A stretch of 64,000 nucleotides of DNA from assembly GCA_003151625.1 (NCBI GenBank), contig PLYC01000010.1, forward strand, positions 4,283-68,282, in the 5' to 3' direction. The notes under the pieces are model-generated. The model saw only the letters and a list, made by a program, of their open reading frames with translations, had not been told where the DNA came from and did not search any database. This DNA comes from Candidatus Doudnabacteria bacterium (lineage in GTDB: Bacteria > Patescibacteriota > Doudnabacteria > UBA920). The position numbers were made by a program, and so were the translations under genes. Positions 1 through 64,000 of this stretch are shown here, one piece after another (the first letter of the stretch is position 1; each line of letters opens with the position of its first letter).

Positions 1-2929
1 CAACCTTTTTGTGTTCCTCTTTAAAGCGGTCGAATTTAATTGTTTCCACCACCAGCCGCATAAGTTCTAAAAGTTCCTGTTTTAATTTTATTACATCATC
101 CGGGGTGGCTAGCTCTTCTTCCAAGAAGAGTTTTTGCTTTTCCTGCAAATACCAGTATTTAAGGCCCACAACTTTTTCTTTTAAATATTTCTGTGCCGCC
201 CACTGGTAAATATAGAGTTGGTCGATGTCCTTTTTTCCGGATTTCTTTGGAAGCTTTCCTGTTTTATAGTCATAAATTATAAGACCCTGGTCGTTCAAAT
301 CTGCGCGGTCAATTCTGCCGACTAGCCTGAATTTATCCAAAAATAAAATAAAAGACTGTTCAATATATTTTGGCCTCGGCATATTAGCAACGCATTCGTC
401 GTAGAATTGCTTTAGCATTTGTTTGCCCTGTTTAAAGTAATCTTCTTTTTGTTTTTTTGTCTGGTACCATTCGTCTACCCAGTTTTTTTCGTAGAGTTTT
501 TCCAAAGACTCAAAGCTGGGCAAAACCGGGACGGTTTTACTTTTGCCAAACAAATCTTGTTGGGCAAAAGTTGTTGAGTCTTTAAACTCCCGCAAGTACT
601 CTTCAAAAACTTTGTGGATGGTGTTGCCAAAACTTAAATATTGGCTGCCCTGCACCGGGAGCTTTAAATAATATTGATATTTATATTTTAGCGGGCAGGT
701 TTCAAAATCTTTTAGCTGCGAATACGAAAATTTTTCGGGTAAAGTTAAAAAAACCTGCTCTTTTTTTGAAGCTTGCTTGTTAAAAACAACTTTACCGGTG
801 GCTTTAGTAGCTTTTTCGCTTGGGATTAATCCGGACTCGACTAAAAATTGCGAAGGTTTTTTATTTAGTTTACCGCCGTAATCTTTTGACCAGGTTAAAA
901 ACAGATTTTGTTTAGCTCGGGTAATCGCAACATAAAATAGTCGCCTTTCTTCCTGTAAATGGAAATCGCCTTGCGGTAAAATGTCCTTTATAAGGTCTTT
1001 GGGGATTTCAATGGCATCTTTTTTACCCAGGGTCGGAAAGCGCTTGTCAACCAGGTTAATAACAAAAACATTTTCGAATTCAAGCCCTTTGGCGCTGTGG
1101 ACGGTTAAAACCTTCAGGCTCTCCGGGCCTGAATCGGGGTTAAAATTAATTTTGCCCTCGTCGCCGGCCTGTTCTTCCAGTTCCAGCGAACGTAAAAAGT
1201 TATGCACGCTTTTGTCTTTGGCCTGTCCTTCGTAATTTTCAATTTTTTTGTAGAATTGTTCTATTAATTCCCTGTTCTCGGCGTTCTCCTGAGTTTCGTC
1301 TTCCAGCCTTTCGGCCATCTTTAAATCTCGAATTATCTCTACGGTAGTTTCCGCGGCACTTTTTGTTTGAGAAAACGCGTGGTGTTTATGTAAATTTGAC
1401 GTGAGCAATTCCAACTTTTTTCTTGCCTGATCGGTGAGTAGGCTTCCAACTTTGAGTTGTTCTAAAGTTTCAAAGAGGGTCAGAGTTTTTTTGCGTGAAA
1501 ATTCTAAAATTGCCGCAATATCATTTACGCTTAATCGAAACAACGGAATGTTTAGGACGCGGTAAAGTGAAAAGGAGTCTTCGACATTGTCCAGTAATTT
1601 TAAGTAGGCAAGAAGATCTAAAATAATCGGCTTTTTATACAAACCGGTGTTGGCCAAAAAAGTGTGCGGTATTTGCGCGTTCTCCAGCGCCGGTAACAAT
1701 GATTCAGCCGCTCCGTTGCTTCTTATTAGGATAGCAAAATCATTCCAGGTATTCTTGGGTGATTTAAGTTTGATAATTTTTTTGACGACCTCATTTATTT
1801 CCGAATTTAAATCCGGAGCTTCTACAACTTCCACGGTTCCCTGGCTTTTCACGTTAGCCAAAAGTTCCTTATTGATTTTCAGTTTAATCTCCAGCCTGTC
1901 GGGGTTGTTCTGCTGGATAAATTTGTAGGCCAAATCCAAAATTTGTTTGCCGGAGCGGTAGTTTTCCACCAATGTTATTTCTTTTAATCCTGGATATTCG
2001 TCCTTAAACTTTAAAATATTGGAAACGCTGGCGCCGCGGAATTTGTAAATGGATTGGTCATCGTCCCCCACTACGGCCACATTTTGTTTGTCACCGGCCA
2101 GAAGTTTGACCAGCTGATATTGCGCGTAATTGGTGTCCTGGAACTCATCCACCATTAAATATTTAAATTTATTTTGGTAATATTTTAAAATTTGCGGGCG
2201 CTTTTGAAAAAGCAGAAGAGTGTAATTTATCAAGTCGCCAAAATCCAGGTAGTTATTATCCAGCAGAAGTTTTTGGTAGACGTGATAAGCGTTGGAGACT
2301 TCTTCCAGGCGGGAGATTTCGGTTTGATCAATTTCAGTGTAGTTAGCCGATTTATCGGCTGTTATTTGTGAGTCCATGAATGGGCTGGCTACAGCTTCCG
2401 CGCTGTCCGTCGATAATCTTAATCTCTCCGCGTACTCCAAATATTGCTCCGGGGTAATAAGTTCGTCTTTGCACTTGGAAAAATGCGAAAGCAAGCCGCC
2501 AATAAATTTGGCGGGGTTGCCAAGGGGTTTGTAGTAGTCCAAGTCAAATTTTTCAAAATTGTTGTAAATCAACACCCATTGTTTGGTTCCGTCGAGCAGT
2601 TCAAAATCGTTGGGCAGACCAATGTCCAAAGCATGAGTCTTTAAAATGCGCTCGCAAAAGCTGTGGAAAGTGGAAATCCAGGTATCTACGTAGCCAATGG
2701 GTAAAATTAAGTCGACCCGTTCCTGCATTTCCCCCGCGGCCTTATCGGTAAACGTTAACGCTAAAATTTCATCCGGTTTTGCCAATTTTTGTTCTATTAA
2801 ATAAGCAATTCGCCTCGTAATCACAGTTGTCTTCCCCGTCCCCGCACCAGCCACTATCAAAAGCGGCCCGTTTCCATGGGTAACGGCACTTTCTTGCTCT
2901 TTATTTAAATTTTTCAATAACTCTTTCAT
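1..2929 (-). CDS. UvrD/PcrA-type superfamily I DNA helicase fused to a C-terminal PD-(D/E)xK (RecB/Cas4-like) nuclease domain. The N-terminus is at 2929; the extreme C-terminus runs off the window start.
   Basis: My own translation of the minus strand from the ATG at 2927-2929: MKELLKNLNKEQESAVTHGNGPLLIVAGAGTGKTTVITRRIAYL (Walker A GAGTGKT), then helicase motifs continuing for >950 aa. Near the window start: RIDRADLNDQG..IYDYKTGK..QLYIYQWAA, i.e. D..D/EYK nuclease motifs plus QxxxY. It is absent from the ORF track because it is truncated by the window edge. Confidence 0.7.
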   Translation of the reverse strand, partial: MKELLKNLNKEQESAVTHGNGPLLIVAGAGTGKTTVITRRIAYLIEQKLAKPDEILALTFTDKAAGEMQERVDLILPIGYVDTWISTFHSFCERILKTHALDIGLPNDFELLDGTKQWVLIYNNFEKFDLDYYKPLGNPAKFIGGLLSHFSKCKDELITPEQYLEYAERLRLSTDSAEAVASPFMDSQITADKSANYTEIDQTEISRLEEVSNAYHVYQKLLLDNNYLDFGDLINYTLLLFQKRPQILKYYQNKFKYLMVDEFQDTNYAQYQLVKLLAGDKQNVAVVGDDDQSIYKFRGASVSNILKFKDEYPGLKEITLVENYRSGKQILDLAYKFIQQNNPDRLEIKLKINKELLANVKSQGTVEVVEAPDLNSEINEVVKKIIKLKSPKNTWNDFAILIRSNGAAESLLPALENAQIPHTFLANTGLYKKPIILDLLAYLKLLDNVEDSFSLYRVLNIPLFRLSVNDIAAILEFSRKKTLTLFETLEQLKVGSLLTDQARKKLELLTSNLHKHHAFSQTKSAAETTVEIIRDLKMAERLEDETQENAENRELIEQFYKKIENYEGQAKDKSVHNFLRSLELEEQAGDEGKINFNPDSGPESLKVLTVHSAKGLEFENVFVINLVDKRFPTLGKKDAIEIPKDLIKDILPQGDFHLQEERRLFYVAITRAKQNLFLTWSKDYGGKLNKKPSQFLVESGLIPSEKATKATGKVVFNKQASKKEQVFLTLPEKFSYSQLKDFETCPLKYKYQYYLKLPVQGSQYLSFGNTIHKVFEEYLREFKDSTTFAQQDLFGKSKTVPVLPSFESLEKLYEKNWVDEWYQTKKQKEDYFKQGKQMLKQFYDECVANMPRPKYIEQSFILFLDKFRLVGRIDRADLNDQGLIIYDYKTGKLPKKSGKKDIDQLYIYQWAAQKYLKEKVVGLKYWYLQEKQKLFLEEELATPDDVIKLKQELLELMRLVVETIKFDRFKEEHKKV

Positions 2930-2997
2930 CGACTTTTTTAAATTTATAACTTTTAATTAATAACCAACAACCCAAAACCGCTGTTATAAGTTATAAA

Positions 2998-3444
2998 TTA
3001 TTTCTTATTAGTTATAAACTTTGTCCACTGCTTCCACAAATCCATACCGTCGTCTTTATAATTCGCCCAAAATTGCGCGGGATTGGTGATTTTTACGCCG
3101 TGATAGTTTTCAATGCTTAATAATGCGTTATCAGATGTTACCAAATACTCAGCCTTGGCTTCCACGGCACTTTCCAAAATTTTATTATCTTCCGGATCCG
3201 ACACTACCCGAATTTGCCTACGATTAACAACCCAATTAATTTGGGCGAATAAATCGTTTAGCTCTTTTTGGTAAGCATCGTTGTTTATCAACTGACCGCT
3301 TATTAGTCTATTCTCCTGCAAGGTCTGCCTGTTGGCAAAAGCCTCAATTTCTCCGGCGATAACCGCGTCTATAATTTTTTTTTCGTAAGAATATTCGTCT
3401 TTAAACCCGTTTATTAATACATTGGTATCGAGGACTATTTTCAT
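2998..3444 (-). CDS. PIN-domain ribonuclease (VapC-like toxin)
   Basis: N-terminus MKIVLDTNVLI, with conserved acidic residues (DPEDNKILE, LVTSD) spaced as in PIN domains. 148 aa. Its start overlaps the stop of the upstream small ORF by 4 nt (ATGA). Confidence 0.65.
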   Translation of the reverse strand: MKIVLDTNVLINGFKDEYSYEKKIIDAVIAGEIEAFANRQTLQENRLISGQLINNDAYQKELNDLFAQINWVVNRRQIRVVSDPEDNKILESAVEAKAEYLVTSDNALLSIENYHGVKITNPAQFWANYKDDGMDLWKQWTKFITNKK

Positions 3445-3719
3445 TTTGTGATTCTATAATATATGGGGACGCCCGATGATAATTTATAAATAATTCTTCT
3501 TGCTAAAAGATGCCGAAGCAGCTCTCTTAAGTGCGAATGTGAGTGATGAAGCGGTATAGTCTCCACCTTAGCCCGCAATTCACTAAACGAAAATTCTGTA
3601 TCGGGAAATTCTTGGTTGATTATTTGCTCAAGAGCAACGATATCCGTTTCAAAATTATCCCTAGTTTCTGCTTTAAATGAACGGCCGTCTGGATTATTAT
3701 TTTTTTCTGTCATCTGCAA
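3441..3719 (-). CDS. Putative antitoxin or DNA-binding partner of the PIN toxin
   Basis: 92-aa ORF directly upstream of the PIN gene with a 4-nt overlap. C-terminal region LRELLRHLLARRIIYKL..GVPIYY looks like a winged-helix recognition helix. Confidence 0.4.
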   Translation of the reverse strand: MQMTEKNNNPDGRSFKAETRDNFETDIVALEQIINQEFPDTEFSFSELRAKVETIPLHHSHSHLRELLRHLLARRIIYKLSSGVPIYYRITK

Positions 3720-3729
3720 GAAAATTAAA

Positions 3730-4026
3730 TTACAATTTTGACTTGACCTTTTCGTATGAAAAAAAACCGGACTTTGGATCGTTTAGAAGAGAGCCTTTAA
3801 TCAGACCTTTGGCTAATAACGAGTCAATAATTTGTTTTAAGCCGCCTTTATTTTCGTTGTAGTCCTTTGAACTCACGATGAATCTGTCTTTCCTGATTTT
3901 TAAAAACTCTGATTCCTCAAAAGTCGGGTTTAAATCAATGCCCAATTTACCGGACTTGATGTCAAGTTGCTTAATTTGCTCTTCTGAAATTCCTCTATAT
4001 CTGCTTGGGTCTTGTTCGTCGGGCAT
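3730..4026 (-). CDS. Hypothetical 98-aa protein (possibly an OST-HTH-like partner of the NYN protein)
   Basis: ORF packed tightly between the NYN gene (3-nt gap) and the antitoxin-like ORF (11-nt gap). No recognised motif. Confidence 0.35.
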   Translation of the reverse strand: MPDEQDPSRYRGISEEQIKQLDIKSGKLGIDLNPTFEESEFLKIRKDRFIVSSKDYNENKGGLKQIIDSLLAKGLIKGSLLNDPKSGFFSYEKVKSKL

Positions 4027-4028
4027 AT

Positions 4029-4547
4029 TTATTTCCTCCCGGTCTTAATGGGCATTAAAAATTTGCGCGGATTTTCATCAAGGTCTATAAAATAATCTGT
4101 TAAAACTTTTATTTTACCGCTGCAACTTTTTCCGAAAGCTAAGGTTTCTGTAAACTGGCCGGACATTTGCAGATACTCTAAAAGCGGTGCGTAGTCCCCG
4201 TCGCCCGAAGCCAAAACCACCACATCCAATTTATTCATCAACTTTACAATATCCATAGCAATGCCCACGTCCCAATCCCCTTTTTGATGCCCTCCGGCAA
4301 AGGTTTGCAATTCTTTAACCTTTACTTCAAAACCAGCCTTTTCTAAAGCCTCAAAAAATGTATGTTCCTCGGGCATATCGGCCTTAACCACATAAGCAAT
4401 GGCGCGAATTAATTTTCGGCCTGCCACGGCCTCTTCTAAAACCTCGTTAAACTTAACTCTCGCGTTATACATATTGCGCGCAGAGTAGTACAAATTCTGC
4501 ACGTCCACGAACACTCCTACTCTTTGATCCGGGTTTCTTATAGACAT
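4029..4547 (-). CDS. NYN/LabA-like domain protein (predicted RNase)
   Basis: VGVFVDVQNLYYSARN ... VVVLASGDGDYAPLLEYL, with acidic residues placed as in the NYN (PF01936) fold. Confidence 0.6.
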   Translation of the reverse strand: MSIRNPDQRVGVFVDVQNLYYSARNMYNARVKFNEVLEEAVAGRKLIRAIAYVVKADMPEEHTFFEALEKAGFEVKVKELQTFAGGHQKGDWDVGIAMDIVKLMNKLDVVVLASGDGDYAPLLEYLQMSGQFTETLAFGKSCSGKIKVLTDYFIDLDENPRKFLMPIKTGRK

Positions 4548-4548
4548 A

Positions 4549-4791
4549 TTATTGGTTTTTATAATAAAATTTTATAGATAAAATTATTGCCGTAATCCAA
4601 ATCGCTAGCCAAACAAGCAATGTAGTTAAAAAAGATCGATCACTTTGCCAATTTCCCGCCACTCCTAAAGGCGCTATTAGTAAAGATGCCCCAATGATTA
4701 GCGAGGCAATGATTACTGCAATTACCGAAAAAATCTTTCTTGATGTTCTTTTTTCCGCATCAGTTGGTGGCGGAAACAATTTGCTTGTCAT
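4549..4791 (-). CDS. Small membrane protein
   Basis: 80 aa with two hydrophobic helices (IFSVIAVIIASLIIGASLLIA, LLVWLAIWITAIILSI). Stop lies 2 nt from the NYN gene start. Confidence 0.4.
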   Translation of the reverse strand: MTSKLFPPPTDAEKRTSRKIFSVIAVIIASLIIGASLLIAPLGVAGNWQSDRSFLTTLLVWLAIWITAIILSIKFYYKNQ

Positions 4792-4800
4792 AAGATTAAA

Positions 4801-5820
4801 TTACTCCAATGATTTTTGCTGGTCAGCCTCTTTAACCTCATCCAGCTTTAATGACGATGCATTGGTAATACTGGTTTTTAGTTTTGCAAAATCGTTGGTT
4901 ACCGTACCCATGGTGTTGCCTGCGTTTTTTATATGGTTGCCTAGGACGTCTAAGTTACGGCCGAATTTGTCGGATTCCTGTTTAATTCCCGCAATCATTG
5001 CAAGTATTTGCTGGGCGGCTTCGTTAACCTTTTGGCCGCGAAGCGATAGTAAAATAATTTGCAGGTGATGATAAAGCGTGTTTGGGCTTACAAAGTAAAC
5101 TTTCTTTTCACGGCCGTAGCCCAAAGTCGGTGTATCGTCCAGCACTTCGCTAAACACGCCCTCGCTGGGAATATACATCAGCGCAAAGTCAAAAGTGTTT
5201 TCCTGCGGTAAAATATATTTTTTGTGGATTTCGTCTACGCGTTTTTTCACGTCTTTTAAAAATGTTTTCTTTAAAGCCTCCTTGGCTTCATCCGTCGTGG
5301 CTTCTTTATAAAGTCGGAAGTTTTCCATACTAAATTTACTGTCTATGGGCAGAATTTTTTCGCCAACGTAAATAATGGCATCTACGACTTCGCCATTTTT
5401 GAACTTATACTGAATTTGATAGCCGCTTTTAGGCAAAGCCTGCGAGAGCATATTTTCCAGCATCTCTTCGCCAAAGTTGCCTCTTAATTTAGGTGAGGCA
5501 AGGGTTTCGGTAAGGCGACGGATATCTGGGCCTACTTGAGATATCCCTCCAAGCTCCTTGGTCAGCGCCGCAATAACGCGCCCTGCGTTATCCAGACGTT
5601 CGTTAATGGCCTTGTTGGTTTCATCTATGGATTTTTGCATCCCCACCCTGGTTTGATCCGTACCCTGCTTAATTTCCTTCATCCACTCCATCATAACCTT
5701 CATTCCCTGGTCGTCCGCGGGCTTTTGCGACTGTTTTTTTAAATCAACTAAAAAATTAAATAAAAAACCAAAACCCGCCAAAAGCACGAGGATTATTATG
5801 TAAAGAATGCCTGTTTGCAT
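4801..5820 (-). CDS. rmuC: DNA recombination protein RmuC
   Basis: N-terminal TM helix and coiled-coil, then the RmuC core (LPKSGYQIQYKF, PIDSKFSMENF, LMYIPSEGVF). Confidence 0.75.
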   Translation of the reverse strand: MQTGILYIIILVLLAGFGFLFNFLVDLKKQSQKPADDQGMKVMMEWMKEIKQGTDQTRVGMQKSIDETNKAINERLDNAGRVIAALTKELGGISQVGPDIRRLTETLASPKLRGNFGEEMLENMLSQALPKSGYQIQYKFKNGEVVDAIIYVGEKILPIDSKFSMENFRLYKEATTDEAKEALKKTFLKDVKKRVDEIHKKYILPQENTFDFALMYIPSEGVFSEVLDDTPTLGYGREKKVYFVSPNTLYHHLQIILLSLRGQKVNEAAQQILAMIAGIKQESDKFGRNLDVLGNHIKNAGNTMGTVTNDFAKLKTSITNASSLKLDEVKEADQQKSLE

Positions 5821-6062
5821 GAGTTTATTATACTATAACGGTTGGCCAAAAACAACCTCTTGACAAATTAGCAATCTTGGGTATAGAGTGATAATAGATG
5901 CAAAATCATAAGCGCCGCTTGGGGCTTGAAAGTTAGGAGAGGACGGGATTATCCCGGAATGAAGCCGGGAAAAAGAGAGCCCTCCCCTATCCTTTGGCCC
6001 TAATACGGCAAAGAATGAATAAACGTAAAGACCGCCTGTGTGGCGGTCTTTTAATATGTAAT

Positions 6063-6138
6063 GGCGGACTGAACGGGACTCGAACCCGCGACCTCTCCCG
6101 TGACAGGGGAGCGCTCTAACCAACTGAGCTACCAGTCC
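6063..6138 (-). tRNA. tRNA-Asp (GTC), CCA encoded
   Basis: Minus-sense ggactgg-ta-gctcagttggttagagc-g-ctccc-ctGTCac-gggag-aggtc-gcggg-ttcgagt-cccgt-tcagtcc-g-cca. All stems pair. Overlaps the spurious ORF 5833..6123. Confidence 0.8.
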
Positions 6139-6146
6139 GTATTTTT

Positions 6147-6223
6147 TGGTGTCGGAGAGAGGAATTGCACCTCTGACCTTGGGCTTATGAGTCCCACGCT
6201 CTAACTAACTGAGCTACTCCGAC
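6147..6223 (-). tRNA. tRNA-Met (CAT), probably initiator type, CCA encoded
   Basis: Minus-sense gtcggag-ta-gctc...agc-g-tggga-ctCATaa-gccca-aggtc-agagg-tgcaatt-cctct-ctccgac-a-cca. Three consecutive G-C pairs at the base of the anticodon stem (initiator hallmark). The T-loop has an unusual G at position 55. Confidence 0.65.
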
Positions 6224-6289
6224 TCGCCGCAACTTGCTCCAAGTTTCAGAATTTAACAGGCTAATTTAACAAAAATCCCTCGACAGAGG

Positions 6290-6665
6290 GTAAAATCTGT
6301 CACGATTTTAGAATTATAAGCACTTATTCGCCCCGTACCAGTCGTATGACTCCGGTGCAGGGCATAAACCAGTCGCCCATTCAGCACTCACAGTATCCAC
6401 TTAATTGGTTTGTGGCTGTGCCATAAACCGGAGCGAACACAGTGAGCGACTGGTTTATGGTTGCGGGACCCGGACTCGAACCGGGAACCTCAAGGTTATG
6501 CATACCACTACAACTTTAATTGCTTCGCAAAATTGCGAATTTGTGGTCTGGACTTTCTCTTTACCCCGACAAATTGTCTGGGTATCTACCATTAAGTCTC
6601 TACACCTTCTCCAAAAAATAAGCCGGAGCTTGGCTCGGGATTACCACCGCTAAGGGCTTCCCCGA
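6290..6665 (-). ncRNA. Candidate structured RNA upstream of and co-oriented with tRNA-Met/tRNA-Asp (possibly RNase P RNA; identity unresolved)
   Basis: No credible ORF; the track ORF 6405..6653 is low-complexity. Minus-sense contains AGAAAGUCCAGACC (resembles the RNase P CR-I/P4 5' strand GGAAAGUCCGG), a UGAAUG..CUGGUUUAU segment (resembles CR-IV/V ..GAUGAAUG..CCGGCUUAU), a 14-bp inverted repeat cataaaccagtcgc/gcgactggtttatg, and a tRNA-like T-arm + acceptor 3' strand + CCA (ggttcccggttcgagtccgggtcccgcaACCA, plus-strand 6451-6483) that lacks a matching 5' acceptor strand. Confidence 0.25.
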
Positions 6666-6937
6666 ATTTGATAGATTATCACGCTGGAATTACTCCCTGC
6701 GTAGCCCATTTAAAGATTAGTTACAAGCGGAGCTAAAAAAACTAACCATACTAACAACTTGAGCCTTGCGAGCTGCCAATTGCTCTATCCCGCAAATACA
6801 GTTTACAATAATTCAATAAAAAAAGCAACACCAAGCGGTTTTTTAGGTTTGTGAACATCAAAGTCCAAGTAAAAAGGCCTTATTTACACTAACGTTAAGC
6901 CGACATTAGTGTAAATGAATGATTTATTGCGAAATAA

Positions 6938-6968
6938 CAAAACCACCCTTATTTTGGGGGTGGTTTTG
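6938..6968. terminator. Rho-independent terminator-like hairpin (bidirectional)
   Basis: aaaaccaccc-ttatttt-gggggtggtttt, flanked by A and T runs. A second hairpin tctctcgc-ggag-cgagaga is adjacent at 6970-6990. Confidence 0.5.
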
Positions 6969-7004
6969 TTTCTCTCGCGGAGCGAGAGAAGAGAGGCGTA
7001 AAGA

Positions 7005-7070
7005 TTAAGCGCGCTTCTTTTTGGAAGCGGTCTTTTTCTTCTTTACAACTTTCTTTTTCTTAGCAGCCAT
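7005..7070 (-). CDS. Lysine-rich 21-aa small ORF (MAAKKKKVVKKKKTASKKKRA) with a canonical Shine-Dalgarno sequence
   Basis: GGGAGA lies 8 nt upstream of the ATG, and two hairpin terminators follow within 70 nt. Not in the ORF track because it is <60 aa. Confidence 0.3.
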   Translation of the reverse strand: MAAKKKKVVKKKKTASKKKRA

Positions 7071-7346
7071 TGTGCTAGTCTCCCTGGAAGCCAGACTAAT
7101 TTTGGCCTAGACTTCCTTAATTTTCTACCCTTATATCTTGAAGCTTTTTACTTCAAGCGGAGTAGTGTAACCGCAGATCATAACGCGGATCTGTGGCCCA
7201 GCCTTCGCTCAAGGCTACGGCGGGCACGGCTCGGATCAAACGCTGACTTTGTATTTCTATGTTAAAAAAATTTGCTTTCTTTTTTCTTTCTTTATTTCTG
7301 ATTTCGGAATTATTTTTAACCAATCATAATAATTGTAAAACTTTTC

Positions 7347-8057
7347 TTACTTAATGTCAAGTAAATTTTTATTATCAATCTCCCTTAAAACAGAATTTCT
7401 TTTTTTTATGTTTTTAATTTTATTTAATTCATTTTTAATTCTTGTGGCTGTCAAAGTTCCAATTAAATTTAAATATTTTTTAATGGCGTTTTCTGTTTGA
7501 ACATTCAATTTCAAATTATGCGTTTTGCTGAATCTTACCGCCCTTATAACCCTAAGAGGATCTTGTTTAATTCTAACTATTGGGTTGCCAATAAATTTGA
7601 GTTGGTTGGTCTTTAAATCGGCAAGACCTTTGTGATAGTCCAAAATTTTAGCAGATTTTGCGCTTAAGTATAGAGCATTTATGGTAAAATCGCGTCTTTT
7701 GCTGTCTTGCTTGGCTGTATTTACAAATGAGATTTTTGGGTATCGGCTCTTCCCATAATAATCCTTGCGGAAAGTTGTTATTTCAATGGAGAGGTTGTGC
7801 TCTGCGGCAATTATTACTCCAAATTGTTTGTTCCTTGCTTCGAATTTAATACCTGCCTGCTCAAGTATTTTAATAACTTGGTCAGGCGTGGCTTTGGTCG
7901 CGATATCAATATCTGTTATGGGTCTCTTTAATAATAAGTCCCTGACCATTCCGCCCACGTAAAAAGTTTGCGGAAAGTTGTCCACAAGTAAATTGTAAAT
8001 TTTTGTCCCAACTTTTTCTAATTCAGACCTTGGTCTATAATTTAGTTTTGCGTTCAT
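7347..8057 (-). CDS. cca: tRNA nucleotidyltransferase (CCA-adding enzyme, minimal class II form)
   Basis: Pol-beta nucleotidyltransferase head motif GGMVRDLLL..DIDIAT, plus RRDFTINALY. 236 aa. Confidence 0.7.
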   Translation of the reverse strand: MNAKLNYRPRSELEKVGTKIYNLLVDNFPQTFYVGGMVRDLLLKRPITDIDIATKATPDQVIKILEQAGIKFEARNKQFGVIIAAEHNLSIEITTFRKDYYGKSRYPKISFVNTAKQDSKRRDFTINALYLSAKSAKILDYHKGLADLKTNQLKFIGNPIVRIKQDPLRVIRAVRFSKTHNLKLNVQTENAIKKYLNLIGTLTATRIKNELNKIKNIKKRNSVLREIDNKNLLDIK

Positions 8058-8152
8058 AGAAGCAAAATTAAACGCGAAAGATTTGATTCGAGAAGATAAA
8101 TGCGAATTCGCGACAAGTTCGCGTTGATATTTCGCGTACTGCTTCGCTTCTA
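8057..8152. mobile_element. MITE-like ~95-nt element with terminal inverted repeats (copy A, cca-atpC spacer)
   Basis: tagaagcaaaattaaacgcgaaag...aatgcgaattcgcgacaagttcgcgtt...ctgcttcgcttcta; the ends tagaagc/gcttcta are inverted repeats. Confidence 0.55.
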
Positions 8153-8602
8153 TTCTTTAAACACACCCTCGCCGGTAATCGGCTGACGGCGATGGGAATG
8201 TTTGCGCGCGATGTTCAGCCGCGTTAAGCTCTGGTTTAAGCTGGCTGCGACTTTCGCGTATTCCTCGGAAGACATTTTTGTTTCTGATATGGCTTTTTGG
8301 GCGCGCTTAACCGCTTCTTCGGTTTTTTGGACGTCTATTTCGTAATGATGCTCTGCCGCGTCCGCCAAGGCCACGACCTGACTATTTGGTCGAACCTCTA
8401 TAAAACCGCCGGTAACATTAATAAAATGCTCTTTCCCGCCGGATTTTGCTACCAATTCCCCTGCTGTCAACGTCGCAACCAATGGAATATGCCCAGGCAG
8501 AATAGTGATCTGCCCCAAAGTCGTGGGGCACGATAAACTATCCAGTTCTTCTTTAAGAACGGTTCGTTCGGGGGTTACTAGTTGGAAATTTAACTTACTC
8601 AT
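8150..8602 (-). CDS. atpC: F1Fo ATP synthase epsilon subunit
   Basis: LVTPERTVL..ILPGHIPLVATL N-terminal beta-sandwich, then a C-terminal helical region. Last gene of the atp operon. Confidence 0.85.
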   Translation of the reverse strand: MSKLNFQLVTPERTVLKEELDSLSCPTTLGQITILPGHIPLVATLTAGELVAKSGGKEHFINVTGGFIEVRPNSQVVALADAAEHHYEIDVQKTEEAVKRAQKAISETKMSSEEYAKVAASLNQSLTRLNIARKHSHRRQPITGEGVFKE

Positions 8603-8607
8603 AGTTT

Positions 8608-8904
8608 TTATATCCCACTACCTTCGTTAAATTCTTGAACGTCAGTGGCTCCTAACTGCATCCAGATTCGCGTTATATCCGCGACGCTATTTATCCCCAG
8701 TTTTTTTCCAATGTTTAACCTGTGTGATTTTATGCCTTCAGGGCCCACCCTCAATATCTCTGCAATAGCTTCTCTTCCTTTACCGGCTGCTATCCATCTC
8801 ATTACTTGTTTTTCAAATGGAGTCAGTTCCTTAAAACCCTCTTCTTCGGTTTTAGAAACATACAAATCCGGCTTAACTTCTAAGTCCATTTTTACTCTAC
8901 CCAT
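8608..8904 (-). CDS. LuxR/GerE-family helix-turn-helix protein encoded between atpD and atpC
   Basis: LTPFEKQVMRWIAAGKGREAIAEILRVGPEGIKSHRLNIGKKLGINS matches the LuxR-type HTH. The track ORF begins at 8934 overlapping the atpD 3' end; the real start is probably the internal Met near 8904. Confidence 0.55.
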   Translation of the reverse strand: MGRVKMDLEVKPDLYVSKTEEEGFKELTPFEKQVMRWIAAGKGREAIAEILRVGPEGIKSHRLNIGKKLGINSVADITRIWMQLGATDVQEFNEGSGI

Positions 8905-8908
8905 AAAT

Positions 8909-10626
<1,718 letters not shown>

Positions 10627-10628
10627 AT

Positions 10629-11630
10629 TTACTCCAGCGCGATTTTGCCTGCTGTAATCTCAGCAAGCTCGGTCGTTATTTTGTTTTGCCTTAACTTATT
10701 GTAGGTCAAAGTCAAATCGCTAATAAGGTCCCCGGCAGCTTCGGTGGCGTTTTTCATCATAACCATTCGGGCGGATTGTTCGGAGGCTTCGCTTTCCAGG
10801 ATGGTTTGGTAGATTTGGGATTCTATAATGCGGGGCAGAAGGTGTTTTAGGACTTCGGCGGGATTTGGCTCAAATAAATAGTCTGCGGTTTTCAGTTCAG
10901 AGTCTTTAGTGGGGGCGGAATTACTTGCGAATGGCAACAGTTGTTTAACCATCGGTTTTTGGACCAAAGTAGAAACAAAACGGTTGTAAAAAATTAAAAC
11001 TTTTTGATATTTGCCGGAAGAATATAAATTTGTAATAAGTTCCGCTATTGGGAAAATATCTTCCGTGGTAATAGTGCGGTCAAATTTTTCAAAATCGGCC
11101 AACACTTCTTTGTGCGAACGTATCATTACGTCCCGCCCTTTGCGTCCGTAAGTGATGAAGTCGGCTTCAAGCCGATGGGCACCATCGGTCTTGGAATTGT
11201 CCGGCTCCGACGGTGCCCATCGGACTTCAGATTCAATAGTTTTTTGCACCAAATTAAGCAAATTGCTATTCAAACTCCCCACCATTCCCCTATTGGTCGT
11301 TAAAATTAAAACCGCGATTTTTGTGGCTTTGGGATAGGATGTCATAAGCTGTGTCATCCCGGGCAGTAGCATCCGAGAGCTGGGGTCCAGGTCGGCTGAT
11401 TCTTGCAAAACATCAACGGCGTCTTGGCCCGGCGTTGCAATAGCGGCGGTTGACCCGGCTTCTATATCCAAAATCAGCTCCCAAGCCAAACTGGCGTAAG
11501 TTCTGCTCCGCATAGTCGCGTCCTGGCTCTTGCGCATTTTGGCCGCGCTGACCATTTGCATAGCCCGCGTCACCTTGCGTGTGCCGCTAATGGACTTGAT
11601 TCGAGTTTTAAGTTCTTTAATTCCGGGCAT
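10629..11630 (-). CDS. atpG: F1Fo ATP synthase gamma subunit (longer than usual; contains an in-frame palindromic insert)
   Basis: N-terminus MPGIKELKTRIKSISGTRKVTRAMQMVSAAKMRKSQ. The C-terminus is a typical gamma helix. 333 aa versus ~290 typical. Confidence 0.85.
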   Translation of the reverse strand: MPGIKELKTRIKSISGTRKVTRAMQMVSAAKMRKSQDATMRSRTYASLAWELILDIEAGSTAAIATPGQDAVDVLQESADLDPSSRMLLPGMTQLMTSYPKATKIAVLILTTNRGMVGSLNSNLLNLVQKTIESEVRWAPSEPDNSKTDGAHRLEADFITYGRKGRDVMIRSHKEVLADFEKFDRTITTEDIFPIAELITNLYSSGKYQKVLIFYNRFVSTLVQKPMVKQLLPFASNSAPTKDSELKTADYLFEPNPAEVLKHLLPRIIESQIYQTILESEASEQSARMVMMKNATEAAGDLISDLTLTYNKLRQNKITTELAEITAGKIALE

Positions 11631-11642
11631 AGATTTTAAAAT

Positions 11643-11867
11643 TTATCCGCCTATACATAATGGGCTTGATGCCCCAAAGAGCTCTAAACATTGCCTTCCT
11701 GCGTCAAAGGCGGCTGTTATAAAGAGTGCGATTCCTAAAGCGATAAGTAATAGCAGTAATATTTTGTTAAATGTTGATTTGGGAAGGAATTTACTAGCTA
11801 CTTTTAGTTGTATCCTGGCTTCTTTTCCGAGATCTTTGTCTCTAGGACTATTTGTTGATGAATCCAT
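11643..11867 (-). CDS. Small hypothetical membrane ORF between atpA and atpG
   Basis: 74 aa, one hydrophobic helix. Lies next to a hairpin-rich intergenic repeat, so it could be spurious. Confidence 0.25.
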   Translation of the reverse strand: MDSSTNSPRDKDLGKEARIQLKVASKFLPKSTFNKILLLLLIALGIALFITAAFDAGRQCLELFGASSPLCIGG

Positions 11868-12023
11868 ATACTATTGTTATCATTTTTTTAAATTTGTCCA
11901 TCCCGGCCGAGTGCATCCGAGAGCCGGGATCCAGATATATGCTAAGGTTCTGGATCCCGGACATTTTTTGCGGCTAGTGATAATCATCTGCGCAAAAAAT
12001 TCCGGGATGACACGCAAAGCGTG

Positions 12024-13523
12024 TCATTTAACTGTTTGCACAAACTGTTCAATCGCGGTTTTTAATTTGGCTTCTGTGGAATCGGAAAGTTCTTTAGTGG
12101 TCGCTATCTCGGACAAGACATCCTTGGCTTGTGTGGCCATATATTGATGGAAGACTTTTTCGGTTTCGGCCATTTTTTCCACGGGGATAGGGTTTAGGTA
12201 GCCGTTGTTGACCGCGTATAATATTGTAACTTCTTTCTCCAGAGAAAATGGCGTGTATTGCGGTTGTTTTAGGACTTCTGTCATTCTGCGGCCAAGGTCT
12301 AGGGTGCGCTGGGTTTCGGCATCAAGATCGCTGCCAAACTGTGCAAAGGCTTCCAATTCTCGGAATTGCGCTAGTTGCAGTTTTAATTTACCGGCAACTT
12401 TTTTCATAGCTTTAGTCTGCGCCGCTGAACCTACGCGCGAAACCGAAATACCTACGTTTAACGCCGGACGGATGCCTTTATAAAACAAATCGGTTTCCAA
12501 AAATATCTGCCCGTCGGTAATGGAAATAACGTTGGTTGGAATGTAAGCGGTAACATCTCCGGCCTGGGTTTCCACAATCGGCAGGGCTGTTATGGAACCG
12601 CCGCCAAAATCCTGGTTTAACTTTGCCGAGCGCTCCAGCAAACGGCTGTGGAGATAAAATACATCGCCCGGATAAGCCTCGCGTCCCGGAGGGCGGCGGA
12701 GCAGCAAGGAAATTTCACGGTAGGCAACGGCCTGCTTGGACAAATCATCATAAATAATCAAAACGTCTTTGCCTTGGTCCATAAAATATTCGCCCATAGC
12801 GCAGCCGGAGTAAGGCGCAATGTAAGACATAGCGGCAGGCTCGGAAGCGCCGGCAACAACTACAATGGTATACTCCATTGCGCCGTTTTCTTCCAAAGTT
12901 TTTACAATTTTGGCAACCTTGCTTTCTTTTTGGCCAATGGCAACATAAACACAAATCATATTCTGGCCTTTTTGGTTTATGATGGTGTCTATGGCCACGG
13001 CTGTTTTACCGGTTTGACGATCTCCGATGATCAATTCACGCTGACCTCTACCAATCGGAATAAGAGCATCAATGGCCTTAATACCCGTTTGCACAGGCTG
13101 TCTTACGCCCTGGCGGGTTATAACTCCGGGAGCAATTTTTTCCACCGGGTAAAATTTGTCAGTTTTTACCGATCCTTTACCGTCAATTGGCACCCCAAGA
13201 GCATTAACTGTGCGGCCGATAACGGCTTCACCTGCGGGGACAGACAAAATTTTTCCGGTTAAACGGACAGTGTCGCCAACTTTAATGTGCGTGTAATCGC
13301 CCAAAATAACGCTGCCGATGACGCTTTCTTCCAAGTTCAGCGCCACGCCGAATATGTTATTCCCGAAGTCTAACATTTCCATGCTGGCGGCATCTTTAAG
13401 TCCTGAAACTCGTGCCACGCCATCCCCCACTTCCAAAACCGTCCCGACTTTTTCAACTTTTACATCAGTTTGGAAAGCGGCAATTTTATTCTTAAGTTGT
13501 TCTACAATATTAGTGTTGGCCAT
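12024..13523 (-). CDS. atpA: F1Fo ATP synthase alpha subunit
   Basis: [18 protein letters not shown] Walker A, 499 aa. Confidence 0.95.
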
Positions 13524-13551
13524 AAGAGATTTAAGACTAAGGATTTAAAAA

Positions 13552-13839
13552 TTAAGTGTTAATTTTGTTGGTGGTATCAATTTTTCGATTTCTTATTTTT
13601 AGTCTAATCAGTTTTATTGATAAAACAAGAGTAATCATTCCCAATATGAAAGTTGGTAAAAAAGTGGCAAAGTACCCGATAGAATATTGTAATGAACTCA
13701 ATGAATTATTTGGGGCATTCGTTAAACGATTAAAATTAATAATGGTGAGCACCGCGAATATAATTGTCAAAATTAGACTTACCAGCCATACATTATTCCA
13801 GGCAGATTTGAAAAATTGAATTAAGGATTGCGTCTTCAT
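13552..13839 (-). CDS. Small membrane protein between atpH and atpA
   Basis: 95 aa with two predicted TM helices. Confidence 0.35.
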   Translation of the reverse strand: MKTQSLIQFFKSAWNNVWLVSLILTIIFAVLTIINFNRLTNAPNNSLSSLQYSIGYFATFLPTFILGMITLVLSIKLIRLKIRNRKIDTTNKINT

Positions 13840-14247
13840 TTACAATTTTAATTGCTTATTTAAATTATTCAACTGTGTTTTTATGCTTGCGTCGATTAGT
13901 GTGTCGTCGACTCTTACTATTACTCCGCCGATTATGGATTCGTCAATTTTTTGCTTTATCTCGAGCTTGGAATGGAGGCCGGTGGCCTCCGCTACGGAAT
14001 TTAATTGTTCGATTAGGCTTCGATTTATCTCGGATTCTTTTGCTACTGTGACTTCCGCTTCTTTTATACCCTGTGATTCTAGTTTTAGTTTGCGGAATTC
14101 GGCGTCTATTTCGTCGTATTTCCCCAAATCCCCATTCTGCGCCAAAATTTTAACAAAATTATCCAGGACCTTGTCGTGGTCTTTAGGATTTGTTTCAGTC
14201 GTTGCTTCAAACAGCGCCTGGGCGTATTGTTGGGAGGTTAATTTCAT
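13840..14247 (-). CDS. atpH: F1Fo ATP synthase delta (OSCP) subunit, short form
   Basis: Position in the operon, and OSCP-like C-terminus GGVIVRVDDTLIDASIKTQL. Confidence 0.7.
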   Translation of the reverse strand: MKLTSQQYAQALFEATTETNPKDHDKVLDNFVKILAQNGDLGKYDEIDAEFRKLKLESQGIKEAEVTVAKESEINRSLIEQLNSVAEATGLHSKLEIKQKIDESIIGGVIVRVDDTLIDASIKTQLNNLNKQLKL

Positions 14248-14516
14248 AATAAGCGTATTAAATTTTCTGCTTGGGGGCGGTATTCGGGCCGTATGGTTCC
14301 AAAAAGCTCAACGAGGTGTTTTGATGAGTCAAGTTTAAGTTCAGGATCATATTTGGCCAAATATTCTTGGAGGGCTAAAAAAATTTGCCAGCTATTAGGC
14401 ATGCCACTAAGATCTAGAATCCTTTCCTTAATATCCTCACAAATTTTCTCCCGAGCTATGGACTCATTAGGGATTGGTTGCTCTCGTCCAAAAAATTTTC
14501 CAAAAAGGACGCCCAT
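14244..14516 (-). CDS. Hypothetical protein between atpF and atpH
   Basis: 90-aa ORF with protein-like composition, overlapping the atpH start by 4 nt. Confidence 0.4.
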   Translation of the reverse strand: MGVLFGKFFGREQPIPNESIAREKICEDIKERILDLSGMPNSWQIFLALQEYLAKYDPELKLDSSKHLVELFGTIRPEYRPQAENLIRLL

Positions 14517-14517
14517 A

Positions 14518-15081
14518 TTATTTTACCAACCCTAAGGACTCCTTAATATATTCCTGATCGACTTTTGAGTCCAATTTCTTCCTCAAAATCTTCTCCGTAG
14601 CATTGATAACCAAATCGGCCAGTTCGCCTTTGGCATCCTGTAGGGCTTTGTTCTTCTCCGATTCTATTTGAGTCTTGGCTTGGTCAACCAGTTTTTGCTG
14701 ATCTTGCTTGGTTTGATCCAGTATTGCCTGTTTTGCGTTGCCTGCTTCGGTTTGGGCGGCTGTTACTATAGAAGAAGCTTCTGTTCTGGCTTTGCCCATT
14801 TCGGCTTGGCGCCAAATATCGAATTCTTTTTTCTCTTTTTCTATCCGATCCGCGTCGGTTAAGGACTTTTCTATCCGTTCTGTCCTGGCCTGCATAGCCT
14901 TGGTTACGCCCGGCAGTATCCATTTCCAAAAAATAAGCAGTAAAATGCCAAAGTTAATTAACTGGGCAATAAAAAATTTAACGTTTAAACCTAACACGGC
15001 AATACCGCCGGAACTGGCAGCCGCCTCTTGCGCGTGGGCGACAGGGATAATAAGTTGTGAAATTTGGTTAAGATCAATCAT
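14518..15081 (-). CDS. atpF: F1Fo ATP synthase b subunit
   Basis: Single N-terminal TM helix followed by a long charged coiled-coil. Confidence 0.8.
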   Translation of the reverse strand: MIDLNQISQLIIPVAHAQEAAASSGGIAVLGLNVKFFIAQLINFGILLLIFWKWILPGVTKAMQARTERIEKSLTDADRIEKEKKEFDIWRQAEMGKARTEASSIVTAAQTEAGNAKQAILDQTKQDQQKLVDQAKTQIESEKNKALQDAKGELADLVINATEKILRKKLDSKVDQEYIKESLGLVK

Positions 15082-15124
15082 TGTGAATCTGATTAAGTTT
15101 CAAAAGCGGGGGTTGTAAGGATTA

Positions 15125-15248
15125 CCGCGGAGCTTCCCTCCCCTGCTGAGGGGAGGGTTAGGGAGAGGTTGTACCTTATATGACTGCGACCTCTCTGTCT
15201 CTCGGCTGCACTCGAGACATCTCCCCTCAAAGGGGAGAGCTCCGCGGT
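15125..15248. repeat. GC-rich compound palindrome in the atpE-atpF spacer
   Basis: ccgcggagcttccctcccctgctgaggggaggg ... tctcccctcaaaggggagagctccgcgg. The outer arms ccgcggagc/gctccgcgg enclose two perfect local hairpins. Confidence 0.7.
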
Positions 15249-15283
15249 GTTGCTGATAAATCTACAACCCGCCAATCTGAAAC

Positions 15284-15502
15284 CTAAAGAGTAAACGTAA
15301 CCACTAAAGCGTAAATCGCGATAGCTTCGGCAAAAGCCATACCAAGCAACAGCGGTACGAACAATTTGTCCGCGCTTTCAGGGTTGCGGCCAATGCTTTC
15401 CATGGCTTTGCTGGCCGTTCTGCCAATGGCAATGGCCGGAGCGGCGCCGCCGATGGCAATAGTCAGGGCTTTGGCCAAAACTGTCATAGTTTGGGCATCC
15501 AT
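15284..15502 (-). CDS. atpE: F1Fo ATP synthase c subunit
   Basis: Two-helix hairpin proteolipid ..GRNPE..LLLGMAFAEAIAIYALVV, 72 aa. Confidence 0.9.
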   Translation of the reverse strand: MDAQTMTVLAKALTIAIGGAAPAIAIGRTASKAMESIGRNPESADKLFVPLLLGMAFAEAIAIYALVVTFTL

Positions 15503-15668
15503 AGTGTTTTCCTTTTGTCACATTTGGTCGACAGTTTAAGTTTGGGTTTAATGTCGCCGAGTGTGAGAGTTAATTAATTGACACAAATGACAGGATTTAA
15601 ATGATTGACATTATTTAACCGCAGTTATTCCGTCAATTTTGTTCAATCTTGTCATTCTTGCCAATTCC

Positions 15669-16529
15669 CTAAATTGCTTCCACCTCGCTGACCTCAATTT
15701 CCTGATGGTTTTCTTCAACATGGCCGTGAATTTCCGATGTCGCTATGCTTAAGTATACCAAAGTAAGCATCGAAAACACGGTGGCCTGGACAATGCCCAC
15801 TATTAATTCCAGCAACATAAATGGAATTGGAATTAAAAACGCGCCATAGCCCGCAATTAAGGAAGCCAAAACAGTAAGCAGAACTTCGCCGGCAAAAATA
15901 TTGCCGAATAACCGCAAAGAAAGCGAAACCATTTTGGCGACTTCGGAAAAAACTTCTATAAGCCCGACAAAAAATTCAATAAAAGCCACCAAAATTTTAA
16001 TCGGGCTTAAGCTTTTAATTGCCTGATAAATATCGCCAAACTTAATGAACTTGTTGGCGTATTTAAAAAATCCGATGGTAAAAATCCCCAAAATGTGGCT
16101 GGCGACAACCGCAAATACGGCCATAGCCAAAGTTAAATTTAAGTCGGTATTGGCCGGCCGCAAAATCGGTAAAAATTCGCCGCCGCGATAAAGTCCAAAA
16201 CTGCCGGTGCCGGGAAGCAGGCCGACCCAGTTGGAAAATAAAATGAAAAAGAACATCCCGCCGACAATGGGCAAAAACTTCATGGTTTTTTTGCGGTCAT
16301 GGGTTACGCCGTCAATATAGCCTAAAACAAATTCTATGAGGTACTCAAAGAAGTTAACCAAGCCTTTGGGCGCGCCTGTCGCGTAATACTTCTTTGCGCT
16401 CCTATTCAAAAAGTAGGCAAACACCGCAAAAACGACCACGCCCAGTGTGGAGTTAATATAGGCGTTTGTAATCGGAAAAGATCCGATGTGGAATATAGGT
16501 TCTGCAGCTAACGGAGGGAGGGAAAGCAT
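15669..16529 (-). CDS. atpB: F1Fo ATP synthase a subunit
   Basis: LSLRLFGNIFAGEVLL, with the conserved Arg of the a subunit. Confidence 0.9.
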   Translation of the reverse strand: MLSLPPLAAEPIFHIGSFPITNAYINSTLGVVVFAVFAYFLNRSAKKYYATGAPKGLVNFFEYLIEFVLGYIDGVTHDRKKTMKFLPIVGGMFFFILFSNWVGLLPGTGSFGLYRGGEFLPILRPANTDLNLTLAMAVFAVVASHILGIFTIGFFKYANKFIKFGDIYQAIKSLSPIKILVAFIEFFVGLIEVFSEVAKMVSLSLRLFGNIFAGEVLLTVLASLIAGYGAFLIPIPFMLLELIVGIVQATVFSMLTLVYLSIATSEIHGHVEENHQEIEVSEVEAI

Positions 16530-16555
16530 TGAGAGATATTAGTTGATATTTTTGT

Positions 16556-16607
16556 CCAATAGGCACCATTGGCTTAGGAAATTCCGATGACCAATGGTGC
16601 CTATTGG
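16556..16607. promoter_or_regulatory. Perfect 17-bp inverted repeat with 18-nt spacer between atpZ-like and atpB
   Basis: ccaataggcaccattgg-N18-ccaatggtgcctattgg. Confidence 0.5.
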
Positions 16608-16619
16608 CTGATGACAAAA

Positions 16620-16877
16620 TCACTTCATCAAATCTTTTACTTCCTTAATCTTTTTAAAAATTAAGTACCAGCTTAAGCCCAAAGCGAGAAAAATTCCTAT
16701 TAAAACAAAAAATTTATGGTGATATTTGGCATCGAGCCATTCCCCACCGTAAATAAAAGCAAACAATGGGATAGCCAGGTACAGAGCAAAGTCCAGTCCA
16801 ATTCCGACTAATTGTGACCAAAGTTGGGCTTTTCGGGCTTTACTTTCTTGGCTTTCCTTATTTTCCTGGTTTTCCAT
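16620..16877 (-). CDS. AtpZ/AtpI-like small membrane protein preceding the atp operon
   Basis: 85 aa with two TM helices, immediately upstream of atpB. Confidence 0.45.
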   Translation of the reverse strand: MENQENKESQESKARKAQLWSQLVGIGLDFALYLAIPLFAFIYGGEWLDAKYHHKFFVLIGIFLALGLSWYLIFKKIKEVKDLMK

Positions 16878-17044
16878 TGGAACGCGATTAGATTAACAAA
16901 ATTAGGCAGTTTTGGCAAGAGTGGCGATTTTTCGGGGGGTTGACAAAATGAGATTTGTCACGGCTGGCTTCAATTATCGTGGGTGGTCGTAGCCCTTTAG
17001 GGCGCAGACCACGAGCGGATCCCGCCTTGGCGGGACGAGTCGAG

Positions 17045-17120
17045 TGGAGCCGGCTGTCGGACTTGAACCGACCACCTGCGGTTTACGATACCGCTGCTCT
17101 ACCAGATGAGCTAAGCCGGC
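17045..17120 (-). tRNA. tRNA-Thr (CGT), CCA encoded
   Basis: Minus-sense gccggct-ta-gctcatctggtagagc-a-gcggt-atCGTaa-accgc-aggtg-gtcgg-ttcaagt-ccgac-agccggc-t-cca. Overlaps the spurious track ORF 16955..17149. Confidence 0.8.
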
Positions 17121-17145
17121 TTGATTTTGAATTAAATTGCAGAAA

Positions 17146-18027
17146 TTAAAAGGGCACTACTTCAAACTTTAGCTTCCGCCCAAACAACCTTTTTGCCACT
17201 TCGCCGAACTCGCGGTTGTACTTGGTTACTAAAAAAGTCCGTTGATGATGCTTGGAAAGCTTTTTGCTAATTTCGGGATGACGCTTAAGGTAGTTAGACA
17301 ACTTCCCGGGCAAAAAATCTGTTTGGGAAACAACTTTGATATTTTTACCAACAAGCTTTTTTATCTGCTGTTCTAAAATTGGATAATGGGTACAACCCAA
17401 AATTAGCGCTTCAATATTGTGTTTAAGAAGCGGCTGTAAGTATAATCCTAGCGTTTTTTCGGCTAATTGTAAAGAATTCCTTTCAATTAGAGGCACCAGT
17501 TTAGGCGCTGCCACTTCAAAAATTTTTGCTTTAGCGTCAATTTTAATTAGCTCTTTTTTGTAAATATGCGACCGAATAGTCGCGCTCGTGCCAATAACCC
17601 CAATTATTTTACGCTTATGATTTTTATCCGCCTCTTCCAAAGTCGGAATCACGACTCCCAAAACGCGTTTGCCCGGATAAAATTTTGGCAAATACTCCTG
17701 TTGGATTTTGCGTAAAGCCAAAGCCGAGGCCGTATTACAGGCCAGAATTACTAGTTGGCAATCCTGGTCAAACAGGTATTTTATCGCACGACTTGTATAC
17801 TTGTATACTTGCCCGGCCGACTTATTTCCATAAGGGAGCCATTTTGTGTCGCCCAAGTATACGTAGTCGTAACTGGACAAATTTTTTCCGCCAGAGGCGG
17901 GTCCGCCCGCTTCGCTCTCGCGAATGCGAGGCGAGCCTTTGGCGGAAAAAATCGCTTTGGCAATAACCAAACCTCCAAGACCGGAATCAAAAATTCCGAT
18001 TTTTCCTTCTGATATTATGTTTTTCAT
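17146..18027 (-). CDS. murI: Glutamate racemase (contains an in-frame palindromic insert)
   Basis: GIFDSGLGGL, YLGDTKWLPYG, ILACNTAS, LGCTHYP. An extra segment SAKGSPRIRESEAGGPASGGKNL is encoded by a GC-rich palindrome. Confidence 0.85.
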   Translation of the reverse strand: MKNIISEGKIGIFDSGLGGLVIAKAIFSAKGSPRIRESEAGGPASGGKNLSSYDYVYLGDTKWLPYGNKSAGQVYKYTSRAIKYLFDQDCQLVILACNTASALALRKIQQEYLPKFYPGKRVLGVVIPTLEEADKNHKRKIIGVIGTSATIRSHIYKKELIKIDAKAKIFEVAAPKLVPLIERNSLQLAEKTLGLYLQPLLKHNIEALILGCTHYPILEQQIKKLVGKNIKVVSQTDFLPGKLSNYLKRHPEISKKLSKHHQRTFLVTKYNREFGEVAKRLFGRKLKFEVVPF

Positions 18028-18045
18028 GTTTAGAGAAATTACAGG

Positions 18046-19800
18046 TTACTGCACTAAAGTTTTAGCCGTAGGATTAGTTGGGAAAAAACTTCCAAGAAGC
18101 CCCTCTAACATTTGCATTAAATCAATCGGATTTTCCGGCGCGGTCAAAGTTTGTGTCTTTCCAAAATTGTAAACTGTTTCATCTATTACAAGCGGGGAAT
18201 TAAATTTTAAGCTGTCAATTTTGGCCTGAATGTTTTTGGCACCAGCGAGTTTGCTGTTTACGCATAAATTCGGGGTCGCGGGGCAAGCGACATTTCCCGC
18301 TATCCCGGAAGGCGTTGCCATGCCAATTCCGGCTCCAAATCCGCCTGTAGCCTCTCCCAAACAAAAAGTTAAAGTAAAAGATGTATAAAGTTTCATGCCG
18401 TTTTTGGTAAATTGAGTGCCTTTATTTTTGTACCAATAGCCGTTAAAATAGTCTGTACAGGTTCCGTCTAGCGGAGTCGGAGCGACAGGCCAGGATGCAA
18501 TGTAAGTCGGTATTAATCCTTGAGGAATTCCCATTTTTCCTTCTGGGTAACCGCCGTGATCGTTGTAATACAGTTGTAGCGCCTGATTTAACTGTCTGGC
18601 ATCGGTTAGCCTCGTGGCGTCACGCTGTTTTGCTAAGGACCCGTCTAAAGCGGGAATAGAACTGTAAAAATTTGGGTCGCTTAAGTCCTGCACCGACGGG
18701 ACATTGAACGACAAGTGTATTTGATAAAGTTCGGAATCTTTTTGGCCAATCCAAATGTCGCCTTCTTTTAGAGTCAATTTTCCCAGCAGAGAATTAACTT
18801 CATTTTTTTGGGCATCGCTAACTTTCTCGCCTGTAAAACCGGGGTCATTTTGAATTAAGTCAACGGCCTGCCCAACGGTTTTTATCAGAGCCTGGTTGTC
18901 TAAGGTCAATTTTAAGTGGTATGTCGGTATGCCTTTAATGGACTCTTTTGCAAAAAAGTTTGTTGGGTAAATAATTTTCGCATTTACAATTAAATCATGG
19001 AGCTTGGTTTTAAGCTCCTGATTTTCCCACAAATTGTTAAGCGACTGGTCGGTAGTAGTGGAGTGGGCGCTTAAATATTTTTGCATTTGGCCCAAATCCA
19101 ACTTAACCCAATCGGAGCCAAGGCTTTTTAACATACTGACTTTACTAATGTTAAAGTACAAAATGTTATTTAATAATAAATATTGCAAATTTACGCTGGC
19201 GCTGCCGGCGGCGGATTTCATCCCCAAAGTAAAGGCGTTGCCCGATTCACTACTGCTGGCATTTTGGCCGTTGTAATAGGCGCTCCCACTTAAGGTCAAA
19301 GCCGTTGCTTCGGTGGAAGAAGCTTCAGTGTATGAATAAGTCAGCGAGTAGTCGGATTGATAAACCGCCGGGGGCTTAACAGCTAAAAATTTATTAAAAA
19401 TTGAGGCCGGGGTTAAATATACAAACTTATAATAGCCGAAGGCTGAACTTCCAAGAACTAAAAGTATCACAACAACCAGCCAAAGAACCTTATTTTTCAA
19501 AAATGATTTTCTGACCGGCTTATTTTCAATACTCTGTTCATTGACGGCAACAGTGGTGTGGGTATTTTGAAAAGCGGACGGTTGCGGCCTAAAGTCCGGT
19601 CTTTGCGAACTGGGATAGCCGGCTACCTGCGGAGACGAGCCGCCACTTCCCGAATGCGTATCGGCAGCTTTGGACATTACAAAACCTTGTTCAACCACTC
19701 CCGCGTCCCAGCCGGCATTAAGTAAATTTTGTTTAATTTCAAAATCTGCCAATCCGTGCTTTTGCGCTTGTAAAATATAATCCACAATTTCTTTATCCAT
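18046..19800 (-). CDS. Large membrane-anchored protein with a C-terminal pseudopilin (GspG)-like domain
   Basis: One TM helix (VLWLVVVILLVLGSSAFGYY). The C-terminal TDARQLNQALQLYYNDHGGYPEG resembles the post-helix region of type II secretion pseudopilins. 584 aa. Confidence 0.4.
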   Translation of the reverse strand: MDKEIVDYILQAQKHGLADFEIKQNLLNAGWDAGVVEQGFVMSKAADTHSGSGGSSPQVAGYPSSQRPDFRPQPSAFQNTHTTVAVNEQSIENKPVRKSFLKNKVLWLVVVILLVLGSSAFGYYKFVYLTPASIFNKFLAVKPPAVYQSDYSLTYSYTEASSTEATALTLSGSAYYNGQNASSSESGNAFTLGMKSAAGSASVNLQYLLLNNILYFNISKVSMLKSLGSDWVKLDLGQMQKYLSAHSTTTDQSLNNLWENQELKTKLHDLIVNAKIIYPTNFFAKESIKGIPTYHLKLTLDNQALIKTVGQAVDLIQNDPGFTGEKVSDAQKNEVNSLLGKLTLKEGDIWIGQKDSELYQIHLSFNVPSVQDLSDPNFYSSIPALDGSLAKQRDATRLTDARQLNQALQLYYNDHGGYPEGKMGIPQGLIPTYIASWPVAPTPLDGTCTDYFNGYWYKNKGTQFTKNGMKLYTSFTLTFCLGEATGGFGAGIGMATPSGIAGNVACPATPNLCVNSKLAGAKNIQAKIDSLKFNSPLVIDETVYNFGKTQTLTAPENPIDLMQMLEGLLGSFFPTNPTAKTLVQ

Positions 19801-20044
19801 AAGTTTTGATTTTAGAACTCATATTAAAAATAATTTGTAGGCGAAATTCCAGGATTTTAAGCGGGTTGGCTCTTAATAAATTTTGTCGTACCAGAGGTAG
19901 ATCCGCCTCCGGCGAAACGTTTAGCCGAAGCTAAGCGGCCGTTCGAGGCTCTGAGGAGCCCTCAGACTCCCGAAGAGATAAATTTTTAAGGCCAAGGCGC
20001 CAAAATGCTGGAATTGCAGCCCGAAGTATTTTTAAAATGGGTTC

Positions 20045-20893
20045 CTAGTTAAATTTTAAAAAGTTAATAATATTAAAATTTTTAATTTGAGACTCAAGCC
20101 AATCGTTAAAATTAGCCGTCGGTAAGAATATTTCTCTTAGGTGCAATGAATTCCCCGTTTGTTCTTCCAGTATAATCAGGTAAAGCCCCTTGAGACCCGG
20201 AATAATTTTTGTCTCGCCGGGTTTTAATTCGCTCACGCTTTCACGCAGTTCCGGAGAGATGTCGGTAATTTGGACAAAGCCCATATCCCCTTCTGAACCT
20301 TTATCCGTTAAATTTTGGGCGTATTTGCCTGCTAACACCGCCATATCCTGGCCGCCGTTTATTTGAGTAATCAGATCGTTGGCCAAAGCGTAAGCGTTGG
20401 GGTTTAAATTCGGCTGTGAATTAAACCAAATTTGTAAGTGTTGTAAAAGCAAATTTGGTTTAATAACATCATTTTTAAAGCTGTTTGGGTCAAAGCCAAA
20501 ATTTTGCAACGACGGTTGAAAATTTGACTGGCTTTGCAAAGCGGAATATTCAAAGTCAATTTGTGCCCGATTAACCGAAATATCTTTTTGTGACGCCGTC
20601 TGAGCGACTACTGCTTCTTTAATTAATTGATTATAAATGCTAATTTTGAGTTGTGGATTAACGCTTCCGTTTGATGACAGTTGCGCAACGTTGTAACGCG
20701 TTAGAAAAGCGCTCATAAGGAGAGGTTGTCCATTAACCAACGCCATTGGTAAAGGAACTTTTTGAAATATTTTTACCTTTGCGGTGGACAAGCTCCCCGT
20801 ATATAGCCAAACTAACATTGCAACTGCAACTATTACAGCAAAAAGAAGTGCCCAAATAAGTGGTTTTAAAAAATTTATCCGCAGTTTTGGCAT
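20045..20893 (-). CDS. PpiC/parvulin-type peptidyl-prolyl isomerase (SurA/PrsA-like), membrane anchored
   Basis: N-terminal TM helix, then parvulin-like GDMGFV...GLYLIIL. Confidence 0.55.
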   Translation of the reverse strand: MPKLRINFLKPLIWALLFAVIVAVAMLVWLYTGSLSTAKVKIFQKVPLPMALVNGQPLLMSAFLTRYNVAQLSSNGSVNPQLKISIYNQLIKEAVVAQTASQKDISVNRAQIDFEYSALQSQSNFQPSLQNFGFDPNSFKNDVIKPNLLLQHLQIWFNSQPNLNPNAYALANDLITQINGGQDMAVLAGKYAQNLTDKGSEGDMGFVQITDISPELRESVSELKPGETKIIPGLKGLYLIILEEQTGNSLHLREIFLPTANFNDWLESQIKNFNIINFLKFN

Positions 20894-20899
20894 TAGTAT

Positions 20900-21268
20900 T
20901 TAATTTGCAAAAAAGTAATCTAGCCATTTTTTTGCGTTGTTTGTTGAATTTTGTGGCCCGGATGTTAAAGCCTGGGAATCCTGCGGCGCGTCTACAAAAG
21001 TATAGACTTGCTCCCCGGGTTTTTTTAAATTCAGCTGTTGTCTGGCCACACTCTCTTTAAAAGTATCGGAATTTAAATATTGCAGAGATTGGCTTAGCTC
21101 GTTATTCTTTTGTTGCAGTACATCAGCTTCCTGCTGTAAGTCCAACTTTTGTTTTTGAATTAATTTTTCACTTAACCACTGTTTGTATTTCCAATCCGCC
21201 AAAAAGGCCAGAAGGATTACCAGGCCAACTATCGTAATTTTGGATGACAAAGTTTGTTTGCTCATCAT
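20900..21268 (-). CDS. FtsB/DivIC-like septum formation initiator
   Basis: 122 aa: N-terminal TM helix, leucine-zipper coiled coil, and GEQVY-type C-terminus. Confidence 0.5.
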   Translation of the reverse strand: MMSKQTLSSKITIVGLVILLAFLADWKYKQWLSEKLIQKQKLDLQQEADVLQQKNNELSQSLQYLNSDTFKESVARQQLNLKKPGEQVYTFVDAPQDSQALTSGPQNSTNNAKKWLDYFFAN

Positions 21269-21292
21269 GTTGCTTGCTAAAAAAATTGCAAA

Positions 21293-21838
21293 TTAAAATT
21301 TTGTCGTATTTGATAAAGTCTGATGTTTGATTTCTAAATTTTCTGTCAAAGTTCCGATTACTGCGTGCTGATTATGTATTTTCCATAAAAAATCCTTAAC
21401 TTTGTCGGGGTGGCTGACATTTTTTAACGTTAAAGGGTAGGAAAGTCCGGCGGCCTGAACCTCAACGGATCCAAAACTAAACAACGATTGCCAAAAACCC
21501 TTAATTTGAAAACTGACATTTAAAATTCTCTCTAACGGGGTTTCAATAACCTTTTTGTTTAACAAATTTTTATGCACGACATTAATTAAACGCTTATCGG
21601 TTACAATATAGGCGTTTAACAACCACACAAAATAAATATGAACGCCGTAAATCAACACCAAGACTGTCCAAAAAAACAATAAACGGTCGTAGCTTCCTAC
21701 CAGCTCATATTTAATTAAAAAAAACCAGGGAAAATATATGAGTACGAAAATAATAATCACGGGTTTAAACAAAACCGCTTCGGTTTGCCGATATATAGTA
21801 ACCACTTTTTCTTTTTCCAATAAATTGAATTTAAACAT
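21293..21838 (-). CDS. Membrane protein with a bacterial PH (YdbT-like) domain
   Basis: Two TM helices, then a PH-like segment ..YIVTDKRLINV. Confidence 0.4.
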   Translation of the reverse strand: MFKFNLLEKEKVVTIYRQTEAVLFKPVIIIFVLIYFPWFFLIKYELVGSYDRLLFFWTVLVLIYGVHIYFVWLLNAYIVTDKRLINVVHKNLLNKKVIETPLERILNVSFQIKGFWQSLFSFGSVEVQAAGLSYPLTLKNVSHPDKVKDFLWKIHNQHAVIGTLTENLEIKHQTLSNTTKF

Positions 21839-22157
21839 TTTATTAGCGACGTAGAGTGAGTGAAAGTTATATTCAGATAACTTTCCGAGCCGAGGAGCTA
21901 ATACAGGTTCATCACCTGGTCAGCTCTTCGGAGAGCGAACCTTTATTTTGTGCCGATAAATGATCCGGCAAATAACGCGCCAACCATACTTAACACGACA
22001 ATAATCATAATTACTGCCATAATTTTATTTAGGTGTTTACGATTTTTGAACATGTGAAATTAAGTGATAATTAATTATAAGTAAAGGGAAGTTTTCATTT
22101 GACTCTTTTTGCATACCCGTAACTCAATACATTTTACCATATTTTAGAGAAAAACAA

Positions 22158-22186
22158 AAAGCCCTTACAATTATAAGGGCTTTTTT
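22158..22186. terminator. Rho-independent terminator hairpin
   Basis: aaaaagcccttacaattataagggcttttttag. Confidence 0.55.
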
Positions 22187-22369
22187 AGAGTGGCGCGGTT
22201 AAAAACTTGATAGCCACTCTCTTGTAATTTTTCCTTTAGCCACGGAAACCAATTTTCCTCGGGGTATCCTGCTGTGCCATGAAAAATGAACGCGTTTAAT
22301 CCCATAAAATATAATCAAAAATTATGCCAATTTAAAATTGGTTTATTGTTCTTTGCTGCGCCAAATAAA

Positions 22370-22633
22370 TTATGCCTGTACAAACACCGGGTCGTGTTCA
22401 TGCAATGTTTGTCCGACATGAATTCCCACATAATCACCCGGGTAGGCAACATGCATTGTTTGGTTGGCCACCTGCATTTCGTCAATAGTTTGGAAAAAAT
22501 CGCCATCGGGATCTTTAAAATGCAAAGTCTGGCCGGCCACAAGCCGACCCGAAAGTTTTAGATAGGCCATGCCCTTGTCATTATAATAGTGGAAGACTTC
22601 GCCTACTAACTCTTCGCTGGACATATTTATCAC
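22370..22633 (-). CDS. Hypothetical small protein
   Basis: 87-aa ORF with balanced composition. The overlapping plus-strand ORF 22286..22561 is judged spurious. Confidence 0.4.
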   Translation of the reverse strand: MINMSSEELVGEVFHYYNDKGMAYLKLSGRLVAGQTLHFKDPDGDFFQTIDEMQVANQTMHVAYPGDYVGIHVGQTLHEHDPVFVQA

Positions 22634-22682
22634 CCCCTTTACTTAAAGTATATACCTTTTTGGGAATTTGCAAATAATTAAC

Positions 22683-23189
22683 CTATCTTATACCACTGTC
22701 AAAGGTTATGGTGATTTGGGTGTATTTATTGCTCTGTACCGTGACGGCTTGTTCAACGCCGCGAGGATATTTATTGGTGCTTGCTGGCGCCAAAAGATAT
22801 GTGCCGGGAGAAAGGTCGGCGCTAAATTTCCCGTCCGTGCCGGAGGTAAAGCTGGAAATTTGTTTTGTGCCGTCTGCCGATTTTACATTTATTGTTGCCT
22901 GATACGGCTTGTCCGCGCAGTTTGGATCTGGAGGGATTTTTTGTACCGGGCAAGTTGGCCCGATTACAACAACACCCGCGATGCCGCTATGCATTGCGGC
23001 TGGTGTTGGGCAGGCGGCAAACTCACAGTTAGTCCCTGTCCTCCCCACATAACTGCCATCCGGGCAAAGCTTGGCTTCCTGGGTACAAGCTACGGGAGGA
23101 ATCACGCTCGGCGGTTGCCTTGTCCCGGGCGAATTGATGCCGCACCCTGCCGCAAGCAGTATCACGGAAAATAGAAATATTTTTTTCAT
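22683..23189 (-). CDS. Cys-rich secreted lipoprotein
   Basis: Signal peptide MKKIFLFSVILLAAGC with lipobox LAAGC, and many Cys pairs. The antisense track ORF 22668..23174 is spurious. Confidence 0.55.
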   Translation of the reverse strand: MKKIFLFSVILLAAGCGINSPGTRQPPSVIPPVACTQEAKLCPDGSYVGRTGTNCEFAACPTPAAMHSGIAGVVVIGPTCPVQKIPPDPNCADKPYQATINVKSADGTKQISSFTSGTDGKFSADLSPGTYLLAPASTNKYPRGVEQAVTVQSNKYTQITITFDSGIR

Positions 23190-23244
23190 AGTTTAGCAAA
23201 TAGTTGCAAGTTTAAAGTGGCCGCAGCAGCTAAGCAGTAAAGTC

Positions 23245-23310
23245 TCGGCGCCGTCCGAGCAAAACTTAAAAGGACCATGGCAATAGTCTCGCCTGGTCCT
23301 TGTTTTTTAT
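23245..23310. repeat. Island repeat unit R1 (copy 1)
   Basis: ..ccgagcaaaacttaaaaggaccatggcaatagtctcgcctggtccttgtttttta. Paired with 23796-23856. Confidence 0.7.
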
Positions 23311-23435
23311 ATTAAATTATTTTTCGGAAATTTCATCTTTTTCCCGTATTTCTTTCGCCGTATTGATAATTAGCCTATTTACAGACTCGTCTATAACGGT
23401 AGAGGCGGGGTCAAACGGCAAATAAATAAAAGGTT

Positions 23436-23471
23436 CCTGACACCTTTTCTGATCCTGACACCTTTTCTGAT
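23436..23471. repeat. 18-nt tandem duplication cctgacaccttttctgat x2, part of the motif aaaaggttcctgacacctttt that recurs at 23878-23898
   Basis: Direct reading of the sequence. Confidence 0.7.
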
Positions 23472-23518
23472 CAATCCCAGCCCTACGGGCAAAGACCGGC
23501 GCGACCTACAGTTTAAAT

Positions 23519-23548
23519 ATTGACTGTAAATAAAATTAGGCGTAATAT
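23519..23548 (+). promoter_or_regulatory. Strong sigma70-like promoter (TTGACT-N17-TAATAT) inside a repeat-flanked island
   Basis: ttgactgtaaataaaattaggcgtaatat, followed 7 nt later by ATG. See findings. Confidence 0.35.
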
Positions 23549-23795
23549 TTGCGTTATGGCAGACAATGAGAATCGAGGAAATTTCTGCAGCGGGCAACTC
23601 CCGGCGGGGGGTTTGGAGCCGGCTTCCAAAGGCAAGCACGGCTTCGATATCCCTGTTACCGAGGCCAAAGCGAGAGCTTCCATAAAAGTGACGGCGTATG
23701 TGCCGGCGCAATTAGAGCCGGTGGATTATATCGTCGCCACAGATCCGTCACACAAAGACGGCACTCGCGGCAGCTAATCAACAACCGCTCGATGT

Positions 23796-23856
23796 CGTTC
23801 GAGCAACTTAAAAGGACCGGCAAAAATCTCGCCCGGTCCTTGTTCTTTTATAAAAA
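23796..23856. repeat. Island repeat unit R1 (copy 2)
   Basis: ..cgagcaacttaaaaggaccggcaaaaatctcgcccggtccttgttctttta. Confidence 0.7.
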
Positions 23857-23912
23857 GGCACCTGGCACTTTAATGATTAAAAGGTTCCTGACACCTTTTT
23901 TGTCTTCTTTTT

Positions 23913-24710
23913 CTAAATTCTTTCGACCTTTTTAAATTTTAAATAATATAGTTTGTTTCGTTTTTCAATTTTTATAATTTCTTGCTTCGTTTTATCCTCC
24001 AAATCCGTTAAGCTTTTTAATAGCTTTTCATGCCAATAGTAAACACCACTTATATTTTTATTATCATCTCCAATCAATTGAAAATGTAAGACGAACTGAT
24101 ATCTGAGAAGCTGTTCGGCAAATAGTCTTTCTTCATCATCCAAAACATCAAGGTAGCTCGTCAAACCTTTGGTTTCTTTCAACTTTTTTGTTAGTATTAA
24201 ATTTTTATAAGCATCTCTTGAAAATTTAAACGCCCTTATTTCCGATAAAAAAGAATTAAAACTAGTAAGAGCCTGGTTTAATTCGGCAATTTCTTCTAGT
24301 ATACCGTCAGAAAAATATTTGACTGCAGGAAGAGTTGTTATGGCGTGAAGTGCAGTACTCTCTATTTCAAAAACTTGCATGAACGGCATCGCCCTGGTGT
24401 AATTATTTTCATACCAATTTTTTTCGAATTCTTTTTTATCTATTTCTTTAGGAATAGAATAATTCGGGTGTGTGCCAGTCCAGCCACGCATTGTTAATAG
24501 TTGTGATTTGATTGAATTAATACCCTGGAGGATCTCTCCCTGTTTTCCAAGCTCTTTATCCTTTTTCCTATTTAGATACTCGACTCCAGCAAGGAGGAAT
24601 ACAAACACTCCTAAAGGCACTCCGATAATGGTAGCCCAATTCGAAAGATGTGCTATAAAATTTGGTGACTTGGGTACACAGGCTAAGTGATATAAGTGTC
24701 TACACCACAT
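23913..24710 (-). CDS. Hypothetical membrane-anchored protein (AT-rich gene)
   Basis: 265-aa ORF, one TM helix (IIGVPLGVFVFLLAGV), no recognised motif. Confidence 0.4.
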   Translation of the reverse strand: MWCRHLYHLACVPKSPNFIAHLSNWATIIGVPLGVFVFLLAGVEYLNRKKDKELGKQGEILQGINSIKSQLLTMRGWTGTHPNYSIPKEIDKKEFEKNWYENNYTRAMPFMQVFEIESTALHAITTLPAVKYFSDGILEEIAELNQALTSFNSFLSEIRAFKFSRDAYKNLILTKKLKETKGLTSYLDVLDDEERLFAEQLLRYQFVLHFQLIGDDNKNISGVYYWHEKLLKSLTDLEDKTKQEIIKIEKRNKLYYLKFKKVERI

Positions 24711-24726
24711 TAAGTTTAGATGTTAA

Positions 24727-26592
24727 TTATTTTTTTAAAACAGCCAAAAACGCTTCCTGGGGAATGTCCACGCGGCCGATTTTTTTCATTCGCTTTTTGC
24801 CGCGCTTTTGTTTGTTGAGGAGTTTCATTTTGCGGGTAACGTCGCCGCCGTAGAGATAGCCGGTAACGTCTTTACGTAATGCCGATATAGTTTCGCGGGC
24901 AATTACTTTTCCTCCGATGACGGCTTGGATAGCGACTTCAAATTGATGGCGAGGAATTAGGGTTTTTAGGCGTTCAACAAGACTTTTTCCGTCTACGGCA
25001 GCGTTGGAGCGGTGCATTATCGCGGAGAGTGCAACAACCGGTTCGCCCGCCACTAAAATATCAACTTTAACTAAATCCCCTATCCGCTCGTCAATTAAAT
25101 CGTAATTTAAGGAAGCGTAGCCGCTGGAAACGGATTTTAGCTTGTCGTAAAAATCGGAAATAATATTGGCAAGCGGCATTTCAAAATGCATATCAACTCG
25201 GTCCTTACCAAGGTATTTTATGTCTTTAGATATGGCCCGGCGCTGGGTGGCAATTTCCATAATCGGGCCAATGTAGGTTTGAGGCACTAAAATATTTACG
25301 GACATCCAAGGTTCGTACAATTCCTTGATGATGGAGGGATCCGGAAACTCCGCAGGGTTGTGGATGTACAAATCTTTTCCGGCGCTGGTAACTACATGAT
25401 AAGCGACCGACGGCGCTGTTAAAATTAAATCCAGATTATATTCCCGAGTCAACCGTTCCTGCACAATGTCCATGTGGAGCAAGCCAAGAAAACCAGTGCG
25501 GAATCCAAAACCGATTGACGGGATATTAATCGGCTCAAACTCCAGGGCGGCATCTGACAGTTTTAGTTTGCCCATAGCATCCCGAAGTATGGGGTAATCA
25601 TCCCCGCTTACAGGGAAGATTGTGGCATAAACCATGGGTTTTACGTGTTTATAACCAGGAAGCTGCTGTACGTCGGTTTTACGCTCAAAGAGGGTTATTG
25701 TGTCGCCGACCCTGGCCTTGCTAACGTCACGCAAGCCGGTAACTATGTATCCGACTTCGCCGGTTTTTATACCGCCGCTTTTTTCCATTTTTGGATGGAA
25801 ATAGCCAACCTCCAAACTTTCAAACTGCGTCTGACTACCAATGGCAAATATTTTTTCGCGGTTTTTTAGCTCGCCTTCAAAACAGCGGACAAATACAATA
25901 ACGCCGCGGTGGATGTCGTAAGATGAATCGAATATTAAACCTCTTAACGGTTTTTGTTCGTCGCCGGTTGGAGCCGGAACTTTTTCTATTACCCGTTTAA
26001 TAATTTCTTTTACGCCTTCACCGGTTTTGCCGGAAGCATACAAAATTTCCTCATCTGTAAACCCAAACGCAACCTTAAGTTCGTCCGCGGTTTTTTGGCG
26101 GTCGGAGTTGGGCAGGTCAATTTTATTTACAACAGGAATTAAAACTAAATTGTGCTCAAGTGCCAAATGAACATTGGCCAGGGTTTGAGCTTCTATGCCT
26201 TGGGTAGAATCAACTACTAAAATCGCGCCTTCACAGCAGGCCAGCGAGCGGGAAACTTCGTAACTAAAGTCAACGTGCCCCGGAGTGTCAATCAGATTTA
26301 AGATGTAAGTTGTAGGGGCTGGCTTTAGCCGCCCGTCATCAGTAAGCGGGCGGGCAAGCTCGGCCCCTACAGCTAACTGATATTCCATCCTAACGGGTTG
26401 CAATTTAATCGTTATCCCCCGTTCGCGTTCCAAATCCATTTGGTCGAGTAACTGATCCTTCATGTTCCGCTGTTCCACCGTGTGGGTAATTTCCAAAAGC
26501 CGGTCGGCAAGCGTGGACTTGCCGTGGTCTATATGGGCGATAATACAAAAATTTCTAATATTTTTCTGGTTCATATATATTAACGGCGTCAT
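24727..26592 (-). CDS. lepA: Elongation factor 4 (LepA), carrying an in-frame palindromic insert in the G domain
   Basis: NFCIIAHIDHGKSTLADRLL, DTPGHVDF, NKIDL. 621 aa. Confidence 0.95.
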   Translation of the reverse strand: MTPLIYMNQKNIRNFCIIAHIDHGKSTLADRLLEITHTVEQRNMKDQLLDQMDLERERGITIKLQPVRMEYQLAVGAELARPLTDDGRLKPAPTTYILNLIDTPGHVDFSYEVSRSLACCEGAILVVDSTQGIEAQTLANVHLALEHNLVLIPVVNKIDLPNSDRQKTADELKVAFGFTDEEILYASGKTGEGVKEIIKRVIEKVPAPTGDEQKPLRGLIFDSSYDIHRGVIVFVRCFEGELKNREKIFAIGSQTQFESLEVGYFHPKMEKSGGIKTGEVGYIVTGLRDVSKARVGDTITLFERKTDVQQLPGYKHVKPMVYATIFPVSGDDYPILRDAMGKLKLSDAALEFEPINIPSIGFGFRTGFLGLLHMDIVQERLTREYNLDLILTAPSVAYHVVTSAGKDLYIHNPAEFPDPSIIKELYEPWMSVNILVPQTYIGPIMEIATQRRAISKDIKYLGKDRVDMHFEMPLANIISDFYDKLKSVSSGYASLNYDLIDERIGDLVKVDILVAGEPVVALSAIMHRSNAAVDGKSLVERLKTLIPRHQFEVAIQAVIGGKVIARETISALRKDVTGYLYGGDVTRKMKLLNKQKRGKKRMKKIGRVDIPQEAFLAVLKK

Positions 26593-26699
26593 TCTGAGGA
26601 GTGCATAAGGCGAAGAGTCTCTTAATTTCGATTGAGCTCCTTCGCCCGCTTAATTAGTCCTTTTGACGGGCTCAGGATGACGCCAAAGGGTGTTTCTGA

Positions 26700-28286
26700 T
26701 TAAAAAATCCTTTTTACCACATCCATAACCTGCCGGGACTGGCGTATGCCAAGTTTATAGGAAACAAACAAAAAAGCGAGGAGGGCAGCGCCTACCGAAA
26801 GGCCGGATTGGATTATTATCCCCAAAGTGGTATGGGTATTTACCAAAGGGGCAAAAATATAAATCGCGCAATAACCAACCAAACCCATTACCGTGCTTGA
26901 AGCTAAAATTTTAAAAATAAACGCTCCAACTTCAGAGTCAAACTCCGCTAGCTCGGCATTGTCTTTATGCAAAAACTGCCGCAAAAAAATAAACATTAGT
27001 ATTGCATCTAAAGTGCAGGCAATGGCAAAACCCGAAGCAATCCCAATAAGACCAAAGTTTACGCCTAAAACGTAAGCTAAAATAATATCCACAACAATGG
27101 AGCATAAATTAACAATGACCGGAATAATAGTATTTTGACGGGCATAAAAACTGCGGGAAAACAAAGGCGAAAGGCTTTGGCCAATAAGCGACAGCGATAA
27201 AATTCCGAAAGTCGTAAACATCAGCACGGTATCGCTCCAGTTGAATTTTCCGTGGCCATATATTATGCGAACAATATAAGCCCTGAAAATTATCATTAAA
27301 ATGGAAATGGGAATGATAAAAAACAGCACCATCATAACATTTTGCCCTAAAGTTTTTACAAAAGCTTTATTGTCTCTTTTGGCGTAGTGCTCCGAAAGCA
27401 AAGGAAAAGAAGCGGCAGATATGGACAGCGCAAAAACGCCCAAAGGAGCGGCCTGCAAATTATTGGCAAGATTAAAAATGGTTACAGAGCCGGCGGCCAA
27501 AATCGAACCGACCGTGGTGCCGACAATGAGGCTAATTTGGGAAATGTCCATGCCAATAATCCGGGGAATAAAAAGTTTGGCGATTTTTTTGAGCGCCGGT
27601 TCGCGCCAGTCAATAACCGCGTGCCAGCGCCAGCCGAAACGAATGGCTTCGGGAATTTGCACCAGCATATGGCAAAGGGCGCCTAAAATTACGCCATAAC
27701 CCAAACCCATAAGCCCAAAATGCGGGTAAAAAAAGAACAGCCCGAAAATTATGCCTAAATTGTACATAATCGGCGCAATGCTCAAAACCAGGAACTTTTT
27801 GCTGGCTGTTAAGTAGCTGGTAAAAATATTGGATGCCGTAAAAATTATGGGCGAAAGCAAAAACAGCCGCATAAGCTGTACGGTCCTCTCGAGTTTTTCT
27901 CCACTAAAACCGGGCACTAAAAATTTCGTTAGCGGGGTGGAAAGCATAAACATAACCAAACAGACCAAACCCATACCCAAGACCGAAATATTCAGCACCG
28001 AGCCGGCAATCCGGTTGGCGCGGTCTTTGTCTTTTGTCAGCCATTCCGTAAAAATCGGAATTAAGGCCACCGACAGCGTGCCCAGTATCAGTAGGTTGAA
28101 AATGAAGTCCGGGATACGAAAAGCCGCGTAATAAATATCCAGGGTGTTGCCGACCCCGATTTTGCCGGCAAGCAAAGGATCGCGAACCAATCCCACAAGT
28201 TTTGACAGCAGCGTAAAAAAGCCCACAATAATTGCGGCTTTGGAGACACTAAAATTTTGTTCGAGATTTTTAAGTTTATTGAACAT
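26700..28286 (-). CDS. murJ: Lipid II flippase MurJ (MviN)
   Basis: 528-aa polytopic membrane protein with the MurJ N-terminal signature SKLVGLVRDPLLAGKIGVGNTLDIYYAAFRIPDF. Confidence 0.85.
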   Translation of the reverse strand: MFNKLKNLEQNFSVSKAAIIVGFFTLLSKLVGLVRDPLLAGKIGVGNTLDIYYAAFRIPDFIFNLLILGTLSVALIPIFTEWLTKDKDRANRIAGSVLNISVLGMGLVCLVMFMLSTPLTKFLVPGFSGEKLERTVQLMRLFLLSPIIFTASNIFTSYLTASKKFLVLSIAPIMYNLGIIFGLFFFYPHFGLMGLGYGVILGALCHMLVQIPEAIRFGWRWHAVIDWREPALKKIAKLFIPRIIGMDISQISLIVGTTVGSILAAGSVTIFNLANNLQAAPLGVFALSISAASFPLLSEHYAKRDNKAFVKTLGQNVMMVLFFIIPISILMIIFRAYIVRIIYGHGKFNWSDTVLMFTTFGILSLSLIGQSLSPLFSRSFYARQNTIIPVIVNLCSIVVDIILAYVLGVNFGLIGIASGFAIACTLDAILMFIFLRQFLHKDNAELAEFDSEVGAFIFKILASSTVMGLVGYCAIYIFAPLVNTHTTLGIIIQSGLSVGAALLAFLFVSYKLGIRQSRQVMDVVKRIF

Positions 28287-28297
28287 TTAAAAATTGT

Positions 28298-28378
28298 CTA
28301 CTAAATACTAATCGTTCTAAAAATACTAAACTCCCATGAGGCCCTTTAGTACTTTTAGAGTCTTTAGTATTTAGTAGA
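28298..28378. repeat. CTACTAAATACTAA-family long inverted repeat (copy 1)
   Basis: gtctactaaatactaatcgttctaaaaatactaaactc...gagtctttagtatttagtagag: ~36-bp arms, near-perfect. Confidence 0.8.
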
Positions 28379-28380
28379 GG

Positions 28381-30612
28381 CTATCGTTTGGACAACACCA
28401 GACCCAAAAAGTAGTCTTTATCCAGTATTATATCAGAGTTTAGGCTGTCTGTGTTAAGGGTTTGGGTTTGAAAATTTTTCCAGGCAATCTGGCGACCGGT
28501 AAAATTTACAGTCCAGTTAAAATCCAAATTTGTACTGCCGATTTGTTTTTGCAGAAGCAGGCTGTATTTATCAACATCGCTTAATTTAAAGGGTAGTTGG
28601 TAAATTAGCTTGACCGTACGGCTTTGGCCGGCATTAACATTTAGCCAATTGCCGTAAAAAGTTTTTCCGCTTTCTTGGCCAATATATGTCCCGGTGACCA
28701 CATCTTTCACGGAATTTTTTTCCCAATTGTAAACGTCTGGGTCTACCTGGTAATTTTGGCCGACCGGATAATTTAAAATTTGGTAATCAAATCCTATATT
28801 GCTGACAAGTTTGCTTCCGAGCGGCACATAAATTCTCATAAAACTGTTATTAAAGGTCCCGGGTAAATTCGGCATTTTATTAGTTCGGGTTATGTCCACT
28901 TCATTGGTTATAGTTCCATCGTCCCCGATTGTAGTAGCCAGATTAATTTTCTGGTCAATGTAAAGATCAGTTTTTGTCGCGCCAAGGTTGCTGGTTACCA
29001 CAGACAAATAGTCGCGGTCAGTATTGTTAACCGAACCAGCCCAATTAAATTCCTTAAACTGGTTTTCCAAACCGGTGTCGCGGGAATAGGCAACTATCTG
29101 CTTGTTATTCAAATTATCCTGCAGGCTTTGGATAATTTGCGGCCATGCCGAAGAAGGGCTTTGGCTAATTTTTTGCAAAAGTATTGGTACCAAATCGGCC
29201 AAAAGTTGTTTGGGGGCATTAGTCGGTAAATCGTTGCTCATAGTGGTCACCGCCTGGGTCTCTTCTACAAAATTATCCGAGGACAATGTCACACCGTAAT
29301 TGGGAAGTTTAATTGAGCCGGTAATTTTTAGCCAGTCTACAATTATATTCGGGGTCATAGCAATCACCACATCCGGGGTTTCTCCTCCCTCCATCTCATA
29401 AAAGTCGCTGATTTTAGAAGCCGATAATGGAAAATCCGCGAACCAATTAGCGTCTCTCATATACCAGTTGCCGCTGACTTTCAGCAATGGTGTTGGCGGT
29501 TGGATATTTTGGGCCAGTTGATTATCTATATCATATATACTGCTAACATTGATTCTACTTATTTGTCCGTTATTGATTTTTAAATTTCCAAAAGTGCCTA
29601 TAAACCCTCCGCCTGCCCGAAGTTCGTTATTATTTTCAAACAAAACTAAAATGTTTTTGTCCCCTTTTAGCAAATTTTCGGCCAGCCCAAACACCATACT
29701 AAAATTGCTCAGGGTAAATTGGGCAATTTGCAGCTTAGTTTTCAAATCCACAAAGTTTTCGCGGACGGATGCGGGCAGTAAGCCCGGATCAATTTTATTC
29801 ACAAGAGTGTTGGCTCGAGAAATTTTATTGGAAATCCTTCCAATGCCGGCATCTATATTATCCAAAGCCTGACCTGTCGGCCTGCTACTGCTACTAAGGC
29901 CGCTGGGCCCAATTTGCAACTGTTTAATTTGATTCTGTAATGCAATAAAATCCTGCCCGCTTGAAGAAACCAGTGAGGCGGCTTCCAATAAACCATCAGC
30001 AGTTTGCTTTTGCGGCAAAATTGACATTAACTGATTTAATAACAGTCCGGAAGCGGCCAACTCGTTTTGACCTTGATTAAAGGCCTGAAAAGCCAGGGCA
30101 AAACGATTATTAGCAGTTGTAAAATCCTGACCGGCCAATGCGTCTTTTGCTTGGGACAAATAAGTGTTGCCCAGGGCGGCCGTTTGCATTACCTGATTTT
30201 TAACCTCGAGGCCGTTTGCAATTAAATGTAAAGACGCAATGCCACAATACCCTAAAACCGAAATGCAACAAAAGATCAATAAAGTTCTGGCAAAATTTTT
30301 TTGTACCACGAGTTTTAATCGCTCGGGAAAAGTTTTTTTTGTGGTTTTAATATCCCGAATTAACGCCCGGTAGGTTTTTTGCGGCGGAGTGATTATCAAA
30401 AATAAAGTTTTTTGGTAAAGAGCAACGATTTTATTACCGACAAACTTCAGCACCGATATAATAGCCAGCCCGGTAAAATAAAAAATATTCAATAAAAAAT
30501 CCAAAACTTTTGACAAAAACCGCACTGGCCAAGGTTTATTTTTGGCTTTTACAGTTAAAAAACTTCTGTGATGCGTATACAATATGAATTTTTTTGGAGC
30601 TTTGGTTTTCAT
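28381..30612 (-). CDS. DUF4012-family membrane protein
   Basis: N-terminal TM segment plus ELRAGGGFIGTFGNLKINNGQI (DUF4012 GGGF signature). 743 aa. Confidence 0.55.
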   Translation of the reverse strand: MKTKAPKKFILYTHHRSFLTVKAKNKPWPVRFLSKVLDFLLNIFYFTGLAIISVLKFVGNKIVALYQKTLFLIITPPQKTYRALIRDIKTTKKTFPERLKLVVQKNFARTLLIFCCISVLGYCGIASLHLIANGLEVKNQVMQTAALGNTYLSQAKDALAGQDFTTANNRFALAFQAFNQGQNELAASGLLLNQLMSILPQKQTADGLLEAASLVSSSGQDFIALQNQIKQLQIGPSGLSSSSRPTGQALDNIDAGIGRISNKISRANTLVNKIDPGLLPASVRENFVDLKTKLQIAQFTLSNFSMVFGLAENLLKGDKNILVLFENNNELRAGGGFIGTFGNLKINNGQISRINVSSIYDIDNQLAQNIQPPTPLLKVSGNWYMRDANWFADFPLSASKISDFYEMEGGETPDVVIAMTPNIIVDWLKITGSIKLPNYGVTLSSDNFVEETQAVTTMSNDLPTNAPKQLLADLVPILLQKISQSPSSAWPQIIQSLQDNLNNKQIVAYSRDTGLENQFKEFNWAGSVNNTDRDYLSVVTSNLGATKTDLYIDQKINLATTIGDDGTITNEVDITRTNKMPNLPGTFNNSFMRIYVPLGSKLVSNIGFDYQILNYPVGQNYQVDPDVYNWEKNSVKDVVTGTYIGQESGKTFYGNWLNVNAGQSRTVKLIYQLPFKLSDVDKYSLLLQKQIGSTNLDFNWTVNFTGRQIAWKNFQTQTLNTDSLNSDIILDKDYFLGLVLSKR

Positions 30613-30653
30613 TTAACTGCGCGTTAATTGGCGTAAAAAAATTAAATTATTCA

Positions 30654-31769
30654 TTACGCTCTTACGGTTTTGTGCCCGTATCTTGAAATATTTAACAATA
30701 TCCCAACGGCCGCTAAATTTGCCATTAAGGAAGTACTGCCATAACTAAAAAAAGGCAATGGGATCCCGGTTAAGGGCAATAAATTTAAAATGGCCGCGAC
30801 GTTAATTAAAGCTTGGAGAGTAATCCACGATGTAATCCCCAAGGCCACCATTTTGCCAAAGGTATCGGGAGCATTCCGAGCAATTTGAAAACCCTTTAAA
30901 GCAAACAGGGCAAATAATACTAAGGCCGCGAGCACTCTAAAAAATCCCAATTCTTCGGCGAAAACCGCGAAAACGGAATCGTTTATTACCGCCGGAAGGT
31001 AATTATGTTTTTGCCTGGACAACCCGTAGCCAAAACCCCACAAGCCGCCGGAACCAATGGCCAACAGCGCCTGATTAATTTGGTAGCTAATGCCTTTGGG
31101 GTCTAAAGCCGGGTTTAAAAAAGTAGCCAGACGCTTTACACGATAAGGTTCAATTTTAATGAACACATAAAGGGCTAAAATGCCGCCGATAAAACTGTAA
31201 AAAAAATATTTCCAATTTATTCCGGCCGCGAATAACATAAAAAAAGAGACCAATAACAGAACTAGCATTGTGCCAAAATCCGGCTGCCACAAAATGAGCG
31301 CTCCAAACAGAGCAATGATGCACAAAGACGGCAAGAGCCCGTAATAAAAATCGTTTAACGCGCCCTGTTTTTTTTCTACCCAGCTGGCCAAATACAAAAT
31401 TATTACCAACTTAGCAAGCTCGGCCGGCTGAAATGTAGCGGGGCCAAGACGTACCCATCTTGCGGCACCGCCCGCGGCAACTCCAAGACCGGGTATTTTA
31501 ACCAGCATTAACAAAAAAAGTGAAATAAAAATTAAATAAGGTAAATATTTTTGCCAAAAATGATAACCCAATTTACTGCAAACATACATCGCAATTAAGC
31601 CAACGACTGCCCCATATAGAACTTGATGAACAATATAGTAGCTGGTGTTCCCGAAAACCGCAAACGATTGAACGGCAGAAGCAGAATAAAGTACCGCTAA
31701 TCCATACGCTAAAAGCCCCAGTGTAATGAGCAAGAGAGTGTAGTCGAGTTGTTGATTTTTTTTTAACAT
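30654..31769 (-). CDS. ftsW: SEDS-family peptidoglycan glycosyltransferase FtsW/RodA
   Basis: 10-TM SEDS architecture with the conserved C-terminal region ..LPLTGIPLPFFSYGSTSL. Confidence 0.85.
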   Translation of the reverse strand: MLKKNQQLDYTLLLITLGLLAYGLAVLYSASAVQSFAVFGNTSYYIVHQVLYGAVVGLIAMYVCSKLGYHFWQKYLPYLIFISLFLLMLVKIPGLGVAAGGAARWVRLGPATFQPAELAKLVIILYLASWVEKKQGALNDFYYGLLPSLCIIALFGALILWQPDFGTMLVLLLVSFFMLFAAGINWKYFFYSFIGGILALYVFIKIEPYRVKRLATFLNPALDPKGISYQINQALLAIGSGGLWGFGYGLSRQKHNYLPAVINDSVFAVFAEELGFFRVLAALVLFALFALKGFQIARNAPDTFGKMVALGITSWITLQALINVAAILNLLPLTGIPLPFFSYGSTSLMANLAAVGILLNISRYGHKTVRA

Positions 31770-33208
31770 TTAGAATAATTTTTAACCCCCTGCTTAAACT
31801 GGTCACCGCGGTCAACGTAACTTTTAAACATGTCAAAGCTGGCGCAAGCGGGACTAAGCACAACTACGTCTCCTGATTCCGCGACCGATTCAATTTGTTT
31901 AAAAATTTCTTCAATATTTTTTGCACCCTCAATAATCCTATTTGTATCTTCTCCTAAAGATTGTTTTATGCGGCCGGCTTCTTGGCCAATTAAAATTATC
32001 TTTTTGATATTTTTCCTCGAATTGACAGCTCTGCCAAGTTCCGTAAAGTTGGAATTTTTAGAGGAGCCTCCCAAAATAATAATCAATGGCTCGGTAAAAG
32101 ATTGCATTGCGGCAATGGCTGTTTCCGGAGTAGTCGAAAAAGAATCATTATAAAATTTAACGCCGCTTTTTTTAGCCACGAACTCCAAGCGATGCTCGAG
32201 GCCTTTAAAATTTAGGGCGGCTTTTTTTATAGATTCTAAATCTGCTCCTGCCGAGCGGGTAGCCAAAATTGCAGCCATAACATTGTCAAAATTATGCTCG
32301 CCTCGCAAGTGCAACTGACTAACCGGTAAATGAAAGTTTCCCGTAAAAATTTCTTTATTTTCAACGAATGCTGCGACAATTTTTCCGCGTTCTTGGTTTT
32401 GACGGCCGTCAAAACCAAGAACGTATTTTTTTCGACTGAAATAAAGTTTTTTGCCTTTACTCTGTTCTCCAATCAGAACTGAATTTTCAAAGTCTGCGTT
32501 AATTATCGCAAAATCATCAAGCGTTTGAAATTTGGTAATAGATGATTTGGCGTCAACATAATCTTTTTGATTAGTATGATAATCAAGGTGTTCGCTTGTA
32601 ACCATTAAAACTACGGCAATGTGTGGGCTTTTTTCCAAATCTTGAAGTTGAAAACTCGACAGTTCGTAAACGACATAATCATCAGCACCTAAATTATCAA
32701 GAATCTCCAGGGGTTGAGTTTTGCCAATGTTGCCTGTTAAGTAGCATTTAGCGTTTAGCTTATAGCTCTTAGCCAGCAGAATCTCATATATAAGGCTCGA
32801 TGTAGTCCCTTTACCTTTTGTCCCAGTAATCCCAATAATTTTAGCCGGACAATGTTCAAAAAACCATCTGGTCTGGCTGGTTATCACGAGTCTCCCTCTC
32901 CCTTTGGGGGAGGGCTGGGGTGAGGGTTCTGTCCACCGATTAATATCCGGATTATTTAGCTTAATACCCGGACTCCTAAACGCAATATCAAACCCGGCCA
33001 ATTCTTTAAATGCATGCGCCCCAAAAATAAAATTTAGTCCCAATTTCTCAATTTTCAATTTCTCAATTTCGCTCCAACTCTCCCACGGTCTTTGGTCAAA
33101 CAGCACCGGTTTGATTTTATGTTTCAATAAATAAGCTGTTACAGCTTTCCCCTCTTGCCCATAACCTAAAACACCCACAAGTTTTCCTTTTAAATCTTGC
33201 AAATTCAT
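31763..33208 (-). CDS. murD: UDP-N-acetylmuramoylalanine--D-glutamate ligase (contains an in-frame palindromic insert)
   Basis: VLGYGQEGKA N-terminus, GITGTKGKGTTSSLI P-loop. An extra PSPQPSPKGRGR segment is encoded by a G/C-rich palindrome. Confidence 0.9.
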   Translation of the reverse strand: MNLQDLKGKLVGVLGYGQEGKAVTAYLLKHKIKPVLFDQRPWESWSEIEKLKIEKLGLNFIFGAHAFKELAGFDIAFRSPGIKLNNPDINRWTEPSPQPSPKGRGRLVITSQTRWFFEHCPAKIIGITGTKGKGTTSSLIYEILLAKSYKLNAKCYLTGNIGKTQPLEILDNLGADDYVVYELSSFQLQDLEKSPHIAVVLMVTSEHLDYHTNQKDYVDAKSSITKFQTLDDFAIINADFENSVLIGEQSKGKKLYFSRKKYVLGFDGRQNQERGKIVAAFVENKEIFTGNFHLPVSQLHLRGEHNFDNVMAAILATRSAGADLESIKKAALNFKGLEHRLEFVAKKSGVKFYNDSFSTTPETAIAAMQSFTEPLIIILGGSSKNSNFTELGRAVNSRKNIKKIILIGQEAGRIKQSLGEDTNRIIEGAKNIEEIFKQIESVAESGDVVVLSPACASFDMFKSYVDRGDQFKQGVKNYSKC

Positions 33209-33285
33209 GCACTTATTTTACCATAATTTACCCAATAATAAAAATCGGCTCGAAATGAACCGATTGGGTATATATAGAAAAAAGA

Positions 33286-33531
33286 TTATAAGCTACTAAG
33301 CGAAATTACATAATAGAATTTTCCTTCTTTTCCATAGTCAAACTCTACTCTTGCTGAATGTTCGTCCCTCTTGACAATTTTGCCCTTCAAACTCGCGGCC
33401 TTTGGTTTGGGGTCATATGACAAAATTGGATCGGCTTCAATAGCAGCTGTAATAATTCTTGCCGGTACAATTACCTCATTACCTATTTGTAAATCCTGCC
33501 TTTCAAATTTTTTAATATCGGGAGACGGCAT
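33286..33531 (-). CDS. Hypothetical small protein
   Basis: 81-aa ORF, no motif recognised. Confidence 0.35.
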   Translation of the reverse strand: MPSPDIKKFERQDLQIGNEVIVPARIITAAIEADPILSYDPKPKAASLKGKIVKRDEHSARVEFDYGKEGKFYYVISLSSL

Positions 33532-33544
33532 AATTGGTAAAAAA

Positions 33545-34174
33545 TTAATTAATGCTAAATTTTATCAGCGCCTTTTTTATGACCGAATCCCTTGTTTCAA
33601 ACCCAGGCAGAAATTCTACCTGCTCCTTATAGCTGATATCATCAAAATAACCCAATTGCGACCTGAAAAGTTTTTCGTTAAACTGACCTCCAAATTCTTT
33701 TTTTCCGGTCTCCGATATTTCCTGTAACGAATAATAATCTTTAAGAATAAAATACATATCAACGTAATCTTTCCACTTGCTTCCCTGCCCTATGGCAAAT
33801 GCCTTCATTGCGGCCAACGTCAGCAGGTTGGGCATTTTTATCACGCCACCAAAATTTTCAGGGTAAGCAATATTATAAGGAAAGCGAAAAAAAGTAAATT
33901 TTACCCCATTAAGAACTAGCGTCAATTCGCCAAGTTTGTTGACTATAATTTCGTTTGGAACCTTAAAATCTAAAATTTGATTTAATAAACTTTGGTTGCC
34001 GAATTTTGCCGGGGAAAAAAGATCAAAATCAACAGATCGGCGATGGCCTATTTGCAAAGCCACGGCCGTACCCCCCACTAAGCCAAAGTTTTTTGAAAAC
34101 TTTCCAATTAATGGCAGAAGTTTTACCTGCTCTTTTGTTAAAACTTCTTTATGCAGACTTGACATATTTATCAA
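33545..34174 (-). CDS. AbiEii/AbiGii-family nucleotidyltransferase (type IV toxin-antitoxin toxin)
   Basis: GLVGGTAVALQIGHRRSVDFDLF: a Gly-rich loop plus hDhD nucleotidyltransferase motif typical of PF08843. Confidence 0.55.
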   Translation of the reverse strand: MINMSSLHKEVLTKEQVKLLPLIGKFSKNFGLVGGTAVALQIGHRRSVDFDLFSPAKFGNQSLLNQILDFKVPNEIIVNKLGELTLVLNGVKFTFFRFPYNIAYPENFGGVIKMPNLLTLAAMKAFAIGQGSKWKDYVDMYFILKDYYSLQEISETGKKEFGGQFNEKLFRSQLGYFDDISYKEQVEFLPGFETRDSVIKKALIKFSIN

Positions 34175-34421
34175 AATATAAATTAAAATAATGTTTAATC
34201 TCCGGACGGTAATTTTGCCTCCCGAATTTATCGGGTGTAGATTTTTCGCGGAAAATTTTCGCGGTTTTTTTTATTCCCAGGATTTTTATCATTCCTTGGA
34301 CATCGTCCCAATCGCCGCAATTTAAAACATGCTCCACGATAGACGCCTCGTCGAGCTTGTTTAAGTCTTTAACATACCACACCAGATATGGCCTTTTTTT
34401 GATAAATTCGTGGATACCCAT
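34149..34421 (-). CDS. Small ORF overlapping the AbiEii gene start (possible cognate antitoxin)
   Basis: 90 aa with a 26-nt overlap onto the toxin gene. No motif recognised; shorter than typical AbiEi. Confidence 0.3.
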   Translation of the reverse strand: MGIHEFIKKRPYLVWYVKDLNKLDEASIVEHVLNCGDWDDVQGMIKILGIKKTAKIFREKSTPDKFGRQNYRPEIKHYFNLYFDKYVKSA

Positions 34422-34441
34422 ACCTGTATTAAAGCAAATTT

Positions 34442-36010
34442 TCAGCTTTTTCTCAATGCGTATCCCGGCAATTTTTCTGTCAATTTACCTTCAGCCAACG
34501 CGGCTTTGCCATTAACAAACACATAGTCTATGCCTTCGCTGTATAAATAAGGATTTTCGTAAGTTGCTTTGTCTACAATTTTTTGTGGATCGAAAATTAC
34601 CAAATCCGCGAAATTTCCGATTTTTATTTCTCCACGCTTTTTTAATCCCATTTTTTTTGCCGGGCCGCCAGTAAGTTTTTTTATGGCCGTTTCAAGAGGT
34701 AGGGTACCCTTTTTTATAACATCGCTTAAAAATTTCGGGGCTGTGCCAAAAGATCTCGGATGTACCAAACCGGCGCCTACCGGCTGGTTGTTAAACCCGG
34801 ATCCGTCCGTGCTAATAAAGGACAGAGGATGGAGCATAAGTTCGTCCACCTGTGACATATCCAAATTTTTTTCAAATACCAAAACCTCACTGCCCCCGTT
34901 TTGAATCAGGTGTAGCACCGCCTGTTCGCTGGAGCACTCCAAATTTTTTGCAATTTGGCCAATAGTTTTCCCGGAAAAATTAAGCCGATTTGCCGTTGAG
35001 GCGACACGAACTTCGGAAAACTTAATCTCCAGATTATTTAAATACATTAATATTTTATTTTTTTGCACCGGGTCGGCAAAATGTTTTAACATAATTGTGC
35101 GCCCCCCCTCTATGGCCCACTTTGGCAGATAACTGTACAAAGGTTGCCACATTATGTCGTAGGGGTAAAGATCAAAATGAACCTGCGTGCCTTGGTGGAA
35201 AGCGGAGTCTATTAAATTTATCACTTCGGGAAATTTTTCCCAATTTTGTTCGTTCCTAACTTTTAAATGGGAAATTTTTAAATTAACCTCGGTGCTTTTT
35301 GCAATGTCCAAAGCTTCATCGAGTGCTTCTATAATTTCTCCGCCCTCACTGCGCAAGTGAATGGAAAACAAACCGTTATAGCTTTTAACAATTTTTGCCA
35401 ACTCAAAAAGTTCGAGCTCGGAAATTATAATTTCGTGCGCGTAGGAAAGTCCGCTGGAAAGACCAAACGCTCCGGCTTCCAGGCTTTCAGAAAGAGCGGT
35501 TTTTAAAGCTTCAAGCTCCTGTTTTTCCAGGCTTCTGATTTGGTCACCGACAATAGCGCGGCGCAGGGTCGAATAGCCGACTAAGCTTGCAATGTTACAG
35601 GCAAAACGCTTGCGCGACAACTCTTCTATAAATTCGCTGTAAGAAGTCCAGTTTACGTTTACTCCTTCCAAACTGTGCCACTTTTGCAGAGAAAATAGAG
35701 CTTCATGCGTTAGCAGAGGAGCCACGCTGGCGCCGCAGTTACCAACTAATATTGTAGTAAAGCCCTGAGTTATCAAACTTTGCAATCCAGGGTTGTCGAA
35801 TATCTTCCAATAACTGTCACTGTGATTTTGTAAATCTACAAAACCAGGCGTTAAAATTTTTCCTTTAGCATCAATGGTAATTTCGGCTGAGGAATCAATT
35901 TTTGCCGCAATATTTGCGATTTCATCGCCCTGGATAGCCACATCCAAAATCTCCCCGGGCTTTCCGGTGCCATCGATTAGCGTAGCATTTTTTATCAGTA
36001 GGCTATACAT
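34442..36010 (-). CDS. Amidohydrolase-superfamily D-aminoacylase (N-acyl-D-amino-acid deacylase-like)
   Basis: N-terminal LIKNATLIDGTG..ILTPGFVDLQNHSD metal-binding motif. 522 aa. Confidence 0.7.
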   Translation of the reverse strand: MYSLLIKNATLIDGTGKPGEILDVAIQGDEIANIAAKIDSSAEITIDAKGKILTPGFVDLQNHSDSYWKIFDNPGLQSLITQGFTTILVGNCGASVAPLLTHEALFSLQKWHSLEGVNVNWTSYSEFIEELSRKRFACNIASLVGYSTLRRAIVGDQIRSLEKQELEALKTALSESLEAGAFGLSSGLSYAHEIIISELELFELAKIVKSYNGLFSIHLRSEGGEIIEALDEALDIAKSTEVNLKISHLKVRNEQNWEKFPEVINLIDSAFHQGTQVHFDLYPYDIMWQPLYSYLPKWAIEGGRTIMLKHFADPVQKNKILMYLNNLEIKFSEVRVASTANRLNFSGKTIGQIAKNLECSSEQAVLHLIQNGGSEVLVFEKNLDMSQVDELMLHPLSFISTDGSGFNNQPVGAGLVHPRSFGTAPKFLSDVIKKGTLPLETAIKKLTGGPAKKMGLKKRGEIKIGNFADLVIFDPQKIVDKATYENPYLYSEGIDYVFVNGKAALAEGKLTEKLPGYALRKS

Positions 36011-36092
36011 ACAATCTTCTACTAAATACTAAACTTTCTAAATGTACTAAATTGCGTAATTGAAGTTTAGTATTTTTAGACACTTTAGTATT
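36007..36092. repeat. CTACTAAATACTAA-family long inverted repeat (copy 2)
   Basis: cttctactaaatactaaactttctaaatgtactaaa...tttagtatttttagacactttagtatttagcagaa. Confidence 0.8.
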
Positions 36093-36110
36093 TAGCAGAA
36101 ACTTTTTAGT

Positions 36111-37229
36111 TTATCCCAAAAAATATATCACCACTCCCATTATGCTCGTGACTGCGGCGATTATCCAAAAACGCATAGTGACTTTGGCTTCCGGCCAGCC
36201 GAGAGCTTCAAAATGATGGTGAAGCGGCGCGGACAAAAAAACTTTCTTTTTTAAAAACTTTTTTGAAAATAACTGGATTATGGTAGACACAGCTTCCATT
36301 AAAAATACAAAGCCCACAACGGGCAAAATAAATACGGAATTTGTCAAAAATGCCACTATGGCCAAAAGAACTCCTAGCCCCATTGACCCTGTGTCTCCCA
36401 TAATAAACCTTGCCGGGAAAACATTAAACCACAAAAATGCCAAAAGACTGCCGCAAATTACTCCTATAAAGGTCGCTAAGTCGTGTTTGCCCTGTAAAAA
36501 TGCAATTAGCCCAAAAGCAAAAAATGAAATCATTAAAGTGCCGCCCGCAAGCCCGTCTAAACCGTCTGTCTGATTCACGGAAAAACTGGTGGCAATTACG
36601 ACGAAAATAAAAAATGGAATAAATAGCCAGCCCAAATGCAGATTCCCCGCAAATGGGATGTGCACAAAATCAAAACCCAGTTTGAAATAAAACCACCACG
36701 CGCCAATTGCCGCTACGATTGAATACAGCACGAGCTTAAACCTAAACCGCAATCCCCTGCCATTGTGGCCACGATGGTTAATATCCAGCCAATCGTCTAT
36801 TAACCCAACCAGCGATGCGCCAAGTAAAGCTCCCAATGGTAAAAGAGTCTCTTTGCGGGAATAAAAGTCAAAATCATTAAAAACATCGACATGTAAAACC
36901 CGGTCAAAAAACCAAAATACAAACATTAAAATTACCAGCGTGCCCCAGACTAGTATCCCGCCCATAGTTGGCGTTCCTGCTTTGTGCTTATGCATTTCCG
37001 TAAATAAGGGAGTGCTCCCGTCGTTGCGGATTTGTTTACCAAGCTTATTTCTGTATAAAAATCTTGTAAAAAGCGGGGTAACCGCAAGAGCAAAAATAAA
37101 ACCCAGAGACGTTAAAGCAAAAATTTTAGTCAAAACCGAAAATCCCATCATATTACGTTTATTGTACCATAAAAAAGCTGGTCTGGAAAATGTCAGCCTG
37201 ATGTCTAAGGTGCTCTTTGGCATTGCCAT
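36111..37229 (-). CDS. mraY: Phospho-N-acetylmuramoyl-pentapeptide transferase (true start probably the Met at ~37151)
   Basis: KAGTPTMGGI, DDWLDI, and a polytopic membrane profile. Confidence 0.85.
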   Translation of the reverse strand: MAMPKSTLDIRLTFSRPAFLWYNKRNMMGFSVLTKIFALTSLGFIFALAVTPLFTRFLYRNKLGKQIRNDGSTPLFTEMHKHKAGTPTMGGILVWGTLVILMFVFWFFDRVLHVDVFNDFDFYSRKETLLPLGALLGASLVGLIDDWLDINHRGHNGRGLRFRFKLVLYSIVAAIGAWWFYFKLGFDFVHIPFAGNLHLGWLFIPFFIFVVIATSFSVNQTDGLDGLAGGTLMISFFAFGLIAFLQGKHDLATFIGVICGSLLAFLWFNVFPARFIMGDTGSMGLGVLLAIVAFLTNSVFILPVVGFVFLMEAVSTIIQLFSKKFLKKKVFLSAPLHHHFEALGWPEAKVTMRFWIIAAVTSIMGVVIYFLG

Positions 37230-37271
37230 ATCTAAATGTCAAAGAGCACTTTTGACATTTTTACGACAGAG

Positions 37272-38234
37272 CTATTCCCAATTAAAACTGGTTTCTACAG
37301 CCGACTTGAGCTTTAAAGTATCTCCTTCCCGGTTTTGGCTGTCCAAAACTAAAATAATTATTTGATGCCCGCCTATGGCTACTTTAGTCGCCATTGCGCC
37401 ATTGGCTTCGTTAGTAAAGCCGGTTTTAACAGCTTGGATATCGGGATGATTTTTTATAAGCAAATTGGTGGCAGTTGCGGAATAAATTTTCCCCAAAGCC
37501 CCGCTGAATTTATAGCCGGTCATCCGGCCTAAATCGGTAAAATCTGTAAAATGCTGGGTATTGGTGATCAAAAGTTTCAAATCCTCGGCCGTGGAATAAT
37601 TGTCGCTGTTGTCAAAACCCATTGGGTTGCTAAAACTACTGTTGACCATTCCTAAAACAGCCGCCTGACCATTCATAAGATCGACAAAATTACTTCCAGA
37701 CGATTGTGAAGTAAAATCCGCAAGCGCTTTTGCCGCGTCGTTGCAAGAGCCGATTAACATAGAGTTAAAAACGTCCAAAGCCTTAACTTCGTCCCCGATA
37801 GCGAGGCCTAAATCTGGCTTAACATTTAAAATATTCTTACTCGTAATTGCAAAAGTTTTGTTGAGATTGGAGTTATTATAAGCCGCTAAGGCTGTCATCA
37901 ACTTTGTTAAACTGGCTATAGCCAATTTCTGGGTAGGATTTTTGCTTAACAATTCCTGGCCGCTGTCTAAATCAAAAACCAGAAAACTTTGGGCGCTTAC
38001 ATCGGAAAGGTCCGGATTCTTTGTCTGAATTATGGAAGTTTGGGGATTATCTTTAGGCTTATTTATTATTGGTGCGGGGACCGCCGTGCTTGCCCCCAAA
38101 ACTTCCGGCTTATACGTTTGGCTAAGAGCAATATCTTGTGTTGATAAAATCGCTGTTGTTTGAATTAAAACAAGCAACAGCACAAACATTAGCCAATAAG
38201 GAAGAATTTTAAATAGTTTTGTTTTTACGGGCAA
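37272..38234 (-). CDS. Serine-type D-Ala-D-Ala carboxypeptidase (S11, DacA-like)
   Basis: SxxK active site in ASLTKLMT, SGN-like motif, signal/TM N-terminus. Confidence 0.7.
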   Translation of the reverse strand: MPVKTKLFKILPYWLMFVLLLVLIQTTAILSTQDIALSQTYKPEVLGASTAVPAPIINKPKDNPQTSIIQTKNPDLSDVSAQSFLVFDLDSGQELLSKNPTQKLAIASLTKLMTALAAYNNSNLNKTFAITSKNILNVKPDLGLAIGDEVKALDVFNSMLIGSCNDAAKALADFTSQSSGSNFVDLMNGQAAVLGMVNSSFSNPMGFDNSDNYSTAEDLKLLITNTQHFTDFTDLGRMTGYKFSGALGKIYSATATNLLIKNHPDIQAVKTGFTNEANGAMATKVAIGGHQIIILVLDSQNREGDTLKLKSAVETSFNWE

Positions 38235-38381
38235 TCTTTAAAATTTTATTAGTTTCTATAATTATACCTCATTGACAAAACTTTTAACTGTGGATAAAAT
38301 GATTAAGCGTTAATAATTAATAGCTCATAATACTTAACTGTTAGTCAGTTATAAATTATTTGTTATAGGCTACTTCAATAT

Positions 38382-38702
38382 ATGGCGGAAATAATTCTGA
38401 ACGAACAAAATTTTGATTCTGAAGTCTTAAAGTCAGACTTACCGGTAATGATAGACTTTTGGGCGGTTTGGTGCGGCCCCTGTAAGGTGCTTAGCCCGAT
38501 TGTTGAGGAAATTGCCAAAGAATACGAAGGCAAACTTAAAGTTGGCAAAGTAAATGTGGACGAAAACAATGCTTTGGCCGCCAAATACGGCGTAATGAGC
38601 ATCCCGACATTAAAATTCTTTAAAAAAGGCAAGCTTGTAGGAGAAATGATTGGTGCCGCTCCTAAAACCAGTGTAGAGGCCGAAGTTAAAAAACATATTT
38701 AG
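38382..38702 (+). CDS. trxA: Thioredoxin
   Basis: WAVWCGPCK active site, 106 aa. One of only two clear plus-strand genes in the window. Confidence 0.9.
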   Translation: MAEIILNEQNFDSEVLKSDLPVMIDFWAVWCGPCKVLSPIVEEIAKEYEGKLKVGKVNVDENNALAAKYGVMSIPTLKFFKKGKLVGEMIGAAPKTSVEAEVKKHI

Positions 38703-38891
38703 TAGGACTTACGCGTTTGAGGCAAAAATGAACAAAAATTATATCTTGCTGCCTCAAACCGCAAGGGCTTGGCCGATTACTTCGTTATTTTGCTGCGGTT
38801 TTTGTCGACGTAGTCAAACTACGTCTCCAAAAATCCTCACAAAATGCCTCGTACTCGGCCAAGCGCGTAAGTCCTATTTAGAACCAAATTT

Positions 38892-38925
38892 AAAAGAATC
38901 CTCTCACGAAAGAGAGGATTCTTTT
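38892..38925. terminator. Perfect bidirectional terminator hairpin between the convergent trxA and ATPase genes
   Basis: aaaagaatcctctc-acgaaa-gagaggattctttt. Confidence 0.6.
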
Positions 38926-40843
38926 AAATTTGATGCGATTCACCTGGGTTTAAAACTGTTTTTTGCATTTCGACTGCTTTATTTGGGATAACCGCCGCTG
39001 CCACAGGGGCAGCATGAGTCTGAATTTGATTTTTGTATTCCGTTTCAGGAGCCATTGCCGGAGGATTTGCTTTTGAGGGCTGGCTAAAGATTTGGCTAAC
39101 CGCTTCACTTGTCTGGCGGTTTGCCTGGTAAATTTTTTCCTGATGAAGGCTGGCAATCTGATCCCAGATCGGATTTTCCTTCTTTTGCTGTCCGCGGTCT
39201 TGCCCAAAGTTCTTGTTTGACTGCCTGGGTTGGTGGTTGGAATTTTGTTGCGGCGGCCTGTTAAAACGATCTTTTGATTTTTGGGGTCTGTCCGTATTTC
39301 TGTGCTCCTGATGTTTTTTTTCGAAGTTTTGCTTTGGAGCAGCGGACATATTGGCTTGTTGCGACAATTTTTGGGGTACGGGAATTTTTTGAACAATTAC
39401 TTCCGGTGCTGGTTCAGGTTTTTCTTCTTGAGGCTCCGCCTGGGATTGTCCTTGAGACGTAACCGGCTGATTTTGGTCGGCGGTCGCTGTTTGATCTTCC
39501 GTTTGCGGTGTCCCAATTAGCACCGCGGCTTCCTGATGATATTCCGCGCCCATCCAACGGGAAATTTTTTCTTCAACCTCCGCCACCGGGTTGGCATAAC
39601 GTTCCCGGGAAACTTTTAGAACTTTTTCCGAGTTGCCCGTTAAGTGTGCGGGGTTCGGCGAAAGTGTAATCGCGGAAAAAGGGTCGGAAGCGACACCGTT
39701 AATCATCAATTTTAAAATAATCGAATATTTTGGTAAATTAACCAGGTCGCTGGGGGTAAAAATCGGCTCAAACTCGGTTTCCAAAAATTCCGCGTCCACA
39801 GCGCCGATTCTAAATACGACAATTGTCCCGACGTTGCCAAAAATCGCGTCCCTAACCTTCGTACTCTTGTCTTCTTCCAACTGGGCAATGTACTGATGCC
39901 CGACAATTAAATTTAAACGGTATTTGCGGGCTTCGCTTAAAATAGTGGCAAAACTTTCCGTGGCAAAATTTTGGAATTCATCCACGTACAAATAAAAATC
40001 TTTTCTCTCTTTTTCCTCGATATCGGTTCGAGACATGGCAGCCAGCTGAATTTTGGTAACCAGCATCGCGCCGAGCAAAGCCGAATTATCTTCACCGACT
40101 TTGCCCTTTGACAAATCCATAATCAGGATTTTTCGATTATCCATTATTTCGCGCAAATCGATTGTACTTTTGGGCTGACCAACTATATTACGAATAATCC
40201 CCGAACTTAAAAACTGTCCGACTTTATTTTGAATCGGGGCTATGGCTTCGGTGCGATACTTTTCATTATAATTTGCAAACTCATCGACCCAAAAAGCCCG
40301 AACCATAGGGTCTTTAATATTATCAACAATTTTCTTCCGGTATTTTTTATCCACATACATCCTGGTAATACCCAATAAAGTATTCCCCGGACTGTCCAGC
40401 AAAGCTAAGATAGTATTGTTCAAAATATATTCCATTCTGGCCGACCACAGATTGGCCCAGATTTTTGTAAACACACCCATCAAGCCAGATGCCACCAAAT
40501 GCTTAAATTTGGGGTCTACAGACTCTAAAATGTTAAAGGCCACCGGATGCTCCAAATCCGCGGGATTAAAGTAAACCACGTCGTTAATACGGCTAGCCGG
40601 GACACAATCCAGTATTCTTTGTACCGAATCCCCATGAGGGTCTAAAAAAGCAATCCCATGGCCATTTTGGATGTCCTGAATAACCATATTCTCCATAAGG
40701 GTCGTTTTCCCCATTCCGGTTTTTCCTATTAAATACATGTGCCGGCGGCGGTCATCGGTTTTAATACCAAAAGGCACTTCCTTGTTTCGGAAGTTAGTTT
40801 TGGCAAATACGGTAATTAAATTTTCATTGTTTTTGTTTTCCAT
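38924..40843 (-). CDS. VirD4/TraD/TrwB-like (type IV secretion coupling protein-like) P-loop ATPase with a Q/P-rich low-complexity C-terminal tail
   Basis: LIGKTGMGKTTLM Walker A, FLDPHGD (compare VirD4 DPKGE), YLYVDEFQNF Walker B. No N-terminal TM helices. 639 aa, with ~200 aa of Q/P/N-rich tail. Confidence 0.5.
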   Translation of the reverse strand: MENKNNENLITVFAKTNFRNKEVPFGIKTDDRRRHMYLIGKTGMGKTTLMENMVIQDIQNGHGIAFLDPHGDSVQRILDCVPASRINDVVYFNPADLEHPVAFNILESVDPKFKHLVASGLMGVFTKIWANLWSARMEYILNNTILALLDSPGNTLLGITRMYVDKKYRKKIVDNIKDPMVRAFWVDEFANYNEKYRTEAIAPIQNKVGQFLSSGIIRNIVGQPKSTIDLREIMDNRKILIMDLSKGKVGEDNSALLGAMLVTKIQLAAMSRTDIEEKERKDFYLYVDEFQNFATESFATILSEARKYRLNLIVGHQYIAQLEEDKSTKVRDAIFGNVGTIVVFRIGAVDAEFLETEFEPIFTPSDLVNLPKYSIILKLMINGVASDPFSAITLSPNPAHLTGNSEKVLKVSRERYANPVAEVEEKISRWMGAEYHQEAAVLIGTPQTEDQTATADQNQPVTSQGQSQAEPQEEKPEPAPEVIVQKIPVPQKLSQQANMSAAPKQNFEKKHQEHRNTDRPQKSKDRFNRPPQQNSNHQPRQSNKNFGQDRGQQKKENPIWDQIASLHQEKIYQANRQTSEAVSQIFSQPSKANPPAMAPETEYKNQIQTHAAPVAAAVIPNKAVEMQKTVLNPGESHQI

Positions 40844-40932
40844 CGTTCAAAATATCCCCTGTCTTTACAACTACTGATTGGCGGCTACTTTACTAATTTA
40901 AGATAACGCACATTAGTATATTAGTAAAGCAA

Positions 40933-42288
40933 TTATAAAACTTCTGCCGTTGGCAGGTTCGAAGGGGCCCTGCCCTTTTTGCTTTCTACAGTGTGTACGC
41001 CAGCAGGCACCAAAGTTGTTTCGGTTGTTATTGGGAAGTGATACAAAGTGGCGATTTCCTCTACGCTCAGCAAAAACTTAGGACTACCAACATACATACT
41101 GCGGTTTTTGTAACCTCTTAAAAACCAATACTTACGGCGTTTGGTTTCTCTTTCTAAAAATGATTTTTCTAAAGTATCCGAAACCAAAGCATTTACTTTT
41201 GTCCAATTCGCGCGGTCTATTTTTAAAGTATTATGCACGCCGGCGCCACCGCCCGGGCTAAGATGCCTCATTGAGCCAATAATTTCAGTGCGCTTAGTTT
41301 TATCAAATTGGTCTTTAGGCGCTATATAAATGGTTCTAATTTTTGCATTGAAACTGGCTTTGTTGAGCTTTTGCTCAATTAAAGCGACTTTTTCTTTTTC
41401 GCCTTCAGTCATACTTATCCAATTATTTCTGGGCTTGTTTTCAGGTTCGGCATGTCCATGTCCGCCGCCAAAAAAAGTCTCAGAGTAGCTGAATTTGGCA
41501 AACCATTCAAACGGCAAAAGTAAAATACTGCTTAATGTTATTTTGTGCGGCATTTCTTCCCCGGTCAGATCCTTTATTTTTCTTTCAGCCCTTTCCGCCC
41601 ACTCGTTATTTTGGATTGGCTGAATCATAAGCTGAATAGCCAATACTTCATCGGGGTTTATTCTTTCCATTGTTTCGATAGTGCTGGTTAGAGAATCAAT
41701 GACTTTTTCTTCCGCAGAAGGGTGCTCAAAATCCTTATAAGTTTTTATTGGGATAACGCTGTCCTGAACCATTTTCCATTCGGTGCCAAAAAAATCATAG
41801 AGACCATCTTCGTTATGGTGTACGTTTATATGAAATTTTTCCATATAGTCATCGACAACGGAAATTTCGGCGGATGGATACTGGGAATAAAACGCCGACT
41901 CAACCAAATGCTGATATCTTTTTGGCGTTCTTATCACAAATGAGACGTGCCCACCCAGGCTGATAATTTCCAAAGAGTACCAAAGCTGAAAGCGGCCCTG
42001 CATATATTTTTGTTCAAAGGTAATACTGGCGTGCAGAGCGTGCATTTGGGCAAAAATATTTTCAACCGCCATGGTGCTGGCTCTGTTTTCTTTTGGTACG
42101 CGGATTTCTAAAAATACCCATTCGGTGCCTCTGACAAATTGCCCCTGAATTTCTTCCAAGTATTCAAAATAAAGCATGTAAATCAGGCCTAAAACAAAAA
42201 GCACCCATCCGTAATAGGTAACTACTACCAAAAAGGCTATATGGAAAACATCGTTAAAATTTGGAAATATGCTTGTTAAAACTTCCAT
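40933..42288 (-). CDS. Hypothetical membrane protein (two N-terminal TM helices) co-located with the VirD4-like ATPase
   Basis: 451-aa ORF with a hydrophobic N-terminus; no known motif recognised. Confidence 0.4.
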   Translation of the reverse strand: MEVLTSIFPNFNDVFHIAFLVVVTYYGWVLFVLGLIYMLYFEYLEEIQGQFVRGTEWVFLEIRVPKENRASTMAVENIFAQMHALHASITFEQKYMQGRFQLWYSLEIISLGGHVSFVIRTPKRYQHLVESAFYSQYPSAEISVVDDYMEKFHINVHHNEDGLYDFFGTEWKMVQDSVIPIKTYKDFEHPSAEEKVIDSLTSTIETMERINPDEVLAIQLMIQPIQNNEWAERAERKIKDLTGEEMPHKITLSSILLLPFEWFAKFSYSETFFGGGHGHAEPENKPRNNWISMTEGEKEKVALIEQKLNKASFNAKIRTIYIAPKDQFDKTKRTEIIGSMRHLSPGGGAGVHNTLKIDRANWTKVNALVSDTLEKSFLERETKRRKYWFLRGYKNRSMYVGSPKFLLSVEEIATLYHFPITTETTLVPAGVHTVESKKGRAPSNLPTAEVL

Positions 42289-42307
42289 TTTTTATTTCAT
42301 TACTTCA

Positions 42308-42377
42308 CTTCTACTAAATACTAACCTTTAAAATTTCTGCTTTAGCATTTTTAACTTCATTAGTATTTAGTAGACGC
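42308..42377. repeat. CTACTAAATACTAA-family inverted repeat (copy 3, shorter)
   Basis: cttctactaaatactaacc...cattagtatttagtagacgc. Confidence 0.7.
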
Positions 42378-43459
42378 TACACTAGTGCGTATGAGTTCTT
42401 GCCGACTTTAGCAAAAAGTTTTTTATTGGATAGGCCGACTAAAATTGTATTCTTTTTAACCATTCGGCGTTTTAATACTTCTTCGATAATCCTTTCTTTT
42501 TTTAAAGGCTGCGGAGATTGCTTTAAAATTTCTACGATGACATCGGCGACCACACCAGGTTTATAACCCCATTCAGAAAGCGCGTAAATACCGCGCCCGA
42601 TTAAAATAAACCGTTGGTCCTTAATTAATTCATTATGAACGGTTTCTTTATAGGCTTTGCGGTCATCAAAACCGGCTTTGTTGATCATGTCCGTAATAAC
42701 GGAATAGTGTTCTGGTTTCTGATGGTGCTTCATAACCAAATAAGCTTTATCGCCAACGTCTTTTGGTTTAACTTCTTTCCATAAACTCAAACCCCAGTGT
42801 CCAAAGACATTTTTTTCAATTTCCACCGTTAGCTCTAGATAATTTAAAATAATTCGGTCATTAAGTTCGGCCTGGTTTTGCCTATAAAATTCAGTTTGTT
42901 TAAAGTGTTCTAAAAATTCTTCCGCCGCAACAGGGGTATTTTTTTCACCGATGATTTTCTTGCTTTCGGCTACAAATCCGGCGAGTAAATCTTCCCGGAA
43001 TAAAACCGAAACCCAGGCTTTTTTGTAGTTTTGATGGATAAAATGATCCAACTCCTCAACTAAATGCAAAATAAAAATTAAGGCGTTCTTTTCTTTGTCA
43101 TCAGTAATATTTAAGTGCATTAATAAACTCTCTTCGGCAATTATCCGGCCGTGTTCCGTAACGATATCAAGCAAAAAATTCTTTGCCGAAGCGAAGCTTT
43201 CCTTTTGGATGCTAGTCTTTTTTAAATGTTTTAACAAGTCTTTTTCTATTTGCCTGACTCTTTCTCTGGTTAGGCTATGCTCCTGGCCAATGGCGGCCAA
43301 AGTCTTGCTCTGGGCTCCTTCCAGTCCGTAGCGATGAATTAAAATACGCCGATCTCGCTCTTTAAGTGAATCTAAAATTTCTTTGACCACCTCTGAAGGC
43401 TTAAACTGGCTCAAAGATTCGTTCTGCTTGGTATGAATTATAGTATCAAGAATGCCCAT
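42377..43459 (-). CDS. Protein with an N-terminal sigma-70 region 4 HTH fused to an unknown ~260-aa domain
   Basis: RRILIHRYGLEGAQSKTLAAIGQEHSLTRERVRQIEKDLLKHLKK matches sigma-70 region 4. Confidence 0.5.
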   Translation of the reverse strand: MGILDTIIHTKQNESLSQFKPSEVVKEILDSLKERDRRILIHRYGLEGAQSKTLAAIGQEHSLTRERVRQIEKDLLKHLKKTSIQKESFASAKNFLLDIVTEHGRIIAEESLLMHLNITDDKEKNALIFILHLVEELDHFIHQNYKKAWVSVLFREDLLAGFVAESKKIIGEKNTPVAAEEFLEHFKQTEFYRQNQAELNDRIILNYLELTVEIEKNVFGHWGLSLWKEVKPKDVGDKAYLVMKHHQKPEHYSVITDMINKAGFDDRKAYKETVHNELIKDQRFILIGRGIYALSEWGYKPGVVADVIVEILKQSPQPLKKERIIEEVLKRRMVKKNTILVGLSNKKLFAKVGKNSYALV

Positions 43460-43641
43460 GAATTTATTTTTAGAAATTCAGCCTAACCGGAGTACCGGCT
43501 TATTGGAACAAAGTCCAAGGGTAGATCGACAACGATAGAAATTAATTTGTAAAAGACTAACAACTCTTCTAACGGCTAGCAATTATTTCCAATAGTATAG
43601 CATAAAATTAGCTTAATTGTCAAATACCCCTACATAAAATA

Positions 43642-43665
43642 AATCCCCCTTATTTGAGAGGGATT
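43642..43665 (-). terminator. Terminator hairpin downstream of secF
   Basis: Minus-sense aatccctc-tcaaata-agggggatt followed by a T-rich run. Confidence 0.45.
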
Positions 43666-43707
43666 CAATATCCTAATATCTTAATTTCCAAATATCGGTA
43701 ATATCTT

Positions 43708-44601
43708 TTATACTTGCTTTGTTTTCCACTTTTGCCAGAGGACTAAGACAGGGCTGGCAATAAATATTGAGGAATAAGTACCAACAATAATACCAATAAA
43801 CAAGGCAAAAACAAAGTATCTGATAGTGTCGCCGCCAAATAAGAGGAGGCTTAACAAAACAAACAACACGGTTAAGCTGGTGTTTAAAGACCTGACCAGT
43901 GTTTGGCTAATGCTGTGGTTAACAACAAACTCAATGCTTTGGCCGGCGTAAACTCTTAAATTTTCCCGAATTCTGTCAAAAACGACAATTGTATCGTGAA
44001 CCGAGAAGCCTAAAACCGTAAGCATGGCGGTAACAAACAAACTGTCAATTTCCACACCTTTAAAATGTCCTAAAATTGAAAATGCGCCAAGTACAAATAG
44101 CAGATCGTGAATTAACGCAATTACAGCCGCCCAGCCAAAACGCCAGGATGTTACCGGCTTTGTAACTTTGCGAAAAGCGTAGCCGATATAAATAACAATG
44201 CCTAACGAAACGAATAAAAGCTGTAAAAATGCATCTTGCGTTAACTGCTTGCCAATTACCGGTCCAATTGAGTTATACTCGGTTTCTGTAAAATTTCCGG
44301 CTGCGGCCTGAATTTTGGCCAGCAACTGATCGTGCTGGTCTTTGCTCAAACTCTGGCTTTCAATAATTAAGCCGTTATTAGATGCCGTCTGAATTTGAAA
44401 ATTTCCAAGATTTTGTGACCTTACGGCATCCTGTACCTTGGCCACATCAACCGGCTGTTTAAACTGTAGTTGAACCTGGCTACCACCTTTGAAATCAATA
44501 CCCAATTTTAGATGATAAACGGAAAGTGAGACTATCCCAAAAATCAGAATAATCCCTGAAACACAAAAGAAAAATTTGTAATATTTTAAAATATTAAACA
44601 T
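43708..44601 (-). CDS. secF: Protein translocase subunit SecF
   Basis: 297 aa, SecF N-terminal TM plus periplasmic domain plus C-terminal TM bundle. Confidence 0.9.
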   Translation of the reverse strand: MFNILKYYKFFFCVSGIILIFGIVSLSVYHLKLGIDFKGGSQVQLQFKQPVDVAKVQDAVRSQNLGNFQIQTASNNGLIIESQSLSKDQHDQLLAKIQAAAGNFTETEYNSIGPVIGKQLTQDAFLQLLFVSLGIVIYIGYAFRKVTKPVTSWRFGWAAVIALIHDLLFVLGAFSILGHFKGVEIDSLFVTAMLTVLGFSVHDTIVVFDRIRENLRVYAGQSIEFVVNHSISQTLVRSLNTSLTVLFVLLSLLLFGGDTIRYFVFALFIGIIVGTYSSIFIASPVLVLWQKWKTKQV

Positions 44602-44617
44602 ATTTTTTAGAAGCGAA

Positions 44618-44704
44618 GTTAAATGCGAAAAAATTAATCGAGCGAAACAAACGCGAATTCGCGTTTAAATTCGCGTTGCAGAAGCGGCATTTTTTTCGCT
44701 TCTA
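44618..44704. mobile_element. MITE-like element (copy B, secF-secD spacer)
   Basis: tagaagcgaagttaaatgcgaaaa...acgcgaattcgcgtttaaattcgcgtt...cgcttcta. It shares the ends, the internal GCGAATTCGCG palindrome and the ttcgcgtt segment with copy A. Confidence 0.55.
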
Positions 44705-46161
44705 CTAATTCCAAATAACCACGGATGCGTGGCAATGTTATTACCAACGAATACCCGCAAAAACGTCCTGGTTACGGTAATGGCTGTAAACATAGAAATT
44801 AATATGCCGACACCGAGAGTAACCGCAAAGCCTTTAATTGACGGGGTTCCAAAAATATACAGGATGGTTGTGGTAATAAGGCTGGAAACATTGGAATCAC
44901 GAATGGACAGCCATGCCCGGTTAAAGCCTTCTTCCACGGCTTTATGGATTTCTTTGCCCGAGCGGATTTCTTCCTTAAGCCTTTCAAAAATTAAAATGTT
45001 CGCGTCAACGGCCATGCCAATGGACAAAATAAATCCCGCGATGCCGGCCAAAGTTAAAGTTACCGGAGCAAGGCCGTTTAAAAATATTAACAGTACGTAG
45101 CTTAACAGGGCCAAAATTCCGAACCAGAAGCTGACTGTTAATCCCAAAAAGAAAAACAGACCGACCAAAACAACTGCCGTAAATGAAATCCCAATTTTAA
45201 AAATAGCAAACGAGACTACGGCATAAACTAACAAAGCCAGAGTAGCCAAAATTCCCGGGAACCGGTAATAAACAATCATAAACAGGGCTATCATAACAAG
45301 TCCAATTAGACCTGCTTCCACGGATTTTTGCACTGACTCTTTACCCAAAGTCGCACCGACAGTTTCCTGAGAGATAAGTTTAATAGGCACAGGCAATGCG
45401 CCGCTGTTTAGTCTGGTGGCCAAATCTTTGGCCTGCTGAACAGTAAAATTGCCAGTTATTACGGCTGTGCCGTCAGTAATGGCATTTTGCACGGTCGGAG
45501 CGGAAAGCAGTTGGCCATCAAGAAAAATAGCAATAGGTTTGCCAATGTTGGCGGAAGTAATTTGCGAAAAAATCTTGGCCCCGTCGCCGTCAAATTGCAA
45601 ACGAACCACAACCTGATTGCTTAAACTTTGGCCCTGTTGGAAATCAACCGTAGCTTTTTGCAACTGTTTGCCGGATAACCCTGTAGACAACCACTGACTC
45701 CCGGCGTCCAGAGTTAGCGCGTTTGTGCTGGAAGCGGTTATTTGTTGAGGATTCGGATTTTGTACCTTAAATTCAAGGGTTGGGGTTTGGCCAATTTGGT
45801 TAATGGCGTCATTTATATCCTTAATTCCCGGGAGCTCAATAATTATTTGATTACTGCCCGAGACTTGAACCAAAGGTTCGCTGACACCAAAACTATTTAC
45901 GCGTCTTTCAATCGTGTCACGGATGGCATTTAAAGCATCTGCCTGGTCAGCCGGGGCAATACCGCTAAAATCCGCCTGGTAAACCAAATGGCTTCCGCCT
46001 TGTAAATCTAGACCCAAATGGACTTTAAAGCTTTGGCTATAAGGGATTTTTAGAGCTTTTAGGCTGATTCTACTGCCCTGCGGTAATACTATCCATACGG
46101 CTGCCGCGGCAATAAGTAAAATCGCGAAAAGTGAGGAAAAAAGTTTAAGTTTTGGGTGCAT
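44665..46161 (-). CDS. secD: Protein translocase subunit SecD
   Basis: 498 aa with a large periplasmic domain then the C-terminal 5-TM bundle. Confidence 0.9.
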   Translation of the reverse strand: MHPKLKLFSSLFAILLIAAAAVWIVLPQGSRISLKALKIPYSQSFKVHLGLDLQGGSHLVYQADFSGIAPADQADALNAIRDTIERRVNSFGVSEPLVQVSGSNQIIIELPGIKDINDAINQIGQTPTLEFKVQNPNPQQITASSTNALTLDAGSQWLSTGLSGKQLQKATVDFQQGQSLSNQVVVRLQFDGDGAKIFSQITSANIGKPIAIFLDGQLLSAPTVQNAITDGTAVITGNFTVQQAKDLATRLNSGALPVPIKLISQETVGATLGKESVQKSVEAGLIGLVMIALFMIVYYRFPGILATLALLVYAVVSFAIFKIGISFTAVVLVGLFFFLGLTVSFWFGILALLSYVLLIFLNGLAPVTLTLAGIAGFILSIGMAVDANILIFERLKEEIRSGKEIHKAVEEGFNRAWLSIRDSNVSSLITTTILYIFGTPSIKGFAVTLGVGILISMFTAITVTRTFLRVFVGNNIATHPWLFGISRSEKNAASATRI

Positions 46162-46232
46162 AAAAAGAAATGAGCAAAATTGACAAAAATGACAATATTG
46201 GCCTTAAATTTATGAAATTGTTACTTTGGATA

Positions 46233-47006
46233 TTATAGCAAATTTAGAGATTTTGGCAATGGGTTCTTAATAAGCCCTATATACGCAATCATCGCCTCAA
46301 TATTAGTTGGCTTGTCGCGACGAAAGGAAAAATATTTTTCTTTTTGGCAAAAAGTACATTCACCGCAACTTTCAATGTTCTTAGCAATTAGGCCGGATGT
46401 AACGAGTTGTTTGCTGATTATTTTTGGAAGGTCAACAAAAATTTTACCGCCTTGTTTACTTATCGCTTCCGGGTATCCGGAAAACTTTTCCAAAATATCA
46501 TTTTTAATTTCAAAATGGCAGCACTGTATACCGGGCCCAATACCGGCAATTATGCTTTTAGGGTAGCCGGCAATAGCTTTTACTGCCTGCCCTGCGATAT
46601 TGTTCACAGTGCCCCGCCAACCGGAGTGGGCAAGCCCAATGGTATTTGAACTCTGCTGATAAAAATAAACCGGAAAACAGTCGGCAACGGTGACGGTTAA
46701 AAATAACCCGAAGGTGCTTGTAACCAAACCATCCGTTTCGGAAATTATTTCCCCACGTTTTTTCGCATCCACCCTCAAAACAGAAGCCGAATGAGTCAGC
46801 TTAGGGGTTACGATATATTTTAAATTAATTCCCTGCTTTAAAAAAAATTTCCGGCGGTTGTCGGCAAAAGCCAAATTCCCGCCCGCCAATTCCATAGCCC
46901 CATCTGATTTTACAGACATGCCGTATTTAAGCTTAGAGATTTTTTTAAATTTTTTAAATTCCATCGGATCCCACCAGGAGTGATTCTTAAATTTGACGGC
47001 CGTCAA
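46233..47006 (-). CDS. YfiH/PgeF-family (DUF152, laccase-domain) protein
   Basis: VADCFPV, HSGWRG, and a Cys-His cluster. Confidence 0.7.
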   Translation of the reverse strand: MTAVKFKNHSWWDPMEFKKFKKISKLKYGMSVKSDGAMELAGGNLAFADNRRKFFLKQGINLKYIVTPKLTHSASVLRVDAKKRGEIISETDGLVTSTFGLFLTVTVADCFPVYFYQQSSNTIGLAHSGWRGTVNNIAGQAVKAIAGYPKSIIAGIGPGIQCCHFEIKNDILEKFSGYPEAISKQGGKIFVDLPKIISKQLVTSGLIAKNIESCGECTFCQKEKYFSFRRDKPTNIEAMIAYIGLIKNPLPKSLNLL

Positions 47007-47008
47007 AT

Positions 47009-49588
47009 TTAAGAATGCCCCTTACTTAACCAATTCTCCAGATGTTTCAAGTCACGCTTAAGCCAAGCGTCGTTGGAATTAATTTTTTCCAGGACCTGTA
47101 AAATAGCGCGCTCGGCTCCGGGGGCTTTGCGCTTTTTAAAGAACTCGGCCACCTCTTTTGCGTCTCTTGCTGAAACGAAACCCGACGCCGGTTTAATGAA
47201 TCTGTTTAAAATGTGGCCGGAAGCCGGATATCTTTTTTGCAAGATGCTCCAATTCTTTTTAGTAAACTCCCAAGCCAATTTTTTCCCTGAAGGATTTGCC
47301 CAAACCGATGTAAAAATTTGCGCCGTGTCCTGAATACGAACGTCTTTAGACATTGCAAACTCCAAACTTTTTTTTAGAAGCGCCGGGTTGCTAAATTGCC
47401 CGAGCGCTCGGCCAATCCGGTTTTGTTCTTCATTTAGAGTCTCGGTTTTATATCGCTTGATAAAATCGTCTTGATGTTTTTTGTCTCCCTCTTGTGCCAA
47501 TATGTGATAAATAACGCTGCGGATATCTGCAGGGACTTGTTTGGATTTTTTTGCCAAGTTTATTCCCTCATTTAATGTCGGCCTGTGCTTAAAAGCGATC
47601 ATCTGGTGCAAAACCAGGCTTCGCAGCAAACCTTGAGTATGACTCTCCCCTGTTCTGGCCTGCCAGCTGACTTGTTTGGTAATTTTGGCTAAAACTTGTT
47701 GGCAATATTTTTCAAATTCTAAATAAAACTTTTGCCCATGCAGTAAGTTCCGAAGTCCTACCAAACCGCCGCAAAGCTCTACCCAAACAGTATAATCGGT
47801 CTCGTTCTCGAAAGCCGGAAGCAGGTTAAGCGCCTGCACAGTCGGAAGTTGTCCTGCTTCGGCCAGGGCAAACGCGTCCCTGACTATAGCCAAACGATCG
47901 ATTGCGGAAAGTTGTTTGCTTTTAATTGGCGCCTTCAAAGCCTCCAGCATTTGAGCGGGATAATCGACCCGATAAAACCCTGTTTCGCCTGGATTAAGTT
48001 TAATTGAATGCGTAGTCTTGTAATTGAACTTTTTGCTTGAAAATAAAAATCTATGCTTTGCATTTGTTTTAAAATTCTTAATACCCACTGGGATATCCCA
48101 AATAGTTGCATCGGCCGAATTTGATTTGGATAATGGCGATGAAAAAAAACGTGTTTGATGTAATTCCAAACCATTATTTTTTTGCACAACTCTTACAAGC
48201 GGATAGCCGGACTTTCCCGTCCAATTCCCCATAATTTTTCTAACTGGTTTTTTGGAAATTTTTTCGAAGGCGCTCCATAAATCGGTTGTGGACGCGTTTT
48301 GGTAAGAATGTTTTTTTAAGTAATAACGAAGGCCGTCCCGAAAATCTTTTTCACCCAAATATCCGGCCAACATTCTTATAACGCTCGCGCCTTTGCTATA
48401 ACTAATTTCGTCAAAAATTTCTCCAATTTCGTCGGGATGGTGAACTTCCACTTCTATTGGGTGGGTATTTTTTAAACTGTCCAATTTTAACGCAATTCCT
48501 AAATCATTAAAGGCGAACTGCGTCCAAACATCCCATTTTGGGAAAAGATTGTCGGTAGCTAAATATTCAATGTAGGAGGCAAAGCCTTCGTTAAGCCACA
48601 AATGCGTCCACCACTCCATGGTAACCAGGTTGCCAAACCACTGGTGAGCCAATTCGTGGGCAATAACCAAAGCTACCCATTGTTTGTTGGAGGCCGATGA
48701 ATTTGCGGAATCAACCAGCAAAGCCGACTCCCGATAAGTTACCGCGCCCCAGTTTTCCATGGCGCCGTGAGAAAAATCGGGAATGGCAATTAAATCCAAA
48801 ACCGGCAGCGGATAAGGTATATCAAAATATTTATTGTAAAATTCCAAACATTTTATAGCTGTGTCCAAAGCAAACTTTGCCTGATGCTTTTTGCCCGGCG
48901 TAACAAACACGCGAACCAGAGTCTTAGTGTAGCATGCCGATTTATCGGCTGTCTTAACTGGCTTTGTATATCCCTCGATGTATTCAAAATCCCCCACAAT
49001 AAACGCTACCAAATAAGTAGACATTTTGGGTGTTGGCTCAAACTTTACGGTTTTATATCCCGCGCTGTGTTCCAAAACTTGGCTCTCGATGGTGTTTGAA
49101 ATTACAGCCAGTCCTTTTGGCACAATCATGGTAATGTCAAAAATTGCCTTGTGGGCCGGTTCGTCAAAACAGGGAAACGCCATGCGGGCATCCGTCGCTT
49201 CGAACTGTGTGGTTGCCATATGCTTTACTTTGCCATTGTGCATATATTGGCTCCGATAAAACCCGCGCATCTTGTCGTTTAAAATTCCGGTAAATTTCAG
49301 CTTTAACTCTCCGTTGCCCTTTGGCAAACTTTTCTCAAACCCAAGCGTTGCCGTCTCCGCCTTTCGGTCGTATTTGATGGTTTTTACTTTCCACTCGTGA
49401 CCCGCCACCCGGAACTGAACTTCCGATATCTTTAACCCCTTACTGTGCAACGTAATTTCCGATGCCGCTTTTTCCAAATTCAAAAAAATTACCTCTTCAC
49501 CCTCAAAAACAAAACCCTCCAAATCGGGCTTTATGGTTAACTGATATCTTTCCGGTTTTATGTATGATGGCAGTCTAACATTTTTCAT
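47009..49588 (-). CDS. pepN: Aminopeptidase N (M1 family)
   Basis: GAMENWG, HELAHQWFGNLVTMEWW...LWLNEGFA (HEXXH-E zinc site). 859 aa. Confidence 0.9.
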   Translation of the reverse strand: MKNVRLPSYIKPERYQLTIKPDLEGFVFEGEEVIFLNLEKAASEITLHSKGLKISEVQFRVAGHEWKVKTIKYDRKAETATLGFEKSLPKGNGELKLKFTGILNDKMRGFYRSQYMHNGKVKHMATTQFEATDARMAFPCFDEPAHKAIFDITMIVPKGLAVISNTIESQVLEHSAGYKTVKFEPTPKMSTYLVAFIVGDFEYIEGYTKPVKTADKSACYTKTLVRVFVTPGKKHQAKFALDTAIKCLEFYNKYFDIPYPLPVLDLIAIPDFSHGAMENWGAVTYRESALLVDSANSSASNKQWVALVIAHELAHQWFGNLVTMEWWTHLWLNEGFASYIEYLATDNLFPKWDVWTQFAFNDLGIALKLDSLKNTHPIEVEVHHPDEIGEIFDEISYSKGASVIRMLAGYLGEKDFRDGLRYYLKKHSYQNASTTDLWSAFEKISKKPVRKIMGNWTGKSGYPLVRVVQKNNGLELHQTRFFSSPLSKSNSADATIWDIPVGIKNFKTNAKHRFLFSSKKFNYKTTHSIKLNPGETGFYRVDYPAQMLEALKAPIKSKQLSAIDRLAIVRDAFALAEAGQLPTVQALNLLPAFENETDYTVWVELCGGLVGLRNLLHGQKFYLEFEKYCQQVLAKITKQVSWQARTGESHTQGLLRSLVLHQMIAFKHRPTLNEGINLAKKSKQVPADIRSVIYHILAQEGDKKHQDDFIKRYKTETLNEEQNRIGRALGQFSNPALLKKSLEFAMSKDVRIQDTAQIFTSVWANPSGKKLAWEFTKKNWSILQKRYPASGHILNRFIKPASGFVSARDAKEVAEFFKKRKAPGAERAILQVLEKINSNDAWLKRDLKHLENWLSKGHS

Positions 49589-49640
49589 AGTTCAAGAATC
49601 TTAAAAACCTTGCGACCTATAAAATTCACGGCCGTGAATT

Positions 49641-50192
49641 TTATAGGTCATTTTGCAATAGATAATTTTTTAGTTTTTTTGTAACAATCCCACGGGAGTC
49701 AAATCCAAAGTTACCTGCGGCTTTCAACTCCGCAAAAGTCTTGTTGCTTTTTTTTGGCTTAAAGATTAGGTCAAACCCAAATCCTCCCTTACCCTTAGGC
49801 TTTACGATGTTTCCTTTGACATCACTTTCAAAAAAAATAATTTCTTTGGGGCTTTTTGCGTAACCAATTATCACTTTTAATACCACATTACTATTACCCA
49901 TTTTTTGGGTCAATTTTAATAAGCCGGCATTGCCTATAGTATCGTTAAACCAACGTATAAAAGGTCCGGGTAATTGCCCATTTAGACAATCTAAATAGAG
50001 GGAGTCGTCCTCCACAATAAAATGACCTTTATGCTTCTTAAAAACCTGATTAAGCTTATGGGAAATCACTTTATGAGGATCCAGGTCTTGGATTTCGTCC
50101 AATGGCAAGTTAATCTGCTCAACCTTAAGCGGTTTCAGATTTTTTTTAACTTCCAGGAACTTATTTTTATTTCCGGTAATAAATTTAAGCAT
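49641..50192 (-). CDS. rdgB: Non-canonical purine NTP pyrophosphatase (Ham1/RdgB)
   Basis: FITGNKNKFLE, and GFGFD motifs. Confidence 0.75.
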   Translation of the reverse strand: MLKFITGNKNKFLEVKKNLKPLKVEQINLPLDEIQDLDPHKVISHKLNQVFKKHKGHFIVEDDSLYLDCLNGQLPGPFIRWFNDTIGNAGLLKLTQKMGNSNVVLKVIIGYAKSPKEIIFFESDVKGNIVKPKGKGGFGFDLIFKPKKSNKTFAELKAAGNFGFDSRGIVTKKLKNYLLQNDL

Positions 50193-50193
50193 A

Positions 50194-50781
50194 TTAAGAA
50201 TTTATAAAATATTCAACCTTCATTGCTATTTCTCCAGTTGTCTCCTCAAGCTTTCCTTCTTTATTTTCTATAATTAAATCTATGCCCCTTGCTGTTTCAG
50301 CCGTTTCCTTTACTATATCATGGTCAATGCGGTATCTGGGAATCTCTGAAAATAGCCAACTCTCCCTAAGCTGCCCTCTAAAAACCCGTTCTTCTTCATC
50401 TGCCCAAACAAAAATTGAAAAACACTCTCCGCCGTTCTGTTTGGCCAGCTCCTTCAGTTTTTCCACAAATTGGGCGGCTATATTAACCAAGACTATCTCA
50501 TTTTTGAAACATTCATTTTTAGCTGTGCCAACCTGGTAATTATCATTTTCCCCAAAAAAAGCAAAATCGCCTCTCTGTTTCTTCTCATCAAATTCTTCCG
50601 AGGTAAGAAAATACTCATCCCTAACCTCACCCGGCCTCATTACTTTACGTGTCGTATAGTAATGGCTTTTATAAACCTTTCCTGGATGTTCGCCCTGAAG
50701 CCGGAGATAAAGCTCGTTGACAATAGTATCCTTACCGGCATTTGAAGGACCAGAAATTGAAATGATTTTAAATTTTCCCAT
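50194..50781 (-). CDS. gmk: Guanylate kinase-like P-loop kinase (start probably the internal Met; the track ORF extends to 50853)
   Basis: ISISGPSNAGKDTI P-loop, YYTTRKVMRPGEVRDEYF (compare TTRxxRxGExxGxDYxF of Gmk). Confidence 0.55.
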   Translation of the reverse strand: MGKFKIISISGPSNAGKDTIVNELYLRLQGEHPGKVYKSHYYTTRKVMRPGEVRDEYFLTSEEFDEKKQRGDFAFFGENDNYQVGTAKNECFKNEIVLVNIAAQFVEKLKELAKQNGGECFSIFVWADEEERVFRGQLRESWLFSEIPRYRIDHDIVKETAETARGIDLIIENKEGKLEETTGEIAMKVEYFINS

Positions 50782-51229
50782 GGCAGTCATTAAACTTTTT
50801 CCCGCTTCGGCACAGGCATGGCGGGTTATTTTTAAAAAAGTTTTTTGGGGCAAGTAGCATTGGCTGGGGCAGGTCGTTTAAATTAAACCAACCAACTTTT
50901 TCGCACTTGTGAGGCTCCATAATTTTTGGTATGCCCTTAAAGCTTTTAACCAAAAAATCAAGGTTAACATAATGGCTCAACTGCCCTTGAGGCTGGCTGA
51001 TGTTATTGTTTACCGCCCAAAGCTCAGCGTCGTTGATCTTCAAACCGGTCTCCTCCCTAACCTCTCTTTTAACACAGTCAATAAACGCCTCATCAAATTC
51101 CAAATGACCCCCGGGCGGCGCCCAAGTTCCGCCACTGTCGGCTCGATATTCAAACAACATCAAAACCTGATTTTTATTGTTGACAATATATACCCCAATT
51201 CCAACTTTTGGACGTGTTTTCTCCACCAT
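50768..51229 (-). CDS. Nudix hydrolase with a C-terminal SEC-C zinc-binding motif
   Basis: Nudix box GGHLEFDEAFIDCVKREVREETGL. The C-terminus CLCRSGKKFNDCHGKI closely mirrors the SecA C-terminal CPCGSGKKFKKCHGKNI (SEC-C motif). Confidence 0.7.
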   Translation of the reverse strand: MVEKTRPKVGIGVYIVNNKNQVLMLFEYRADSGGTWAPPGGHLEFDEAFIDCVKREVREETGLKINDAELWAVNNNISQPQGQLSHYVNLDFLVKSFKGIPKIMEPHKCEKVGWFNLNDLPQPMLLAPKNFFKNNPPCLCRSGKKFNDCHGKI

Positions 51230-51235
51230 AAAAAT

Positions 51236-51511
51236 TTATTTAACTTCTTCAACTTTTGGCATTTCGTCTTTTGTGGGTCTAAGCTTTTCAATGGCCGCGT
51301 TTATGCTTTTGCCGAATTCCTTGATTTTTTCCTCGTCGGTTGTCAAAAACTTGGCAATTTTTTCGGCATCGGCTCCCATAGCCAAAGCCACGGCCAAAAC
51401 CGTCATGGAATTGGAGAAAGTTTGGTTTTCCAATTGCTGTTGATGCATAGCTAATTCATACATAAACTTTTCTGTCTTTGTTGGCTCTTTCTTAACGTAA
51501 TCGTGTGGCAT
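51236..51511 (-). CDS. Hypothetical protein
   Basis: 91-aa ORF, helical composition. Confidence 0.35.
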   Translation of the reverse strand: MPHDYVKKEPTKTEKFMYELAMHQQQLENQTFSNSMTVLAVALAMGADAEKIAKFLTTDEEKIKEFGKSINAAIEKLRPTKDEMPKVEEVK

Positions 51512-51570
51512 TTTGTTAGTAGATAGTAATTAGTTATTAGTAATTAATACTTAGAAAATTGTAACTGCTT

Positions 51571-52010
51571 TCACTCTTTAAACTCATCATAATGCTTGCC
51601 GGTTTTTAAAGCTTGTAGTGCCATTTTTACCGGGGCAAACAAGGGCTTTGGCATTTTATCCAGTGGAAACCACGCAACTTCTTCAACTGCATCCGGCTCC
51701 ATTGATTTTGGTTCCCCTGAAATAATGTCGGCCAGAAAAATAAAATCTGCATATTGCTTACCGTCAAGCCACTGTTCATCCAAACAGACTAAAAATCTTA
51801 GGTTGCCAACTTCAATACCCAGCTCTTCCCGGTCTCACGGACTGCCGCCTGCGCCGGTGTTTCTCCCAATTCCACATGGCCACCGGCAGAACCCCACTGA
51901 CTACCTCCCAAAGCTTTTTTGCTTTTGCGCTTGGCAAGTAGGGTTTTACCTTCTTTGATAATAATTACCCCAGCGCCCACTTTAATTAGTTCATTAAATA
52001 TTTTTTCCAT
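51571..52010 (-). pseudogene. Nudix hydrolase interrupted by a 1-nt frameshift near 51836-51842 (pseudogene or sequencing error)
   Basis: The upstream ORF has the first half of a Nudix box, GGHVELGETPAQAAVRE. Shifting frame by one nucleotide restores ..RETREELGIEVGNLRFLVCLDEQWLDGKQYADFIFLADIISGEP..., which continues in-frame into the downstream ORF 51571..51783. Confidence 0.55.
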
Positions 52011-54753
52011 GGCATTTTTTAAACTTCTTTCCGCTGCCACAGGGGCAACGGTCGTTACGGCCAACGCCTTCGTATTTGGGGTCGCCCGATGGGTTTGACG
52101 AAGAAGAGACCGAACCGTCCGACAAATTTGTCATTAAATTCTTGGGTAAACTTTGGACGGGGCGAGGTTGGACGTTTACGGAAATGTGGAAAATACTACT
52201 GACAATTTGCTTGTTAATTTCTTTAAGCAACGTCTGGAACATTTGGTAGCCTTCTTTTTTATATTCCACCAGCGGGTCGCGCTGGCCGTAGCCGCGCAAA
52301 CGAACACTGTCGCGTAAATGATCCATAGTATCTAAATGATCCATCCACAAATTGTCTAACGCCTGCAAAGCCACATAGCGCTGGGCGCCTTCGAATATTT
52401 CCTTGCCTAATTCTTTTTCCCTGGCTTCCCAAATATCACTGGCCGATTTGTATAAACAATCAGCCACGGCAAAATCCTGGTCAGCGGCATTCTCGTATTC
52501 GACCTTGGCCTTTTTTTGCAACTCCGGGGTTACAGGAATTATGGCCTGCACCGATTTAAACAAATTGTCCCAATCGCGCTTTTCATTGCCGTTTTCATCG
52601 ACAATGTTTAAATTAAATTCCACCAACTCGGAAAGTTCGTCACGGACTAGATTTAAGATTTCGGATTTAAGATTTAAGGGCTTTTTTACCGTTTTTTCCA
52701 AATCGCCATCGTCATCACCGGTTTTTACATCCGATTCCAAAACAGGCTCCGTGCCTAAATAGACCCTACGTTTTTTGTAAATATGATTGCGCTGGTGGTT
52801 TAAGACATCATCAAATTCCAAAACGTGCTTTCTGGTGTCAAAGTTTAAGCCTTCAATCTTTTTTTGCGCCGACTCAATGCTTCTGGAAACCATTTTGGCT
52901 TCTATAGGCTGTTCATCGGGCAAGCCTAAAGACGTCATAAGGCTTTTCATGCGCTCGCCGCCAAAAAGACGCATAAGGTCGTCTTCCATACTGACAAAAA
53001 ATTGGGATGATCCCGGGTCGCCCTGGCGCCCGGCACGACCTCTTAACTGGTTGTCTATACGGCGCGATTCATGCCGTTCCGTTCCCAGAATATGCAAACC
53101 TCCTGCCGCCAAAACCAGTTTAGCTTCCTCGGGATCTACCGGGTTGCCGCCCAAAAGAATGTCAACTCCGCGCCCGGCAATGTTGGTGGCCAGTGTAATT
53201 TGTTTTAACCGGCCAGCCTGGGAAATAATGTGCGCTTCTCTCTCGTGGTTCTTGGCGTTTAAAATTTCAAATTGCAGTCCCTCTTTTTTTAGCACTTCAG
53301 CCAGCATTTCGTTTTTGGCAATGCTAACTGTGCCGATTAATATCGGCTGGCCTCTTTTGTTCCGCTCTTTTACTTCCAGCGCAATAGCGTTAAACTTGGC
53401 GGTTTCGGTTTTATAAACCACGTCCGGCTTGTCTTCCCTAACCATGGGTTTGTTGGTGGGAATTTGTTCAACGGTTAACTGATAAATTTTAAAGAATTCC
53501 TCTTCTTCGGTTTTGGCCGTTCCGGTCATGCCGGACAAAAATTTATACAAACGAAATAAATTTTGAAATGTGATGGTGGCTAAAGTTTTGCTTTCGGCCT
53601 GAATTTTAACGCCTTCTTTGGCTTCTATGGCCTGGTGCAAACCCTCGCTATAGCGCCGACCGAACATTAGCCGGCCGGTGAATTCGTCCACAATAATTAT
53701 TTCACCGTCGCGCACCACATAGTCTCGGTCTTTTTTAAACAAACCTCGGGCGCGCACAGCCTGTTCAATATGATGGATGGTGGTTACGCCTTTGGAAGTA
53801 TCATAAATATTCGGCACTTTTAAAATGGCCTCGATTTTATTTATGCCTTCATCGGTTAAGCTGGCGGCTTTGTGTTTTTCGTCAACCGTATAATCCTTTT
53901 CTTCTTCCAACCCGTCCACCATTCTGGCAAATTCATAATACTTGCTGGTAGGTTCGGTGTCGGGCATGCTAATAATAAGAGGCGTACGGGCTTCATCTAT
54001 TAAAATGCTGTCTACCTCGTCCACAATCGCGTAAAACAAATCCCGTTGGACAAGCTGGTTGGTACTCTGCACCATGTTGTCGCGCAAATAATCAAAACCG
54101 TATTCGTTATTGGTGCCATAAGTAATATCCGCGGCGTAAGCCTCGCGCCTGGAAATCGGACGCATATGCTTAACGTCTAAAACTAGTCCTTGGGTCTCGT
54201 CCTCTAATTTATCGATTTCTTCCTGTTCGGGCTTGTACTCCGGATCATATAAAAAAGAAGCCTCGTGCTGAATGGAAGCTACCGATAATCCCAAATAATG
54301 ATAAATTGGCCCCATTAAACTGGCCTGCCACCGTGCCAAATAATCGTTTACGGTGACCAAATGCGCGCCTTTACCGGCCAAAGCGTACAGAACCAGGGCT
54401 AAGGTAGCAGTGTTGGTTTTTCCTTCACCGGTCTTCATTTCCGCGATTTTATTGTTTGCCAAAGCCGCGCCGCCGATAATTTGCACGTCAAAATTAAATT
54501 TATCGATTGTCCGTTTGGCCGTCTCGCGAGTTAAGGCAAATACCCGAGGCTGAATTTTTTCCAATTCCTTTTTGATTTCGTTTTTTTCCGTTAAATCCTT
54601 AAGCTGAATTTTGAAATCTGAAATTTCTTTTTTGATTTGCTCCTGGCTCAAAGCCGCAACCTCGTCTTTAAAATCATTAACCGCCTCCAGTTGTGAACTG
54701 TAAGTCTCCAGGGCGCTTTTTTGCAATCCAAATATTTTTGATATAAATGACAT
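51994..54753 (-). CDS. secA: Preprotein translocase ATPase SecA
   Basis: 919 aa, DEAD-like motor motifs, and the C-terminal zinc finger RCPCGSGKKFKKCHGKNI. Confidence 0.95.
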   Translation of the reverse strand: MSFISKIFGLQKSALETYSSQLEAVNDFKDEVAALSQEQIKKEISDFKIQLKDLTEKNEIKKELEKIQPRVFALTRETAKRTIDKFNFDVQIIGGAALANNKIAEMKTGEGKTNTATLALVLYALAGKGAHLVTVNDYLARWQASLMGPIYHYLGLSVASIQHEASFLYDPEYKPEQEEIDKLEDETQGLVLDVKHMRPISRREAYAADITYGTNNEYGFDYLRDNMVQSTNQLVQRDLFYAIVDEVDSILIDEARTPLIISMPDTEPTSKYYEFARMVDGLEEEKDYTVDEKHKAASLTDEGINKIEAILKVPNIYDTSKGVTTIHHIEQAVRARGLFKKDRDYVVRDGEIIIVDEFTGRLMFGRRYSEGLHQAIEAKEGVKIQAESKTLATITFQNLFRLYKFLSGMTGTAKTEEEEFFKIYQLTVEQIPTNKPMVREDKPDVVYKTETAKFNAIALEVKERNKRGQPILIGTVSIAKNEMLAEVLKKEGLQFEILNAKNHEREAHIISQAGRLKQITLATNIAGRGVDILLGGNPVDPEEAKLVLAAGGLHILGTERHESRRIDNQLRGRAGRQGDPGSSQFFVSMEDDLMRLFGGERMKSLMTSLGLPDEQPIEAKMVSRSIESAQKKIEGLNFDTRKHVLEFDDVLNHQRNHIYKKRRVYLGTEPVLESDVKTGDDDGDLEKTVKKPLNLKSEILNLVRDELSELVEFNLNIVDENGNEKRDWDNLFKSVQAIIPVTPELQKKAKVEYENAADQDFAVADCLYKSASDIWEAREKELGKEIFEGAQRYVALQALDNLWMDHLDTMDHLRDSVRLRGYGQRDPLVEYKKEGYQMFQTLLKEINKQIVSSIFHISVNVQPRPVQSLPKNLMTNLSDGSVSSSSNPSGDPKYEGVGRNDRCPCGSGKKFKKCHGKNI

Positions 54754-54973
54754 TAAAATTAGTGCTTAGTAATTAAGGAATAGTGCTTAGAGTAAAGCAG
54801 ATACAAAGTATTATAACAGAATAGGCGATAAATAAAAAGGGGTTCGAAGCATAATAAATGTCTTTCAATTTTGATAAAATTTTGGCAAATTGAAGGCGGG
54901 GTTGGAATAAAATTAATATCTTTTATTACTTTACCCCGCCGCTTTGCCTTCTCGCTTCCAAGTGCATCGGCGC

Positions 54974-55249
54974 TTAGACAACGCTTTCAGCGACTGCCTT
55001 CGCTTCCGGTCTGCATAACAGCAGGTTCAGCGATACAACCATTGAAGGTTTGTTGCATGTTGCGCAACGGGTTGTGTGGCCGGCTCCGGTCAGGTGTAGG
55101 CAGTCCTCGAACAACCACACAATACCAGGCGCGCCGCCTTTGAGCTTATCCAGCAAGCTCTGTTGGTTTCTGTCGAGGACGACAAGAGCCTCCAGCCTTT
55201 GGACAACTTCTAAGTACTTTACCGCTTGTTGCTGCGTAGCAGGTGACAT
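54974..55249 (-). CDS. Small ORF X3 in the GC-rich cassette (91 aa, perfect AAGGAG Shine-Dalgarno)
   Basis: ccttAAGGAGaaacgATG; the protein has a Cys/His cluster HTTRCATCNKP. Compositionally distinct from flanking genes. Confidence 0.3.
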   Translation of the reverse strand: MSPATQQQAVKYLEVVQRLEALVVLDRNQQSLLDKLKGGAPGIVWLFEDCLHLTGAGHTTRCATCNKPSMVVSLNLLLCRPEAKAVAESVV

Positions 55250-55509
55250 CGTTTCTCCTTAAGGATGTAATTGCCGGGATTAGCCGACTCAAACTAAAAA
55301 ACTTCCGCCTTCGTTAAGGTCGGAAGTTCGGAGTCGATGAGGGTTTTACGCTTTGTTTATCAACTCAAAATTTCCAAGCTCAACGCCCAGCGTAAAATAA
55401 AAATAGAAATTTTGAGTTAAATTATGCATTTCCATTATTTTAGCAGGTTTGTATATATTGTCAAATTATGTACTGTTGTCAAATTATTAAAGAGGAAGCC
55501 GCCCGCCTC

Positions 55510-55698
55510 CTATGTTCCGGATTTGGGCGGCTTTTGCTTGCGAGGTTTGAACCCGAATCTCTTCCTAAAGGAAGAAACGGTCATTTTCTCCGACGTGAGA
55601 TCCGTGGAAGCCCCTGCGTACAGGGTTTTCCTCCGGTAAGTTACGGTCAAACTGCCGCTTGGCAGCCATTCGTAGTTATGAAGTTCGCAGCTATTCAT
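55510..55698 (-). CDS. Small ORF X2 in the GC-rich cassette (62 aa, GGAGGG Shine-Dalgarno)
   Basis: ctGGAGGGtctATGaat; basic C-terminus RKRFGFKPRKQKPPKSGT. Confidence 0.25.
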   Translation of the reverse strand: MNSCELHNYEWLPSGSLTVTYRRKTLYAGASTDLTSEKMTVSSFRKRFGFKPRKQKPPKSGT

Positions 55699-55928
55699 AG
55701 ACCCTCCAGTCCGTGCGACAAGCCAGCACTCTTGTTCGCGATGTAAATTTGTGCTGGTGATTAAGCAATTAAGTGCCCAATCATCAAAACAAATCTTGGG
55801 GGTGAAGAAGGTCACCCCGGCCTTTGACTACAGTGCAAAGCACGAATTGATGAAATCAGTCGTTTGTGCGTCATTTATTTTTCGTTGAAGGCCCTCTACG
55901 CATCGGAGGCAAGACATTTTCCCTGTTG

Positions 55929-56088
55929 TCAAACAGTCCATTGAATATTCACGGCCTTTTCTGCTCTACTTGACTGCCGATTACGATTTGCGTAGTTACC
56001 ATATGTTTTTCGGTATTGTCGGCTCATTGCCGTAAATCGAAACTGCTCTTGTTCGAATTGTGTTTTAAGCTGTGCCAATGTAGACATC
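55929..56088 (-). CDS. Small ORF X1 in the GC-rich cassette (52 aa, AAGGAG Shine-Dalgarno)
   Basis: ccAAGGAGaacagATG; preceded by the palindrome tgcaaatatttgca at 56221-56234. Confidence 0.25.
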
Positions 56089-56340
56089 TGTTCTCCTTGG
56101 GCGAGCGGCTGCCAGCGCGCAATAATCCGCTCTGTAGTGTTTGCGCTGGCGAGGCATCCCAAATAAAAAGGAGGCGGCGTCAGTGCAAATAAAAAACACC
56201 CTTGGGCAAAACCCGCGGGTGCAAATATTTGCACTTTTGAAGGGCTTGCCTAGGAGGCCACCCACCAAACTAAGTTAATACTTTGTGACAAAATCTTCAT
56301 ATCTGTATACTATACCAATGTGGATCCTTTGTCAACTACT

Positions 56341-56352
56341 GTACTAGTACAC
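56341..56352. promoter_or_regulatory. TrpR-type operator palindrome TGTACTAGTACA (distal copy)
   Basis: A perfect 12-bp palindrome embedded in the 23-nt direct repeat ctactgtactagtacactaatac. It contains the CTAG core of the Escherichia coli trp operator half-site GTACTAGT. Confidence 0.5.
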
Positions 56353-56433
56353 TAATACATACGATTTAGGCGACTTTTGATCCAACCAACAGGTTGTCCA
56401 CAGCCCTTGAAACAAAACCCGCAACGTGCTACT

Positions 56434-56445
56434 GTACTAGTACAT
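56434..56445. promoter_or_regulatory. TrpR-type operator palindrome TGTACTAGTACA (proximal copy, 14 nt upstream of the ATG)
   Basis: Second copy of the same 23-nt repeat, ctactgtactagtacattaatgc. Confidence 0.5.
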
Positions 56446-56458
56446 TAATGCTACGAAT

Positions 56459-56746
56459 ATGAAATATGTACATGAGTATGGAGTGGAGTTGGAGGAGTTG
56501 ATTAAAAAAGCTTCTAAAAGCCAAGCGTTGTTACATGAATTTTTGTTCGATTTGCTGTCCCCCGCCGAATACAAAGACTTGGCAGTTAGGTGGCAAATTG
56601 TCAAACAGCTACAGAAAGGGCTTTCCCAAAGAGACATCGCCAAAAACCTCAAAGTAAGTATTTCAACAGTTACAAGAGGCTCCAGGGAAATGCTAAACAA
56701 AAAAGGCGGATTTTCCCAACTACTAAACAAACATTATTCAAAGTAA
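56459..56746 (+). CDS. TrpR/YerC/YecD-family transcriptional regulator
   Basis: LLSPAEYKDLAVRWQIVKQLQKGLSQRDIAKNLKVSISTVTRGSRE matches the Trp-repressor-like HTH fold family. Confidence 0.65.
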   Translation: MKYVHEYGVELEELIKKASKSQALLHEFLFDLLSPAEYKDLAVRWQIVKQLQKGLSQRDIAKNLKVSISTVTRGSREMLNKKGGFSQLLNKHYSK

Positions 56747-56852
56747 ACAAATTAACACAAATTAGGAACTAGTATGCACAAAACACGAATCTAATGTGAT
56801 TCGTGTTTATTAGTGCAGTATTAGTGTTAATTTGTATCCTTTAATTTGTATC

Positions 56853-57173
56853 TTAATGTATTTTTGACCTTCTGCGCCTAAGACTAACCTGCTTGTCTTT
56901 GTGGCGGGTTAGCTGTTCCTTAATTTTAGGCATTACCAAGTCAAAGGCCGCGTAAATATCCAGCCCCCGGGCTTCGGCAAAATGTCCTTTGGGCTGGATG
57001 TCTATTTCCGCTCGAAACGGCGGTTCGTTTTTGCGTTTTTTCTCAACTTCTATTTCCACGCGAATTTTATCTTCCGAGCGGAAGAACACTTCCAGTGTTT
57101 TAAGCTTATCTTCAATATAGTTTTTTATTGACGGCGTTAAGGTGGTGTTGGTGGCTTTTATATTTATGTTCAT
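56853..57173 (-). CDS. hpf: Ribosome hibernation promoting factor (HPF/RaiA family, short form)
   Basis: [42 protein letters not shown], typical of S30AE. Confidence 0.8.
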
Positions 57174-57300
57174 AGTACCGCGAATTTCTCGCGGATCTGC
57201 TACGCGGATATTAACGCAGATCTTTAACTTTTAAATTATACCACACTTGAGTAACAATGGGCACCAGTGTGCAGTACAATGATGCCCATTGTTACGTTTT

Positions 57301-58401
57301 TTAAAAACCAATCAATTCCGGCTCAAATTGTAATTCAATGCCGGTTTTAGCCAAAACGGTTTGCCTTACAATGTTGGCTAAATTTAGGACATCTCTGGCT
57401 GTGGCCTGACCGGTTTGGTTAATAATTACCAATGGCTGATTTGGATTTATACCCGCTCCTCCGCTTTGCAGGTTTTTTAATCCGCACAAATCTATCAGGA
57501 AGGCCGCCGGCACCTTGACCAAATTGAGTTGATTTTCTTTTAGCACGATTTTAACGGCCGTTAAAATCGTGCTATCTAAAAATTTCTTTTTTTCAAGTTC
57601 GTCGACTTTTTCTTTTCCAAATTCACCCAATACCCTATCCTTTAAAGCCTGATAGGCCTCCGGACTTAAAATCGGGTTCTTAAAAAAGGATCCTGCGTTT
57701 CCCAGCTTAGCTTCTTTGGGAAACGGAAATTTCTTATCCCTTATGGCTATTATCTCTTGCCTAATTTGGTCCGGTTTCGGGCTCTGCCCTTGAAACTTCA
57801 TTTTTAAATCCCGGTAATCCAAATTGGGCTTGCCGTTTTTTTCCAGCTTAAAAACAATATTAAAAATTATGTGCTTGCCTTTATCGGCCGAGTTAAAAAT
57901 ACTTTGGCGGTAAGCAAAGCCGCAATTGGCAGCGGGTAAGTTTAAAATTTGATGGGTTTCTTTGTTAAACACCGCTACCGATTCAATAACCTTAGAAGCT
58001 TCCTGACCGTAAGCGCCAACGTTTTGCACGGCAATAGCGCCGGTGGAACCAGGGATGCGAGATAAATTTTCAATTCCCCACCAGTTATTTTTCACGGCAA
58101 ACTTGACCACCTCGTCCCAAACCTCTCCAGACGCGACTTTTAGCAAAACATCATTATCATTATTATTTATTACTTCAATCCCCTTATTTACAACTTTAAT
58201 AACGAGTCCGTTAAAACCTTCATCGCTAACCAAAATATTGCTTCCCCCGCCCAATACAAAAGTTTTTAGCTGATGATTTTTGGCAAACTCATAAGCCTCT
58301 AAAGCGTCAAACTGATCTCCCACCACGCAAAACCACCTGGCCACCCCGCCAATTTTGAACGAGGTATATGGAGCTAATAAAACACTTTCCTGGATTTGCA
58401 T
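57301..58401 (-). CDS. murB: UDP-N-acetylenolpyruvoylglucosamine reductase
   Basis: FKIGG, LGGGSNIL FAD-binding motifs, and a C-terminal MurB domain with an extension. Confidence 0.8.
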   Translation of the reverse strand: MQIQESVLLAPYTSFKIGGVARWFCVVGDQFDALEAYEFAKNHQLKTFVLGGGSNILVSDEGFNGLVIKVVNKGIEVINNNDNDVLLKVASGEVWDEVVKFAVKNNWWGIENLSRIPGSTGAIAVQNVGAYGQEASKVIESVAVFNKETHQILNLPAANCGFAYRQSIFNSADKGKHIIFNIVFKLEKNGKPNLDYRDLKMKFQGQSPKPDQIRQEIIAIRDKKFPFPKEAKLGNAGSFFKNPILSPEAYQALKDRVLGEFGKEKVDELEKKKFLDSTILTAVKIVLKENQLNLVKVPAAFLIDLCGLKNLQSGGAGINPNQPLVIINQTGQATARDVLNLANIVRQTVLAKTGIELQFEPELIGF

Positions 58402-58403
58402 AG

Positions 58404-59258
58404 TTAAATTAATTTTAATTTACCATTCTTCATAAAATCTTTCGCCGTTTCAATCCCAATTTTAACATTTTTTGACAGTTTTGAAGCATCCTTCTCCAGC
58501 CAGTCTCCTGGCAATACAAATTCCGGCTGGATAACAAGTAAATTTTTATCTTTTTCAATTTTATTCAAAATACCGTTGCACAATCGGGGCGTCATGGCCA
58601 CCATCTTTTTAAGCTTTGGTTCCTTTAAAAGCACTTTGGAGCCTAACTCCCAAGCCCAATTTTTTAAACGATACCCTTTGGGGTATGTAAGCAAAACGAC
58701 TTTGGTTAAATAATTTTTTAATTCCGGGTGGTTAATTGGCGGCTGGGCGGTAAAACCTCCGTCATAATAAACTTCTCCATTAAGACAAACATCTTTCGTA
58801 AGAATTGGGGCGCTTACAGAAGCTATCAGAGTGTCAATAACGTTATCGGACTTCGTAAGGTCAATAAAGTACGCCTTACTGGCCCCGGGCTTAGTTAAGC
58901 TAACAACCAACTGCGATTTAGCATTCTTTAACTTTTTTAGGTTCAAAGGCTCAATCTTTGTTATAACCTTGCGTAAATAATCCAAATCGTAATAAGGATG
59001 AAAATTTTTCCAAACTATAAAACCTTTAGGCAAATGTTTTTCCCATATCCGCAGCCCCTCTTTGATTTGGCCTGTTAAAAAATAAGCCAAACAAAATGCA
59101 CCCGCGGATGTCCCGACGCATAAATCAAAATATCCGTCTTTTATATCGTTCTCAACAAATCCTTTTAACACTCCGGCCATAAACGACCCTTGCATGCCTC
59201 CGCCATCGCAAATTAAAGCTCTTTTTTCCCTTAAGCTTTTTGCTGATTTTTTAACCAT
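58404..59258 (-). CDS. Patatin-like phospholipase (paralog 1)
   Basis: ICDGGGMQGSF (GGGxxG oxyanion loop), GTSAG (GxSxG nucleophile), and an aspartate-containing C-terminal motif. Confidence 0.7.
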   Translation of the reverse strand: MVKKSAKSLREKRALICDGGGMQGSFMAGVLKGFVENDIKDGYFDLCVGTSAGAFCLAYFLTGQIKEGLRIWEKHLPKGFIVWKNFHPYYDLDYLRKVITKIEPLNLKKLKNAKSQLVVSLTKPGASKAYFIDLTKSDNVIDTLIASVSAPILTKDVCLNGEVYYDGGFTAQPPINHPELKNYLTKVVLLTYPKGYRLKNWAWELGSKVLLKEPKLKKMVAMTPRLCNGILNKIEKDKNLLVIQPEFVLPGDWLEKDASKLSKNVKIGIETAKDFMKNGKLKLI

Positions 59259-59440
59259 AAATATTTATACTGCTTAGTATTGGTAAAAGAAAAGCCGAGT
59301 GAAATTATGAATCTTTGTGTTGTTAGCGGCAGCTTTCTGTCTCATTATGGCCTACATTCTCATAGGCCTAATCATAGCCGCGGAATGCTGCAAGAGCATC
59401 AAACGGATTCAAGAATTATCTTCATCGTCATTTGTAAAAA

Positions 59441-60319
59441 TTAAAGCAACTTGATAGGCTCCGAGGATCCGAACAAATTTTTAACCTGGCCAGCGAACAT
59501 TTGGCAGTCGTTTTTTAAAACAGCGCTTCGGGTTTCAAATCTTTCCATCTTTTGCCAAAATTCGCTTTTTATAGTATCAAAGTCCGGGCTGACTTCGCAA
59601 ACTTTTTGGTTGTCCAGTTTGGAAAAGTTTTCTCTAATGTAGTCTGTTTGCCAAGAATAATTATAAATTACCAATACGTCCGTGGCTCCGGAATTTAAAA
59701 CGTGCTCAAAAAAATCGGCAACCGCCCGGTCCGCCACAATATCCCGGTAATAACTGCCCCTGATTTTTATTTTTCCGCCCGCGATATATTTTAGGCACAA
59801 AGACGCCTCCAGCAAAGAGCGGTATTCGGCTTCCCTAAAATCGTGAACTTCCAAATATTCGGTTCGGCCGTCTTTAGAAAGGTTGATAAACATATTTTGA
59901 AGTTTTGTTTTACCCTGGAGGATGGTTTTAAAATCAAGTTTTTCCTCATCAACCACCTTTAACAGATACTCCATATCGGCAATCTTCCAAAGCCGAAAAA
60001 AGTTTAAAAATTTTCTCCCGGAAAGCTTTTTGTAATAGGTCTCGGCCGCTTTTTTTATTTGGCCGCCCAAAAAAGCCGAAGCGTTTATAAACCCGGAAGA
60101 CATGGTATAAATTTCGTCAAAAGCCCTCGACAAGCCAAGCTCCTCAAGCGCCACCAAAGCCCCCGCGCCTCTGACGCCGACCATTACCCCGCCAAATAAG
60201 ACCAGAGAAATTTTCCTCCCGTCGCCAATAGGTACAGACTTATTTTTTCTGGCCAACAGATGTTCAACAACCAAAGGCATTTTATCTTGGATCATATATT
60301 TAAGAGTGCTTGCCGCCAA
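59441..60319 (-). CDS. Patatin-like phospholipase (paralog 2, divergent)
   Basis: LFGGVMVGVRGAG, and YTMSSGF (a GxSxG variant). Confidence 0.55.
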   Translation of the reverse strand: MAASTLKYMIQDKMPLVVEHLLARKNKSVPIGDGRKISLVLFGGVMVGVRGAGALVALEELGLSRAFDEIYTMSSGFINASAFLGGQIKKAAETYYKKLSGRKFLNFFRLWKIADMEYLLKVVDEEKLDFKTILQGKTKLQNMFINLSKDGRTEYLEVHDFREAEYRSLLEASLCLKYIAGGKIKIRGSYYRDIVADRAVADFFEHVLNSGATDVLVIYNYSWQTDYIRENFSKLDNQKVCEVSPDFDTIKSEFWQKMERFETRSAVLKNDCQMFAGQVKNLFGSSEPIKLL

Positions 60320-61016
60320 ACGTTTTTTTAACTAATAACGTCGCGTCCGGAACGTTGGTAATTATTGCCTTTATAGCTTTGTTTTGACTGTATTCGGTAA
60401 TTTTTTTTGGGCTGTCTATCGTCCAAGCCCAAATTGGCAGGCTATTTTGTTCGGCTTTTTTTATGAATTTTGGTTTAAGAAGTCTAAAATTTGGGGCAAT
60501 AAAATCCGCTTTTGCCAAAATGGCTTTTTTAAATGGCCCCCCGATTTTGGTTGTAACCCTAAAATAATCGCAAAGTAATCCGCAGATAATTTTTTTGTCG
60601 TAAGCTTTTACGGCCTTAATAGCAGAATCGTAAAACGAAGTAATAACAAAATCCTTATACGATAAACTGCCTTTTAAAACATTAGTCACTTTTGATTCAT
60701 AACCCTTTTCTTTTAATTCAATATCCAGCTTTATTTTACCTTTAACCGGCTTGATTAAATCGTGCAGCGTAGGGATATCAAAATTTCTTTTTTGCGCTGC
60801 TTTACGCAAGTCCCAATATTTTGTTTTTTTGATTCTTAGTCTTCCTACCGTACTATCGTGATGCAAAATCAAAACTCCATCCGCTGTTTTCCTGACATCG
60901 GTCTCTATATAATCCGCGCCCAGCTCAATTGCCTTAGCAAAGGCTTTTAATGTATTTTCGTGTTCAAAATTGGAAGCGCCTCTGTGGGCAATTATAAACG
61001 GTTGTCCCAATTTCAT
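60300..61016 (-). CDS. Glycerophosphodiester phosphodiesterase (GDPD)
   Basis: IIAHRGASNFEHENTLKAFAKAIELGADYIETDVRKTADGVLILHHD. Confidence 0.8.
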   Translation of the reverse strand: MKLGQPFIIAHRGASNFEHENTLKAFAKAIELGADYIETDVRKTADGVLILHHDSTVGRLRIKKTKYWDLRKAAQKRNFDIPTLHDLIKPVKGKIKLDIELKEKGYESKVTNVLKGSLSYKDFVITSFYDSAIKAVKAYDKKIICGLLCDYFRVTTKIGGPFKKAILAKADFIAPNFRLLKPKFIKKAEQNSLPIWAWTIDSPKKITEYSQNKAIKAIITNVPDATLLVKKTFGGKHS

Positions 61017-62473
61017 AATATTTCTTTTAACTCATAGGCCAAGCGGTTAAAGCTACCCACGGCCATAACAATAATTACATCGGTTGCTTTTGCCTCAGCT
61101 TTTATAATATTTAACGCCTGTTCTTTATTTTCAATAAGCCTGATTGAGTTGTCAGTTGCGAGTTGCGAGTTATAAGCCTTAATTGCCTCAATTACGTCCA
61201 AGGATTTAATTGTTGCTTCGGAGGCTTTCTCGCGGGCTGGATAAATTTCGGATATGAGTACCTCATTGGCATCGCCAAATGACGTGGCAAGATCGGCCAG
61301 GGTTGCTTTGGTGCGGGAAAAGGTGTGGGGCTCGAATACAGCCCAAATTTTGCCTTTAGGATAGCGCAGACGCGCGGCAGAAAGGGTTTCGCGGACTGCT
61401 GTGGCGTGGTGGGCGTAGTCGTCTATTATAGTAACGCCGTTTTTTACGCCAACCAGTTCAAAACGCCTTTTAACTCCCTGGTAAGTTATTAAGTCAAGCG
61501 CAATTTGATCCTGCGCAAACCCTAACGATCGTAAAGTTGCAATAGCGGCTAACGCATTGTAAACGTTTATTTTCCCGGGCAGCTGGATTTTGTACTGCTC
61601 CGTTTGCCCAAGCAGTTTGCTGGAAACGCTCTTGGAGAATTTATTAATAACTTCAAGGGTGGTAAATTCCCCATATTGCACCTGCTCTACTCTAAAATCC
61701 GCTTCATTGTCTATGCCAAAACTGACGCTACTTATGTTAGACTCGTTAACAAGCTTGGTAAGCGAGGCGTCATCGGCGTTATAAATAATTAAACCGTCAT
61801 CGGGCATTTTTTCAATCAGTAGGCGAAATTCTTGCTCTAACGCTTCAAGATTCGGGAATAGATCCGGATGGTCGTATTCAAGGTTTGTTAAAACCAAAAT
61901 GTCCGGTTTGTAATACTGAAATTTTGGCGTTGGGTCGTCGAACTCTTCTTTATATTCATCCCCTTCAAATACAAAATAGTTTCCGTCTCCCAAGTAAAAA
62001 TTACTCTGGTAATTTTGCAAAACCGCGCCGGCCATAAAAGAACTATCATCAAGATTTTTAAATAAGTGCCCGAGCAGTCCGGTGGTAGTAGACTTGCCAT
62101 GAGTGCCGGCCACAACAATCCTTAGTTTTTCTTTTGACAGATGATGCAAAAGTTCCGCAAAGCCGCAATGCGGCAAATTTTGTTCATAAATATATTTAAC
62201 TTCCGGGTTTTCTTCACTCTCCCCTGCCGACAAAATAAATAAGTCAGCGCCAGAAGATTTAATTTGCTCCTGATTATAACCCAAAAAATATTTTATTTTG
62301 GACTTTTCCAAAACGTCTTTGGCCGGCGAATAAACTTCTTTGCTATCCGAACCCAATACATCAAACTCGAGCTCCATGGCAATGCTGGCCACCGCGGACA
62401 TGGCAATGCCGCCTATACCCACAAAATACAGCCGGGCGTTTGGCTTTATGATATTTTCCAAATCGTTGTTCAT
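61013..62473 (-). CDS. murC: UDP-N-acetylmuramate--L-alanine ligase
   Basis: FVGIGGIAMSAVA, and VAGTHGKSTTTGLL P-loop. Confidence 0.75.
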   Translation of the reverse strand: MNNDLENIIKPNARLYFVGIGGIAMSAVASIAMELEFDVLGSDSKEVYSPAKDVLEKSKIKYFLGYNQEQIKSSGADLFILSAGESEENPEVKYIYEQNLPHCGFAELLHHLSKEKLRIVVAGTHGKSTTTGLLGHLFKNLDDSSFMAGAVLQNYQSNFYLGDGNYFVFEGDEYKEEFDDPTPKFQYYKPDILVLTNLEYDHPDLFPNLEALEQEFRLLIEKMPDDGLIIYNADDASLTKLVNESNISSVSFGIDNEADFRVEQVQYGEFTTLEVINKFSKSVSSKLLGQTEQYKIQLPGKINVYNALAAIATLRSLGFAQDQIALDLITYQGVKRRFELVGVKNGVTIIDDYAHHATAVRETLSAARLRYPKGKIWAVFEPHTFSRTKATLADLATSFGDANEVLISEIYPAREKASEATIKSLDVIEAIKAYNSQLATDNSIRLIENKEQALNIIKAEAKATDVIIVMAVGSFNRLAYELKEIL

Positions 62474-62482
62474 AAATTGTGA

Positions 62483-63412
62483 TTAAACTACTGATTTTGC
62501 TTTAAGCAACTGCTTAATTTTCGGCAAATTTTGGGCAGCCGAGACTCTGCCAAGTTCATAAAGTTTTTTTAAATTTTCCGGTTCCATTTTTATTTTATTG
62601 GCTTTTGCAACTTTCATTTTTATGACAAGGTCGCACGCCGAGTCGCCCAAGTCAATTTTACTGTTTGCCTGTATTGCCAAATCCATACTCCTGCCAAGTG
62701 TGGTGAATAAATTTGGAATTTCAATTCTATCGTCTAAATTCTTCGGATAAAAATTACTTGCAAATAATTTGATCTCCTTAACAAAAAGCGACTTTTTAAA
62801 AAAATCCAAAAATTTCTTCACACTTAGAAAACCCGGAGCAAAAATATGACTGGTTCCCCCTGTACTTATTCCTACTATTACGTCCGCCCCAAAATTCTTT
62901 AAAGGTTTAACCGGTAAAAACATTAAAAGCCCTCCGTCAACCAAGGTTCTGTTGCCCCATTTTACCGGCTCGAAAATTCCCGGAACTGTACAGGATATTC
63001 TAGCCGCGCTGGCTATTTCACCAATACACAAATCTACAGATTCACCGCTTTCTATGTCAACCGCGGAAAAACTCATTAATGTTTTAACTTCATCAAAATG
63101 AAGCCCTCTTGTAACTTTATCCCTTAATAATTCTTCCAAAACTTCCAGAGAATAAAGGCCGCCGTTGCCGCGCTTTTGGGTTAATATAGCCATAAGCTCC
63201 TTGCGGCTCATATCAAAAACAATTTGTTTAAATTCCTTTAAAGTTCCGCAAGCGTAAGCCGCTGCAACCAAAGACCCGCCGCTGCAGGCGGAAATGTAGT
63301 CTGCTTTAACACCGGCTTCGCTTAAAACTTCCAAAAAGCCAATATAAAAAGTGGTGCGGTTGCCGCTGCCGCTAAAGGCCAAACCCAAAGTTGGTGAAGT
63401 TGATTTTTCCAT
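62483..63412 (-). CDS. Patatin-like phospholipase (paralog 3)
   Basis: FSGSGNRTTF (GxGxR), and ACSGGS (GxSxG). Confidence 0.7.
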   Translation of the reverse strand: MEKSTSPTLGLAFSGSGNRTTFYIGFLEVLSEAGVKADYISACSGGSLVAAAYACGTLKEFKQIVFDMSRKELMAILTQKRGNGGLYSLEVLEELLRDKVTRGLHFDEVKTLMSFSAVDIESGESVDLCIGEIASAARISCTVPGIFEPVKWGNRTLVDGGLLMFLPVKPLKNFGADVIVGISTGGTSHIFAPGFLSVKKFLDFFKKSLFVKEIKLFASNFYPKNLDDRIEIPNLFTTLGRSMDLAIQANSKIDLGDSACDLVIKMKVAKANKIKMEPENLKKLYELGRVSAAQNLPKIKQLLKAKSVV

Positions 63413-64000
63413 TACATGCTTTCCGTTAGCTTATAAATTATTTCGCTAATTTTTTCGTTGGCTTCGTGAGGCATTATTTGCCCAATGTTGTGCTTCAAAA
63501 TATTTTGCGCCTCCTGAGCAAACAACAGCTTCCTAATGAGCGCGACAAAACCGGCCGGGGTAATTCGTTTTTGGTTAAGGACAATTGCCGCTTCGGAGTG
63601 TATTAATAACAGCCCATTTAGCTCCTGATGGCTTTGCGGCATGGGGACAATTATACTTAATTTCCTTAAATTAGACAACTCGGTAAGGGTGGAAAGCCCG
63701 GCTCTTGCCAGAACAATATCGGCCGCTGCATAAGCGCCGGCCATATTCTGTATAAAATCGTAACTATGATAATTTTCATAAATAGACGGCTGTATTTTTC
63801 CGCGGCCGCCGGTGGAATGGATTATTTGTACCGTTTTAGTAAGTTGCGGCAGGCAGTCCAAAATTAAAGTATTAAAAAATTCGGCTCCCGTGCCGCCGCC
63901 TAAAACCAGCAATGTAGGCAAGTCCGTTTTTAAATGAAAAAATTTTTGAGCCTCTCCTTTATCCGCGGCTCTTAGCTCTTCCCGAAACGGATTACCGGTT
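63412..64000 (-). CDS. murG: UDP-GlcNAc:undecaprenyl-PP-MurNAc-pentapeptide GlcNAc transferase, C-terminal half only (the N-terminus lies beyond the window end)
   Basis: LLVLGGGTGAEFFN, and a GT28 C-terminal domain. The reading frame stays open in-frame to position 64000, so the track start at 63921 (a TTG) is an artefact of truncation. Confidence 0.7.
   Translation of the reverse strand, partial: TGNPFREELRAADKGEAQKFFHLKTDLPTLLVLGGGTGAEFFNTLILDCLPQLTKTVQIIHSTGGRGKIQPSIYENYHSYDFIQNMAGAYAAADIVLARAGLSTLTELSNLRKLSIIVPMPQSHQELNGLLLIHSEAAIVLNQKRITPAGFVALIRKLLFAQEAQNILKHNIGQIMPHEANEKISEIIYKLTESM

Follow-up and report, generated by a model that had tools for sequence, protein, structure and literature searches.

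A TrpR-like gene and its divergent neighborhood

The 64-kb stretch of DNA that was analyzed, hereafter the window, holds a 95-codon trpR-like gene that converges on hpf (a match to Pfam Ribosomal_S30AE), with a hairpin between the two genes that is probably a bidirectional terminator. Upstream of the trpR-like gene lie two copies of a palindrome. A promoter, a short leader ORF with tandem Trp codons, a putative attenuator and two tiny ORFs follow on the opposite strand (Table 1).

Table 1. Genes, regulatory sites and RNA elements at the locus (positions are those of the window; promoters, operators and RNA structures are predicted).
Feature	Position	Strand	Description
ORF-B	55510..55698	-	62 aa, rare conserved small-protein family
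5´ UTR RNA motif, copy 2	55696..55758	-	covariance model R1, E 1e-14
GC-rich hairpin GGGGTGACCTTCTTCACCCC, then T-rich tract	55800..55819	-	between ORF-A and motif copy 2; read from sequence
ORF-A	55929..56087	-	52 aa, AAGGAG ribosome-binding site, matches no known family
5´ UTR RNA motif, copy 1	56085..56150	-	GCCAGCGCAAA...GCGCTGGC, CCGCTC pairing with loop GAGCGG, then SD and ATG
Attenuator RNA	56186..56250	-	segment 2 GGCAAGCCC pairs with segment 1 or with terminator loop and arm
Intrinsic terminator CACCCGCGGGTTTTGCCCAAGGGTG and T-run	about 56222-56188	-	attenuator terminator ahead of downstream genes
Leader ORF MKILSQSINLVWWVAS (then stop)	56250..56300	-	16 codons, predicted leaderless; tandem Trp codons 56267-56262
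Divergent promoter P_L	56307..56335	-	-35 TTGACA 56335-56330, 17 nt, -10 TAGTAT 56312-56307
Distal operator Op1	56336..56358	.	core TGTACTAGTACA 56340-56351, flanked by weaker 8-bp-shifted sites CAACTACTGT and ACACTAATAC
DnaA-box-like element TTGTCCACA	56394..56402	+	just upstream of trpR -35
Predicted trpR promoter	56407..56435	+	-35 TTGAAA 56407-56412, 17-nt spacer, -10 TACTGT 56430-56435
Proximal operator Op2	56429..56451	.	core TGTACTAGTACA 56433-56444 plus weaker 8-bp-shifted site ACATTAATGC
trpR-like gene	56459..56746	+	95 aa, six-helix TrpR fold; Pfam, PDB sequence match, AlphaFold2/Foldseek
Hairpin AAACACGAATC / GATTCGTGTTT	56781..56808	.	between convergent trpR-like and hpf genes; inverted repeats I1 and I23

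The protein is of the TrpR type

The 95-aa protein matched the Pfam Trp_repressor profile (PF01371) with an E value of 3e-19 (69.3 bits, cut-off 27) over profile positions 6-87 of 88, and E. coli TrpR was recovered as its match among PDB sequences. An AlphaFold2 model (pLDDT 92) showed six helices, and the top Foldseek matches of this model were E. coli TrpR structures (1tro, 1zt9 and 1trr; TM 0.66-0.69, 30-32% identity). By sequence and modeled fold, the protein is clearly a TrpR-type repressor, probably acting as a dimer. The original prediction had called it TrpR/YerC-like, of which the first half stands and the second does not: the protein is about 31% identical to E. coli TrpR but only 18-23% identical to the YerC-like proteins 3frw, 3g1c and 3kor, placing it nearer to the former than to the YerC/YecD subfamily.

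In a pairwise alignment, the equivalents of E. coli TrpR R69, I79, T81, T83, R84, R54 and G85 were kept, and T44 was replaced conservatively by Ser; across helices D and E, SQRDIAKNLKVSISTVTRGS was paired with 20 residues of E. coli TrpR. We take R69, I79, T81, T83 and R84 to be the DNA-reading residues of these helices, as in TrpR-operator structures. For the 49 homologues compared, R58 and R73 (numbering of the 95-aa protein) were invariant, T70 and G74 were conserved in at least 90%, and the M1/Y3 N-terminus was nearly invariant. This conserved N-terminus backs the ATG at 56459 as the start codon, and the proximal palindrome thus ends 14 nt before the gene, as originally predicted. In the corepressor pocket, the R54 and R84 equivalents were invariant among homologues, with Ser at the T44 position. 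At the positions of N87 and S88 of the E. coli protein, however, the clade has Arg and Glu almost without exception, so that the ligand could differ from that in E. coli.

The palindrome is conserved and co-varies with the recognition helix

The palindrome TGTACTAGTACA is present in the window as two exact copies and no more, compared to a calculated expectation of ~0.004 for an exact 12-mer palindrome in 64 kb. With up to two mismatches, three occurrences were found versus 0.88 expected, a number reached in 0/100 shuffles. Both exact copies are embedded in a 23-nt direct repeat (CTACTGTACTAGTACACTAATAC and CTACTGTACTAGTACATTAATGC; 21/23 identical, 93 bp from start to start), and all coordinates originally given for this arrangement hold. 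So does the claimed similarity to the half-site of the E. coli trp operator: GTACTAGT occurs in the E. coli K-12 operator GAACTAGTTAACTAGTAC, read on the other strand.

For 47 related Patescibacteria loci (323 kb), we detected 51 exact copies of the core GTACTAGTAC, where about 0.3 would be expected, nearly all in promoters upstream of trpR-like or trp-related genes. The 2 sites in the window and the 51 in relatives are all built on CTAG-centered GNACTAGTNC units, and the relatives gave an extended 18-bp consensus that is itself a palindrome, yAgYGTACTAGTACRcTr. Conservation upstream of homologues extends across very divergent Patescibacteria. In relatives, the Op2 core is at -25 to -45 from the ATG, and Op1, where present, is always 4-5 nt from a minus-strand TTGACA. 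The palindrome also co-varies with the recognition helix, as homologues with Lys in this helix (SISKVTRG, SLSKITRG) have GTACTGGTAC or GTACAGGTAC as the operator core. These comparisons support the view that the palindrome behaves as the operator of the TrpR-like protein.

Op2 overlaps the predicted trpR promoter

Transcription start sites were predicted from consensus hexamers, which for trpR gave a start near 56442. The last bases of the predicted -10 element are the first bases of Op2, and the same arrangement (a -35 element, 17 or 18 nt, and TAnnGT fused to the operator) was found in 24/40 loci. Op2 therefore lies over the -10 and start site of a conserved promoter, which fits autorepression and agrees with the original suggestion that the proximal copy is placed to occlude the promoter. 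The predicted trpR 5´ UTR is about 17 nt long, with no Shine-Dalgarno sequence in it. A plus-strand promoter at Op1 with the hexamer TTGTCA was also considered and rejected, given that its spacer would be 13 nt.

We also noted the DnaA-box-like element upstream of the -35 hexamer. Either TTATCCACA or a one-mismatch variant was present within 200 nt upstream of trpR in 22/48 loci, an approximately 10-fold enrichment, mostly at -65 to -92 and on the plus strand. That the element might also connect the promoters with the replication initiator is a rather doubtful proposal.

Op1 adjoins a predicted divergent promoter for a Trp-codon leader and putative attenuator

A promoter scan gave P_L, on the minus strand, with 10/12 consensus matches. 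P_L is conserved in at least 14 relatives, with 6-9 nt between the -10 element and the leader ATG, and its transcript is predicted from this spacing to begin at the ATG, or no more than 1-3 nt from it, and to be leaderless. The Op1 core spans -41 to -50 relative to the predicted P_L start, ahead of the -35 element and clear of the -10 element and +1, such that repression at this site would rely on the weak flanking sites or on steric effects. Op1 might instead activate P_L or play no part in its control.

A WW or WxW leader peptide was found in 12/13 modeled relatives, the remaining one having a single Trp codon, with divergence of the other residues. The RNA following the leader folds with a free energy of -35.8 kcal/mol, more stable than shuffled sequences (z -2.55). 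When the RNA was masked in constraint folding as it would be by a ribosome stalled at the Trp codons, the terminator gave way to an antiterminator in 9/13 loci, including the window; 4/13 leaders did not switch structure under this simple masking model. Among relatives, a repeated CTTTGC / GCAAAG / CTTTGC design recurs and the terminator is conserved with differing stem sequences. A simple terminator scanner did not report the attenuator terminator, probably because of an internal loop. No match to Rfam Trp_leader was obtained over 54700-56900 with E up to 5, and neither a gathering-threshold Rfam scan of the whole window nor the E<=5 scan of 54700-56900 returned anything for the leader or the downstream RNA motif; a match of the second leader to Rfam Phe_leader was at chance level. 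The attenuator is thus predicted, from these structural models, to work like trpL while lying outside the Trp_leader sequence family.

The P_L operon holds two tiny ORFs behind a covarying RNA motif

Within the window, the P_L operon contains two tiny ORFs only, each behind a copy of the same covarying RNA motif. Copy 1 was detected by covariance model R1 with an E value of 4e-10. The motif has the pattern CCAGCRCAAA...GYGCTGG, with a competing or pseudoknotted second stem whose complementarity is significant over 17 copies (Fisher p 4e-13); a classical H-type pseudoknot is sterically doubtful, with a linker of 0-1 nt after stem 1. A T-box-like specifier (UGG in the stem 2 loop) was dropped as UGG is absent in L004 and L014. 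Pairing of the terminated WW-leader RNA in trans with the motif, by analogy with rnTrpL, was likewise discarded, the duplex energies being no better than those of shuffles. With rather low probability, the motif is a novel riboswitch, or a translational switch that answers to a protein, coupled to the tryptophan status of the cell.

ORF-B belongs to a family with the pattern YELxS..W....L.V.FR.K.FFAG.S...E....F...FG. An exhaustive search of 1.84 billion representatives gave 8 homologues, 0/8 annotated; none were found by word-indexed search, and there was no Pfam match. A broader and rather doubtful proposal is that the P_L operon represents a previously unrecognized CPR module for aromatic-amino-acid starvation, made up of arrays of tiny, fast-diverging proteins behind covarying two-state RNA elements.

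Relatives link the system to tryptophan

A tblastn search of the 64-kb window with the trp enzymes of relatives gave no match, and no gene for tryptophan biosynthesis, salvage or tRNA synthetase was found there. In these relatives, a WW leader is followed by trpB2 in L005 (712 bits to NF009057) and, read by eye, in L007, and trpR is followed by trpE-trpG-trpD in L026, by trpB in L030 and by trpC-trpB in L046. In L023, and by eye in L025, trpS precedes trpR, and both of these loci have an operator that directly covers the beginning of a WW leader. DAHP synthase is encoded farther along the divergent operon, behind an aromatic leader, in L003 and L015. This linkage of leader and repressor to trp genes makes tryptophan a likely ligand, and we regard L-tryptophan as the probable effector of the TrpR-like protein.

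The original prediction had pictured a self-contained autoregulatory switch whose ligand and regulon are unknown. Neither part is supported: the distal copy adjoins the -35 element of a divergent promoter for a Trp-codon leader, attenuator and operon, and the relatives tie the system to trpE/G/D/B/C, trpB2, trpS and DAHP synthase. At least one member of the regulon, as predicted from sequence, is inside the window.

A model of repression combined with attenuation

Given the family and modeled fold of the protein, the conservation of the motif and its co-variation with the repressor, the overlap of Op2 with the promoter, the leader with its WW codons, the alternative RNA structures and the trp linkage in relatives, we assign a probability of about 0.78 to the interpretation of 56.2-56.75 kb as a divergent control region that responds to tryptophan in the manner of E. 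coli, with both repression and attenuation. In this model, the repressor loaded with L-tryptophan would bind the palindrome GTACTAGTAC, and the weaker sites shifted by 8 bp could let dimers bind in tandem, as they do on the trp operator of E. coli. Repressor on Op2 would cover the -10 element and start site of its own promoter, leading to negative autoregulation, while for repressor on Op1, abutting the -35 element of the strong P_L promoter, we infer repression of P_L. When charged tRNA-Trp is scarce, the ribosome would stall on the WW codons, segment 2 would pair with the terminator loop and arm to form the antiterminator, and transcription would read through; when tRNA-Trp is plentiful, the terminator would form. 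The ORF-A/ORF-B operon would then be controlled at two levels, as is the trp operon of E. coli, and, with repression and attenuation combined, would be expressed only under tryptophan shortage.

Other interpretations of the two operators were weighed. Both palindromes might serve trpR autoregulation alone, through cooperativity or looping between Op1 and Op2, with the leader operon controlled by attenuation alone. The separation of 93 bp between the sites, or about 9 helical turns, is a classical looping geometry, and Op1 leaves the -10 element and +1 of P_L uncovered. Among relatives, however, the core-to-core spacing ranges from 72 to 108 bp without helical phasing, while the distal site holds its fixed 4-5 nt distance to the minus-strand TTGACA. 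In addition, among the loci examined, trpR is preceded by a single operator in those distant relatives that yielded no divergent leader promoter, and the operator lies directly over the WW leader start in L023 and L025, making this interpretation improbable. We consider it still less probable that Op1 is an activator site, with repressor at about -45 recruiting RNA polymerase to P_L. The center of Op1, at about -45.5 from the predicted start, is near class II activator positions, but P_L has near-consensus hexamers with a 17-nt spacer and should not need an activator, and if the Trp-loaded repressor activated P_L, it would work against the attenuator, by which the operon is turned off at abundant Trp. 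The palindrome could also be a generic repeat or a restriction-related sequence, since it is perfect and holds SpeI (ACTAGT) and RsaI (GTAC) sites. This very remote prospect is effectively refuted by copy number, promoter placement and recognition-helix co-variation: there are just two copies in 64 kb, both in the same intergenic region, the sites in 323 kb of relatives are concentrated in promoters of trpR or trp-linked genes, and the core changes with the recognition helix.

The nature of the ligand was weighed separately. It is unlikely, in our estimation, that the repressor senses a ligand other than Trp (indole, an indole acid or another aromatic compound) or binds DNA ligand-free, though the Arg and Glu at pocket positions N87 and S88 would suit such a change, engineered E. 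coli TrpR variants at T44, T81, N87 and S88 bind indole-3-acetic acid according to the titles of PDB entries, and the system is paired in relatives with trpB2, an indole-using enzyme. On the other side, the equivalents of R54 and R84, the arginines that sandwich the indole ring, are invariant, the leader device that shares this control region reads Trp codons, and the neighboring genes in relatives span the whole trp pathway plus trpS.

Significance and comparison with known systems

CPR/Patescibacteria are thought to be metabolically minimal and host-dependent and, to our knowledge, almost nothing is known of gene regulation in these bacteria. The locus suggests that the E. coli logic of a Trp-loaded repressor plus leader-peptide attenuation is present and widespread in CPR, with essentially the same DNA half-site and with attenuation acting on predicted leaderless transcripts, and that uncultivated symbionts may have in it a ready-made sensor of tryptophan supply. 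The unit described here appears to control tiny ORFs alone and not tryptophan synthesis genes. It suggests, too, that in genomes deprived of the biosynthetic genes the starvation signal has unannotated small proteins and an RNA motif absent from catalogues as its output. Literature searches on TrpR, leader peptides or the RNA motif in CPR, and on GTACTAGTAC, returned nothing relevant, and the sequence comparisons make it well supported that the locus is a variant of TrpR plus attenuation control not described before.

The YerC/YecD-type proteins of Firmicutes (3frw, 3g1c and 3kor) share the Pfam family and six-helix fold of the TrpR-like protein. We know of no operator or ligand established for these proteins, and the recognition helix of YerC reads ATISRVNRSL and not TxTRGS. 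The TrpR repressor of Chlamydia trachomatis (trpRBA) resembles the present case in serving a host-dependent bacterium with a reduced genome. There, however, trpR is co-transcribed with trpBA and extra control is exerted by the iron repressor YtgR, while the trpR described here is monocistronic, with a leader-peptide operon diverging from it.

For E. coli, the trp promoter, operator and trpL were read directly for comparison. The two repressors have in common their Pfam family and fold, the recognition-helix motif TxTRGS, the GTACTAGT / ACTAGTAC element in their operators, an operator over the promoter of the repressor gene itself, consistent with autoregulation, and a regulon that, in the relatives, takes in trp genes and DAHP synthase. 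E. coli TrpR represses trpEDCBA, mtr, trpR, aroL and aroH, and the reports of reconstructed TrpR regulons are confined to gammaproteobacterial lineages (PMC5343134), while the host here belongs to the Patescibacteria (CPR). The systems also differ in that each site here is one perfect 10-12 bp CTAG-centered palindrome instead of a pair of CTAG units spaced by 8 bp, Op1 is positioned ahead of the -35 element, the repressor has Arg and Glu in place of N87 and S88, and the regulated genes in the window are tiny ORFs without assigned function.

The leader resembles E. coli trpL in being a short ORF that carries a pair of neighboring Trp codons toward its end (MKILSQSINLVWWVAS), followed by mutually exclusive antiterminator and terminator hairpins and a T-run, all below a promoter that is controlled by TrpR (here by prediction). 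In contrast to trpL, which has a 26-nt 5´ UTR with a Shine-Dalgarno sequence, the leader mRNA here is predicted to be leaderless, and the downstream genes in the 64-kb window are not biosynthetic. A parallel is offered by the leaderless polycysteine short ORFs of mycobacteria, reported as Cys-responsive attenuators (bioRxiv 10.1101/834739), in which a leaderless ORF rich in one amino acid likewise controls the downstream genes of an operon, though in another phylum and with another amino acid.

A predicted TrpR-type repressor

The product of the trpR-like gene matched the Pfam Trp_repressor family (69 bits, cut-off 27), as the original prediction had named it. The N-terminus M-x-Y-x-H-E-Y-G was common to 49 homologues, so the start codon is right and therefore lies 14 nt downstream of the end of the proximal palindrome. 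With phmmer, E. coli TrpR entries were the only matches among PDB sequences, the recognition helix ISTVTRGS aligning with IATITRGS of E. coli TrpR. An AlphaFold2 model built from a 49-sequence alignment (pLDDT 92) had six helices, and its top Foldseek matches were structures of E. coli TrpR, among them 1tro and 1trr with bound operator (30-32% identity, TM ~0.67), with the YerC-like proteins of Firmicutes ranking next (18-23% identity). Because the E. coli structures match best and the YerC-like proteins lower, the protein is classed as a true TrpR-type repressor rather than a YerC type. At the positions with roles known from TrpR structures, the equivalents of R54 and R84 are Arg, invariant across the clade, T44 is replaced by Ser, and the pocket differs at N87 (Arg) and S88 (Glu). 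Most of the 146 sequence homologues were metagenome records; the few that are named are Patescibacteria (Doudnabacteria, Patescibacteria group).

The palindrome as an operator

The 12-bp palindrome TGTACTAGTACA occurs twice, each time inside a 23-nt direct repeat (21/23 identical, 93 bp apart); these features and the 14-nt distance to the start codon were confirmed. There were no further exact copies in 64 kb, and allowing up to two mismatches gave one extra match (0.88 expected). We compared 47 related Patescibacteria loci from species-representative genomes (L001-L047; 323 kb in all), including Doudna-, Uhr-, Harrison-, Yanofsky- and Wildermuthbacteria as well as Paceibacterota, and found 51 copies of the 10-bp core GTACTAGTAC against ~0.3 expected. 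Nearly every copy is located in a neighbouring promoter or a short distance ahead of the trpR-like gene, so the possibility that the palindrome is a generic repeat, common regardless of context, fails. Proteins with (S/A)T(V/I)TRG pair with GTACTAGTAC, while Lys-type helices (SISKVTRG, SLSKITRG; L026, L030, L027, L043) pair with GTACTGGTAC or GTACAGGTAC instead; further variants are GCACTAGTGC (L003, L005, L015) and GTGCTAGCAC (L008). Recognition helix and operator DNA thus co-vary among relatives, and this, together with the enrichment, indicates that the palindrome is the operator of the TrpR-like protein. Extending the core gives an 18-bp palindromic consensus, yAgYGTACTAGTACRcTr, whose flanks resemble weaker copies of the palindrome unit, offset by 8 bp.

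Table. Predicted features of the locus and related loci (positions in the window unless a locus is named)
Feature	Position	Strand	Description
Group I intron	6526-6728	-	Rfam 66.9 bits; 1.1-kb ORF-free stretch beside tRNA-Asp and tRNA-Met genes
ORF-C	54974-55249	-	91 aa, no family; 3´ of second leader
Second leaderless attenuator	55296-55464	-	promoter TTGACA, 16 nt, TAAAAT
Second leader MHNLTQNFYFYFTLGVELGNFELINKA	start 55429	-	rich in Phe, Tyr
ORF-B	55698-55510	-	62 aa; good ribosome-binding site; after attenuator
ORF-A	56087-55929	-	52 aa; good ribosome-binding site; after attenuator
5´-UTR RNA motif	56085-56150; 55696-55758	-	63-66 nt; one ahead of each tiny ORF
Palindrome GTGCAAATATTTGCAC	56219-56234		perfect, 16 bp; inside WW leader, between segment 2 and terminator
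WW leader ORF MKILSQSINLVWWVAS*	ATG at 56300	-	six nt past -10
P_L (divergent promoter)	TTGACA 56335-56330, 17 nt, TAGTAT 56312-56307	-	directly left of Op1; 10/12 consensus positions
Op1 (distal operator)	56336-56358		palindrome 56340-56351
DnaA-box-like 9-mer TTGTCCACA	56394-56402	+	just upstream of trpR -35
trpR promoter	TTGAAA 56407-56412, 17 nt, TACTGT 56430-56435	+
Op2 (proximal operator)	56429-56451		palindrome 56433-56444
trpR-like gene	56459-56746	+	95 aa
hpf (ribosome hibernation factor)	56853-57173	-	Pfam Ribosomal_S30AE; convergent with trpR-like gene
DnaA box TTATCCACA	L001 3935; L003 3911; L011 3934; L023 4637; L035 4301; others
Internal operators	L016 1030-1067; L010 1509, 3367; L011 3273; L019 3670
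DGHHR protein	L005 2910-3311; L010 2913-3320	-	also L007
Synthetase / DUF6875	L023 3051-3998; L025 1751-2698; L036 4601-5248; L023 5230-5949
trp gene neighbourhoods	L005		WW leader, 133-aa protein, TrpB2 (712 bits to NF009057)
	L007		same order as L005, read by eye
	L026		trpR, trpE, trpG, trpD
	L030		trpR, trpB
	L046		trpR, trpC, trpB
	L021, L032, L037, L038		TrpD-like genes
	L023, L025		trpS directly upstream of trpR; operator and WW leader after trpR
	L003, L015		DAHP synthase farther down divergent operon, directly behind aromatic leader

Two promoters proposed to share one repressor

Of the 40 loci in which an operator precedes trpR, 24 have a TAnnGT hexamer whose final GT begins the operator core, with a -35-like hexamer 17-18 nt farther upstream; in three further loci the operator falls within the promoter spacer. 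Repressor bound at Op2 would mask the -10 together with the start predicted near 56442 (all transcription start sites of the locus are predicted), leading to autorepression. In many lineages a DnaA-box-like 9-mer precedes the -35 of TrpR-operator promoters by 1-20 nt. It is enriched ~10-fold relative to the rest of the loci, pointing to a second factor, perhaps DnaA, at such promoters.

Op1 is located upstream of the -35 of P_L and appears to be part of this divergent promoter. At least 14 relatives keep the layout of operator, 4-5 nt, TTGACA, 17-nt spacer, -10, 6-9 nt and ATG. The leader peptides diverge save for two Trp codons (adjacent or W-x-W) at codons 11-14, followed by a hairpin and then an intrinsic terminator. 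Relatives carry the triple CTTTGC / GCAAAG / CTTTGC, whose middle segment has two possible partners, one upstream of it and the other formed by the loop and 3´ arm of the terminator. For the window leader the folding energy is -35.8 kcal/mol (z -2.55). When the RNA was masked as it would be by ribosome stalling at the Trp codons, an antiterminator replaced the terminator in 9/13 loci, window included; extending the masking to the leader stop codon restored the terminator. In the window, the palindrome GTGCAAATATTTGCAC forms the central hairpin of the predicted antiterminator. The predicted folds follow the logic of classical attenuation, with a leader ORF predicted to be leaderless. The original prediction of a self-contained autoregulatory switch thus holds for autoregulation, as Op2 overlaps a conserved trpR promoter, but not for a switch limited to its own gene, since Op1 adjoins a divergent promoter with WW leader and attenuator. 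By sequence, the switch is best described as one of the two halves of a divergent region that exerts tryptophan control at two levels.

A probable tryptophan ligand

No match to the trp enzymes of relatives was found within the 64-kb window by tblastn. In relatives, the trpR-like gene or WW leader adjoins recognisable trp genes, and the ligand, originally regarded as unknown, is most probably L-tryptophan. A Trp/Tyr-type tRNA synthetase gene precedes trpR on the same strand in L023 (scored) and L025 (by eye). Operator-bearing promoters are also followed by DUF6875 proteins, with the WW leader present as well in L023, where the protein is farther downstream, and in L025; these proteins are new candidates for the Trp regulon.

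A further conserved protein, 133-144 aa long, carries a DGHHR motif and has no Pfam match. It separates the WW leader from TrpB2 in L005 and, as read by eye, in L007, and L010 has a similar protein of 135 aa behind an internal operator. TrpB2-type enzymes receive O-phosphoserine from ParB/Srx-like serine kinases.

An RNA motif, tiny ORFs and a second leader

Of the leads from this locus, the most novel are the RNA motif and the tiny ORFs. The motif (consensus CCAGCRCAAA...GYGCTGG) forms stem 1 from CCAGCRC and GYGCTGG, and in stem 2 the loop pairs with the tail directly 3´ of stem 1. The stem 2 sequence varies with complementarity kept (GAGCGG/CCGCTC, GCGAaCAAG/CTTGTCGC, CGGACAA/TTGTCCG; Fisher combined p 4e-13 against shuffled tails, with independence overstated as the copies are related). 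The two stems are separated by 0-1 nt and may therefore be alternative structures, not a pseudoknot. A covariance model found 21-23 copies in 387 kb, only two of them in the window and at least 19 in L001-L019, and there was no Rfam match. The motif was seen only in operons divergent from trpR-like genes (one weak match, in L047, runs into the beginning of the trpR match), always 59-67 nt before the tiny-ORF ATG, or ~95 nt in two copies with an inserted hairpin. ORF-B belongs to a real but rare family (~60 aa, basic Pro/Lys tail), with eight homologues among 1.84 billion representative proteins, none annotated; one homologue, P0121, is called with an extended N-terminus that is translated RNA motif.

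Internal operators were observed 25-75 nt upstream of RNA-motif copies within long palindromes, such as CCTTTTGCATCATCGTACTAGTACGATGATGCAAAAGG in L016, which is perfect over 38 bp; these operators may mark internal promoters or RNA hairpins.

In the second leader, a 17-bp hairpin encloses the aromatic codons and is followed by a terminator (z -5.8). This leader is conserved in ten loci, and in L003 and L015 it immediately precedes DAHP synthase. To a gene caller, positions 54754-56458, 1.7 kb without an ORF longer than ~100 aa, would be a non-coding gap; the interval holds two attenuators, two RNA motifs, three small ORFs and several terminators, with GC up to 0.54 at 54950-55250. A convergent ORF of ~103-113 aa, presumed hpf, occupies the same position in ~20 Doudnabacteria-group loci. 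ARAGORN found no interrupted tRNA at the group I intron.

Comparison with known systems

Our literature search gave no publication that deals with TrpR or with leader peptides in the CPR; Chlamydia TrpR is the other studied case. The E. coli K-12 trp operator GAACTAGTTAACTAGTAC has two CTAG units 8 bp apart, the same spacing as the window flanking sites, and the tandem binding known for E. coli TrpR may apply to the window operator. E. coli TrpR likewise represses its own gene when bound over the promoter. The window WW leader, like the E. coli trpL leader, has two adjacent Trp codons near its end; for a leaderless attenuator ORF, as predicted here, there is precedent in mycobacteria (bioRxiv 10.1101/834739).
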